The position numbers and the translations under genes were made by a program. A stretch of DNA of 58,677 nucleotides, the filler included, from Sphacelaria rigidula (taxonomy: Eukaryota): assembly GCA_964200075.2 (NCBI GenBank). It is 7 parts of 7 records of this genome, joined end to end, with 100 filler letters (N's around TTAATTAATTAA, not from the genome) between each part and the next. Parts side by side here need not be neighbours in the genome. Positions count along the whole stretch, not along the records: positions 8,399 to 16,696 come from CAXNAA020011611.1; 6 more parts are not named here. One strand, written 5' to 3'. The first letter of the stretch is position 1. Each line of letters begins with the position of its first letter. Positions 1-58,677 of the stretch are shown piece by piece. Below the pieces are notes generated by a model. That model was not told the origin of the DNA. It saw only the letters and a list, made by a program, of their open reading frames with translations, and ran no database searches.

Positions 1-374
1 CAAACGTGGGCCCGTGAGTGGCCTGCAAAATACTGTTCCGAATTTCTACCGACCCGGTTTATGATAGGCCCATGCTATTCATACATTTAGAGTTGGACCC
101 TGAAATTTGGTATGGACAGTGCATAGGGCATAAAAAAAATATTACTGAAGTACCAAAAGTGTTTATTTTTTTCATGAGTTAAGGGCAAAAATCGGTTTTC
201 AGGTATCAGTAAAATGCCCCTAATAACTCATGGGAAAAAAAAAAGTTTTGGCACTTCAGTAAAAAAAAATTATGCCCTATGCACTGTCCATACCAATTTC
301 AGGGTCCAACTCTAAATGTGTAAACGAGAATGGGCCTGCAAACTTCAAATCCGCCTCTAGGTTGGCCCAGCTTG
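1..374 (-). mobile_element. Non-autonomous TIR DNA transposon 'family A' (TA TSD, Tc1/mariner-like), partial copy
   Basis: Ends in TAGGTTGGCCCAGCTTG|TA, a near-match to the reverse complement of the TIR at 5597. 1-60 matches 6955-7013 in reverse. Contains an internal inverted repeat at 66-336. Confidence 0.75.
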
Positions 375-1377
375 TAGTGTCCCCCACTCCAGTCCGGGAA
401 GTGGGCACCCCGCAGGTATGACAACAAATGCATATCCTGTACGCAGCGCTTATGCTATGTAGGTACTTGAGTACTGACTGTTGCATCATCTGTTGAACCA
501 TATCCAGTGATGTCTTGGCTGGGTGCAGAACCATCACACGGCGGCAGGTGAACGCGTTTTACAGTAAAACGTGTCCTACACGAAACGGTAGCAATTGCTC
601 CGCGTTTTGTTATAACACGACAAGGTATACACATAACGCTAGGCTATCGCTTACGGTATTCTGACACATTTCTGACTTCACTTCGCCAACCCGACTTGCT
701 CGCATGTGTATCTCGTGGTTCGCAAAGTTGGGGTCGCGTGCTCGCACTCATGTTCGCTCCATGCGCAGCCTGGCAGGTAACGCCCCTGAAAATGCAGATC
801 ACGGTGTAAAACGTTGCAGTGGCAGCCTTTCGGGCAACGCCGTTGAAACTGAATATTCAAGTGTTCAGCTGCGTGTCGAGATCTTCTCGTGTATTGCGGA
901 CATGCGTTGGTGGCACCTCTCTGCTAACGGGCATCCTGATTGCATGTGCATCCGGTGTTCTAAATGTCCGTTCTGTCGTGCACACCTTAAATGAAAAATA
1001 AATGTATCATTCCACTCAAAAGAATGTTCGGATCAACGAAGGACGTCGGTGCACACTCCTCTCCTGTCGTACACAAACATATTCCTCCTCGTCATCGGCA
1101 CGACACACGTAGCGGACCGACACAGATTTTCATCGAAGGTGAGTAAACTGTTCGGCAGTATCGCGTGCTTCGGTTTGCCGTAAGTTGAGCGCGAGTTGGC
1201 CAGATCGCATCGTGCTCTTGTTGGATTCCATGCTCTCGACACACTGAGACTTCAACCGCAGTTGTGAGGACGTATCATGATATTAGCGTCGAAAAGGGAT
1301 GTATTTGGCCGACTCTGGAGCTAGCTGATGCCCGTGGAGGAGCTGATATATTATATGCTGTTAGTGCTGTTGTGTCG

Positions 1378-1405
1378 TTGTTGTCGTTGTTGTTGTTGTT
1401 GTTGT

Positions 1406-1449
<44 letters not shown>

Positions 1450-1456
1450 TTGTTGT
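1378..1456. repeat. Compound microsatellite (TTG)n(ATG)n
   Basis: Visible triplet runs; explains the poly-L/poly-M ORF 1264..1617. Confidence 0.95.
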
Positions 1457-2343
1457 CTGCTTCCTTTTCTTCTTTCCTTTCTGTAGCTGTTGATGATCTA
1501 TATTTTTCTGTTTCCTTCTTTCTTTCTCATTCTGTGCGTTGTTTCGCTGCTCCTGACACGGGCTGGATTGTTGCGATCAGCGAATGTGGGATAACCAATC
1601 AATCACTCGATCAGTGACTGTCTCCAGCAGAATCTTGCTGGGATTGTTCCCGTTCATTTATGTACGGTATGTCGTCTTCCCGACATCACCCCACCCATCC
1701 CGTCATGCACACCTCCCCTTTGGGCGTCCGCGGTAGCGACCTCTAGCCGCATACTTTTTATGCTAACGACACGCCGGATGACGATGAGGATATTCCACTC
1801 GAACGTATTCTTCGGGGCTCGGTGTGTACGTGTTGAGCTGTTTCCTTGTAGCGTCATTATGGAGACGGAAGACCTACGACCACTTCCAGCACCGCCGTGT
1901 TTCTGAACCTGTAACAATGTTTTCGTGAGATTGAGAGTGGTATCGGGTTCGATTGACAGTGAGAAGCTGGCAATTAGTGAATGATTCGTTTCAGGGCCGA
2001 AATGCCCCTCCAAGAGATGGGTTTTCTGCAGTAGCTCGCCACTGAAGCCCTTGTTATCCCCGAGTAGGATACCGACGTGTAGCTGTAAGCACTCGCCAGC
2101 GATAGACAGTCTTACGCCAAAACAAAAAGCAAGTCAACAGCCAAGATGCCCGCATACAAGAATCATACGCGCCTCATGTATGTTTCGACGGTTTAGCGGG
2201 GTTAAGTACTGTACTTTCAGTACAAATCAAGCGTTACTTTGCTTGTGGATTTCTCCGCCGTGTCAGTTCGAACCAACCTGAAACTTGGCAGAGAGGTAGA
2301 CCACAACACAGACAACATGTTCCCGGATCGGCGGCACGTTTTA

Positions 2344-3158
2344 GGGCCTGTCTCAGCAATTCTCTTTTCGATCGAAAAAATTGGGCGGTAGAATCGATCT
2401 GAGCGAAAAATTCTCGTTTTGATGTAGTTGAGTCCGGGTGGATTTTCAAGCTTTCGATCCAAAAAATACAGTGAAAAGCGTGAAACGGCACATGGTCACT
2501 CGTGTTCGGTACAGACAGTCTGTACTGTCTGCAGTGGTTCCAAGCAGGGTGTGATGAGTGCGTGTGTATGTTTTGTGCACGAAGATATAAAGGAGAAGCA
2601 GGCAACGCGCAGTGCAGACGGTCTAGGACTATCATTTCTCTCTGCTTACAATGCGATGTGAAAGGGACTTCACCAACGTGCAGCTTTGTACTGCCTGCAT
2701 TGTCCATGAGCGTGCACGCAACTCGGTTGCCCACCTTACCACGCAGTTCCGTCCCTGATGCCTACCATGAGAGAAGATGCGCAAGTTTCCGCCAACAAAA
2801 AATACACAAAGCACACCCGACTACTGCAGCGTATCTATCCCTATGCTCAATTCGTGCTCTATGCTGCAGGGTTGCGGTGGTCGCTGAGAATGAGTTGGAT
2901 AGAGCACGCATGGTCCTGTGAACAGGTGTTATTTGGCGTGGTGGTCTGTAAGGTAGGAGTCAAGTGCCGATTCATGCCTTTCGACCGCATGTTTTCGATC
3001 GAAAACGATTGTTTTTCGCCTTGTTGCATTCTTCGCGCGCCGCTAATTATAATTTTGAGTTGAAGTCTTCAAGGAACATATATGCGGTGGACCTATGAGA
3101 TCGGCCGAAAACAATCCGACCGCACGTTTCGATCGAAAAAAAGTGCCAAGACAGGCCC
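2344..3158. mobile_element. PIF/Harbinger-like MITE
   Basis: TTA|GGGCCTGTCT...AGACAGGCCC|TTA: 10-bp TIR with a 3-bp TTA TSD; subterminal TTTCGATCGAAAA motifs near both ends. Confidence 0.8.
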
Positions 3159-4316
3159 TTACGTGGTGCGCCAGACGCACGAAGCAAAATACGGATTTTT
3201 GGCAATGCCATCGATACGCCCTCAAAACGCAGTCCCCTCGGCCCAGACTGCGTGAGACGTCAGTGGATGCATACGTTGACACGTAAATACGCTCACTTCC
3301 TGCTGGGTGGCTCCTGCCCCGGCAAACGAACACATCGATCTGTATTGGGCACACTCTGGATGGTGTCATTCTACGCGGTACCTATCTTGGTATCGCCTGT
3401 AGAGGTGGTCACTTCAGGAGACACGGCCGTGCAAGCGCTGTCAGTGCTTTTACGCGCTGAAACTTCGACCACATGTCATATAGACAACAGGCAACAACCT
3501 CATCTTGCTGAATCTGGGGTTGCGCGGTGTGTGCGTGTGTATTGGGGCGAAAAGATGCCGGATCCTGTTCAGAATTTATCAATTTTTTTCCTTTGGCGTA
3601 AGACTGAGAGGCGAAGAAAAACACATACGGCATTAAAAATTGGCCACGTCAGAGCAAATGATAAAACTCTCTCTCAATCAGCGCTCTACTCTATCTCACG
3701 AAAACATTGTTCTCTGCAAATCTGGGCTTCGACTCGTACAAGAATAAAAAAACTGCTTCTCCGGAAGACTCAAAACTGGTCATATTGAGGGCAATCCTGT
3801 CCAGGAAGCGAGCAGCTTACCCATTGAGCCATTGTGCGGTGAAATATGCCTTTTGCATTGTAGAGCTGATTTAGCTCTGGGCGAAAATCTATGGTTGACA
3901 TCATGAGAACTTGGTTGTAGGCTAAATGACAATATTCGGATCTTGAGGAACTGAGTGCTCCTGGCTTGTCCAGACCATGTTTTTGTCAAAATCGGGGCCT
4001 GCGGCGTTGATTTGAGGTACCCCACCCAAAACATTGTCCTGGGAAACCTTTGCCCCCCCCTTGCCCGAGGGTTCTCGTAGGCCTTGGGTCGGGGTTAAGG
4101 TTGGTGATAAGTGGCCAGTGTTACGCTTGGTTTGTTCGGAAAAACCAACCCTGAATTTTCGCCCAAAGCTAAAGGTCGCCTCAACGAAAGACCTGACCTA
4201 ACGATACGGTGTGTGGTCGAGGTTAGTTCACCACTTGGAAGAGTGGGAAAATTCTCGAAACGTATGATTTCGAATACACTAACTCGAACCTAACCCTAAA
4301 TAAGCTCGTTTCTTAA

Positions 4317-4480
4317 CCCTTTTGGGACCGGACTCCCCACAACGGTATGTTTGTGGCACGTTTCCTCACCTTCCCCCCACAGGTGTGTAATAGTGGCAGG
4401 TGTCCAGTTTTTCGTTTTTGAGTCAAAATGATGCCAATGCACAAAAAAGTGTGAGTCGGCATCATTTTGAACTAAAACAA
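4317..4480. mobile_element. End of a piggyBac-like non-autonomous element
   Basis: TTAA|CCCTTTTGGGACCGGAC terminus, shared with 5788/6831. Internal AAAATGATGCCGACTC motif shared with 34960-35031. Other end not located. Confidence 0.55.
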
Positions 4481-4846
4481 ACACAAATGGACACCCGCCA
4501 CTAGCATACGATTGTGTGGGAAAAGGGTCCCACCAGCCCCCGATCGCAACGGCACGATGTTCTGGAACACTCTGCAAGCGTAAAAGTGCGACGCGTTGTG
4601 AGTTTTGAGTCCAGTTCTTGTGTCGATGTGGTGAAACTTAGGAACTATTCCGGGGAGAAAGGGGCGTGGTCGTTGTGGCGTTCGTGAACGGCAAACAGGC
4701 GGGAGAAGAGTCGAATGTGTGGGCACTATCATTGGAGTTGGCGCGTAAATTCCCGTGCACGCACTGCGCCGCATCAGGAACAGTGTGGGAAGCAATGGTC
4801 CAGGATGGGTACTGTACTTTCTGGACCGACTGGTCACCCCGATAAG

Positions 4847-5251
4847 GTGTGTGTGTGTGTGTGTGTGTGGTGTGTGTGAAGTGTCATTCCATTTACTCTG
4901 GACGCCAGTCTACACCAGTCTACACCTTTCGGTATACATATGTGGGTGAATCAGCCGGGGTCACACAGGAGGGAGGCCAGCACAGGAGCTTTTTAGTTTT
5001 TCTTTTGTTTTAGTACTCCACCTTCGTTCTGCGGTGCTCGCCCATTTTTTTTATCTCGCGAGGGGTTCGGCGGTCCATTTCCCTCGTCGAAAGTGAAGCC
5101 GAATTTTTTGTGTACCCACCACGTAGTCGCTTTCCACTGTTGGGCATGTTGTGAGAGAAAAACCCAGATCGTGTGACTGCACCAAGATTCGAATCGACGA
5201 CCCAACAGTCAAAAGGTTTCGAGGTCACCGACTGAGCCACAGGGGCGATCG
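4847..5251 (-). mobile_element. tRNA-derived SINE with (CA)n tail
   Basis: Minus strand has an A-box TGGCTCAGTCGG and a B-box-like GATTCGAATC in a tRNA-like head; body homologous to 41287-41640; ends in a CA repeat. Confidence 0.8.
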
Positions 5252-5596
5252 AATTTAAGGTACGGTTGAAAAAAAATACTAGACTAGATATATTCGGCCG
5301 AAATTTGGCCTAGAAAGGGGATGTGGTTTCTGGAGGCGAGAGTTCCTTCTGCGCATGGTCATATCTCGCGACTAACATGTTTTCTTCTGTTTTTTTTCGA
5401 GGCCCGGGTGCCGAGAACGCCCCCGATTGCTGTGCGTCAAAACCTCGGAGCGAAATCGGACTAGCTTGTGTGTGTTTACTGTTTACGCGTCTCTGCCTAT
5501 TTTTTGTACCTTTCGTAGGCAAAATACGAGAAGGCACACCTTTTTTAGGCCATTAACCAAATGCAAATGATTACCACTACCACCAGAGTGACGCTA

Positions 5597-7964
5597 CGAG
5601 CTGGGCCAGCCTAGAGGCAGATTTGAAGTTTACATGCATTTGCTCACCCCAATATTTAGAGTTGGAGCGTGAAAATAGGTATGGACAATGCATGGGGCAT
5701 TAAAAAAAAAACATCGATACCAAAAGTTTATTTTCCATGGGTCAAGGGCACTCTACTGATATCTTAAAACTGATTTTTGCCCTTAAACCCTTTTGGGACA
5801 GGGCCTCCAGAACGATCAATGAGGCTGGTCAAGAATGACGTGTCTGGAGTCTGCACGAAACAGTGGCGTGCTGGTGAATATCCGCGTATGTAATCGCAGG
5901 TTTGTTATGACGAAGACCGAAAGTTTCATCTCATCTGTTTTCAGGTGCATGGTGCGCATTAGGTGGTGTGAATCTGATGTAGCAAGCAGTACGAGTCGTG
6001 GTCGAGAGCTTCCAACAGGATGCGGCGACCGGCGGGCCGCCCGCTACTTGTGGCTTTGGATGACGCTTTTGTCCTCATCACCGTGCCACACAGCCCTTTG
6101 TGGTCGGGGTGGGCCACTATTTCCCCCCTTGTTGCATGCGGCAAATTCTCTTCGAAGGGTATCAGCGTTGCGGCGCGCATGCATACGACAGTATAGTACA
6201 GTACAGTGTAGTACGCCTCTCCGACTGAAGGAGCAGCTGCCGCTGCATACTCCCTTGCATGTTCTGGGCAATTCTGAGCTACCGAAATCAGCTGCCTATA
6301 AACAGTTTTGTCATCCCCGTCCACTACATACATGTGGATTGCACACTGCAAGTTATCGGCAGAGGGATACGCGGCATGACAGTAGCTCCTGTTGTCTTTC
6401 CACAGCCCACCTGGATTTTGTGCCTCGTGAAAATGACCACATGGTAGCATGTACACTCGTTCCCGTTTTTTTCCGGTCCACCCTGTGTTAGTGTAAATTA
6501 CTACGTTTCAGTATAGAATTGGGACCCAAAAAACACTCCGGAAAAACTCGGGACCGGCATTCTGAGAGCAAGTAGTACCATAAAACCAAGCTGCGACCAC
6601 CCTGCACTTAGAAACCTGGGGAGGCTTATCTGGGCTAGGGATAGGGCCCCTACACGATCTTTGCAGTGACATTACACTCGACAACAATCCCCGCGCTGGT
6701 CGTTCGGGTCTGGTCGATAAATTCGCCTCGCCGTGATTGAGCAGGTCGCTCGAAGACATATCCTTTATTATTCCACTAACACAGGGTGAATCCTGTGTTC
6801 CTTGGGGTCCGGGGGTCCGGTCCCAAAGGGGTAAACTCATGAAAAAAAACCCTCTTGGTACCGAGGTATTATTTTTTTTCATTGCCCCATGCATTGTCCA
6901 TAGCAATTTTTACGCTCCAACTCTAAATATTGAGTTGAGCGAACGCCTTTTAAGAACCGGGTCGGTAGAAATTCGAATCAGTATTTCGCAGGCCACTCAC
7001 CGGCCCACGTTTGGTTTTCGTGTTACATTGAAAGTTTGTGTGGGCGCTCTCTAAGGCATGATGAACACCACTCAATGGGTCAGGTTTTTTCAATTATTTT
7101 TTCCACTGGTTTAGGGCGTTCTAGTATGGTAAAGACAATTTCTTCACGAGAACGTCCTAACATCTATGAATAAAATAATAAAAAATGAAAGCCCATTTCT
7201 TTTTTCATTCGGCACACTTTTGTGGTTCTCCATGCTAACTTTCAAATCACAATTCTAAAGTTGAGCTAAAACATTAAGATGAGGCGTAAGAGCAATGCTC
7301 ATTTCTCCTCAAAACTCCACTAAAAACACGATACAAAATTGAAGAAAAATAGTGAAAAAAACGTCACGATCTGTTTTTTTTTTTATTATTGTGCACTAGC
7401 GGTTCACCACTCGAAATTTTATTGAACATCTCTCCAAAACTGAGACGCGATGTCCAGATGTAGGGCATGTGGTGCCTTCTTTGCTCGTAGTATATTGATT
7501 TCAGAATTTAAACGTATGTGCGCCATGCCTCGGGATAGATAACGAATTAGGTGAAGTTAAGGGTATCTATTGTCTCCCCTTGCTCCAGAGAATGTCCACA
7601 GCAAAATTCGTCGTCATTCGCTGAATGCATCGATCGGGGGTTTCATGGAGATTTTTGTTTGGACGCCATCTCCGTCAGGTATAGGAATTACTAGACATGG
7701 GGTTTAATCAACGAGAAAATATGGGCCCAAAATTTTACGCAGATGGGCACCTTCCCCTTGGTTAGACGATTAATACGATATGCGGGTCACGGCCCAACCC
7801 GTCTGCGTCGATGAGATATCGCTTTTGGAGCTTCACCCCTTAGACCCCGAGATTAGTCTTTCTGGATCATGCGTATTTTTTGTCACTTGAAATTGATGCC
7901 GATTCAACAGAAGACTAACCTCGCGGTCTAAGAGGTAAATCCGTTTTTAGGCTGGCCCAGCTCG
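5597..7964 (+). mobile_element. Family A non-autonomous TIR transposon, complete, with nested insertion
   Basis: TA|CGAGCTGGGCCAGCCTA ... TAGGCTGGCCCAGCTCG|TA: perfect 17-bp TIR and TA TSD; homologous to 1-374, 8236-8298 and 9600-10564. Confidence 0.85.
5788..6831. mobile_element. piggyBac-like non-autonomous element nested in family A
   Basis: TAAA|CCCTTTTGGGAC...GTCCCAAAGGGG|TAAA. The empty site GCCCTTAACTCATG is visible (reverse complement) in the family A copy at ~173-186. Homologous to ~49940-50282 in reverse. Confidence 0.75.
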
Positions 7965-8235
7965 TACGTTAAGGGTGCACAAATAGTTTCTGCGGTTAGA
8001 ATTGCTGAGGAAACCTTCATCTCATCCAAAACGACTCATTATCAAGATATGTGAAAGCACGCCAGGGTTACTATTCCAATGTGCTGGGGATATCCCGACT
8101 GAATTTGCAAACGGGGGTGCCCTGACCCATGTTCTTGTGCATCGGAGAAGCTCACGGAGTCAACCATGTGTGTTTGGAAGTTTCTCGCGGAAACTTATGA
8201 GCCGTGCACGAGGCCCGAGTGGCGCGGGATGACTA

Positions 8236-8298
8236 CGAGCTGGGCCAGCCTAGAGGCTGCATGAACGTTTGCAGGCGGATGCGCCGGCCAATATTTGG
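8236..8298 (+). mobile_element. Family A left end, truncated by contig end
   Basis: TA|CGAGCTGGGCCAGCCTAGAGG identical to 5597. Confidence 0.75.
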
Positions 8299-8398
8299 NN
8301 NNNNNNNNNNNNNNNNNNNNNNNNNNNNNNNNNNNNNNNNNNTTAATTAATTAANNNNNNNNNNNNNNNNNNNNNNNNNNNNNNNNNNNNNNNNNNNN
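8299..8398. other. Artificial contig linker (N44-TTAATTAATTAA-N44)
   Basis: 100-bp spacer with a six-frame stop core. Confidence 0.97.
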
Positions 8399-8559
8399 TG
8401 GTTGGGTGGCGCATTTTTTTTCGCGGTGGGTGTTGGGGGGGGGGCAGGGGTTTACATACAACCATTTTTTTTTTTGTTGTGATTTTTCTTTTTGTTGTCG
8501 TTCCTCCTCGTCCGTTTTCCACACTTCTCTTGTCTTCGAACCTTTCATGGACCAAGCAG

Positions 8560-8703
8560 GGTGCCGACGGTAAGCTCAAGGTGACCCTCGTGGATTCCAA
8601 GAGCGGGGAGAATGTGACCGAGGACACGTTCGACACTGTCTTGTTCGCTACGGGCAGGAGGGCCGACACGTCCAAGATTGGACTCGAGGAGGCGGGGGTA
8701 AAG
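8560..8703 (+). CDS. TRXR: High-Mr thioredoxin reductase, internal exon
   Basis: CAG|...|GTGAAG, 144 bp, phase 0; GADGKLKVTLVDSKSGENVTEDTFDTVLFATGRRADTSKIGLEEAGVK (the D-TVL-A-GR motif of disulfide reductases). Confidence 0.9.
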
Positions 8704-9599
8704 GTGAAGTCTTTTTGAATGAATACCCACGTTCGCTTTTATTGCTCTTGTTTTGAAGCATAATATGGAGAAAACGAAAACAATCGAGATTACGGCACAC
8801 ACTGGATAATGACAGTATATGGCGTTGTGAAAAAGTGTACTTTCTACAGTGTCGACTATTGCGTCCATTGCAATAGACGATAGATTCCTTCCTCTACGCA
8901 GTACACTCTTTTGATGACGTGATCCGTTGTCGAGGGTGTGATTTCACACCCTGGACAAAAGACTACGTTGTCAAAAAATGTACTGCGTGCAGTATGGGAT
9001 CTATTGCGCAATAGAAGCTTTAGTCTACAGTGTACGCAGTACACCTTTTCGCAACGTAATCTGTCGTCCAGGATGTGTGATTTACACGAGGGAGCATTCA
9101 AACTCCCAAGGTAGTGCTCGTTTCTGCCTTCCCGTACGAGAAGGTCTGGGTGTGTAGGTGGTGGCTGGTTGTTGTTGACCTGAAACAGTATTGGAGCTCC
9201 AGCAGAGCAGCCATCATCGTTTGGCAGCCCTCTCTCCTCGTTTATCAAATGAACTACTCGTATATATATATATATTGATTTTTGATTTTCGATTGATCGA
9301 TTGATTGATTGCCGCACTTTAACCGACCCCCTAGGGATCCAGCCGTGGTCACACGCAGGTATGTTGTCCAACAATATACAGTTGAGCGAATCACTCACAC
9401 CCGGAGACAAAGTAGTTCATTTCGGCCGAAAGTTGTCCGCGTTTATTTTTCCCCGAAGTCGATTTGCACAGACGAAACAAAAACAGACAAGAAACCATCA
9501 GGAACAAAAGATGAACAAATCAGAGATGGGAACAAAACACAATGCCCCACGTATCTGGCGTAGGCTATGATGAGTTGCTGTTGGTACTGTCGATGCATC

Positions 9600-10564
9600 T
9601 TGGCCTGCAGCTTTCGTGAATATTGGCGGACTGATGGGCCGTTTAGTGTCAGGGTCGGTAAAAAGTCGGAACAGTATTTCGCAGGCCACTCACCGGCCGA
9701 CGTTTGGTTTTTTTTTTTTGTGATGAAATTTTGGTGTGGGCCCCCGCTAGGGCATAATTAACGCAACAAGGTGAGTCAGGTGATTATTTTTGTTTCCACT
9801 CTGGTTCAGGGCGTTTTAGTACGGAAACGACATTTTTTTACGAGAACGCCCAAACCGCTCCCCCCCCAAAGAAAGGATTGAGAGCCCATTTTCTTTTTTG
9901 TTCAGCATACGTGCGTGGTTCTTGATCCTGAACTTCAAATCACCCTTCTAAAAATCGAGCTACAAAATACAGGTGAGACCCAATAGTAGTGTTCATTTTT
10001 CTTGAAAACTGCCCAAAAAACGGGAAGGAATGAAGAACAAATCGAAAAGATGAACAAGTCTTTTTTTTTTTTTGCTTCAAAAAACGACATTATGCACCAT
10101 CGTTTCCCGATACCAAATTTCATACCATTACTCTCAAAAACTGAGACGCAATACCCAAATTTATTTCATGTATTATAGTGCGTCTGCTCGTAGTAGATTG
10201 TGTCTTTTTTTTATGGAAACTTATGTGCGCCGTATCTCGAGATATATAACGAATGAGATGAAGGTGAGGGTATCCATCGTCCCCCCGTGCTCCAGGGAAT
10301 GTGCACACCAAAAGTCGTTGTCACCCGCTGAATATATCGATGGGGGGTTCACATGGATTTAGTATGGACGCTATCTCTGTTGGGTATAGGAATTACTAGG
10401 CATGGGGTTCAATCAACGAGAAGATATTGGTCCAGACTTTTGAGCATATGGGCACCTTTCCCTTGATAAGACGAGTTATACGATATGAGGATCATGACCC
10501 AACACGTCTATGTCGATGAGATATTGCTTCGAGAGCTTACCCTTTCCTACGCTGGCCCAGCCCG
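9600..10564 (+). mobile_element. Family A copy (5'-truncated) in a TrxR intron
   Basis: Colinear with ~6925-7964; ends GCTGGCCCAGCCCG|TA. Left boundary approximate. Confidence 0.7.
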
Positions 10565-10838
10565 TAACACATATCGCTAAACTTACTCGGCTCTATGGTG
10601 ATCTGTTCTCCAGGACGTGCGATGCATGTCCGGTGAACAGACTCAGCAAAACCACTCGCAAGTTCAACGTGTGAAAAACAAGAGGGGAGGAAAAATGCGT
10701 CCCCGCCTCCCTTCATGTTTAAGTTGTCCATGTCTTCGTGTGTTGTGTGTACGCGTTCTTCAACTTTTTGAATTTCTTTTTTTTGTCGTGTGTTGTCTTG
10801 TTCCATTTTCCGTTTTTGGGGGGGGGGGCGGCGGGCAG

Positions 10839-10982
10839 ATAAATGAAAACGGGAAGATTCCGGTACAGAGCGAACAGACGAACGTTCCGCACATCTACGC
10901 AATCGGAGACTGCACATCGGTAGATGTCGTTTTCCATGATTCACACTGGGCCAACCCAGAGCTGACGCCGGTGGCCGTTCAG
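10839..10982 (+). CDS. TRXR: High-Mr thioredoxin reductase, internal exon (FAD-binding GD motif)
   Basis: CAG|...|GTGAGC, 144 bp; INENGKIPVQSEQTNVPHIYAIGDCTSVDVVFHDSHWANPELTPVAVQ. Confidence 0.93.
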
Positions 10983-11599
10983 GTGAGCGCCCTCAAGAGT
11001 TCGACGTTGATTTTGATTGATTATTGGATAGATCGTCGCCGCCGTGGACCGTTGGGTGGCGAGAGGTGGTCGCCTGTTGGATCGTCCTCGGTTTCACTTG
11101 AAAAAATGTGCCATGATCCAGATGGACTTACCCACGCGGTCTAGGGGTCAACTGATCCCTCAGAGATCCATGTCAGACCTTTGGAGTGTCGGGAAGTAGA
11201 TAAATCGCTTTTCAAGTGTCGTAAAAGTACAGGCTGAAGTGATTTTTTGGTGAGGGATCAAGCCATTCACGTGGCGGACACCTCATGAGTACTGAGATTT
11301 ACTCAAATATCGCTTCACTCGCGTTAACGTGAGTTATGAACCGTTTTTGATTTGCTCAACGTGAACAAGGAGCACTGCAGAAAGACTGTGAAGCACTTGA
11401 TCCCTTTGGGACGAATGATGAAAATGATGACGATTTACAATTAAAGCTCCTGGGGGGGGCAAGATATGGTTGTTCTTCTGCAAGTACTGTCGTTGATGAT
11501 GCCCACCAAAACGGTACACAACTGTAAAAGTTGAGGTCTGCTAATGTGACACACTCGTGCACCGAAAGCTGGCATAAGGGAGTTTGTACTGTTTTTCGC

Positions 11600-11765
11600 G
11601 AGTTGCAGAAGGGTTGAACGAAATATATACTGGAGAAAGAAAAAAAAAATGGTGTTGGCTTCCCTCCCGTGTGACCCCGGCTGATGTGCCCACATGTACC
11701 GAAAGGTGTAGACTGGCGCCCCGAATAGATGGGATGACAACACACACACACACACACACACACAC
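11600..11765 (+). mobile_element. 3' fragment of the tRNA-SINE with (CA)n tail
   Basis: GTGACCCCGGCTG...GAAAGGTGTAGACTGGCG...GGATGACAACACACAC matches 41560-41640. Confidence 0.7.
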
Positions 11766-12458
11766 GAGCGAGCGAGCGAGCGAGCTACTCTTCATCACTA
11801 GGGTAGAAGATGAAAGAGAAATTTCATCGCTCGCTCGCTTGGGTATGGCGGGGCTCGGACGGCAAATCTTGACCGATGTGAAAGCTCGTGATGGTTTTTT
11901 CTTGTGCACATTTTGACTCACAGTCTCGCGCCGTAAGGAGATGACCATCCACCGTCATCACTTGGGTACTCGATGGCGATTCGCTGCGTGATGAGTGACA
12001 ATCTGTGTTCTTTGTTTTCTATTTCACGTTTGTTCTTGTTTTGTTTCTAGTTCGTTGTTCTTATTAAAACTGGGGTGGGATAGCAGGGGGGGCGCAAATA
12101 CTTGAAGCCTTGGTTGCTCTTGCTCCCTTTTCTTGAAGCGGCGATGGCGCACACTGTGTAGTCAGGTTTCGTTTTGCATCTCACTTTTTGTTACATGATC
12201 TCTCCAGTAGAGAGTCTGCCTTCACCTCTTCTACATTCTTTGTAAGAATAGTTGCCGAAACGGTTGTCCCGACACACACACACCGTACATGCTCACGTCC
12301 AAGGTTAGTGGATTGTTCTCGACACGACGCTTGAGTCCTCTTGGCTGCGCGCGCATGTGTATATGATTTTCATCTGCTGCAAAATTATTATTTGAAGACC
12401 AACTCGTGCACTTTGTTGCTTTTTATGTAACAACGACAATATATATATATATACATAG

Positions 12459-12545
12459 GTTGGTGAGCTGCTGGCAACACGGCTGTTCGGGAAGGGAACG
12501 GAAGAGATGGACTATGCGTTGGTGGCCACCGCCGTCTTCACCCCG
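12459..12545 (+). CDS. TRXR: High-Mr thioredoxin reductase, internal exon
   Basis: TAG|...|GTGAGT, 87 bp; VGELLATRLFGKGTEEMDYALVATAVFTP. Confidence 0.92.
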
Positions 12546-13215
12546 GTGAGTTATCACGATCAACTTTACATGGTGATTTTTCAAATCTTATCCGATTCGG
12601 CGCGTTCCTGGAGAGGATACCCTGGGCTACTGCTGCGCCTCCGACTTGAAGGTGCTCATTACACTTGCGCAATATTTCGCCGACAATTCCAATACCTCCA
12701 AAAATATCAAGACTCGTAACTCGCAGGATGACCACCGGTTGGAAACAGATCTGGGTATATGACCGACAGAGAATGAAGCAGAAACTCTGAAATATGTCGA
12801 GCTTTATATATAAACCATCGTTGGCTAGAAGGAATGTCGAATATAAGGTGGTGATCAGTTTTCAGGTCTTGCTAACACGCTTGAATAACGAAAACAAAGA
12901 ACTCTTTGAGACCAGGGGGTTAAATACACGACGTAGAAGCGGAGAATCCTGACTGGTGTTGTTATCATACGCGGGCGACGTGTCAGTATCGCGGCATTGA
13001 GGACATCTCATTAAAATTTGACAAATCGTTGGCTGCATAATAGTGAGAACCGTGGAGTCGTTTGCTCTGTTTTTGTTTTATTTTGTTGTCCCGAGTATGA
13101 AGCTGAATTGGTCATGTTGCCGCATGTTGTTTCATGACAATGCTTGCTTCCGGGTGCCGGTTGTTCTTCTTTTTTCTTTTTTTCTCTTTTCTTTTTATTT
13201 TGTTTTGCCCGTAAG

Positions 13216-13320
13216 GTGGAGTACGGTTGCTGTGGACTGAGTGAGGAGGATGCGATTAGGCTATATGGGGAGGAGAACGTGGAAACATATCTGTTCGAAT
13301 TCGGCACATTGGAGCACCAG
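13216..13320 (+). CDS. TRXR: High-Mr thioredoxin reductase, internal exon (dimerisation domain)
   Basis: AAG|...|GTATGA, 105 bp; VEYGCCGLSEEDAIRLYGEENVETYLFEFGTLEHQ. Confidence 0.93.
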
Positions 13321-14494
13321 GTATGAACCGTGGATGTCGCGAGATGGGTAGTGCATCTTTGAGATGATTGGACTAGGTACCGTCTGACCTATTTTTGAAG
13401 TACCAGCTCCGGCAGGGTATCGACAGGGTATAGGTTATTTACCTGTAATTGGCCGTAGTCAGGCGTAACGGTCGTTGGGCAAAGGTTGTCGGGGAGAAAA
13501 TCTGCAGCTGCGCGATGAGGAAGTTTTTTTGCTGTTTATACAATGGAAGTAAGGCCGGTAACCCAACGGCGAAGTAGGTGACCGTGATTATCCTTTTTTC
13601 CCCCGTGTATCTTTGAAAGACATTGGTCGGTTTGATTGCTTTTGAAGCTTGCTATGTCGGCTTCGCGTAGTTGTCTTTGGTTTCTGATTTGTAGAGCGCT
13701 CGAAGGAGGAAGGGCAAAAAGGGGAGCAAAGCACGTATTATGGTGTTGGGTTTGTTTTCTGGCAAATACTTTTGGGAAATTGAAAATGACGCCGAGAAAG
13801 CCGTGTCGTGTGCGAGCAGGTGGATGCAGTTGAGAACTCTCACTAAAAAAGCGACAGCAATTTTCCTGCTAGCTCCTCGTTCAGCCATTTTCTTAGCACG
13901 AGCTGACTGCTTCTTTTCGCTTTTTGATATTCTGTAAAAACATCGAAAATACAAGATGAGACAAAAAGAGGTCATCTTGAGATATCTCGCTTTCTTTGAG
14001 CTCGGAAATGGTTTGTCCAACCATCAAGTAGTTGAATGGTCACGAGTAGCGCAACCATCAACCAGTCAAATGGTACATGTTGGTTTGGTCATTGAACACT
14101 GAAGGCGCGAGCCACCCCCTCCCCAGTAGAGGAGGCCCCGCGGGAGGCGACGTGCCGGAAGCACGTATTAACGCTTGTTGGCTTCACTATCAAAAGAGCC
14201 GTAAAATGATATAAATTTGGGCAAATTTCCACGGGCATAACCGTAGCGCAATTGGCTTCAAATTTCGATTGAAGAGAAAATAGCCCATAATGAACTTCTA
14301 AAAAAAATATAGGACCGTCTTGTCTGGTCTTTCATATTTTGGCAAAAAAAAAGAAGTAGACTTGGAGTACGAGCCATCGATGGTGAAGGCTGGCTGCGAG
14401 CTTGAGACAGGCAACGTGGCAGGGCTTGAAATGGTACCAGTTATTACTGATCATTACAATTATAATTTTGGTGATAATGTTGATGGTTCTATGG

Positions 14495-15230
14495 GAATTT
14501 TGGATAATTATTTAAACTAACATTTACCGTTACCGCTTTTGTAAGCCCCTATTGGCTTTACGTATGCTACACACAGCACACAGCTACAGCAGACAGCACA
14601 CATGCAACAGCAATCCTGGCAGGACACGCTCCAGCGCGCACGGGGACGTAAAGGACATTCCAGAGCGTAAACCCCGCCCACCATGGAGACTATCGGCGAT
14701 GTATTGTACTCGGCTCAGAAAATCGCAGCAGCGACACTACAGATCATGCGGGTGCGAAGGAGCGTGCGCCAGCCTCACCACAGCCACCGGGGAGGACTAC
14801 CGCTCAGGAGGAGGTACATCGACTCAAGACTTGGCACAAGATGAAGCTCACGATGGGAGCCGCTAGGCTATCGCGGTCCCCCTCGTGGGCATCATCTTGT
14901 GCCAAGTCTTTAGTCGGTGTACCTCCTCCTGAGCGGTAGTCCTCCCCGGTGACTGTGGTGGGATTGGCGCAAGCTCTTTCGCACCCGCATGGTCGTGGTG
15001 TCGTTGCTGCGATTTTCTGAGCCGAGTACAATACATCGCCGATGGTCTCCATTGTGGGCGGGATTTGCGTTCCGCAATGTCCTCTACGTCCCTGTGTGCG
15101 CTGGGGCGTGTCCTGCAGCCCAGGACTGCTGCGGCATGTTGTGTACTGTCTGCTGTAGCTGTGTGCTGTATGTAGCATATACGTAGCCGGTAACGGTAAA
15201 TAATGGTTTGAAACCATTATCCAATTTTTT
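14495..15230. repeat. Long imperfect palindrome (~360-bp arms, ~9-bp spacer) in a TrxR intron
   Basis: 14520-14863 is an imperfect reverse complement of 14873-15200, e.g. GGGGAGGACTACCGCTCAGGAGGAGGTACA / TGTACCTCCTCCTGAGCGGTAGTCCTCCCC. Confidence 0.9.
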
Positions 15231-15505
15231 GATGATGACGTTTTTTAACTGATAGCATTTCCGAGCTCTACAAATCATCTTGTCCCAATGATCGAATTAA
15301 TGTGCTACAATAATCGAGTAGACTTTATTTTTGATGTATATATATATATATACGGTGTCTCCACTCATGCTCTTTGTTATGGAAGAGTTTTTTCGTTGCT
15401 GTTTATTCCGGTAAGTGCATTTTCATTTACATATTTTGAACGGGATTGTTTTTCATGGGGCGGGGGCCACGGCGCAACGTTGTGCTTCACATGCACATTT
15501 TTCAG

Positions 15506-15604
15506 GCGGCGCATCGAATGACCCACATCGACGGCGAGGAGGAGGACGACATGCCTGCCATGAACCTGAGCAAGCTTGTGTGCCTTGCCAACGACAACGA
15601 AAAG
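15506..15604 (+). CDS. TRXR: High-Mr thioredoxin reductase, internal exon
   Basis: CAG|...|GTGAAG, 99 bp; AAHRMTHIDGEEEDDMPAMNLSKLVCLANDNEK. Remaining 3' exons lie beyond the contig end. Confidence 0.88.
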
Positions 15605-15751
15605 GTGAAGCGATCTTTGGGTGGAAAAGCAAAGTCAATATTTTTTCATCGTCGAGGGAAGGACGGCCATTTGATGGGGCATGTATTTCTTTCTTGTCCG
15701 CCAGAGGAGCAAAGCCATTGTCTTTATGTGCAAATATCCCCCCCCCCCCCC

Positions 15752-15817
15752 TGCTCCGTCTCGAAAGGGATGCGTGGTCAATGGTCAAACGACTAAGGCA
15801 AGCAACAAATGAGTACG
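15752..15817 (+). mobile_element. Ultra-short LINE 3'-end fragment in a poly(C) tract
   Basis: C14-TGCTCCGTCTCGAAAGGGATGCGTGGTCAATGGTCAAACGACTAAGGCAAGCAACAAATGAGTACG-C11. Confidence 0.8.
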
Positions 15818-15832
15818 CCCCCCCCCCCACTA

Positions 15833-16240
15833 AGGGGAAGAGATATATCAGTAGTCGAGTGGAGGAGGAAGTAGATGTACAGAATTGCCCCTGTGGCGAA
15901 GCAATAGAGAGTAAAATTCACATAGTGGCATGATGCGAACTATGCCAGGAGGAACGGGACGTGCTAGAGGGGGAAATGCGGGATGTGAACGAATAAGGTG
16001 GCATGAAATCGTTTGATGCATTAGACAGTAGGGAGAAAACGATGGCTATACTAGGAGGTAGATGGTGGCCGGAGACGATGAAGCAGGACGGGGACAAGAT
16101 ATGTAGAACTTTTGTATGTAACGCATGGGAGAAACGTAATGAGCGCCGAAACGTTGGAGGTGTCTCTATTAGTAGGCGCTCCGTCTGGAAAGGGATGCGT
16201 GGTCGATGTTAAGACGACTACGACGAGCAACCAATGAGTA
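15833..16240 (+). mobile_element. 5'-truncated LINE copy (C-terminal Zn-knuckle region plus 3' end)
   Basis: Matches 46285-46510; encodes CPCGEAIESKIHIVA*C; flanked by the direct repeat CCCCCCCCACTA. Confidence 0.85.
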
Positions 16241-16263
16241 CCCCCCCCACTATAGCCCCCCAT

Positions 16264-16696
16264 AGCCTGGTCCGGCGAGAACCCGGCATGCTTCGTCCCG
16301 GTTTTGTAGGGGCAGACCCCCGATGGGGTTGGCGTCGGTTGGCGATGACACTAAAACCCGCCACTCACTGTGTAAGTTCGGCAACCAGGTAACCGTTTTT
16401 TGTTGTTGTTGTTGCGGTAACCATGATGGTGGTCGAGCTAGATCATGTTGTGCGGCGTGGGAGAACCTCTACTCCGCACAGTGTGGATGATCGTACTACG
16501 TAGTGTTTAAATGGTGAGACACCCATGAGGCAGTGTATAAACCATGACTGTCCTTGGAAGTGGCGATACCAGAAGATGAAGCAACTCATCGTAGGCTGTC
16601 ATCCAAATGCAAGACAATCAGTACTCTCCGGGCCGAACAATTTTGGCAGGATGCAGCTCACCCTTTATGCGACTCGCCAAACACACCACGGCGCTT
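16264..16696. repeat. Dispersed repeat family (also ~30170-30420 and 33591-33660, inverted)
   Basis: GGAAGTGGCGATACCAGAA...GGCAGGATGCAGCTCAC is the reverse complement of 30260-30367; AGCCTGGTCCGGCGA is shared with 30200 and 33626 in reverse. Confidence 0.65.
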
Positions 16697-16796
16697 NNNN
16701 NNNNNNNNNNNNNNNNNNNNNNNNNNNNNNNNNNNNNNNNTTAATTAATTAANNNNNNNNNNNNNNNNNNNNNNNNNNNNNNNNNNNNNNNNNNNN
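16697..16796. other. Artificial contig linker
   Basis: N-TTAATTAATTAA-N, 100 bp. Confidence 0.97.
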
Positions 16797-17039
16797 GCTA
16801 TACTGAACTACGTCCCGTGGGTTTCATCTGTCCTGTATTCTCTTTATCTTTTGTTATTTCTCTTCTTCCGCATTTTTCTTTCATCATTAGAGGTAAATGT
16901 ACAAATTAAGGTACGCTCAAGACACCTGACGGGGAAAACTCTGGTTCGTGGGAACCACGACACGTAAAACAATGACCAGAGTATCCGGAGGAAGACAATT
17001 TCATCCTCTATAACCCAAGCTTTTCAACATTGGAAAATG

Positions 17040-17700
17040 ATCAAACCAAGTTACAGTAGTGGATGTGGAGTATGGCTCCATCAACGTACAAATGCGGCCA
17101 AAAAAACTATGTTTCTATTACCGTACACTTTACGCAGCAGTTGATTTATCGCGACCTTAGACGTCTCAGACCTTCTCCTCTGGTACAAATGTTTACGAGG
17201 CCTAGACACACTACCGGGCTCAACATGCTGCTTCTAGTGACCGGTGACAAAAATATCTCAACTCACACGTTGCCAACTGAGACAGTTCAACTTGCGCGGA
17301 TCAGTCAAGATACAACGCTACTAACGCCACAAGTGCGGATGTGATATGCCCTCGTTGTGGACTCATAATCTGACATGAAGTCGAAAACACGACATCAATT
17401 ATCGAGGATACAGATTTGGCCTCAAACTCGGCTGTCACATTGTGCTACTCGCATGTGGAGATCGCCATCTTGTCGAGTTTCGTACAGCGAGAAGAGTCTG
17501 CGATCGCCTCTAGGAGTGCAGGATGCAAAGTGTCTTTTAGGCTGGAACAAATACCCACGTCTGGTATTCGAGCTTTCGAAGAGGCATATAATCGGCGATG
17601 TCTTCACCGCAGTGGGTGGCATTGAACCGAAGTTATTGGAGGAGGTAGCTATGGATACGGTAAAAAGTTGAAGGCCAACACAACTTTTGTTTCATGCTTC
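17040..17700 (+). pseudogene. Decayed hAT-like DDE transposase remnant
   Basis: Ordered motif remnants across frameshifts: W...NYVSITVHF, HTTGLN (cf. HTGENI), HTL..L.VQ (cf. CxxHxLxL), PT-WYS (cf. PTRWNS). Confidence 0.45.
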
Positions 17701-18710
17701 ATGGCGTAGGCTCACTACGTGGGATGTGTGAGGAAGAGGGGTATAACGTGAAACACCGGCTACGGGCACGGCTTATTTGCAGAAATTAAAGCGTGCAGGT
17801 CGCGAGTGCCACCAGAGCCAAGCCCACAGTGAACCCCGTTTCAAATATTGTATATACCGAGCAAAAGTTGTGCCGTTTTTTTCCCATATGCACTGCTTTC
17901 TCGCGTATTGGCTGCGGCAGTTGTGAACGGCTGTCATCACATGATCGTACACGCACATGACGGGATTGAGCAATGCTACGAATAGTGTGGGGAGGGTCTG
18001 TAAGCAAGCAAAAGTAGTTGACTGAGTTGGCGTGGTGCTGGAGTACTGACCCAATCGACGAGACCAAAACGAAAGGCACGTACCGGGGGAGATATGGGTT
18101 GGTTCCTTGAGAGAAACCATGGGCTCATCTCGAAGAGGGGAAGGGTTTGACATGTCACAAATTATTATGTGAAAAAATGTATAAAAACTGTAGCGCGACC
18201 GTGAGGGTGACAAAGTGCATCACGAACATTATTCTATTGACACGTGCAAGCCGGCGGTTGATGAATCCAAGTTTGTGATCTGTAGGGTACGGTTCTCTGT
18301 ATGCCAGGGGTAGATTCCCATGTATTCACCGTCCCCAACAATATTTCTTTGACTTCTGTAAGACTTCAATAATGGTACCCGACAGTTTTGAAAACTTTGT
18401 AAGACCTACATACCATCACCCAACAGGTCTGTGAGTTCTGCAAGCCTCCCTTGACGTTATCGGGGGCACGGGTATGATCTTGATAAGATACCCGGTTGCG
18501 GGTACAGTTTTCCGTGCAACCTCCATACCGCCCCCCACAGTTTCTGTAAGTTCCGTCAGCCTCCCACACCCTCACCCGACAGTTCTGTGGGTTCTGTACA
18601 GAACGTATACCCGTATTGGGAACGCGGGTATGCCCTTAAAAGAAATGCCCAATTGCCGGTGCGATATTCTGCAAGCCTCTCATACCAAACCCGACAAGTT
18701 CTGATACTTA

Positions 18711-19260
18711 CAGTAGTGGGCGGTCTAACTATTCAGCGGGATTATGAGGTTTTCCTCGTGTACTACTCTTCGATAGAACTCAAAACTGCTAGCGTCGGTA
18801 GATTTTGGTACAATAAACAGATCGTCCTCGAAACGCAGTGCCCAAGTCAGTGCTACTTGGTGTTATTGGGTGAAACGAGTAAATACCCCGTTCATAAGGA
18901 GGGAGCTATTGACCGTGGAACACAGTTTTCCGGCTCTAGTTCAATGGGTAGGCAGAATTACAACAAAATAAAACTGTACGGTTTTTCAGAAATATGATCG
19001 GGACAGGCTCAATCGACCAAAAATATCGAAGAGTAAGAATGTGGGCTGAAACGTCGCAGGACCCGCAATGACCGGTCAGTCCGTACGTCACTCGATATTG
19101 AGCACAGATGATTGTTTTTTCTTGAAATGCGGAGCGGATATAAAAATCTTGAGATCCCCTATGTGGTAAGCGATGGCAGGCGAAAAGAGCCCAAGAAAAT
19201 CGCCAATTACGGAGAAATCACGAAATACCTCAAAATGAATAGTTAGACCGCCCACTACTG
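18711..19260. mobile_element. Tc1/mariner-type MITE (550 bp)
   Basis: TA|CAGTAGTGGGCGGTCTAACTATTCA ... TGAATAGTTAGACCGCCCACTACTG|TA: perfect 25-bp TIR; second copy at 29168-29718. Confidence 0.92.
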
Positions 19261-19869
19261 TATGTCAGACTACCAAACCAGTACCCGATAGGTCTGTAGT
19301 AGGGTCTATGCGGAGATGAAATTGCGGTCTGGTTCTAAAGTTCAAAGCAAGATGGGACTGTCACCCGATTTCGGTTAAACAACTGGCTTTTAAAGACCCC
19401 ACCAACTATGGTGATGTGGAGATCAAATTTGGGTGTTGGGCTCGGTCTTTCCCATTGGCCAAGAATCTCGAGTCCGCTCGATCTTTACCGGTACGGTGTT
19501 TTGGGAAGCAGATTTGCCCCCAAAGTCCGCAGCAGAAAGACCGTTCTGATTTTCCCTCGGTTTGGTCTTTTAGATGTACATGCTATTGGACGACAAACCC
19601 GAAGGGTTTCCCATCCTCCCGGTACATACCACACCAACTCTATCATCGCGCGTAGGGCGTACACAAGACCATAACGCCGAAAACGATTGGTGTGTCATTG
19701 GTGTTCTCATGAAGGCAGCACAGCAGCATATGTACAAAGAAAGGGTGTTGAGCACAACTTGACACAGACAGCGAGTAGCACGAACAACATGAAACAGACA
19801 TGACGTGTATCCGGCTTGCAGGGAAGTTCAGAGCAGGAGAAGAAAGCAAGCATGCGATACAGCAGGACG

Positions 19870-21770
19870 GGTTTTTCGGTTCACCTCCCACAGATAAGGG
19901 TAACTCGAGGTGAATGAGAAGATTTTCGCGCGAAGCGTGATCATGGCCGAGCGTTCAAAAAGCGGCACTCGGCAAAAGTTGAGGACCCATCTGAAATGAG
20001 GGGGAGAACAATCACATCGGACATGTGCTGTTTCACCGCGCTGCAGCACAAACATACTCACGCTCTCTCTCATGTGCTGTAGCTGTCACTGTGCTGTGGT
20101 GTGTTCGGACCTGTGCGAAGACGGTTTGGTCTCCGCTGGGACTGCGTCAGTTGCCTTACTGTCCCTGCATTTGTCTTTACAGAAAATGAGCGACACTATA
20201 TTTTTCGGCACGCAGTGCTGTATACACACTACTGTCGGTGTTGGCTGTTTCGTCTTAAGTCAAGCGAACAAGGCGCTTCCCACACCCATCATTTCTATGC
20301 TGTAGTTGTCGCTGTACTGTTGTGCATTCAAGCACTCTACGACGAACATGGCATGATGTGCGCTGGAGGGGGCCTGAGCAGTTGTACAGCTGCATGCCGT
20401 GTTTCGGTCTGCACAGAAATGGGGTGGGATCAAGGTGCTGTACACAAAGTTGAAACGATTACGTGACGACTGTGCAGCTGATCTTTGGCAGTTCAGTTGT
20501 AGTCGGGTGCTGTGATCAGAGAAGATACGCAAGGCGGACGCGTGCAGGTTTCGGCATACAAACTCAGCCAGCCCGGAGCTGCTGTATCCCAAGCGGTTGA
20601 CGGTGGCAGCTGTCTGCCTCGATGTCCCATGTGATAGTTCTCTCCCTCATTTCAGAAGGGTCCTCATTTGTTTTAGTTATTTCCCTCATTTTAGATGGGT
20701 CCTCATTTTTTGACGAGTGCCGATTTTCAAACGGTCGGCAATGATCGTGCTTTGCGAAAAACGTTTGCCACTCACCTCGAGTTACCACTACCTGTGGGAG
20801 GTGCAGGGTGAGCCAGATTTTCAGACAGTCGTACAGACGTTCATCACTACTTTCTGACAACGTTGGACAGTGCTGCCCAAGGTCAGCCTCCCGAGCAGTG
20901 CGTGCCCCGGTGTGGTGGACAGTGTTGGAGAATTCGTAAGTGCATAGCGAGTGACGCTTGTAGCTATGCCCGAGAATCCTCGACAGTGGACTACATGAAT
21001 AGAAGTGTACTGCGTACAGTGCAGGAGCGGGAAGACTCTTGCTCCGGTACGCTGTAAACTTTCTTCCGATGTAGGCTATTGGCCAGAATGTCTCGTTGTT
21101 AAGGCCGTGACCTCGGGGGTTGCTCAAGTCTCAGAAGAAGTCAGCAAACTTGATATGTGGCCGCATGTCGTTGTAAGCGCTTTGAGGGTCCAAAACCAAT
21201 CAATCGCCGCTGTGTTTACACACTGCGGTTTACGTTGCTCGTGCTAGTCGCTGTTGTGTACAGTCAGTACTGTCTGTTTGCTGTGCTCCAGTCAGCTCAT
21301 TATCGGCTCACCTCCTACAGATGGGGATAACTCAAAGTGAACAAAACGTATTTCCGCGCGAAGCGCAAATATTGCCCAGCGTTCGAATACCGCCACTCGG
21401 CCGAAATCGAGCCAATTCGAAATCAGGGGAAGAATTACCGCATGGGACATGTCCTGTATCACTGTGCTGCAGCACAAACACTCATGCGCTGTCTCTTGTG
21501 CTGTGGCTGTCGTTGCGCTATGCTGTCGGCAGGCCTTTTTGAAGATGGTTTGGTCTCCTCTGGGACTGACTGCCTGCGTTGCTTTACTACTGTTGTCGTG
21601 TCGTTCGTCTCTTCGGAAAATAATGCTGTCGACACTCAGCGCTCTCTAGACACTGTGGACGCCTTAATGGTGTGTTACCTATTTCGTCTCGAGTCAAACA
21701 AACAAGGCGCTTCCCGGACCCATCTTTTATATGCTGTAGCTGCCGCTGTGCTGTTGTGGGATCTAAGTAC
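19870..21770. repeat. Cluster of related repeats: direct copies ~19870-20330 and ~21300-21770, inverted partial ~20700-20820
   Basis: TCACCTCC(C/T)ACAGAT...TAACTC...CGCGCGAAGCG...CACTCGGC shared; reverse complement at 20708-20800. Confidence 0.65.
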
Positions 21771-21852
21771 CTCGTATTTATGGTCCTTTGGAGGCATCAC
21801 ACTTGGTTTGGGACTGGACACGGATAATACTACACTTTACACTACGACTTAC

Positions 21853-23638
21853 CAGAGAGGTTCGGAAAGAAAAATCTGAACTCAGGGATAACAGCGAGAA
21901 ACGACTGAATTGTTTACGCTTAAACCCCAGGTTTGTTTTTATTTTTCACCACGTAGGTGTGGACCGTGGCAAACGTGTCAGGGTTTTGTATTTTCTGTTC
22001 CGAATGCCACGTGGTCGGTGTCATGAGTTTAAGAGGCACATGTCGCGCCGTGCTTTTCTGTGCTTGTACTCTGCGCCCACCTATGCGGTGTTACCCGTAT
22101 AACGCAAGAGAGTACATACAGAGCCGTGCTACCATAGGTTGGGTGCTTGATTCCAGGGGGAAAAGACTTATAGATGTTTCGGACAATCCGACACACTCGC
22201 CGTGCGCGTGTATTTGGGTAAAATGGCGTCAAGCAGTATGAAAGAGCGTTATTTATCGGCAACACGCCCGTTCTGAAGATCGTTGCTCCTAAAGTCGATT
22301 CGCAGTTGAATTTAGTGGAAGCAACGGCCCACAATACCCCCCGTCCTATCCTAGCATGACTTCAGTTGTTTATGCTGTCACCGTACCGTTGAATACGCGA
22401 CAGCAGTATATTCGACTTAACGGTCGACGAGGGAAAAGGACTGCTGAACCCCTCTCGCGATGAAATATAAAGGCAAGCACCGCAGAAGAAAGGTGAAGTA
22501 CTGAAAACGAACAAAAAATGAAAAACCTCCTGTGTTGGCCTTCCTCCTGTGTGACCCCGGCTGGTGCGCCCACGTATACCACGAGGTGTAGACCGGCGTC
22601 CAAAATAGATGGGACGACAACTCACACACAGTATCGTCAACACAGCCTCTAAATACGGACCCGGCACAGTACATAGCGTTGGGTACAAGGGCAGTGCACC
22701 TCGGCACCCGAAAGTCATTCACAAGTCCTGCACATGTCGATGTGTCGTACAGCACTATTGGTTGGAGACAGCTGAGATTTGTACTGTTGTAGTACTGTTG
22801 TTGCACTGACTGTGCTGTCTGTAGACAGTTTTGTATGTTTCCTGTAGTAAGTGTTGTGTACTGTACTACTGTCTGTAGTAAAAGTGTGAGCATGCCCGTG
22901 TGTGTACGTTTGCATACTATGAGCAACTACAGTAGTTCCCGATGAAGGTTCACTTAACGCAGTAATCCTAGCTGCGTGGAGGCGAACAGGGGAACAGAGA
23001 CACCTGTCGACCTGGCTAAAGATGACGTGGAAGGGCTGAAGTGGGCCACTCATGCAGACGCTACGAGGATCTCGACAAAATGGCCACACAACGGTGGTGT
23101 ACCTGCGCGAGCGAACGCAAGCTTCACGTTGGGTGGCCATTTTGTCAAGTCCTCGTAGCAGCTGCTTGAGCGGCCGACTCCCGCCCTTTCGCATCATCAT
23201 GAGCCAGGTCGACTGGTGTCTTGGCTCCTCCGTTCGCCTGCAAATGCTCCTCGTAGTCTTGGTTCACCCTCGTGAACGGGCTGTCATCACCAGCGCTGTC
23301 GCGGGCGTTCACGGCATTCGCCATCGCCTCACTTACGATATTTGTCCTACGCACGCTACGGCTGTGTTCCGTAAGCTTGATCGTTATTGGGCAGGATGTC
23401 TAGTTCCGTTTCATACCCCTGACTGTGGCATCGATCCTTTGGGGTGTTCAGCAACTCAGGGTTTATTTAAAAATTTGAAAATCAATCCTGAGTTGCTGCA
23501 CATGTCTCTTCTCAGGGTTCAGCTTTCGGGGTTTACCTAGGGGAATTCGTCGTATCCTGGCCTTAAATCCCAACTTTCTCAATAATCCCTGAGTTTTTCC
23601 TTATCCCTGAGTTCTGGTTTGTGTTTCCGAAACTCTCT
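21853..23638. mobile_element. Putative TIR element (hAT-like CAG/TAG ends)
   Basis: CAGAGAGGTTCGGAAA ... TTTCCGAAACTCTCTA, plus subterminal AACTCAGGGATAA / TTATCCCTGAGTT. No matching TSD seen. Confidence 0.45.
22410..22630 (+). mobile_element. 5'-truncated tRNA-SINE copy
   Basis: CGGTCGACGAGGGAAA...CTCTCGCGATGAAA...AAGGCAAGCACCGCAGAAG...GTGACCCCGGCTGGT matches 41438-41640. Confidence 0.75.
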
Positions 23639-25094
23639 ACTGTCTGTTGCCTAGAATTTACCTGGACGCTCCGCAAATATAAAGATAATACTACAGGAGA
23701 AACCCTCACGAGTTTACACCCACCCGCACTCGAGTGCGGACAAAGTCAGCATGTATCAGATTTTTGTAGGTTACGGCATACCTTCGCTCGACTCAGCGGC
23801 AAGAAACAGTGAGCGTGCATCGTTCTGCACGGAACACAGTCTACTGCACGCTACTGGTGTCTCTGCTTAGGGTTCCACAATCCCGCTACAGTGCTATGTT
23901 GGCAACACAAAAGGGGTCAGGCAGGCGGCAAAGACAGGCCACGAGTAGAAGTACGCTGTTTGTGCCCATGTGATTAACGACTTGTGCCAACTTGTGATCA
24001 CAATGATTATCCTGGTCTGCAACAACTTCTGTGCAAACTGAATACACGTCACGTCAATCGCTGTCTGTGTCAACTTCTGCTCAACATGCCATTTCTTTGT
24101 GCATATGGTGCTGTGCTGGCTTCAGGAAATCCCCTGCGACACCATCACCCGTTGATTCGCCATGTTCTTGGCGTGCGCTCTGGTGTTTGCGCGAGCAGCG
24201 AGGTGGCTGGTGTGGTGTATGTTGTTGGGAGGACGGTTACACGTTACACGTCACGCCTGTTGACCGATATCATCTCCTGTTGAAAGTCCAAACCGAGCGA
24301 AACGCAACCATCGGACTCTGGACTGACTTTGGAGTTCGGGGAATTTCAAAGTCCGAGTCCTGACCCGGCATTGGTTTGCACAAACACCGCAATCTCTGTG
24401 AGACTTTCATGCCGGTCCCCAATATTTCTGTGAGCTCTGTAAGGAATCTCATACACTACATAACACGGCCTTGAATTATTTTCCATGCGCGATTGCGGTG
24501 GTGTCAAGCTAACATTCATGAAGAGACTAGGTAAACTTGGGGAACTGAGGAGTCGCCTATACAGATGACCTGCCTGCTTTGCTCGTGCTGCACCAGGCGC
24601 AGTGGTCATGTTTCGTACTATTTTTTTTATTTCATTATTATTATTTGCGCACATTAGTCCGATCTCGCGAATCCGTGGTCACAGACGTGGGCTCGCCTTT
24701 CCAATACCGTCCTTGCTATTTCTTACCAGACATATTACCAAAATAAAGAAGAAATATGAAGAGAGACGCCACGAAAACCGGTGGGAAGTAGCTCCCCCGA
24801 GTTCAACGGGGAGGTAAAAGAAAGAAAAACAAACCTACGAACAACAAACGCCAGATCCGTCAAAAGTGTACACCGAAAGAAAGGAAGAGAGAAGAAAATA
24901 AAGGACAAAAGAGGAAACGACAGGTGACACAAGGAGATTAGTATGGCCACCATGTTAGGGTTTGACTCAAAAACAAAAACAACAACCCCAGGCACCCTCA
25001 TATACGACTGCCGCAGCTGTTCGGAGAAAAGCGGCAGCGAGTGTACTGCTCGAATTGACTACAGATTACTTTTTGGAGGTCCTCGGTCGGCACT

Positions 25095-25194
25095 NNNNNN
25101 NNNNNNNNNNNNNNNNNNNNNNNNNNNNNNNNNNNNNNTTAATTAATTAANNNNNNNNNNNNNNNNNNNNNNNNNNNNNNNNNNNNNNNNNNNN
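25095..25194. other. Artificial contig linker
   Basis: N-TTAATTAATTAA-N, 100 bp. Confidence 0.97.
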
Positions 25195-25258
25195 CGACTT
25201 CACCCCCGCCGTGAAACGTGTCCAGACAACCCCAACAATCACAGAACACCCTCCCAAG

Positions 25259-25294
<36 letters not shown>

Positions 25295-25735
25295 AAAATC
25301 AGCCCAAAAGTGTCACGAAAAAGTGGTCATACTGCGCCTGATGTTTGGGTTAGTCCTCATCTGGGTGACATTGGCGAGAACTAACCCAAGCGTTGGAATT
25401 CCCACCTGCTCATTGTGCTCGGCCTTTTCCATTTCGATTCACGTCAAGGTTTTGCCTCCCCGAACCAGGCACCTTTGGTAGGAGGGCTATCGTACGAAGT
25501 GTCACAACACCGCAGTGGCTAGCTGCATTTCATGAAGGGGTTCATCCTCCGACACAGGAAACTATACCCCACCATCGTTGCAAAACGCTTCCCAGTTCTC
25601 TGTCGTTTTTTTTTCCTTGGTTGACTCCATGAAAAAACAAAGGCAAAACGTCCGACGCTACGGAAACATTTCACTGACGTCACGCCTCGGGAATGAACCC
25701 CCCCCCCGTGTCCCCTGACCGCCCACTTGACTGAC

Positions 25736-25988
25736 CTGCGATAAGAAGATCTGACTGCTTCTTGTGCCTCGAGTACCGCACGCAGAGCACGTCATCCACC
25801 ATCTTCAGGGAGCGCGTGTGCACAAGGCCCAGGTTTCCCGCAGCGACCTCAAAATCCCAGAATTTGACCTCTCGATCGGCGCTGCCCGACACCATACCCT
25901 TGCCGTCTGGTCTCAAGTCAAGGGACCAAATCGCCTTTTCGTGAGCAGCGTAATCCTGAATGATGTCCCCGGATCCCAAATCGATTAT
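25736..25988 (-). CDS. WDR3: WD repeat protein WDR3/UTP12 (DIP2), internal exon
   Basis: AAG|...G|GTCAGT; IIDLGSGDIIQDYAAHEKAIWSLDLRPDGKGMVSGSADREVKFWDFE...LKMVDDVLCVRYS. Confidence 0.92.
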
Positions 25989-37269: not shown

Positions 37270-39653
37270 GTGAGGGGTGCTCTTCAGGCTTGTGTGTCGT
37301 GGGTGTATCTGTTTTCAACATCGCTTGGAATTCGTTTCTAGCAGTTCGATGCCTGGAGGTTTTCCGGTTGGGAGGGGCGCATTCCTGTTCGGCTTTTCCG
37401 CAGAATTCGTCCAATTGAAGGTTCTCGTTACTGTTGGACTTCACTCGCCCGGCAACGGACCACCTTCGGGTGCTACTTCAACCGCGCGTGCTCGTCCCCC
37501 ACCAGGCGGACAGACAACAACTGACGATGGAAGTGGCAGAACTGCAAACGACTTCTTCCATATCCATAAAATGTCGGCCAGAGCCGGAAGCGTCAGGTAA
37601 GGAGGAGGAAAAAGAGGAGGGAGGCAACGAGGGGGCACACACTGGTGATGTTGATGTCAAAGCTGCGGACGAAGTACCTGGTGGGGCCCACGTTGAAGTT
37701 GGAGTCCCTGGTCATGTCGGTGATAACCAACATGTGAGCGGGGCGCCGATCGTCTACCCCAGCGAACCTTGAAGATCCCCTCTGCGGAAAACGCGGCATT
37801 GTACCTTGGACGGGTAGCGCTGTTCTGTCGCGGAGCCAACAACGGAACGCTTCGTGTACAGCACACATTCTTCGAGACTATCTTCGAGTTGGTTACATGT
37901 TGTTTTGTTTTTCGGGTGGGGTCGTTGGTGAATGATCTGGGACGCGTTTTCACTGTTCGAGCAGTTTTGCCCGCGCGGGCGTATGTATATCTGTGGTTGT
38001 GTGTGTCCGCTGAGATTTGATTCCATGACAAAATGCGTCTCAAGCTATCAAAATGAGCGATTAGGCCAAAACGATGTGTTTCGTCTATCGGTAACATTTC
38101 GTGGTTCCTCACGTGCCGTCGTCTAGTCGCTCGCGCTAGAGGACGCGGTGTGGAGGGGTGCTAATTAGGGGGTGCCCCCGCATTCACCTTGAGTTTGCCC
38201 CGGCTTGGTGCAAATTTTCACTCCTTCGAAAAGACTTGATGCTTCTCTCGGGATGGATTTGACTGATCACGTGCTGAAAATGTACGTGAATTGCAGGTGT
38301 GTGGCATGCGGTGTTGATATTCTTGCCATACACTTAAACCGTGCATTATGATGGTGGACTAGAATGCGATGTGACACACACTTTGCTGTTGCGCCCCGAT
38401 GGCATTTGGATTTTCTTATGAGAAAAGGATCTGATAGCCCTCCTGAAAAACGTGAGGGTCGTCAGTGGCTGAAATGATATTTCTGGCGCGTGTCGACGCG
38501 GTCCGGCAGTTGTTGCGTGCGCACGTCTACAAGAGAAGAAAGGTAGACTCTGAGTGTGCGTGCGAGAGGGGGAGAGGAAGTGAGGGGAGGGCGGGTTGAC
38601 CGACTTCTTGCACGGAATATTCACTCCAAAGGACCGTCGCGAGCAATGAATGATTCGTAGTGATGGTGTTGGCGTCCACTCAGCATGTCCACGCCCCGGC
38701 AAGGTTTCAGCCAAGAACAGAAACAGACGCACAAGGACCCTGTGAGGTTGTGTGTGTGCCACACGTATGAACCCCCTGTATCGCACACTGAAACACTCTC
38801 CCCTTCATTATAGGATTGTTCCTCTTCCAGCCAACTTTATGGCGTTTCCCCGATTAGGTGCCAGGCGCTGGGCACTGGAGAAGCACAAAAATTATCCTGG
38901 TCCAGATGCGTCCAGTCGACTGTTAGCACACGCGTCACCTCTCGAGACCTCGGCCGCAATATGTACCTACTCGATTGTTGTTCGCGAAAACTCGTCTCCC
39001 CATCGCAACTTTTGTGCCACGAAGGGTGTCAACGGTGTAGGGCACAAGTCCTGGAGTCCTCTCGAAATGAAGAACATGTACAGCAGCACCAGTATTCGAG
39101 GCACCACTCACTTCGAATGGCCAACCGAACCTTACACCCGCGTTTCGAGGTTGACGATAGCCGGGCGAGCGACTATCCAAACAAACACTGGGCCACTTCC
39201 CGCGCTTTGGAAAGCGGCGTCAGCTTTATTTACTCAAATCAAACCGGTACAACTTGCCATCCCTCCCTATATTTCATGTGACACCGGCTTCGCTTCACCA
39301 ACCCGAGCTTGGTGTCAATCGAGATAGATCGGACAAATCATGGTAAAACCCAGCATTCGCACACCTTTACTCGAACCATCACGTGTATAGCATCTGATTT
39401 GACTTACCTTGTTACTATACCTCAAGTCTATTTATTCTTGGGTGATATAAATGTTGTCGTAAAATTACTGTTTCTCTTCGAATCCAGCAGCCCCATGGCA
39501 TATGGTCATGGGTTATACATGATATCCGAGGTTGAAAAAAGAAGAAGGAAAAACCGTTGCTGATGAAGGGAACTTGAGAACGGGGGAAATAAAGAACAGA
39601 GGAGGAAACAAATATAGCGTCGTGGGAAAGAGAAAGAACGGGGGGCGGGGGGG

Positions 39654-39731
39654 CGTACTCATTGTTGCTTGCCTTAGGGGTTTGACCATTGACCACGCAT
39701 CCCTTTCGAGACGGAGCACGTAGTCATATGT
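39654..39731 (-). mobile_element. Ultra-short LINE 3'-end fragment with a C-rich TSD
   Basis: Reverse complement of the 15752 fragment; flanked on both sides by GGGGGGCGGGG. Confidence 0.8.
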
Positions 39732-40237
39732 GGGGGGGCGGGGCGTCAGAAAGGAAAGCAACGGACAATTGAAGCGAAACGCGAGGCTAACGTCCACCAC
39801 CAGGAAAAGCGAAAAAACCATACCCTGAACAAGAGAATACAGTCAAAAAGTGTACTGCGTAGAGTATACACTATTGCACCTATTGCAACAGGCGATATAT
39901 TCCATACTGTACGCAGTATATTTTTTTACAAAAGAATCTTCTGTCCAGCGTGTGGAAAGAACAAGACGGCAAGCTTCTGCGGCATGGCTTTGGGTTTGAA
40001 GGCCGCACAAAAATAACACACGGTTCAGCAGATCAAGCTCGTGGCGTACAACAAACGCAGTAGGTGAGCGACGTGTTGAAGTACTTAGCTGCCTTGATTG
40101 ATGTGAGAGTGCCTGTACAAGAAGAAACTCTGGGATCATCACAAGACTAACGGCAATGTAAATGAGAGGACCGCCCCCCACACTACAGTACATGACCAGC
40201 CCTACCAAAATTGCTTAAAAACTAAAAACTCTTCCAG

Positions 40238-40378
40238 CGCACACAGCTGACCGTCACTCAAGGTGGCGGGAACAACGGCGACACGAACTTAGCGAGTGCC
40301 TCATCCCCGCCGAGAGCCGACTGCAAGCCTTCACGAGAGGAGGTGGGCAGAACGGAAAGCCCACGGAAAATAGGATGA
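40238..40378 (+). CDS. Possible terminal exon of the coiled-coil gene
   Basis: CTAA branch-like motif and TTCCAG acceptor; the phase-0 frame RTQLTVTQGGGNNGDTNLASASSPP...RKIG* ends in TGA. An alternative frame runs to 40608. Confidence 0.35.
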   Translation, partial: RTQLTVTQGGGNNGDTNLASASSPPRADCKPSREEVGRTESPRKIG

Positions 40379-41286
40379 GTTGCTCGGCTGCCGGGGCTAG
40401 AAGCTGTGACGCCACAGCCACTCGAGCCACGGGGGCCTGTTGTGCACGGCACGGGAGAAGATGGCCCGGTGACAGGCCTGAAAGCGTCGAACGCCGCGCC
40501 CAGCAACTCCGGCACGACATCTCCCGCGTAGGCGGCACCGAGGCACAGATCTTCCGCCAAGGCTATGACAAGCGCGACTGCCTGTGTGATGTCAGCGAAG
40601 GGAAGTAAAATTGCGGGTACGGGATCGCACGCGGGGATGCGAATCCGTCAGCTTCATGTACGTACTGTGATCATCATGATGCTTGTGTAGCGGAGAAAAA
40701 AAGAAGACAGTTACCAGTGAACTTACATTTTTCTAGTCTCCACGTTCCTGAACCACTTCAGAGATGGTCATGTGAGACTGGTGCCCAATCAATCCAGCGA
40801 TGGTCATGTGAGATTGTCAATACTTTTGTCGTCCGGTTCGAAAATGGTCATGCGAGAGCTTGGCCTGTACGTTTCCGAAAAAGGCTCGGAATTCTCCTCG
40901 AGACCTTTTCATCCTCTCGCGTGTGGATTCATGTTTACTCATAGTGCACACGCATGGCAACAACTAACGTCCGCACTCAATAAGGTAAGGAAGCACAGAG
41001 GACGCGATGCACCTGAGATGGTATCAGCATCATGCTAACTATGCCGCGGGCCCAGTACGGTCCGAGAATCGGATGAAGGCGGCCTCCGGTCATCAGTCGC
41101 ACCTGTAAAATCAGCACACAATGGAAGCGATCGTACACACAGCGGCGGCAGAACAAATGAATATGCCGTTTACTCATTACTGATGGAGATTGCATCGACT
41201 GCTTTAGGATTTCTGACTCTCACGCTTCTTTCCTTGGCTTGCGGCGTTGGTGATGTTCCTATTATATCTGTTTCCCCACATCTTGC

Positions 41287-41640
41287 CGATCGCCCCGGTG
41301 GCTCAGCTGGTGACCTCGAAACCTTCTGACGGTTGGGTGGTGGGTTCGAGTCTCGAAGCGATCTGGGATTTATTCTCATACAATGCCCCACAGTAGTGGA
41401 GAGCGATTATGTCGTGGGTACACAAAATTCAACTTTACGGTCGACGAGGGAAAGTGACCGTTGGACACCTCTCGCGATGAAAAATAAAGGCAAGCACCGC
41501 AGAAGGGAGGTGGAGAACGAGAACAATAATAATAAAAAAAAACTCCCGTGTTCGCCTTCCTATGTGACCCCGGCTGGTACGCCCACATATACCGAAAGGT
41601 ATAGGCCGACGTCCAGAATATATCGGATGACAACACACAC
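41287..41640 (+). mobile_element. tRNA-derived SINE, near full length
   Basis: GCCCCGGTGGCTCAGCTGG (A-box) ... GGGTTCGAGTC (B-box), body, and CAACACACAC tail. Confidence 0.85.
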
Positions 41641-41886
41641 ATGGTATCAGTCCGTTGCCTTTGAGTCCCAACTCTTGCTTCATATTTTTTCTCCTCATCT
41701 AGCTCTCCCCCCCCCCCCTCTCTTTTCATGTGGGTCATTCCCGCAGAGCCCTTGGGTGACAGTTCATCATCAAATAGTGTCGCTCCCAAATAGCCTTTAT
41801 ATTATTATTCGAGGGGGAGGGGGGGCGGGGGGGGGGGGGGGGGGGGGGGGACGAGAGCCACGCAAGGATACGGGCGGGCTATCGAC

Positions 41887-41986
41887 NNNNNNNNNNNNNN
41901 NNNNNNNNNNNNNNNNNNNNNNNNNNNNNNTTAATTAATTAANNNNNNNNNNNNNNNNNNNNNNNNNNNNNNNNNNNNNNNNNNNN
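41887..41986. other. Artificial contig linker
   Basis: N-TTAATTAATTAA-N, 100 bp. Confidence 0.97.
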
Positions 41987-43306
41987 GTAGGGATGCGAGG
42001 TCAATGGTCCTATGACTATGGCATGCATGATCATGAGTACACCCCCCCCTACCATAACACAGCCCGGACATGGACATGAAATAGAGAAGCTAACCCTCCG
42101 TTTTCTCAACTTACCATAACACAGCCTAAACATGAACGTGGAATAGCGAAAAATAACAGACCTACTGTTCCGTATGAAGTCGGAAAACAACTGAGATTCC
42201 CCGCCCAGTATCATAACAAATGGGACACAAAAATAAATTCAAAACCCAGACATGTAAGTCACAGCGTGAAGGTTGACCACCTTACATGCAAATCAAAAGT
42301 ACCACAAGATATGACCAGTACGGATAGGGTAGGGTCATCACCCCCCCCACGTCAAATTCACATTGAGGTTGGGGTCTCGTGGTGAGATACCCGTAAAACC
42401 TTACCGGTTTCCGTTGGGCGGTGAAAGTCTGGTCAGCCATTTCCAGAAATTCACGACATTAGGTGCCAAAAGCGCCTAGTAAAGGGAAGGAGTGGACAGT
42501 GCATGACATGAACGTCAAGACCTACTGACCTTTCTGGAGGAGAGTAACCAAACAGCGGAGGGACCGAACGATGAAACGTACGATCGTGGGACTCCGGGGT
42601 GGTTTACCATGAACATCGGCTAGCACAACGTCGGGTACTTGTGTCAAGGGTGTTGAACTTGTCTTCAGGCTACGAGTTGGCTGCGATATTTGGTGTCAGT
42701 GTGCCAGATAAAGAACTGAAAGGAACCAGACCCCCAACGGATACTAGGATTGGGATGTCCCAGTACTTTGAAGATATCCCACCAATACAATTGAAAAGAA
42801 CAAGCTGAAGATTCTCTCGAAAGAGATGACGAGAGAGAGAGACGGCAAGGAAGGGTGGATGGAGCAGTAAAGAGTGGTCGGGTAAAGTACAAGTAGTGGT
42901 GGTGATCGGAGTTCGTAGTGGCATGACGAGAATAATGTTTGAAAATAATTGGGAGGAAGTTGGATTATACTGTTTGGCAAGAGGAAAAGTAGAAAGGTAG
43001 GGAGAATACTTCCGAGTCACGCTGAAACAGCGCGAGCAAGGAGTGGGAAAGGAAAGAAATAAGTAAGGTATCGGCATGGGTTAGAAGGGTAGGGTGGAGA
43101 CTATGCATTGCTAACATAATAACAAACCTGGGACGTGGTGCACGGGCGAACGGAGGAAAAGAGAGGTAGGAACAGCGCCCCGAAACACGTAGACAAAGGC
43201 CAAACCGGCAAGGGGCAGAGCAGTCGAGCAAAGGAAAGTAGAAGTAAGAGACACGGGAAGAGGATAGGAGACAAGGAGAGATCGAGCTCATGATTCGGAA
43301 AGCAAG

Positions 43307-46300
43307 TTGAGAATAAGATCGTGGAACGTGTGTGGTTTCGCCACAGACGATCGCAAAAAAACAGAGATTATCCAACAAGTATGGAAGCGTGACCTAAATA
43401 CAGCGGGGGTGGGAATAGAATTCAAAGTTAAAGAGAACGCATACATGAAAGAAAAGCGGAAGAGACAGAAGGCCAACAACAGGGGAGCGGAGGGAGTGGG
43501 GGTTTTATTCAAGGAATACCTGTGTGACGTCATCGAAGTTATCCATGACACGGACTCGACGAGAGCATATGGATCAGGGTACCAGCAGTGCGGGGAACGA
43601 GGGACTTCTCCGTAGATAACATCTATATGCCCCCAGAATCGAAGAGTAGGGTGGACGACATTCAGGGTAGGTTTGGAGAGATAGCAGCAGATATACATCA
43701 CTACAAAAGACAAGGAGTAGTGATGATATTGGGGGATTTTATTGCAAGGGTAGGAAGAGGAGGTCAATCGGATGATATCACTGGGTGATACGGGGAAGAT
43801 AAGAACATGAACGGGGTAGAAATGCTCAAGTTCCTTGAGCATAGCGAGATGGAGACGCTGAACGTTAGAGTACTAAAGCCAGAGGCGCAATGGACACGGG
43901 CGAGGAAATACAGACAAGAGAAGAGAGAACGCTCCGTTCTTGACTATATCGTGAAGCATGGGAATAGGGAAGGAATGGAAGTACATGTATGCGCGGAGGA
44001 CGTGGGAACCACAGATCACTGCCCATTATGGACAGAAAGCCAACAGACGAGAGCTGCAAGAAATCGACGGAGTTGGAAGTTATATAAATGAAGAATCGGT
44101 AAACTAGATATGCAAGAAAAACAGCAAGAGTTCCAAGAAGATATGGCCAAAAATGCAGTGAACTCTTCCGAGCTGTTGGAAGGCTTAGGTACAGTTGATA
44201 CCGAAATGCAAAGAAATCAAACGGGCTGAAGTGAAGATTGTAGAAGGATGGGATGAGCTGGTCGAGAACACAGCGAGTGGAGTCAAAGAGAAGAAACTGA
44301 TGGTATTCAAACGAGCAGTATAATGGTGGGATGAGGAAGTCAAGGACACTGTCAGAGTAAGGAGAGAGGCTCACGCGAGATGGATGTCGAGCAATAGTAG
44401 GGTAGGATGGGATGAGTATACTATAGCTCGAAAGGAAGTTTGGGAAGGTGTAGTGAAAGAAACAAATGATGAGTTCGATGGCGGGATGAAACTAATGCGG
44501 GTAGGGATGAAAAGGATTATGGGAAACCGAGCAAGAAAGATAGACGAGGGGGTAGCCACACTACAGGCACAGAATGGTGAACTGGTCAGCAGTTCGAAGG
44601 GGAAAAGAGGAGTGCTAGTCAAGCACTACCGCAAATTAAGGACACCAAAAACTAACACAAGGTTCGACACATAATTCGAAAAAGAGATTAACGAGTGAGC
44701 AGAGGCAAATGTAGAGACGTCAAAACGGGAGGACACTGGCTCGAAAAAATTGCAGAGAGAATTTACTAGAGATGAAGTAGGGGAGTGCGTAGCTGACTCA
44801 AGAACAAGAAGGCAGCAGGGGCAGACCGAATAGTAAATTAATTTCTGAAGCATGGGGGTGAAGGAATGATTACCATGATGGTTGTGCTGTATAACTGGCA
44901 ATGGGAAAACGATTACACACCCGAGAGGTGGAGAGGAGGAGTAAAGAGAGACAAGGCTGACCCAGGGAACTAAAGAGGCATAATGCTACTGAGCACGGCA
45001 GGGAAAACATTCTGCAAGATTTTGAGCGAAAGAGTAGGAGCGATGCTAGAAAAAGAAGAGAAAATCAGCGAGGAACAAGCAGGTTTCAGACCAAATCGTA
45101 GTTGCGTAGATCACGTGTACCCACTATGTATGATTATTCGAGGTAAGAAAGACGCCGGGCTGACAACGCACTGTTCCTCCCTGGACGTGCAAAAGGCTTG
45201 TGACACAGTATGGAGAAATGGGTTGTGGAAAAAGTTGTGAGAAACTTGGATCAGAGGAAAGATACGGAGAATGAAGAAGATGACAGTATGTGCCAAAAGT
45301 GCTACGATGCTAGACGGGGAAGTATCGGAATATTTTGATATTTTACACAGAGTTTCACGAGGATGTACGTCATCACCCACTTCATTCAAGGTATTTGTTA
45401 ATGACTTGATAATAGCAACATTAGCAGCAAAGTAAGCAGTCAAGGTGGGTGAAGATATAGGATCAGGTTTGATGCTCGCAGATGATTTTGTGGGTATTTC
45501 AGAAACAGCAGACGGATTGCAAAAGTTGACAAAGCGCTAGAATACACCAGGAAATGGAGAGTGACAGCGAATAATAACAAATGCGCGGTACTCGTCTGTA
45601 ACGAAGATAAGGAAAATCTGGTAGAGTTCAAATGGAAGCGGGAAGGAGAGAGAGGGAAGTGTCGATCGTAGACCAGTATACATACCTTGGCGTAAAGATA
45701 TCAAAACACTGTTATTGGGACGCACACATGAATGAAGTAGTAGAAAACGGTAAGAAGGGTGAACGTGGTCCTCGGAGACCCGCACGTAGACACTGGGAAC
45801 AGTACAGATGGGAGCAGCTAAGAAGATACTTGGATGCTCGAAAACAACAAGTAATACAGCACTGACAGCAGAGTTGGGAATGTACTCACTTGGAACAAAC
45901 GGACACACGAGAAAATTGAGGCGGCAGCATAACGTAAAGAACATGCAGAGAAAGAGATTGCCAGCTACAGTTGATCAGGCTGTACGGAAGAAAAATACGA
46001 AAGGGCACCCTACAAGGCGGGATAAAGAAGTCGAGAAAGTATGGAAGGAGACAGAAGAAAACCAAGACGAAATACTGTCCATAGGTGAAGTCAAGGGGTA
46101 CGATACAGTAGGAGACATGATCGAAGTAAAGGAAAAGAGAGCGCTCAGACGCAAGGTAGACGAGGAAGAGCACCTGAAGGTATATGGGGGGTTGAAAGAG
46201 GGGATCAAAATGAAAGAGGAGATCAAAATGAAAATCTGATACTACGATTCCGGGTGGGGGACCTGGATCTGCCAGAAAAAAAAAAGAGATATAACAGTCG

Positions 46301-46518
46301 TCGAAAGAAGGAGGAAGTAGATGGACAGAACTGCCTCTGTGGCAAAGCAACAGAGAGCAGAGGTCGTATTGTTGCAGAATGTGAACTGTACGAGGAGGAA
46401 CGGAACGCGCTAGAGGGGGAAATGCGGGACGTGAACGAAGGTGGTATGAAGTCGTTTGATGCATTAGACAGTAGGGAGCAAACGGTGGTTATGCTAGGAG
46501 ATAAATGGTGGCTACAAA
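43307..46518 (+). mobile_element. Degenerate non-LTR retrotransposon (LINE) ORF2: APE endonuclease + reverse transcriptase + C-terminal Zn knuckle
   Basis: SWNVCG, GAEGVG, NIYMP, ILGDF, SVLDYI, TDH (APE); LLSTAGKTFCKIL, EEQAGFRPNRSCVDH, LDVQKACDTV, LADDFVG, YTYLG (RT); CLCG..ES..IVAEC. Many stops and frameshifts. Confidence 0.92.
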
Positions 46519-49212
46519 CCCAGGGTTGCCCGTTCGAGGCAGCGGACGACCTCGTCCATGCCGCTGTCTTTGCTGAAGTCATAACATGTATCCGGGGAGG
46601 TGCTGCCGTCCCTGTCCCACCCGAACGCCATGGGATCCGCACTTTCATGGTCACCAGTCTCACCTTGCCCTCCCGTTTCCCACCGCATTATGTCCGGGGG
46701 AGAACCCAGTACTGTAGCGTTGCTCGGGTCGCATCGCCCCTTGAGTTCCACGCCTTTAACCGCAGCCGTAAGAGTACAGCACTGAGCTCAATCCTTCATA
46801 TTACCCTGATTTCGGTGTGGGAGGAGGGTCAAGTGCGGTTATGCTCAGCGCTGTAAGCTGACGGGTTCGGTACAATGCGCTGGAATATTCTGTACGCGGC
46901 CGGGGGGGCATTAGGCGAACGAAAAACGCATCGGCCACCGTCACTGAAAGTGCGGAGAAAGAAGGCACTTTTCGCGGCTAGACCCTCATTTTAGTGAACG
47001 ATATTTCGTATGTAATTGGCTGTTACTGGTCGTCGCAAAGCGATAACACTGGGCAGTGTTTTGTATCAGTAGGAACTGTGGAAAAGGTGTTTTCATTCTT
47101 TCGGGGAGCCCGCTTAACAGGACTCATAATCAGTGTTGTCCCTTTTCGATAATGTGGAGGGATTAGGGCGCGAGACGTGTAACTTCGAGTAGATACTGTC
47201 ATATTCCGAAGGTTTCAATTGTCTGAGACCAAGGCTGGAGATCATCACGGAAAGAGGGGCGGGCATTTCCACCATCTAGAGCTCGCCTCACGGGCGGTCT
47301 GCGGACGAGAAAAAAGCTGCATCGCTTGCGAGTTATGTAACAACATACATTGCAAAAGCGATTTCTACTGGGAAAACGTGCCGGCTCGGTAGTGCACGAC
47401 GAAGTTCGTGAAGGGTCATGTACATGCGGGCCCCACCCCGTCTGCACTGGTCTGAACACAAGTGATGTAGTACAGTACATCATATACTGCGGGCCGCCTG
47501 CGTTAGAGACTGAGCACCACTCGCATCAGCGACGCCTGTAGCTGCGGAGATAATTCGAGTTGATGAGGCTAGAAGAATACCAGTGCAACGTCCACTCCGG
47601 TTGCCAGCCTGTTTGCACGGCCGGGTCGGTAGTGGGGGGACTTTCTGCACCGGGATGTCGCCTCCAGTACCAGGTACGCCGGCAAGGGCCCGTCGCGCAA
47701 CCCACTGGTCGCGCGACAGGAGCTTAAACCTTCGACTGTCGACCGTTTTGGAGCAGAAACGTTCACCTCCCAACCCTCATATATATAGCGGACCATAAAC
47801 GATGCTTGTTTGCTGGGTTTCTTCGAGCGTTCATCCCCAACTGGGCAAATATTGATTCGAGGCCGGCGGGATCCATTGCACAGTCAGCGTGCTCAACTGT
47901 CTCTGTACCCACTGTAATTGTCATCAGACAGCAGGGTGTTGAAAACCGTGATCGTGCACCCTATGGTCATCCACCGTATGAATGCAGACCGGGCCATCAG
48001 CGACTTCCCCTGCTGTAGCTGTGACGGTGACACCTTCCTTTAATACCAATCTACACATCCTCCAAGTTTTGGCGTAATCTGACACGGGGTGCGGATGCTC
48101 TTCACGCCTAAGCTGCCAAAACACCGCCTCCATATTATCGAAAATGGAACGCATGATACAATGAGCAGGCCCGTGAAGAGCGACAAGAACCACCGGCCGC
48201 TAATTTGTCCTGATACAGGACGCCATGCGTGGAACAACGATGATGTCCTCAAATTCTGACAACATGTGCATAACTCACGGACGACAAGGCGATGCAGAAA
48301 TTGTGCAGGGCACCATACGCATGTCTCACCTTTGTCCCCACGGCGTGTACCCCCTCTTTGTCGGAGTCACGGCCTATCCTGCAACGTTCCCCCGGCGTCG
48401 TGTTCATGGTAGCACACCTGCCAATCAGGACGGCAGTGAGCGATGAACTGTCGGACCCGCGGTTATGTCATGGATTACTAGTGTCACACACACAAATCCG
48501 CGGCAAATGCGCCCCTACTTGCAATCCCGATGTACACGCTGACGCCGTCTTCCACCCCAGGAGGCGGCACGATGATTACGTACAACAATGTTTTCGTGAG
48601 AATGGCAGTAGAGCGTTGTTGAGTGAGAGCAGGTTATGCAGGTTATATTATTCGGTCTAGCTTGACCAATTTTTTATCATGTGTGTGCTTTTGTTCCCTC
48701 GTATCACTGGCGTGAGCTTACAGCTAACGCCTGTACCGTACTCGGGGATATCAAGGACTTCACTGGCAAGCTACAATGGAGAGCGTGTCGGGCCTCGTGG
48801 AGGGGTATCTCTGAACTGAAATGATTCATTCATGAATTGACCGCTGCTCACTCTTGAACGTATGCTCCACTCTCGATCTCACACATTGTCATACCATATG
48901 TTGCAGCTAAGTACAGGGAAGTAGATAACAGTGCAGTAGAGAACGGGACAGGACAGTACAGCACAATACAGTGTAGTACAGAAGAGTACAGTACAAAGCA
49001 GTACATTACCGAATGCAGTATACTGTAGTGCAGTACAACAGTGCCCAGCAACACATGACTGCATCGGAACTCAATCATGCCGCAGTTTACTACAGCGTTG
49101 TTCACAGTTCAATTTCGCCGACTCTACCACCAAACTTGCATGCAAACATTTGCTGTGCTAATTCTCACGCAGGCACCATTTGACATGATCATTTTTCAGA
49201 TGGACTGTGTAC

Positions 49213-50282
49213 ATTATGGGCTACCCTCTACGCCTCGCCAACCCGCTGGTTGACCTCCATGGCCAGCGCCTGGCGGCGTACCATTGCGGTCGCCACGCAT
49301 CAATGCAAAGCACCAGGATCCATGCCATTTAACTCCGGAATCACTCACCTTTGCAGCCAGATCTCGGCATCGACAGTCCTGCCTTGGAATAAGCTTTCCA
49401 TCGATGCCGCTTGTTGGACTCCTACCCCTCCGCCGGGGGCCCAACCACCACGCCAACTGTGCGTGCTCTGCGGCTGGTTTGAGCTCAAATATTGTACTAT
49501 GACTCTTGTACGCGACCAGAAACACTTTTTTTTTCACGCGCGAGAGTGATGTGGGTTACTGTACAGCATACTGTATCGATATACGACGACCCGATGTTGC
49601 GTTTCAATAATATGGAGGCGGTATTTTTGGAGATTAGGCGCCCCAACACAGCACAGCTGGGGTCTGATAATGTCGAAACTTGACGTATTCGTGGGTTAAA
49701 GCCGCAGGTGGATGTTGATCAAGTATTTTCTGCAACCCAAGGCATTTTGTGCGCTGCGTGGCTTGAGGGGATGATCGTTCACCATGCTGGGGTGATTTCG
49801 AAAACTGGAACACGTTCGAATGACAGTCTTGGAGGGTACGTGGCGATAGAAAATCCGCGCGGAGGCACGGGTGGATCTTGCCACCCTTGTTGCTTACGTT
49901 TGCCCCGGGTCGGTCAAGGCTGGCACAAATATGGGAAACGAAGATGATTTGCCGCATGCAAAAAGGAGGGAAATGGCCCACCCCGACCACAAAGGATTGT
50001 GGCGAGGTGATGTAGACAAAAATATCATCCAAAGCCACAACTGGCGGGCGGCCCGCCGGTCGCCGTATCCTGATGGAAGCTCTCTACCGCGACCCATACT
50101 GCTTGCTACATCAGATATACACTACCTAATGCGCACCCTGCACCTGAAAATAGATTGGATGAAACTTTCGGTCTTCGTCAGGTTACACACGCGGAGTTTC
50201 ATACGCCACTGTATGTTTCGTGTAGACACCAGACACGTCATTCCTGACCAGCCTCACTGGTCGTTCTGGAGCCGCGGTCCCA
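49213..50282 (-). mobile_element. Longer relative of the piggyBac-like element at 5788-6831 (reverse orientation)
   Basis: ~49940-50282 is an imperfect reverse complement of 5794-6140 and ends in ...GGTCCCA at the contig end. Left boundary uncertain. Confidence 0.6.
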
Positions 50283-50382
50283 NNNNNNNNNNNNNNNNNN
50301 NNNNNNNNNNNNNNNNNNNNNNNNNNTTAATTAATTAANNNNNNNNNNNNNNNNNNNNNNNNNNNNNNNNNNNNNNNNNNNN
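50283..50382. other. Artificial contig linker
   Basis: N-TTAATTAATTAA-N, 100 bp. Confidence 0.97.
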
Positions 50383-50390
50383 GGGGGGGG

Positions 50391-50461
50391 CGTACTCATT
50401 TGTTGCTTGCCTTAGTCGTTTGACCATTGACGACGCATCCCTTTCGAGACGGAGCAGGTTC
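50391..50461 (-). mobile_element. Ultra-short LINE 3'-end fragment between G runs
   Basis: G8-CGTACTCATTTGTTGCTTGCC...CGAGACGGAGCAGGTTC-G9. Confidence 0.8.
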
Positions 50462-50592
50462 GGGGGGGGGCTATCTCGGCAGCAGTCGAAAAGAAAGCTC
50501 ATTAAAACGACAGTGGAAAGGATCCAAATACACAGAAGAAAAGGGGAAGCAATCACAATCAATCGAAGAATAATACAGGAATGCAGAGGCAG

Positions 50593-52648
50593 CTACGTAC
50601 GGCTACGGCGCTTGCCAAAAGTGACACCGGCACACAAAGAACACGTCCGCCGGAAGTCGTCGGTAGAAGCGGACGGGCCGCAAGTTGGGTGGAGTAAGCC
50701 GTCGCAGGAGCCGGCACACGGTATCATGCCCATACAGCCACCTGTAACACAGCCAGGTTCGGAGCAAGAAGAATGAACCCAAATCGGGAGGTCTTCGGTG
50801 CCGTCGCCCGGTGCTCCAGGACCGTTGCGGAAAGTAGGATATAGAGCGGAAGGGCGACAGGCCGGCTGAACACCGTCGTCCGAAAATCTGTCCGGGCCAA
50901 CGGAGAAGTTAGGCACGCCTGGCATCGGCGACCTCCGTGCGGCGTCCAGCGTGGACCTTAGCCTGGTCGCACGTGAGCTCGATCCATTCCGCGTCTTTAT
51001 GGTCCCAAAGAGCGAAACTCTCGCTGACGCGTCCACCGGAACCACCGGAGAAAAAGAGGGTGTACGCATGTCCTCGTCGGAAAAGGGAGGGGTACACGAG
51101 AGCGACGAAGTAAGCTTCGGCCCTCAACGCTTCCACAGGATGGACGCTCGTGGGACAAATCCAGGAGGAGCTGGGGAGATACTCCCCATCTTGGATCATC
51201 CACGTGAGGATGGCCACAGCGGAAGGCGTGAGTGGACGCAGGAATTCCTCCCGAAAGCATCGGACGCAAGACCAGAAACTCTTCTTGCCGAGTTCGAGGC
51301 GCACCTCCTTCACTACCTGACGCTGCAGCTTCCGGTATTCGGCGAGAGCGACGTTAAACTCCGGGCGTGACACGTTCTTACTCGCGGTCCGGAAGTGGCC
51401 TCTCCCGACATCCTTGGAGCAGTAGCCGACCATAGCTGGAGGGATATATAAGGCGCACAAGGAGAAAGGAGCGACGGAAAGGAAAGAGCGATGTGAGGTA
51501 ATGGACGGGAAAGAAGATAGGAGAAAGGAAAGGGTCGGCAGTGAAGGCGTACGGTAAGATGGGGAATGCAGGAGGGAGAGGTGAGGGTCGGAAGAAAGGG
51601 AGGAAGAATTCCAAGAAATATTTGCAAGTAAGAAACGAGAGTAGGAAATAATGCGTGAGCGATATTCAAAGAAGGAAATCGAATTGGGAGGGTACGAAGA
51701 GAAAAAAAACTTGCCTTCAAACGACTGCTTAGCACCGAGAGGCTTGACGTCAATCTTAAGTCGTAGATCAGGTCCCCAACTCTCGAACGTCTTCAAGTTG
51801 TTACGTCCGTCCGTGTTCATCTTCTTGTCATCGTCGTAGGCCTTCACGATTCCCAACGTAAGAACCCCCTGGACGTGTAGGTTCCCCTTTTGCCCCCCCC
51901 GCTCGAGGCTAACTAACCCGCGCGTCGCCTTCTTCTCCAAGAAGTGCGCCGCGTCATCGAAAACGTTGGCGGGTATGTTCCCCGCGTCGCGGGATGCTAT
52001 CGTCAGAGAGAAGTCCACAGGATTCCCTGTTCCGGAATTGATGATGTTGTCGATGACGTCACCGGTGCGGGGGCAGAGGCGGACCAGAGATGGCTGACGC
52101 CGCGGACGACCGCGAGGCCGCGGCCAGGGGATAGTAGGGTCGGCGGCGGAGCGAGGGCAGGTACCGCTGACGTCGCCGGCGGCGCGGGGTTCGGCCGTGG
52201 AAGCATCGGAAGCCCCGGCGTCGGAGGCGGCGGGGCGATGGGAGGCGCCGGCAGGGCGGCCGGAACTGGCGGCGCTGGCAGCGGTGGATGAAACGGACAT
52301 GGCGCCGTCAGAACCGGACGGGATAGCTGAGTTGGTACGACTGGAGAGGGCGGTGCGACTGGAGGTGACGCCGTCGGAGCCGGAGGGGATAGCTGAGTTG
52401 GTACGAATGGAGGGGGCGGAGCGACTGGAGGCGACGCCGTCGGAATCGGCGGCGATGCGGGGGCGTCCGCGGCGTCACGGTTGACTGGCGAGTGGAGAGG
52501 ATGGTGCGGTGGCGCCAGATGTCCGGATGGGATCCTCTGCAGTAGGGACGCGGGGACAACGACCACGCGACCGCCTCGTGCGCGTAGGCCCATCGGGCGC
52601 AAGTGAAGGCGCAGGCCGGTCGTCAGTCGTACCTGTAGAACCCACCAT
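50593..52648 (-). mobile_element. Replitron-like rolling-circle transposon gene: Rep-type HUH endonuclease with AT-hooks and C-terminal PHD-like finger (probably disrupted)
   Basis: RCR motifs DFSLTI, ERGG.KGNLHVQG and, after removing intron 51436-51714, SFEAMVGYCSKD; no helicase. In-frame TGA at 52475-52477 and an apparent frameshift near 50958. Confidence 0.82.
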
Positions 52649-52893
52649 GGCCGCAGGGTGCGGCGACGGGGTAACACTGCCGGCATGTGAGGGGTTACGA
52701 GGTGGAGACGCCGTCGTGAGTATCGTGGGCGACGCCCGACGCGCTGGAGAGGAAGCAGAGAGTGGCGTTGACGGGGGAGAAAGGAACAAGTATTAGAGAA
52801 GAATAAGAATAAACGATGAGAAGATGAGAGAATATCTGTGGTTATGTTGGAGGAATGAGTACGAAATAATAAATCAAAGTCGCGAAAAGATAG

Positions 52894-53478
52894 TCTTCCT
52901 CTTGTCCAAAAAATAAATCTTCCCCTTGTCCAAAAAATAAATCTTCCCCTTGTCCAAAAAATAAAACCCAACCATCCATCTTAAAATATATCATCATTTA
53001 TTCATTTTATTTTATATTGTACTGATACCTGGAAACTGGTTATTGCCCTTAACTCATGACAAAAAAAATGGTCTTCCCCTTGTCCAAAAAATAAAATCCA
53101 ACCATGCATGAAAAATATATATCATAATTTATTCATTTTATTTACCTATAATTTATTTGTATCTATTGTCTTTCCCTTGACCGAAAAATAAAAAATTCAA
53201 CCATCCATCGCCGAATAACTTTTCATCAATTAGTTAATTAAATAAATAAATAAATACTTAATATTTATTGATCATTATGGTTAAATTTCTTCACCTACTA
53301 GTAGTTTTTCGTCTAGATTCCCCCTACTTGTTCTTCACTTAGGACCTAACAATTTCGGTCATGGGAATCCACGTTTGTATGGCATGTAGTGATTATCAAC
53401 ATAAGTCCAAAAAATAGAATCCAACCATCCATCCTATTGTATTTCCCTTGTCCAAAAAATAGAATCCAACGATCCATC
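52894..53478. repeat. Iteron-like direct repeats (3 tandem 24-mers plus 4 dispersed copies)
   Basis: TCTTCC(C/T)CTTGTCCAAAAAATAAA x3 at 52894-52965; related copies, mostly followed by CCAACCATCCATC-like sequence, at ~53072, 53171, 53405 and 53442. Confidence 0.9.
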
Positions 53479-55099
53479 CTCAATCCCAGCTGAAGCCCCA
53501 ACTGCGACGTAAACGCTAGCAAAGCAAGGCCACGACCCAAGATGGGAGAGTATGTAGCTTGCTGATCCTGTGTTCGGCTCGTGACTCAAACCGTATGTTC
53601 TTCTCTCCCAATACAATACAATAGCCAGCTGTCTAAGTTGGAACAGCCCCACAGCCAGGACACAACTACAATGGTAATGGAGGGTGATAGTACAGCACAG
53701 CTAAGACTCAAGTCGATAAGGCTGTGGACTCGCGACACTGAAGACAGGAGATCGGTGGGTAGCTGATGAGCAAAGCTCTTCCTTATATCCAATTAGGCCT
53801 GAAGACTGTTGTCGGGGTTTCCGAGTGAGACAGTGGGGTAGGGCAGCTGCCCATACATCCGTCTGCCCTGCTTACAATCTTGTCATAATACAAAATCACC
53901 GTGACGCGCCGTACCTTTTGGGAATCAAGGCTGTAATAGCGACAGGTACACGACCAATAGGGTACAATCCTTTTGCCTTCAACCCGAAACAAATATACAG
54001 GGAATCGAATCCTGCCTTACAAACACACATTCGACTAGATTCCTACCATACCCGCTGGTCGTTTCTGGGGACCATCTGCATATCCACAAGGAAACTAGTT
54101 TTAATTCAATGCCTCAGTCATTTACCATCACAATCCATCAATCCACCCATCCTCAAACAATCTTTAATGAATTAATTATTTTTTTTTATTAACGATTTGA
54201 TTACAAGCTCAACACCCACAAATTAAGCTAAAGATAGGCGTCATAAAAGCTATGTGCTCGTTGTTCTTTCTTGTAGTAATTGGTGTTGTCCCTAGTGGTA
54301 TAACGTGTTCGAGCGCAAATAAATACAGAGTTATGATGAGAGTTGCAAAAGATCACAGAAGTTTTTAGTCGATGCACCAGAGAGGGGAAGATGGGGAAAA
54401 GGTAAACAGGAAGAAGAAAATGAACGTATCGTACAAAGTGAGAACTGTATTATACAGGGTGATGATGGAGTGGGAAAACATGGAGAAACATATTCGCTGA
54501 TGGAGACGTGGTGCAGACGCGATATTTCGAATTACTACAAATAAGGAAATTGGATGTGGAATAGGAAATACGGTTAGGTATCATGAAAATAAAAATGACG
54601 AAATGAAGAGAATGTGAAGTGGGAGAGAAAAGCGCCATAGAGATCCGAACAAAATCGTACAAAACAGGAAGAAAACTACAGACCGAAAAGAAATGAGAAT
54701 ATTAGTATTAAAAGAAAAGTAAAACGGAACGAACGGTCCCCCATAATTTGTGGGCTATATCAGAGATGATTGGAATTTCACTTATATATGAAAGGAGACG
54801 AAAAAAATCCATGTTGTTAGTAACATGCGGTAGGCTGCGGTTTCATCGTGGGCCACTCACACTTGATCAGAGTTGAGAAACATAGCAAAATATTGGGTGA
54901 ATGGAGATGCGGTGCAAACGCGAAATTTCGATTTAGAACATACATCAATATTTCATGTGGGAAAGGATGTACTACTAGGGAGTATAAAACATGCAAGAAT
55001 AAAATGAAGGAAACATTAACTGGAAGAGACAAAGAAGAAGATATCAGAACGAATGACAAACGGAGAAAAAAAAAAAGAGAAGAATATCAGTGATGGAAA

Positions 55100-55420
55100 C
55101 AAAGGAGGGAGGGGGATAAAAGGGGGGGGTTGAAGTAGGGGGTCAGGCGAGAGCGTTGCACTGTCGGAGACAGAGTCGACGGGGGCAGTCGGCGTTCTGG
55201 TCTTCCAAGCGGAGGCTGTAGTGTTGTTTTGTACACGCTGCTTCTTGGGCGGAGATTTGTAGTCGTTGGCGTGGTGGTCGTCGTCGGACTCGTTGCTGTG
55301 ATCGTCTGATTCGTCGTCGGACGTTAGACACTCGAGGACGTCGTCTCGTTTCTTCCCCGAGAAGACGTCGCACTCCTCGAGAGCTCGGCGCTGCTGCTTC
55401 GTACACTTGGTGACGAACGC
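55100..55420 (-). CDS. Putative exon of an unknown acidic protein with an NLS-like motif
   Basis: CTCAG|AFVTKCTKQQRRALEECDVFSGKKRDDVLECLTSDDESDD...SPPKKQRV; GC-rich coding-like island among CT-rich intron-like DNA. Confidence 0.4.
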
Positions 55421-56212
55421 CTGAGAGGAACAGGGAAGTTCGAGAGAACGGTGTAGCGGGTGAGAAATCAGGAATAGCATTGGCTTGTGTGCAGTGGACA
55501 GCGGGTCGGAAAAGGACATGCGAAGTAGGAAATCGTGTGGGCGAAACTGAGCAGGAGGTGAGTACAGCACAGAACGGTCGTGATACGATGGCGACGACAC
55601 AAAAGAGTCACGTGTAGCCATTGAGTCCATCTGCGGCCGCAGAAGAAGTAGAATTCAGGATTTTTGTGCAGAAATGTGGGCGCGAAAAAAACGGGAGTGA
55701 AACCGAAATATGTTACAGAGATTCCCGAGATACAGCAGATTTTGAAGAGGACAACGCAGAGTTGCCATTTGCCCGGGCGAAAAACCTGCAGACAGACAGA
55801 CAGACGTCCTCCTTCAAGGGCCGCACACGTCACACGTTCATGTTGCACATATGAGGTCAAAAGTGAAGCCAGGCTACAACTACGGTGGGGGACGGGGACA
55901 ACGTGGGGAGCTCTGTTGAAAAGTAGAGTCAGATCAGGGGTCCCCCCGCGGTCGCCGTCGGTATTACTACCCTCGCTTAACATTCGAGGTACCAAAAAAA
56001 ATGGCAGAGAACAAACAAAGGCGCAGGAAAGGCGCAGAAAAGCGAAAAAAGCAGGAAAAATACATGAAATGCGCAATAAACAAGCGAAATAATAGGGAGA
56101 TGGACTCAATGGGTAGTGGCGTGGCGGTTGTGCGGTCGAGAATCACGAAATACACAGTGCAGTACAGTGAGAGAAAAAAACAGTGGGAACGGAATCGAAA
56201 AATAAAAATACG

Positions 56213-56406
56213 CACGGGTGGCCACTGGGGTCTGTAACCTGGCCATTTTGGGACCTTACCACCCGCCTTTAGACTGGGACATGTTCTGTTTCGATCCTGT
56301 CCATGCTGTGCGAATACTCTTCACTTGTCTACCCAACCCGTGGACCTTACCAAAGGTGGATAAGGTCCCAAAATGGCCAGGTTACAGACCCCAGTGGCCA
56401 CCCGTG
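56213..56406. mobile_element. 194-bp MITE with 46-bp perfect TIR (CACGG ends, CMC/CACTA-like)
   Basis: CG|CACGGGTGGCCACTGGGGTCTGTAACCTGGCCATTTTGGGACCTTA ... TAAGGTCCCAAAATGGCCAGGTTACAGACCCCAGTGGCCACCCGTG|CG. Confidence 0.88.
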
Positions 56407-56621
56407 CGGTGGCGAAGGCAACAAAGGAGGGAGATGGCGCATGCAACACAGATAGTGCAGGAAACTTCGCAAGTACGAATGAGAGTTGTGAATTGTACCG
56501 GCGTTTAAGGAATTGATGGTGTGGTGTAAAGTCGTGACGAGGAGAGTTCAGAAGAGGAGGACATTACCTCTTCAGTACGATACAGTACGACGTCGCGTGT
56601 ACGCACAAAACGGGTGGAATA

Positions 56622-56885
56622 CTATAACATGGTAACAGGGCCCACCTTGGCCTTGACCTTCAATCGCCGTCGAAGGTATAGCTTCAAGTCGTCGGCGACC
56701 TCTTTCGCGTCGTCAGGATCGGACGCGGCGAAGGCCCACGTAGACGGCGGCACCATGCCTGGTACCCCGTCGGGCAGGTACCGATACCTCTGCTGTTTGA
56801 GGGCCTCCCGAACAGCGTACCCGTTCTCGACCAGAACACAACTTGTTTTGTTGGGCACCGTGATGTGAAGTGCCTGGCCCGACAC
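56622..56885 (-). CDS. Small ORF or exon, 87 aa, unknown function
   Basis: ATG-started and globular-looking: MSGQALHITVPNKTSCVLVENGYAVREALKQQRYRYLPDG...STWAF...AKEVADDLKLYL. Confidence 0.5.
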   Translation of the reverse strand: MSGQALHITVPNKTSCVLVENGYAVREALKQQRYRYLPDGVPGMVPPSTWAFAASDPDDAKEVADDLKLYLRRRLKVKAKVGPVTML

Positions 56886-57011
56886 ATACTACAGTTCAGC
56901 TTGCGGTAGTAATATGATTTTCTAAGCCGCGGATGAAGCGAGAAGGGAGGGAGGGGAGGGGGACCCTTGGTCGCAGAGACGCGATGAAATGGGAGATCAG
57001 TGGCTGTAGGG

Positions 57012-57240
57012 CCATTCGTTCGTCGGAGGAACGAAAGGGCATGCGGGCAGCATACGACAGTTTGTTTTGCGGGCAAATGTTGTTGACGTTTCCGCGGTGA
57101 AATACCGGGATTTAGAGTCCGTTCGTTCGTCGGCGGAACGAAAGGGCATGCGGGCACGGCATGCGGGCAGCATACGACTGTTTATTTAGCGGGTAAATTT
57201 TCTTGACGTTTCCGCGGTGAAATACCGTGATATAGAGTTT
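57012..57240. repeat. Tandem duplication of a ~107-bp unit
   Basis: TTCGTTCGTCGG.GGAACGAAAGGGCATGCGGGCA...TTGACGTTTCCGCGGTGAAATACCG occurs twice. Confidence 0.85.
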
Positions 57241-57979
57241 TCCGGAAAAATCCGTTGCGTTATTCGCAGCGGATGAAAGGCACATAGAAGAGGATTTGTG
57301 GAGAGGTACGGTGCGGTAATACGGCGAAATCGCGGGATTTATATTTTTCCCGGAAATTCCGATGGGATATAGCCTGCGGATGAAACGCACATACAACACC
57401 GTTTGTGGAGATATCTTGGTGGTCATCGAAGCGTTTGATGTGTGATTGCCGTGGGTTTATGGGATGTACAGCGTCGATTCTGTTGTGGTGTAAGTGTATT
57501 TATACAGCGCCTGTAACATGCACGAGTTATTCGAAGTGGGCTTGGAAAGGACGACGTACCAGCGCAGGCATGAGGCGTGGATGAATTGGCGTTGGCAAGG
57601 AGTGATTACGGTAGGGAAGAGCGGGCGAGAACCTGGGCAGGCGATACGGTATGTGCTTAAAGTGTGTACTTTACTGCCATTGGTCCCCACCATCGAGAGA
57701 TTGGTGCATATTCGCCGTGACCTCCAAACGTGCATGGTGTACGATTGCGTGAGAGTGAGCGACGTTTTGACGTACGTTTCAGAAACGCTGTCAGGAATGT
57801 TTTGAACACCAATTAAAGTGAAACACAGATTTTTTAGGACGAGGGGATGACAATATTGATGCGATGCGAGTATCACTGCAAAACACGTCATGCACGCGAA
57901 TTTTCCTTTTCCCCCCGCTCCCTGAAAGTAGTATACTTCAAGATACTCTCCCCCACCATAGTACACCACAGGTAAATAT

Positions 57980-58445
57980 CAGGGATGTGTACGGAGGACA
58001 ATCCGCTCCGCGGTGCGGATTTTTTTTCGAAACCTCACGAAGCGGAGCGGAGCGGATATTCGTATGTGTGGAAAATCACGGATTATGACGGTGCGGATAT
58101 CCGCCACTGAAAATGTCACGGATTATTGCGGAGCGGGTATCCGCCACTGAAAATGTCACGGTGCGGTGCGGATTTTTTTTATATGGTACGGAGCGGAGCG
58201 GAGCGGAGCGGATATCCGTCAGTGGGAAAACTCACGGATTTTCAGGGGGCGGGATATCCGCCAATGAAAATGTCACGGGTTATTGCGGAGCGGATATCCG
58301 TGTCATGGATTTTTTCACGGAGCGGATTGCCCCCCTCCGTGGAACAATCCGCACAAACCGCGGCGATTCCCCGCGGTGCACCGTCGCAGTAATCCGTGAA
58401 ACCGATACGGTTATCCGCGAAAAATGTATGGATATCCGCGGATTA
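57980..58445. repeat. Short-motif array (GCGGA, GCGGATATCCG, GAAAATGTCACGG), probably MITE subterminal repeats
   Basis: Multiple direct and palindromic copies; begins CAGGGATG. Confidence 0.6.
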
Positions 58446-58616
58446 ATACCAAAAAGTACGAAAGTAGTTGTTTTGCATTGACTTCCAGCTGCTGGACAGG
58501 GGGGGCGGCGGATTAAATAGCGCACATGTAAGGTCGAATCCCTCGAAGAAAAAAAATCAATCGAGAAAAATGAACAGTACATATTTGAATTTTGAATGTC
58601 ACCCCACCCTACCCTA

Positions 58617-58677
58617 GGTACTCGTCTGTAACGAAGATAAGAAAAACCCGGTAGAGTTCAAATGGAAGTGGGGAGAA
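58617..58677 (+). mobile_element. Start of a 5'-truncated copy of the LINE
   Basis: GGTACTCGTCTGTAACGAAGATAAG matches 45587-45611; preceded by C-rich ACCCCACCCTACCCT. Confidence 0.75.

What the first reader, a model, noticed from the sequence alone, without database searches (positions are those of the whole stretch)
15738..16252. A LINE that appears to target poly(C) tracts and stacks into its own target sites
Seen: every copy of the LINE 3' end (...CAAATGAGTACG) ends at a C run with no poly(A): 15752-15817, 15833-16240, 33408-33470, 39654-39731(-), 50391-50461(-) and a diverged one at 41987-42040. Wherever the 5' junction is visible it also lies at or near a C run. Two copies show TSDs that include non-C bases (CCCCCCCCACTA; GGGGGGCGGGG), so the C run is the target and not merely a tail. 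The 66-bp copy sits inside the left TSD of the 408-bp copy. Established: some APE-type LINEs are specific for microsatellites or telomeric repeats. Inference: a poly(C)/poly(G)-specific LINE that duplicates and lengthens C tracts, which may explain the many C/G homopolymers here. I know of no described equivalent.
Basis: partly seen in the sequence, partly recalled or inferred. Interest (0 to 1): 0.72.

Follow-up and report, generated by a model that had tools for sequence, protein, structure and literature searches.

The report
Brown-algal LINE inserting at C runs
A jumping gene of brown algae really does insert at runs of C and leaves thousands of tiny tail fragments there, but an apparently matching family with C-rich ends is already listed in a 2025 Ectocarpus transposon catalogue, so only the fixed 66-base length of most fragments remains unexplained.

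Summary
Observation confirmed. The copies are 3' fragments of a single-ORF APE+RT LINE (about 5.85 kb). Genome-wide, 1,700 of 2,099 forward-strand ends have CCCC within 3 nt; 71 of 110 visible 5' junctions have C5 nearby, against 1.4% background. TSDs are 8-20 bp, and paralogous empty sites already hold the C run. The run is also a tail: extra Cs are often added.

Not undescribed: Dinatale et al. 2025 (PMC12477816, supplement) list RTEX-1/-2/-N1_Ec32 with (C)n ends and C-rich TSDs. Their sequences were unreadable, so membership rests on matching features.

Corrections: the 'diverged' copy is the non-autonomous partner; the locus is a triple stack; stacking looks passive; the family abuts only 8 of 29 C/G runs here.

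Best mechanism (inferred): L1/Zorro3-type priming with A/T swapped for C/G. Unexplained: 44 of 77 copies are 57-74 nt, stopping at the edge of a probably folded, protein-coding 3' module.

The parts
15738..15751 (+). C14 run, left flank (pure-C duplication side) of the 66-bp copy
   Evidence: contigs of two other samples run up to this run and stop at 15740-15743
15752..15817 (+). 66-bp 5'-truncated LINE copy = the terminal module; codes the last residues of the ORF, stop TGA at 15810-15812, 3' UTR only GTACG
   Evidence: predicted three-way junction closed by its own two ends
15818..15832 (+). C11 + ACTA; 15821-15832 is the left TSD of the 408-bp copy
15833..16240 (+). 408-bp 5'-truncated, more diverged LINE copy (CCHC knuckle region to stop); about 86% identical to the 66-mer over the shared end
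16241..16252 (+). right TSD of the 408-bp copy, CCCCCCCCACTA
16256..16263 (+). C6 + AT, probable left target duplication of the third stacked element
   Evidence: role inferred from C-rich left flanks of like copies
16264..16696 (+). 5' part of a roughly 575-bp non-autonomous partner (RTEX-N1-like), cut by the assembly gap
   Evidence: aligns with full copy L127 and with L126, L142; 466 exact hits of its first 20 nt
30122..30185 (-). 3' end of another partner copy, followed by C6
33407..33470 (+). 64-bp LINE copy between C8 (33400-33407) and A + C19 (33472-33490), then a gap
39654..39731 (-). LINE terminal module (39654-39719) with 12 extra 5' bases; TSD CCCCGCCCCCC, three extra Cs on the 3' side
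41987..42049 (+). 3' end of a partner copy (to 42041) and its C8 run; 5' part hidden by a gap
42050..46519 (+). long decayed LINE copy: part of the 5' UTR, then APE, RT and CCHC coding region (ORF from about 42845, many stops and shifts); starts right after the C8 run; 3' end missing
50391..50470 (-). 66-bp LINE copy (50391-50456) inserted at the C run of another repeat; left flank C9 + GAACC (50457-50470), right flank C8 then a gap
   Evidence: empty form of a like repeat

Best explanation
These are 3' fragments of a brown-algal RTE-X-type LINE, most likely the RTEX-1/-2_Ec32 family or its counterpart, together with its non-autonomous partner. Shown: one ORF (about 1,330-1,360 aa) with APE endonuclease, RT and a CCHC knuckle runs to 5 nt from the 3' end; insertions fall at pre-existing C-rich tracts; the TSD (8-20 bp, median 14) starts with the C run and ends a few non-C bases later; extra Cs are often added on the 3' side. 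Inferred: the endonuclease nicks the G-rich strand in or at the end of a G run; the freed G flap pairs with the C run that follows the element in its read-through RNA and primes reverse transcription; a second nick about 14 bp away makes the TSD. This is L1/Zorro3 priming with A/T swapped for C/G. The protein probably grips a folded terminal module of about 66 nt that the partner shares. Each insertion turns one C run into two, which are targets again, so same-strand stacks form passively.
For: Domains: Pfam RVT_1 and Exo_endo_phos on P0002 and P0006; profile hits to L1 ORF2p and L1 endonuclease structures. The 66-mer is the ORF end: P0002, P0006, P0001 C-termini and intact loci L202, L204 reading stop, GTACG, C9-10. 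Full length: L184 spans about 5.85 kb; 5 of 20 fetched long copies reach the shared 5' end and all 5 start at a C-rich tract; 7 of 8 collinear 3' ends are C-rich. Junction statistics. Empty sites: one repeat has 228 empty matches, mostly C4-5 by eye in the 100 listed, while filled L157 and L181 keep C5 on the left and show C6 and C10 on the right; a second has 234 empty matches with a C-rich tract, filled in L091 and L049. Stacking share (11 of 59) is close to the share of C runs that the family abuts (21 of 150 runs of 6 or more; 11 of 54 runs of 8 or more). L014 shows one TSD three times around a LINE and a partner copy. Published match: single EN-RT ORF, (C)n 3' end, C-rich TSD, 5,867, 5,511 and 5,582 bp; partner 604-607 bp sharing a 60-bp 3' end at 83%. 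Precedent for flap-tail pairing: L1 (PMC12809410) and Zorro3 (PMC1965478).
Against: No RNA, nicking or priming data were obtained; the nick position and the C-tailed RNA are inferred from DNA scars. About 19% of ends lack C4 within 3 nt, 39 of 110 LINE and 17 of 32 partner 5' junctions lack C5, and a TSD with 5 or more non-C letters was called in only 29 of 142. Among those 29 the right run is longer in 13, equal in 5, shorter in 11. No orthologous empty allele of the window locus was seen in four runs. The fold of the module is only modestly supported: z-scores of -1.0, -1.5, -1.0 and -1.1 for four LINE and partner ends, +0.06 and +0.9 for two other stretches, and L214 and L203 fold differently. 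The model does not explain the 66-nt peak. The published consensus sequences could not be read, so identity with the named families is untested at sequence level.
Confidence: 0.75

Rival explanations
1. Specificity lies in the endonuclease, which nicks G/C tracts by itself; the C tail is a by-product of slippage on the target.
For: All C-ended families form one clade (SH-aLRT 100, quick tree), while relatives at 47-48% identity end in ATTT/TA-rich tails and a more distant one in (TC)n, so protein and target may have changed together. Sequence-specific APE endonucleases of telomeric LINEs are recalled precedent, not tested here.
Against: Targets as short as C3-5 are used and Cs are added (L046, L048, L181). 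For L1 the endonuclease is reported to be only modestly specific, with priming adding the bias (PMC12809410).
Confidence: 0.3
2. The C run is only a tail; left-hand C runs are copied from the donor's flank or arise by chance.
For: 19 of 110 copies have under 4 Cs on the left but 6 or more on the right.
Against: TSDs that include non-C letters (29 of 142 vs 0.45 expected) and empty paralogous sites that already carry the run.
Confidence: 0.04
3. For the 66-nt peak: the templates are decay fragments. The LINE RNA is trimmed from the 5' side down to the folded, protein-bound terminal module, which is then retrotransposed.
For: Only 627 of 2,933 exact module starts extend 7 nt further upstream; 34 of 77 copies are 63-68 nt, mode 66. 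The edge coincides with the 5' strand of the closing stem. Inner stem: 93% of cells paired, 0 of 500 shuffles as high.
Against: The partner carries the same module, yet 0 of 37 copies with a visible junction stop at its edge; they spread over 28-53, 93-108 and longer. The two double-sided changes come from two related sequences, in effect one event. No RNA data.
Confidence: 0.3
4. For the 66-nt peak: short copies are their own lineage, a minimal non-autonomous element re-copied from earlier 66-mers inside host transcripts.
For: Short copies are younger (median 2 vs 4 mismatches in 57 nt) and richer in one loop variant (15 of 55 vs 5 of 61) than longer ones; the long set was partly selected and includes old copies.
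Against: 5' ends are ragged (57-74), both loop variants occur in both classes, and in TSD-resolved short copies the target resumes within about 4 nt of the module, so no donor flank is carried along.
Confidence: 0.25
5. For the 66-nt peak: reverse transcription stalls or is joined early there, because the enzyme loses its RNA grip after copying the module or because the C-rich target finds microhomology in the first pyrimidine patch.
For: Smaller clusters near 87-90 and 114-122 nt also lie at pyrimidine patches; several junctions share 1-4 nt with the TSD.
Against: Only 4 of 41 copies of 63-68 nt have CCC directly at the junction, and the partner lacks the peak.
Confidence: 0.35
6. Stacks form because the element recognises its own sequence.
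For: 11 of 59 copies have a family neighbour, all on the same strand.
Against: That share equals the share of C runs the family abuts (14-20%), and same-strand order follows from the C run's polarity.
Confidence: 0.1

Closest known systems
RTEX-1_Ec32 and RTEX-2_Ec32 (RTE-X LINEs of Ectocarpus; Dinatale et al. 2025, PMC12477816, supplementary file 1)
   Same: Single EN-RT ORF, (C)n 3' end or termini, C-rich TSD, 5.5-5.9 kb, thousands of mostly short copies; homologous proteins here are named from Ectocarpus records.
   Different: No difference established; consensi unreadable. The main text has no hit for 'C-rich' or 'homopolymer' and two unrelated hits for TSD, so target statistics, empty sites, the ORF ending 5 nt from the terminus and the 66-nt peak were not seen described.
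RTEX-N1_Ec32 (non-autonomous partner; probably the earlier 'Sower' repeat, my inference from 2.48 Mb vs about 2.5 Mb)
   Same: About 600 bp, shares about 60 bp of 3' end with the LINE, 5' head weakly like an autonomous 5' end, C-rich TSD, can be tandem; all seen in L127, L115 and the window.
   Different: The full copy here is about 575 bp, and its head is repeated just before the 3' module, which the table does not mention.
Zorro3 of Candida albicans (PMC1965478)
   Same: Always inserts at a homopolymer that matches its own tail; the authors propose the same flap-tail priming.
   Different: L1-like with two ORFs, poly-A rather than C, and no large target duplications reported.
Human L1
   Same: TSD begins with the homopolymer that matches the RNA tail; APE + RT; frequent 5' truncation (for the 5'-TTTTT/AA consensus and the priming question).
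   Different: A/T target, tail made by polyadenylation, relaxed RNA recognition; here the shared 3' module points to stringent recognition (PMC3747384).
Green-algal RTEX families and other repeat-tailed LINEs (Ohshima 2013, PMC3747384, Table 3)
   Same: 3' ends are simple repeats rather than poly(A): (CA)n, (CAA)n, (CCAT)n and others; unnamed relatives here end in ATTT/TA-rich or (TC)n tails.
   Different: None of those listed is a C homopolymer.

Membership tests
APE-type non-LTR retrotransposon | APE endonuclease upstream of RT | tested here: met
   Pfam PF03372/PF14529 and PF00078 on P0002, P0006; profile matches L1 EN and ORF2p structures
APE-type non-LTR retrotransposon | fixed 3' end, variable 5' truncation, variable-length TSD, no LTR or TIR | tested here: met
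   TSD 8-20 bp in 29 of 142 ends
RTEX-1/-2_Ec32 | single EN-RT ORF | tested here: met
   1,360 and 1,328 aa ORFs; collinear on genomic copies
RTEX-1/-2_Ec32 | (C)n 3' end and C-rich TSD | tested here: met
RTEX-1/-2_Ec32 | length 5.5-5.9 kb | tested here: met
   L184 about 5.85 kb against 5,867 bp for RTEX-1a
RTEX-1/-2_Ec32 | sequence identity to the published consensus; which of -1a, -1b, -2 | not testable with these tools
   the FASTA supplements cannot be read
RTE-X clade | RT groups with named RTEX references (RTEX-4_NV, RTEX-1_BF) | tested here: inconclusive
   no named references were available; the quick tree (42 rows, careful search unfinished, L215, L207, L217 dropped as too short) puts the family in a 34-row group (97) apart from five proteins that include the DUF6451 bearers I take as RTE-type from recall
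RTEX-N1_Ec32 | about 600 bp, non-coding, about 60-bp 3' end shared with the LINE, C-rich TSD, tandem copies | tested here: met
   coding capacity was not separately tested
L1 clade / Zorro3 | two ORFs and poly(A) tail | tested here: not met
   one ORF; 0 of 73 ends followed by A4
strictly sequence-specific LINEs (R1, TRAS, Tx1 types; recalled) | one fixed target position in a defined repeat | tested here: not met
   targets are dispersed C-rich tracts of 3-17 nt, often interrupted
known structured RNA or ribozyme | Rfam match at gathering score | tested here: not met
   8 matches at E up to 10 in L127, L081, L123, none at gathering

The most novel reading that the evidence does not exclude
This LINE primes on G flaps with a C-tailed, non-polyadenylated RNA, and the last 66 coding nucleotides fold into a three-way junction that is both the protein's binding site and a decay-resistant fragment. 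Host trimming of the RNA would then feed a stream of 66-nt templates into retrotransposition, making the commonest insertion a processed RNA rather than a failed full-length copy. The same coding module persists in distant relatives with other repeat tails, so target choice in this clade would be reprogrammed simply by the tail.
Probability: 0.25. Interest if true: 0.62.

Novelty: already known. Interest (0 to 1): 0.3.

Why it matters
The family and its C-rich ends are already catalogued, so the discovery value is low. The analysis still offers a natural test of an open question for L1: whether target bias comes from the endonuclease or from flap-tail pairing (PMC12809410). Here relatives use C, ATTT/TA or TC tails with a homologous protein. 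The 66-nt peak matters for annotation, because thousands of insertions are too short for usual repeat thresholds, and it may mark an RNA processing step or an RT stop that has not been described.

Tried and rejected
DNA search of the genome with the 66-mer returned nothing because common words are skipped; patterns were used instead. The unique left flank has one genomic match, so the window locus has no paralogous empty site. Contigs of four public runs laid on 13800-16690 gave no bridging empty allele; repeat contigs swamped the element and flank contigs stop at the C run. Telomere-like fill-ins at 5' junctions looked interesting in L006 and L008, but the pattern has 1 match genome-wide: rejected. 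A donor-specific interrupted tail (CCTCCC) appears in only 3 of 95 ends: not supported. Rfam found no ribozyme or other family, and by eye the module does not fit an HDV-like layout (recalled topology). A single-sequence search of the endonuclease against solved structures gave no significant hit; the profile did. The idea that the family explains most C/G homopolymers failed (only ends recognisable by BLAST were counted, so old scars are missed). The Blepharisma paper's C-rich motif belongs to a DNA transposon TIR and is unrelated. No structure or complex prediction was run.

Full report
Observation. The 408-bp copy has the TSD CCCCCCCCACTA at 15821-15832 and 16241-16252, and the 66-bp copy lies between C14 and C11 just left of it. 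The window is a gapped scaffold, so three of the six copies show only one junction fully. An exact 20-mer of the end has 2,099 forward and 2,051 reverse matches in the 244-Mb genome, control 0; 1,700 of the 2,099 forward ones have CCCC within 3 nt.

What the element is. A decayed copy at 42050-46519 carries APE, RT and CCHC motifs. Its RT found intact single-ORF proteins P0002 (1,360 aa) and P0006 (1,328 aa) with Pfam endonuclease and RT domains; named homologues come from Ectocarpus records. The 66-mer is coding: it translates to the C-terminus of these proteins, and intact metagenome loci L202 and L204 read stop, GTACG, then C9-10. Of 20 long genomic copies fetched, 5 reach a shared 5' end about 1.5-2.0 kb before the ORF, all at a C-rich tract, and L184 spans about 5.85 kb; 7 of 8 collinear 3' ends are C-rich, L192 is not. 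A second element of about 575 bp (full copy L127) shares the terminal module. It accounts for the 'diverged' end at 41987-42041, an end at 30122(-) and the sequence at 16264-16696, so the reported locus is a triple stack.

Target or tail. I dropped ends at contig edges, with N, or longer than the reference; 57 of 74 remained in the first set and 142 in the larger one. C5 lies within 20 nt of the 5' junction in 38 of 57 (background 1.4%; G5 in 0), and in 71 of 110 LINE and 15 of 32 partner ends. TSDs sharing 5 or more letters beyond the C run occur in 29 of 142, against 0.45 in shuffled pairs (max 3); they are 8-20 bp, median 14, and begin with the run. The larger set includes loci chosen for longer copies or for the partner. 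Two host repeats give empty sites. One has 228 empty matches, mostly C4-5 by eye among the 100 listed; filled copies L157 and L181 keep C5 on the left and have C6 and C10 on the right. The other has 234 empty matches with a C-rich tract and is filled in L091 and L049. So the run pre-exists and Cs can be added: right runs exceed left runs overall (median 7 vs 6, p=0.002, n=110), although among TSD-resolved copies the split is 13 longer, 5 equal, 11 shorter. No orthologous empty allele of the window locus was seen in four runs.

Stacking and homopolymers. 11 of 59 copies have a same-strand family neighbour within 45 nt and 0 of 61 an opposite-strand one. The family abuts 21 of 150 C/G runs of 6 or more and 11 of 54 runs of 8 or more in 197 kb of unselected DNA, and 8 of 29 in the window. 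Stacking is therefore what C-run targeting predicts, and the family does not account for most homopolymers; A/T runs are commoner (91 vs 54).

The 66-nt peak. Of 77 copies not selected for length, 44 are 57-74 nt and 34 are 63-68 nt. Genome-wide, 627 of 2,933 exact module starts continue 7 nt upstream; divergence lowers that figure somewhat but not to this degree. The edge coincides with the start of LINE-partner homology and with a predicted stem that pairs the module's first and last bases. LINE and partner consensi fold into the same three-way junction with different loops. The inner stem is 93% paired in 13 sequences, 0 of 500 shuffles as high, but its double-sided changes come from two related distant elements. 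Folding z-scores are weak and two sequences fold otherwise. Against a purely structural cause, 0 of 37 partner copies stop at that edge. Short copies are younger than long ones. I rank an RT stop or early joining (0.35), a protected decay fragment (0.3) and a self-copying mini-element (0.25); none is shown.

Mechanism. Shown: domains, fixed 3' end, target preference, TSD geometry, added Cs. Inferred: a nick on the G strand, pairing of the G flap with a C run in a read-through RNA, a second nick about 14 bp away, and recognition of the module by the protein. The L1 paper states that the 5'-TTTTT/AA bias may come from nicking or from priming and finds the endonuclease only modestly specific (PMC12809410, passages). 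The Zorro3 paper proposes the same flap pairing at poly-A targets (PMC1965478, passages). Relatives at 47-48% identity keep a homologous module but end in ATTT/TA-rich tails, a more distant one ends in (TC)n, and a divergent algal family (L214) ends in C10. The C-ended proteins form one clade in a quick, midpoint-rooted tree.

What is known. Dinatale et al. 2025 (PMC12477816; abstract, outline, passages, part 1 of 3 of supplementary file 1, and a search of file 2 seen) list RTEX-1a/b_Ec32 ('single EN-RT ORF; (C)n 3'', TSD 'C-rich', 5,867 and 5,511 bp), RTEX-2_Ec32 ('(C)n termini/TSD') and RTEX-N1/-N2 (C-rich TSD, 60-bp shared end). Every feature I could test matches. The consensus FASTA files could not be read, which leaves sequence identity open. 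The main text has no 'C-rich' or 'homopolymer' hit. RTEX elements of green algae end in other simple repeats (PMC3747384, passages and Table 3), and RTEX is placed in the RTE superfamily (PMC11203168, passages). The 2011 review (PMC3145265, section 6) mentions the abundant repeat Sower without target details. Searches for another C-run-targeting LINE (listings seen, a few papers read in passages) showed none besides the Ectocarpus catalogue. The library lacks most subscription journals and Repbase reports, so absence is weak.

Verdict. Real and strongly non-random, correctly read as a target preference, but already catalogued. Interest 0.3. The open part is the 66-nt peak and the endonuclease-versus-priming question.

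Noticed in passing
window 50909-52474 (-): A 520-aa open frame with Replitron HUH endonuclease (PF21859, E 3e-21) and a weak Replitron C-terminal match: a replitron transposon.
   Followed up: partly
window 14801-14934 (L081:852-985): A long near-perfect inverted repeat that scores weakly against miRNA precursor models, below gathering; a MITE-like or miRNA-like hairpin.
   Followed up: no
window 10602-11144 (+) and 8347-8718 (+): Exons of a pyridine nucleotide-disulphide oxidoreductase (PF07992), thioredoxin-reductase-like by recall; the 8347 frame was not scanned.
   Followed up: partly
window 27100-27954 and 29676-30218 (-): Exons of a WD40 protein with WDR3-type propeller matches below cut-off; a partner element end at 30122 lies beside one exon.
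   Followed up: partly
L250 and L260 (G000:C16:3686-3961): Two host-repeat motifs that serve as insertion sites (228 and 234 empty matches) lie 240 bp apart on opposite strands here and may be the two ends of one unclassified element.
   Followed up: no
L127; window 16264-16330: The partner's first 45 or so bases recur just before its 3' module, and several copies start at that inner repeat (93-108 nt long); its head also resembles the LINE's extreme 5' end.
   Followed up: partly
L006:1445-1460: One insertion has telomere-like repeats added in register after its TSD at the 5' junction; a single case genome-wide.
   Followed up: yes
P0027-P0047, L203, L206: Unnamed relatives at about 45% identity keep a VVNG-type C-terminal motif and a homologous terminal hairpin, but not the C tail.
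   Followed up: partly
window gaps, e.g. 8299-8398: Assembly gaps carry an artificial TTAATTAATTAA spacer, and several gaps begin at element ends or C runs.
   Followed up: no
window 26927-27020: A C54 run with further C-rich tracts and no recognised element end nearby.
   Followed up: no

What the first reader, a model, noticed from the sequence alone, without database searches (positions are those of the whole stretch)
50593..52648. Spliced Replitron-like HUH (Rep) endonuclease with AT-hooks and a PHD-like finger, in a probable brown alga
Seen: the minus-strand frame carries rolling-circle Rep motifs I (DFSLTI, ~52000-52015), II (ERGGQKGNLHVQG, ~51866-51905) and III (MVGYCSKD, ~51409-51433), with no Walker A/B helicase. 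Established: an HxQ-type motif II plus YCxK motif III is the signature of CRESS-virus-like Reps and of Replitrons, helicase-less HUH transposons best known from green algae and non-seed plants. Helitrons differ in having a RepHel fusion. Inference: from an ATG in good context (GCCATGG, 52648), the ancestral protein was a disordered N-terminus with two AT-hook motifs (P*RRGRPR and PRPRGRPRR), then HUH, then a Cys/His finger. I do not know this architecture from described Replitrons; it could be a chromatin-guided rolling-circle transposon lineage in stramenopiles.
Basis: partly seen in the sequence, partly recalled or inferred. Interest (0 to 1): 0.9.

Follow-up and report, generated by a model that had tools for sequence, protein, structure and literature searches.

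The report
Broken Replitron transposon gene, brown alga
This is a decayed copy of a Replitron, a recently described kind of jumping gene already reported from brown seaweeds, whose enzyme here carries extra DNA- or chromatin-binding pieces that the describing paper's text does not mention.

Summary
The minus strand of 50593-52648 encodes a two-exon Rep HUH protein. It matches Pfam Replitron_HUH at 76.4 bits against a cut-off of 28.5. Named hits place it in the brown alga Sphacelaria rigidula. This copy is dead. It has an in-frame TGA at 52475-52477, and a 68-nt deletion at 50921-50925 shifts the frame.

Contigs of three probable RNA runs join 51435 to 51715, the predicted intron. They come from a copy about 6% different that keeps the deleted segment. 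The fold matches circovirus Rep nuclease domains, Z 9.4. No helicase or capsid was found.

Replitrons in brown algae were published in 2023 (PMC10288648), so the lineage is not new. The modestly new points are:
- An AT-hook core lies upstream of motif II in 16 of 43 relatives, against 0.3 expected, 22-38 residues before motif I where that motif was found.
- A PHD-type finger occurs in 6 of 155 relatives.

Termini could not be mapped.

The parts
51715..52648 (-). Exon 1 of the Replitron transposase pseudogene: disordered N-terminus, both AT-hooks, HUH motifs I and II.
   Evidence: Translation. tblastn to the intact paralog P0001 gives 83% identity over residues 1-312. RNA-type contigs end this exon at 51715.
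52475..52477 (-). In-frame TGA nonsense codon, where the paralog P0001 has Arg (QPRRRGRPR).
   Evidence: X1 record 4 (52368-52606) matches the window with 0 differences. X1 may be the source sample, so this is not independent support.
52454..52474 (-). AT-hook 1 (RRGRPRI).
   Evidence: Conserved in P0001.
52303..52449 (-). 66-bp tandem repeat, 2.2 copies, encoding a repeated 22-aa Ser-rich unit of the N-terminal region.
   Evidence: Tandem Repeats Finder. The same duplication is visible in P0001.
52097..52123 (-). AT-hook 2 (PRPRGRPRR), followed by the conserved VRLCPRTGD (52058-52084), about 34 residues before motif I.
   Evidence: Positionally conserved in the Ectocarpus proteins P0005-P0007 and in distant relatives.
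51998..52018 (-). HUH motif I (VDFSLTI; the S-U-T-U signature).
   Evidence: The signature is described in PMC10288648, section 5.
51866..51904 (-). Conserved Glu plus motif II (ERGGQKGNLHVQG; HUQ type).
   Evidence: H259 and Q261 are nearly invariant in the 84-sequence alignment.
51436..51714 (-). Intron, 279 nt, GC-AG, phase 1, splitting the HUH domain between motifs II and III.
   Evidence: X6 record 9, X7 record 16 and X8 record 22 join 51435 directly to 51715. Intron ends are GCAAGT...CCAG. P0001's model has the same junction, SFEA|KVGY.
51410..51433 (-). HUH motif III (MVGYCSKD; GYxxK with a single catalytic Tyr, Y1).
   Evidence: Y317, K320 and D321 are nearly invariant.
51050..51271 (-). 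Second, helical domain (Replitron_C), proposed to be the oligomerisation domain.
   Evidence: Pfam PF21860 scores 24.6 bits against a cut-off of 27, on ORF residues 402-475. In the P0001 model, helices 366-459 lie in 10-residue blocks of pLDDT 91-96, except block 441-450 at 72.
50921..50925 (-). Junction of a 68-nt deletion that removes P0001 residues 485-505 and shifts the frame. A premature TAA follows at 50909-50911.
   Evidence: tblastn. The RNA-type contig X6 record 9 carries 63 extra letters here.
50596..50925 (-). Out-of-frame C-terminal region. It holds a C4HC3 PHD-type finger (ligands between 50626 and 50766) and a basic tail, GKRRSRT. The stop is at 50593-50595.
   Evidence: All 8 ligands are invariant in 7 sequences.
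50526..50592 (-). 3' untranslated stretch. Likeness to the transcribed paralogs stops at 50526, which may mark the right end of the element.
   Evidence: X7 record 15 and X8 record 21 align only down to 50526, although both records run on further. This is an inference.
52649..52941 (-). 5' untranslated region and promoter side. The RNA-type contig reaches 52941.
   Evidence: X6 record 9 spans 50597-52941.
52894..52965 (.). 24-bp tandem repeat, 3 copies, belonging to a very high-copy motif that recurs up to 53480. It is a likely left flank and not part of the Replitron.
   Evidence: Summed depth in X1 is 27,264 against about 100 over the gene.
50383..50474 (.). Dispersed and tandem repeat of about 75-90 bp, bounded by G-runs, at the contig end. 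This is right-flank DNA.
   Evidence: Copies occur in four other pieces of the window. 'Goes back 74' joints appear in 52 X1 contigs.

Best explanation
The locus is a decayed, non-autonomous copy of a multi-copy Replitron, a helicase-less Y1 HUH rolling-circle-type DNA transposon, in the brown alga Sphacelaria rigidula.

The family's transposase is made from a two-exon gene. A GC-AG intron lies between HUH motifs II and III. In order, the protein has:
- a disordered N-terminus with two AT-hooks;
- a circovirus-like Rep nuclease domain (S-U-T-U, Glu, H-U-Q, GYxxK);
- a helical second domain followed by a long helix;
- a C-terminal C4HC3 PHD-type zinc finger and a basic tail.

Mechanism, inferred from the family as described by Craig 2023: the single catalytic Tyr nicks and rejoins single-stranded DNA at the element ends. 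Two Tyr are needed, so the enzyme probably acts as a multimer. Host replication or a host helicase supplies the single strand, and the element copies itself without excision.

The roles of the accessory parts are my inference. The AT-hook next to the nuclease domain probably anchors it in the minor groove of AT-rich DNA. The finger probably binds chromatin or transposon-end DNA. The basic tail may serve nuclear import.

This particular copy cannot make the full protein. It has a nonsense codon at codon 58, and a 68-nt deletion cuts off the end of the long helix and the finger. Less diverged paralogs are intact and appear to be transcribed and spliced.
For: **Family match.**
- Pfam Replitron_HUH scores 76.4 bits in the window ORF and 83.4 bits in P0001, against a cut-off of 28.5.
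- All three motifs and the conserved Glu are present, with one Tyr.
- H259, Q261, Y317, K320 and D321 are nearly invariant in 84 relatives.

**Fold.**
- In the AlphaFold2 model of P0001, the 10-residue blocks covering 201-500 have pLDDT 85-98, except blocks 351-360 (71), 441-450 (72) and 451-460 (83).
- Residues 1-170 have pLDDT under 50.
- The best six of 48,161 PDB representatives are all CRESS-virus Rep nuclease domains: 7kii Z 9.4, rmsd 2.5, 94 residues aligned; 8h56 Z 8.7; 2hw0 Z 8.2; 6h8o Z 8.0; 9pqf Z 7.7; 9pqq Z 7.5.
- pMV158 RepB follows at Z 6.9.

**No helicase.**
- Pfam finds only the Replitron domains in P0001.
- P0001 has no Walker A motif.
- No longer, fused relatives were found, which is weak evidence.
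- None of the 17 other ORFs of the contig matched any Pfam family above its cut-off.

**Multi-copy and decaying.**
- S. rigidula has at least two annotated loci (P0001, P0002).
- In run X1, single contigs identical to the window have depth 23-28, while summed depth over the gene is 86-125. Up to 4 variant contigs appear at one site.
- The window copy has the TGA and the 68-nt deletion.

**Expression and splicing.**
- Contigs from 3 of the 3 probable RNA runs laid (one study) join 51435 to 51715.
- X6 record 9 (2142 nt) spans 50597-52941 with 131 differing letters, and carries the 63 letters that the window lacks.

**Published setting.** Replitrons are reported in Phaeophyceae (PMC10288648).
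Against: - No termini, target sites or empty sites could be defined. No whole genome is held, and only about 210 bp lie downstream of the stop before the contig ends.
- Transposition is therefore inferred from family membership and copy number. It is not shown.
- Replitron_C is below Pfam's cut-off (24.6 against 27 bits).
- The 'RNA' label of runs X6-X8 is the tool's guess, and they come from one study. Only 15 of 96 joints were displayed, so I cannot exclude that the intron-less form also exists as DNA.
- Summed contig depth is not a copy number.
- The flanks 54261-57030 are also multi-copy at similar depth. The repeated unit may therefore be larger than the roughly 2.4 kb suggested, or the region may be a duplicated block and not a discrete element.
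Confidence: 0.88

Rival explanations
1. It is an endogenised CRESS-DNA virus (or pCRESS plasmid) Rep fragment, not a transposon.
For: The best structural matches are circovirus, nanovirus and vientovirus Rep nuclease domains, Z 7.5-9.4. The HUQ and GYCSK motifs are CRESS-like. Downstream context is cut about 210 bp after the stop.
Against: - The sequence-level match is to Replitron_HUH and Replitron_C, with no viral Rep family reported even at E <= 10.
- The intact paralog ends with a zinc finger and a stop, with no SF3 helicase or Walker A motif.
- None of the 17 other ORFs of the contig matched a capsid or helicase family.
- The gene has a spliceosomal intron, and 9 of 156 fetched relatives begin at M[VLIM]GY, right at that intron's position.
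Confidence: 0.04
2. It is a pseudogene of a domesticated, host-serving Rep-derived gene family that is no longer mobile. The AT-hooks and PHD finger would reflect a chromatin role.
For: AT-hook plus PHD is a typical chromatin-protein combination. Paralogs appear to be transcribed and spliced. An Ectocarpus relative is annotated 'expressed unknown protein'. No termini were demonstrated here.
Against: - Several diverged copies exist in one genome, at least one of them decayed.
- The catalytic residues are conserved across 84 relatives, including those of this clade.
- Copies differ by about 6-17%, as in a transposon family. The flanks are repeat-rich.
- Craig 2023 curated multi-copy Replitron consensus families in stramenopiles.
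Confidence: 0.06
3. It is a Helitron-type (RepHel) element fragment.
For: It is a eukaryotic HUH element in a repeat-rich region.
Against: Motif III has a single Tyr (GYCSKD), not the two of a Y2 Rep. No helicase domain or Walker A motif is present. Pfam reports no Helitron family at E <= 10.
Confidence: 0.01

Closest known systems
Replitrons (Craig 2023, PNAS; PMC10288648), including the brown-algal (Phaeophyceae) members reported there. Pfam PF21859 and PF21860.
   Same: - Y1 Rep with S-U-T-U, a conserved Glu, HUQ and GYxxK.
- An adjacent helical second domain of about 90 aa.
- No helicase.
- Disordered, variable N- and C-terminal regions.
- An intron-containing gene, present in several copies.
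- Stramenopile host.
- A possible length of about 2.4 kb, within the published 2-4 kb range.
   Different: - The paper's main text calls Rep the 'only recognized domain' and the termini 'unalignable'. It has 0 occurrences of 'AT-hook' or 'PHD'.
- Here an AT-hook core lies upstream of motif II in 16 of 43 relatives, 22-38 residues before motif I where that motif was found.
- A C4HC3 finger ends the protein in this clade.
- The paper's supplementary datasets, which hold the protein sequences, could not be read. The architecture may therefore be implicit there.
- The terminal direct repeats that define the DNA element were not verified here.
CRESS-DNA virus Rep nuclease domains (for example circovirus Rep: PDB 7kii, 8h56, 2hw0).
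   Same: The fold and the arrangement of the catalytic motifs: Z 8.2-9.4, with 94-107 residues aligned. Motif II is HUQ-type.
   Different: - No SF3 helicase and no capsid partner.
- Only 12-17% sequence identity.
- A spliceosomal intron.
- AT-hooks and a zinc finger in place of the helicase.
piggyBac transposase C-terminal cysteine-rich domain, a cross-brace zinc finger (PMC5861402; title and start of abstract seen in the listing).
   Same: A transposase that ends in a cross-brace Cys-rich zinc finger. In piggyBac that finger binds DNA sequence-specifically and is essential for transposition.
   Different: The catalytic domains are unrelated (DDD RNase H-like against HUH). No sequence or fold match to piggyBac was obtained here, so this is an analogy only.
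PHD fingers of KDM5A and KDM5B (third PHD; PDB 2kgg, 2ma5).
   Same: - The same ligand order and spacing, including the unusual C-x4-C first pair in KDM5A.
- They are the best two of the four hits of the finger profile against all PDB sequences.
- KDM5B is the top Foldseek row.
   Different: - The matches are not significant (E 0.086 and 0.27; Foldseek E 0.95).
- In the printed alignment, the two Trp of the KDM5 fingers face Met and Leu. From recall, those Trp form the methyl-lysine cage, so canonical H3K4me3 reading is doubtful.

Membership tests
Replitron transposase | Rep HUH domain of the Replitron type (Pfam PF21859 above its gathering score). | tested here: met
   76.4 bits for the window ORF and 83.4 bits for P0001, against a cut-off of 28.5.
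Replitron transposase | Motif I S-U-T-U, a conserved Glu, motif II HUQ, and motif III GYxxK with one Tyr (Y1). | tested here: met
   FSLTI, ERG, HVQ and GYCSK at the stated coordinates. Near-invariant H, Q, Y, K and D in 84 relatives.
Replitron transposase | Adjacent conserved second domain of about 90 aa with four helices (Pfam PF21860). | tested here: inconclusive
   24.6 bits (window) and 22.1 bits (P0001), against a cut-off of 27. The AlphaFold2 model shows confident helices at 366-459.
Replitron transposase | No fused helicase. | tested here: met
   P0001 has only the Replitron domains and no Walker A motif. The search for longer forms found none, which is weak evidence.
Replitron element | Multi-copy in the genome. 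| tested here: met
   Two annotated loci in S. rigidula. Up to 4 variant contigs per site in run X1, with summed depth 86-125 against 23-28 for single exact contigs. Depth is not a strict copy number.
Replitron element | Short direct repeats at or near both termini, and discrete shared ends. | tested here: inconclusive
   The only candidate is CGAAAAGA[A/T]AG at 50487-50497 and 52883-52893. It is one of 19 short repeat families in 2.6 kb, so it is at chance level. No other genomic copies could be fetched.
Replitron element | Copy-and-paste transposition. | not testable with these tools
   This needs insertion polymorphisms or de novo insertions.
CRESS-DNA virus Rep (endogenous viral element) | HUH nuclease fused to an SF3 helicase, with a capsid gene nearby. 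| tested here: not met
   No helicase in P0001. No capsid or helicase family in 17 other ORFs of the contig. The downstream flank is only about 210 bp.
Helitron | Y2 Rep fused to an SF1B helicase. | tested here: not met
   Single Tyr in GYCSKD, and no helicase.
PHD finger | C4HC3 ligand order with PHD spacing. | tested here: met
   C-x4-C-x10-C-x2/3-C-x4-H-x2-C-x12+-C-x2-C, with all 8 ligands invariant in 7 sequences down to 34% identity.
PHD finger | Significant profile or fold match to PHD. | tested here: inconclusive
   - Pfam PHD scores E 0.13 and 0.3 in P0012 and P0087. Znf_SCAND3 scores E 0.0008-0.2. All are below their cut-offs.
- The finger profile against PDB gives 4 hits, all PHD fingers, at E 0.086-2.
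- The best Foldseek E-value is 0.95.
- VIA gives Z <= 3.1. Its 39 rows are mostly PHD, FYVE or RING fingers.
- The finger model has mean pLDDT 62.9.
AT-hook | R-G-R-P core flanked by basic residues. | tested here: met
   RRGRPR and PRGRPRR. 16 of 43 relatives with at least 100 residues upstream of motif II carry the core, against 0.3 expected from shuffles. Pfam AT_hook is sub-threshold in relatives, at 10-11 bits against 17.4. DNA binding itself was not tested.

The most novel reading that the evidence does not exclude
Replitron transposases are not 'Rep-only'. An AT-hook core lies upstream of motif II in about a third of family members with enough N-terminal sequence, 22-38 residues before motif I where that motif could be located, including relatives only 26-33% identical. 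That would make it an unremarked functional part of the DNA-engaging apparatus. The Sphacelaria-type clade has in addition gained a C-terminal PHD-type finger, which is duplicated in one relative. Together these modules would steer this helicase-less rolling-circle transposon to AT-rich DNA or to particular chromatin, or would hold its own ends as the piggyBac finger does. That would give the first handle on Replitron target choice.
Probability: 0.35. Interest if true: 0.6.

Novelty: new member of a known kind. Interest (0 to 1): 0.35.

Why it matters
Replitrons were described only in 2023, and their mechanism, end recognition and target choice are unknown.

This locus, together with its intact paralog, gives a well-supported brown-algal gene model: an RNA-type spliced junction, the catalytic motifs and a confident fold. 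It also corrects the deposited model of this locus. That model uses a donor 21 nt upstream and drops seven residues, GAKQSFE (GAKQSFE in P0001, RQQTFS in Ectocarpus).

The recurrent AT-hook next to the nuclease domain and the clade-specific PHD-type finger are testable candidates for how a Y1 Rep without a helicase finds DNA or chromatin.

For genome annotation, the locus shows that 'unnamed protein product' models in brown-algal assemblies include decayed Replitron copies. These should be masked as transposons.

Tried and rejected
- **Whole-genome search:** no genome is held for this window. Copy counts, termini and empty sites could not be obtained.
- **Related loci in JGI metagenome contigs, queried with P0001:** 160 pattern matches, none confirmed.
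- **Sequencing runs:** no listed holder is on record as RNA. X6-X9 are only guessed to be RNA.
- **Homodimer of P0001 residues 336-510** (second domain plus long helix): the tool's verdict was 'no answer', score 0.00. This is no evidence either way.
- **Single-sequence search of the finger against PDB sequences:** only chance-level, non-finger hits, E 1.2-7.5.
- **Foldseek of the whole P0001 model:** no hit at E <= 0.001. The best was the papillomavirus E1 DNA-binding domain at 2.4e-3, with pMV158 RepB at 0.014. The VIA wide search was needed to see the CRESS Rep match.
- **Finger region against the 5.8-billion-protein set:** only P0001 itself and P0004.
- **Hairpins at the putative ends:** DNA folds of 50471-50600 and 52760-52900, both strands, are no better than shuffles, z -0.40 to +1.72.
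- **Rfam and tRNA scans of the contig:** nothing.
- **Source names for 10 relatives:** none carried an organism name. The taxa of the distant AT-hook-bearing relatives are therefore unknown.
- **Earlier findings of this scan:** none.
- **X1 joints 53097->54143 and 53104->54147:** first considered as a nested insertion. They more likely reflect recombination or mis-joining between copies of the high-copy 'CCAAAAAATAxAATCCAACCATCC' motif that recurs there.
- **X1 joint 50431->58491** (one contig, 28-nt side): considered as an 'empty site' for an 8-kb insertion. Rejected as too weak, because both sides are very high-copy repeats.
Full report
**What the window is.** The 58,677-base window is seven pieces of about 8.3 kb joined by N44-TTAATTAATTAA-N44 linkers. 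The finding lies in the last piece, 50383-58677 (8295 bp). No whole genome is held. The gene is on the minus strand, so only about 210 bp downstream of its stop are available.

**Observation.** Reading the minus strand confirms every feature.
- The ATG at 52646-52648 sits in GCCATGG.
- An in-frame TGA lies at 52475-52477, directly before RRGRPRI (52454-52474).
- A second AT-hook, PRPRGRPRR, lies at 52097-52123.
- Motif I is VDFSLTI (51998-52018), motif II is ERGGQKGNLHVQG (51866-51904), and motif III is MVGYCSKD (51410-51433).
- A 279-nt stop-free insert at 51436-51714 has GCAAGT...CCAG ends.
- After ...EVADARRA* (TAA at 50909-50911), the reading continues in another frame from MPGVPNF (50905-50925). 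It runs through a Cys/His cluster to GKRRSRT, with the stop at 50593-50595.

**Identity.**
- Pfam gives Replitron_HUH at E 3.2e-21, 76.4 bits, against a cut-off of 28.5. Replitron_C scores 24.6 bits, just under its cut-off of 27.
- The word-indexed search found two proteins named Sphacelaria rigidula. This species belongs to Phaeophyceae, Sphacelariales.
- P0002 (335 aa, partial) lies on a contig of 8295 bp. It matches the window's exon 2 at 176 of 177 residues, and is identical over exon 1 up to its own donor. It is the deposited model of this very locus.
- P0001 (615 aa, on a 14,461-bp contig) is an intact paralog.

**Lesions in this copy.**
- tblastn of P0001 on the window gives 83% identity over residues 1-336, 89% over 313-484 and 86% over 506-615.
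- P0001 has Arg where the window has TGA.
- The window lacks P0001 residues 485-505, and the flanking codons overlap by 5 nt. That amounts to a 68-nt deletion with a frameshift.
- P0003 and P0004 also keep this segment, so it is ancestral.
- No other piece of the window holds a copy.

**Architecture of the intact protein.**
- P0001 carries Replitron_HUH (residues 212-347, 83.4 bits), Replitron_C (372-441, 22.1 bits) and a weak Znf_SCAND3 match (E 0.021) at 577-607.
- With an alignment of 84 relatives (A1), AlphaFold2 gives pLDDT under 50 for residues 1-170. The 10-residue blocks covering 201-500 score 85-98, apart from three blocks at 71, 72 and 83.
[quoted passage not shown] The finger region scores about 50.
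- The exhaustive structural comparison puts six CRESS-virus Rep nuclease domains on top: 7kii Z 9.4, rmsd 2.5 A, 94 of 103 residues aligned; 8h56 Z 8.7; 2hw0 Z 8.2; 6h8o Z 8.0; 9pqf Z 7.7; 9pqq Z 7.5. pMV158 RepB follows at Z 6.9.
- Foldseek alone found nothing at E <= 0.001.
- This reproduces for a brown-algal member what Craig reported for Replitron-1 (PMC10288648, section 5).

**No helicase, no capsid.**
- P0001 has no Walker A motif.
- A search for relatives of 1078-3075 aa found none, which the tool itself calls weak evidence.
- Seventeen other ORFs of the contig gave no Pfam family above its cut-off.

**Splicing and expression.**
- Eleven runs were listed, and none is on record as RNA.
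- I laid X1 (best holder, kind unknown) and X6, X7 and X8 (guessed RNA, one study).
- Each of the three guessed-RNA runs has a contig in which 51435 is followed directly by 51715: X6 record 9, X7 record 16 and X8 record 22.
- X6 record 9 is 2142 nt long and spans 50597-52941.
- These contigs differ from the window by about 6% (131 letters in record 9). They carry 63 extra letters between 50925 and 50921.
- They therefore come from a paralog that is intact at the deletion site, not from this copy.
- X1 covers the intron (record 2, 51382-51610).
- The deposited model P0002 uses a GT donor 21 nt upstream, which drops GAKQSFE. The RNA-type junction, P0001's model (SFEA|KVGY) and the Ectocarpus proteins (QQTFSG|MLGY) agree on the GC-AG junction.
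- Nine of the 156 fetched proteins start with M[VLIM]GY, just before motif III. This suggests that the intron position is shared widely.

**Copy number and flanks.**
- In X1, contigs identical to the window have depth 23-28. Summed depth over the gene is 86-125, and up to 4 variant contigs differ at one site. Several copies at 90% identity or more therefore exist, although depth is not a strict copy number.
- The contig's low end (50383-50474) is a G-run-bounded repeat of about 75-90 bp. It also occurs in four other pieces of the window.
- The stretch 52876-53480 holds a very high-copy 24-bp-type motif.
- Likeness of the RNA-type contigs to the window stops at 50526, although the contigs continue.
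- These limits suggest an element of about 2.4 kb. An 11-nt near-repeat lies at 50487-50497 and 52883-52893, but that is one of 19 short repeat families and no better than chance.
- The flanks 54261-57030 are also multi-copy, and another joined transcript (55419->56645) lies there. A larger repeated unit therefore cannot be excluded.

**AT-hooks.**
- Of the 155 fetched proteins, 20 carry [RKP]GRP[RKP].
- Among the 43 with at least 100 residues upstream of motif II, 16 carry it there. Residue shuffles predict 0.3.
- The last hook lies 22-38 residues before motif I in 10 of the 11 proteins where a motif I-like pattern was found downstream (93 residues in P0022). Five more had no motif I-like pattern downstream of the hook. 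The 10 include relatives only 26-33% identical.
- Ectocarpus proteins have three hooks, the last in the same place before the conserved VR[IL]CPxTGD.
- Pfam AT_hook is sub-threshold where it is reported.

**Finger.**
- Eight ligands in the order C4HC3 are invariant in 7 sequences down to 34% identity. Also invariant are an LP motif upstream, a DD pair and a GK tail. P0004 has two fingers.
- Folded alone, the finger reaches mean pLDDT 62.9.
- No match is significant, but the matches are one-sided. The best Foldseek E-value is 0.95, and most listed rows are PHD fingers.
- VIA finds 39 of 48,161 chains at Z >= 2, with a maximum of 3.1. Most are PHD, FYVE or RING-type fingers.
- The finger profile against all PDB sequences returns four hits, all PHD fingers: KDM5B E 0.086, KDM5A E 0.27, and KMT2D twice.
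- Pfam PHD, PHD_2, zf_VAL1_N and Znf_SCAND3 all appear below threshold.
- I read it as a PHD-type cross-brace finger, with a probability of about 0.75.
- In the alignment, the two Trp of the KDM5 fingers face Met and Leu. From recall, those Trp form the H3K4me3 cage, so I would not assume methyl-lysine reading.
- A DNA-binding role like that of the piggyBac C-terminal cross-brace finger is an equally good guess (PMC5861402; title and start of abstract seen).

**Literature.**
- 'Replitron' occurs in 11 papers of the library.
- Craig 2023 reports Replitrons in brown algae, chrysophytes, dictyochophytes, pelagophytes and labyrinthulids. It describes N- and C-terminal regions as unalignable and Rep as the only recognised domain (I read passages and sections 5, 6 and 9).
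- 'AT-hook', 'AT hook' and 'PHD' occur 0 times in its main text.
- No paper in the library holds both 'AT-hook' and 'HUH endonuclease'.
- The paper's supplementary datasets were closed. They may contain these very proteins.

**Verdict.** The observation and the core interpretation are right. The locus is a dead copy of a brown-algal Replitron. The family is known, and the proteins are already deposited, though unnamed. The accessory AT-hook and PHD-type finger are a modest addition that, as far as I can tell, has not been described.

Noticed in passing
window 1-58677: The window is not one locus. It is seven pieces of about 8.3 kb joined by N44-TTAATTAATTAA-N44 linkers (8299-8398, 16697-16796, 25095-25194, 33491-33590, 41887-41986, 50283-50382). 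Context must not be read across these joins.
   Followed up: yes
window 50383-50474, with copies at 15734-15825, 33407-33478, 39647-39721, 16178-16248 and 30116-30176: A short repeat of about 75-90 bp bounded by G-runs, both dispersed and tandem. It has extreme summed depth in all four runs laid, and 'goes back 74' joints in 52 X1 contigs. The contig ends inside it.
   Followed up: partly
window 52885-53480 and 54130-54150: A recurring motif of the form CTTCCCCTTGTCCAAAAAATA(A/G)AATCCAACCATCCATC, partly as a 24-bp tandem array. It is very high-copy in DNA. The neighbouring stretch 53430-54260 also has high depth in the guessed-RNA runs (about 900-2900). No Rfam family or tRNA matched.
   Followed up: partly
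window 55068-55419 and 56645-56936, minus strand: A contig of run X7 (record 18) joins these two stretches and skips about 1225 nt. Across the joint the minus strand reads one open frame with an acidic Ser/Asp-rich stretch. It has no Pfam match. Like the Replitron gene, it is about 8% different from the window and multi-copy. It could be part of a larger repeat unit or an unrelated neighbouring element.
   Followed up: partly
window 51715-51736: The deposited protein model of this locus (P0002) uses a GT donor 21 nt upstream of the junction seen in the RNA-type contigs. It therefore lacks seven residues, GAKQSFE.
   Followed up: yes
window 58010-58300 and 57012-57238: Local tandem duplications, in units of about 40 bp and about 110-150 bp, in the high-depth far end of the contig.
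   Followed up: no
P0004 (unnamed ENA source): This relative carries two consecutive copies of the C4HC3 finger, separated by an acidic linker.
   Followed up: partly
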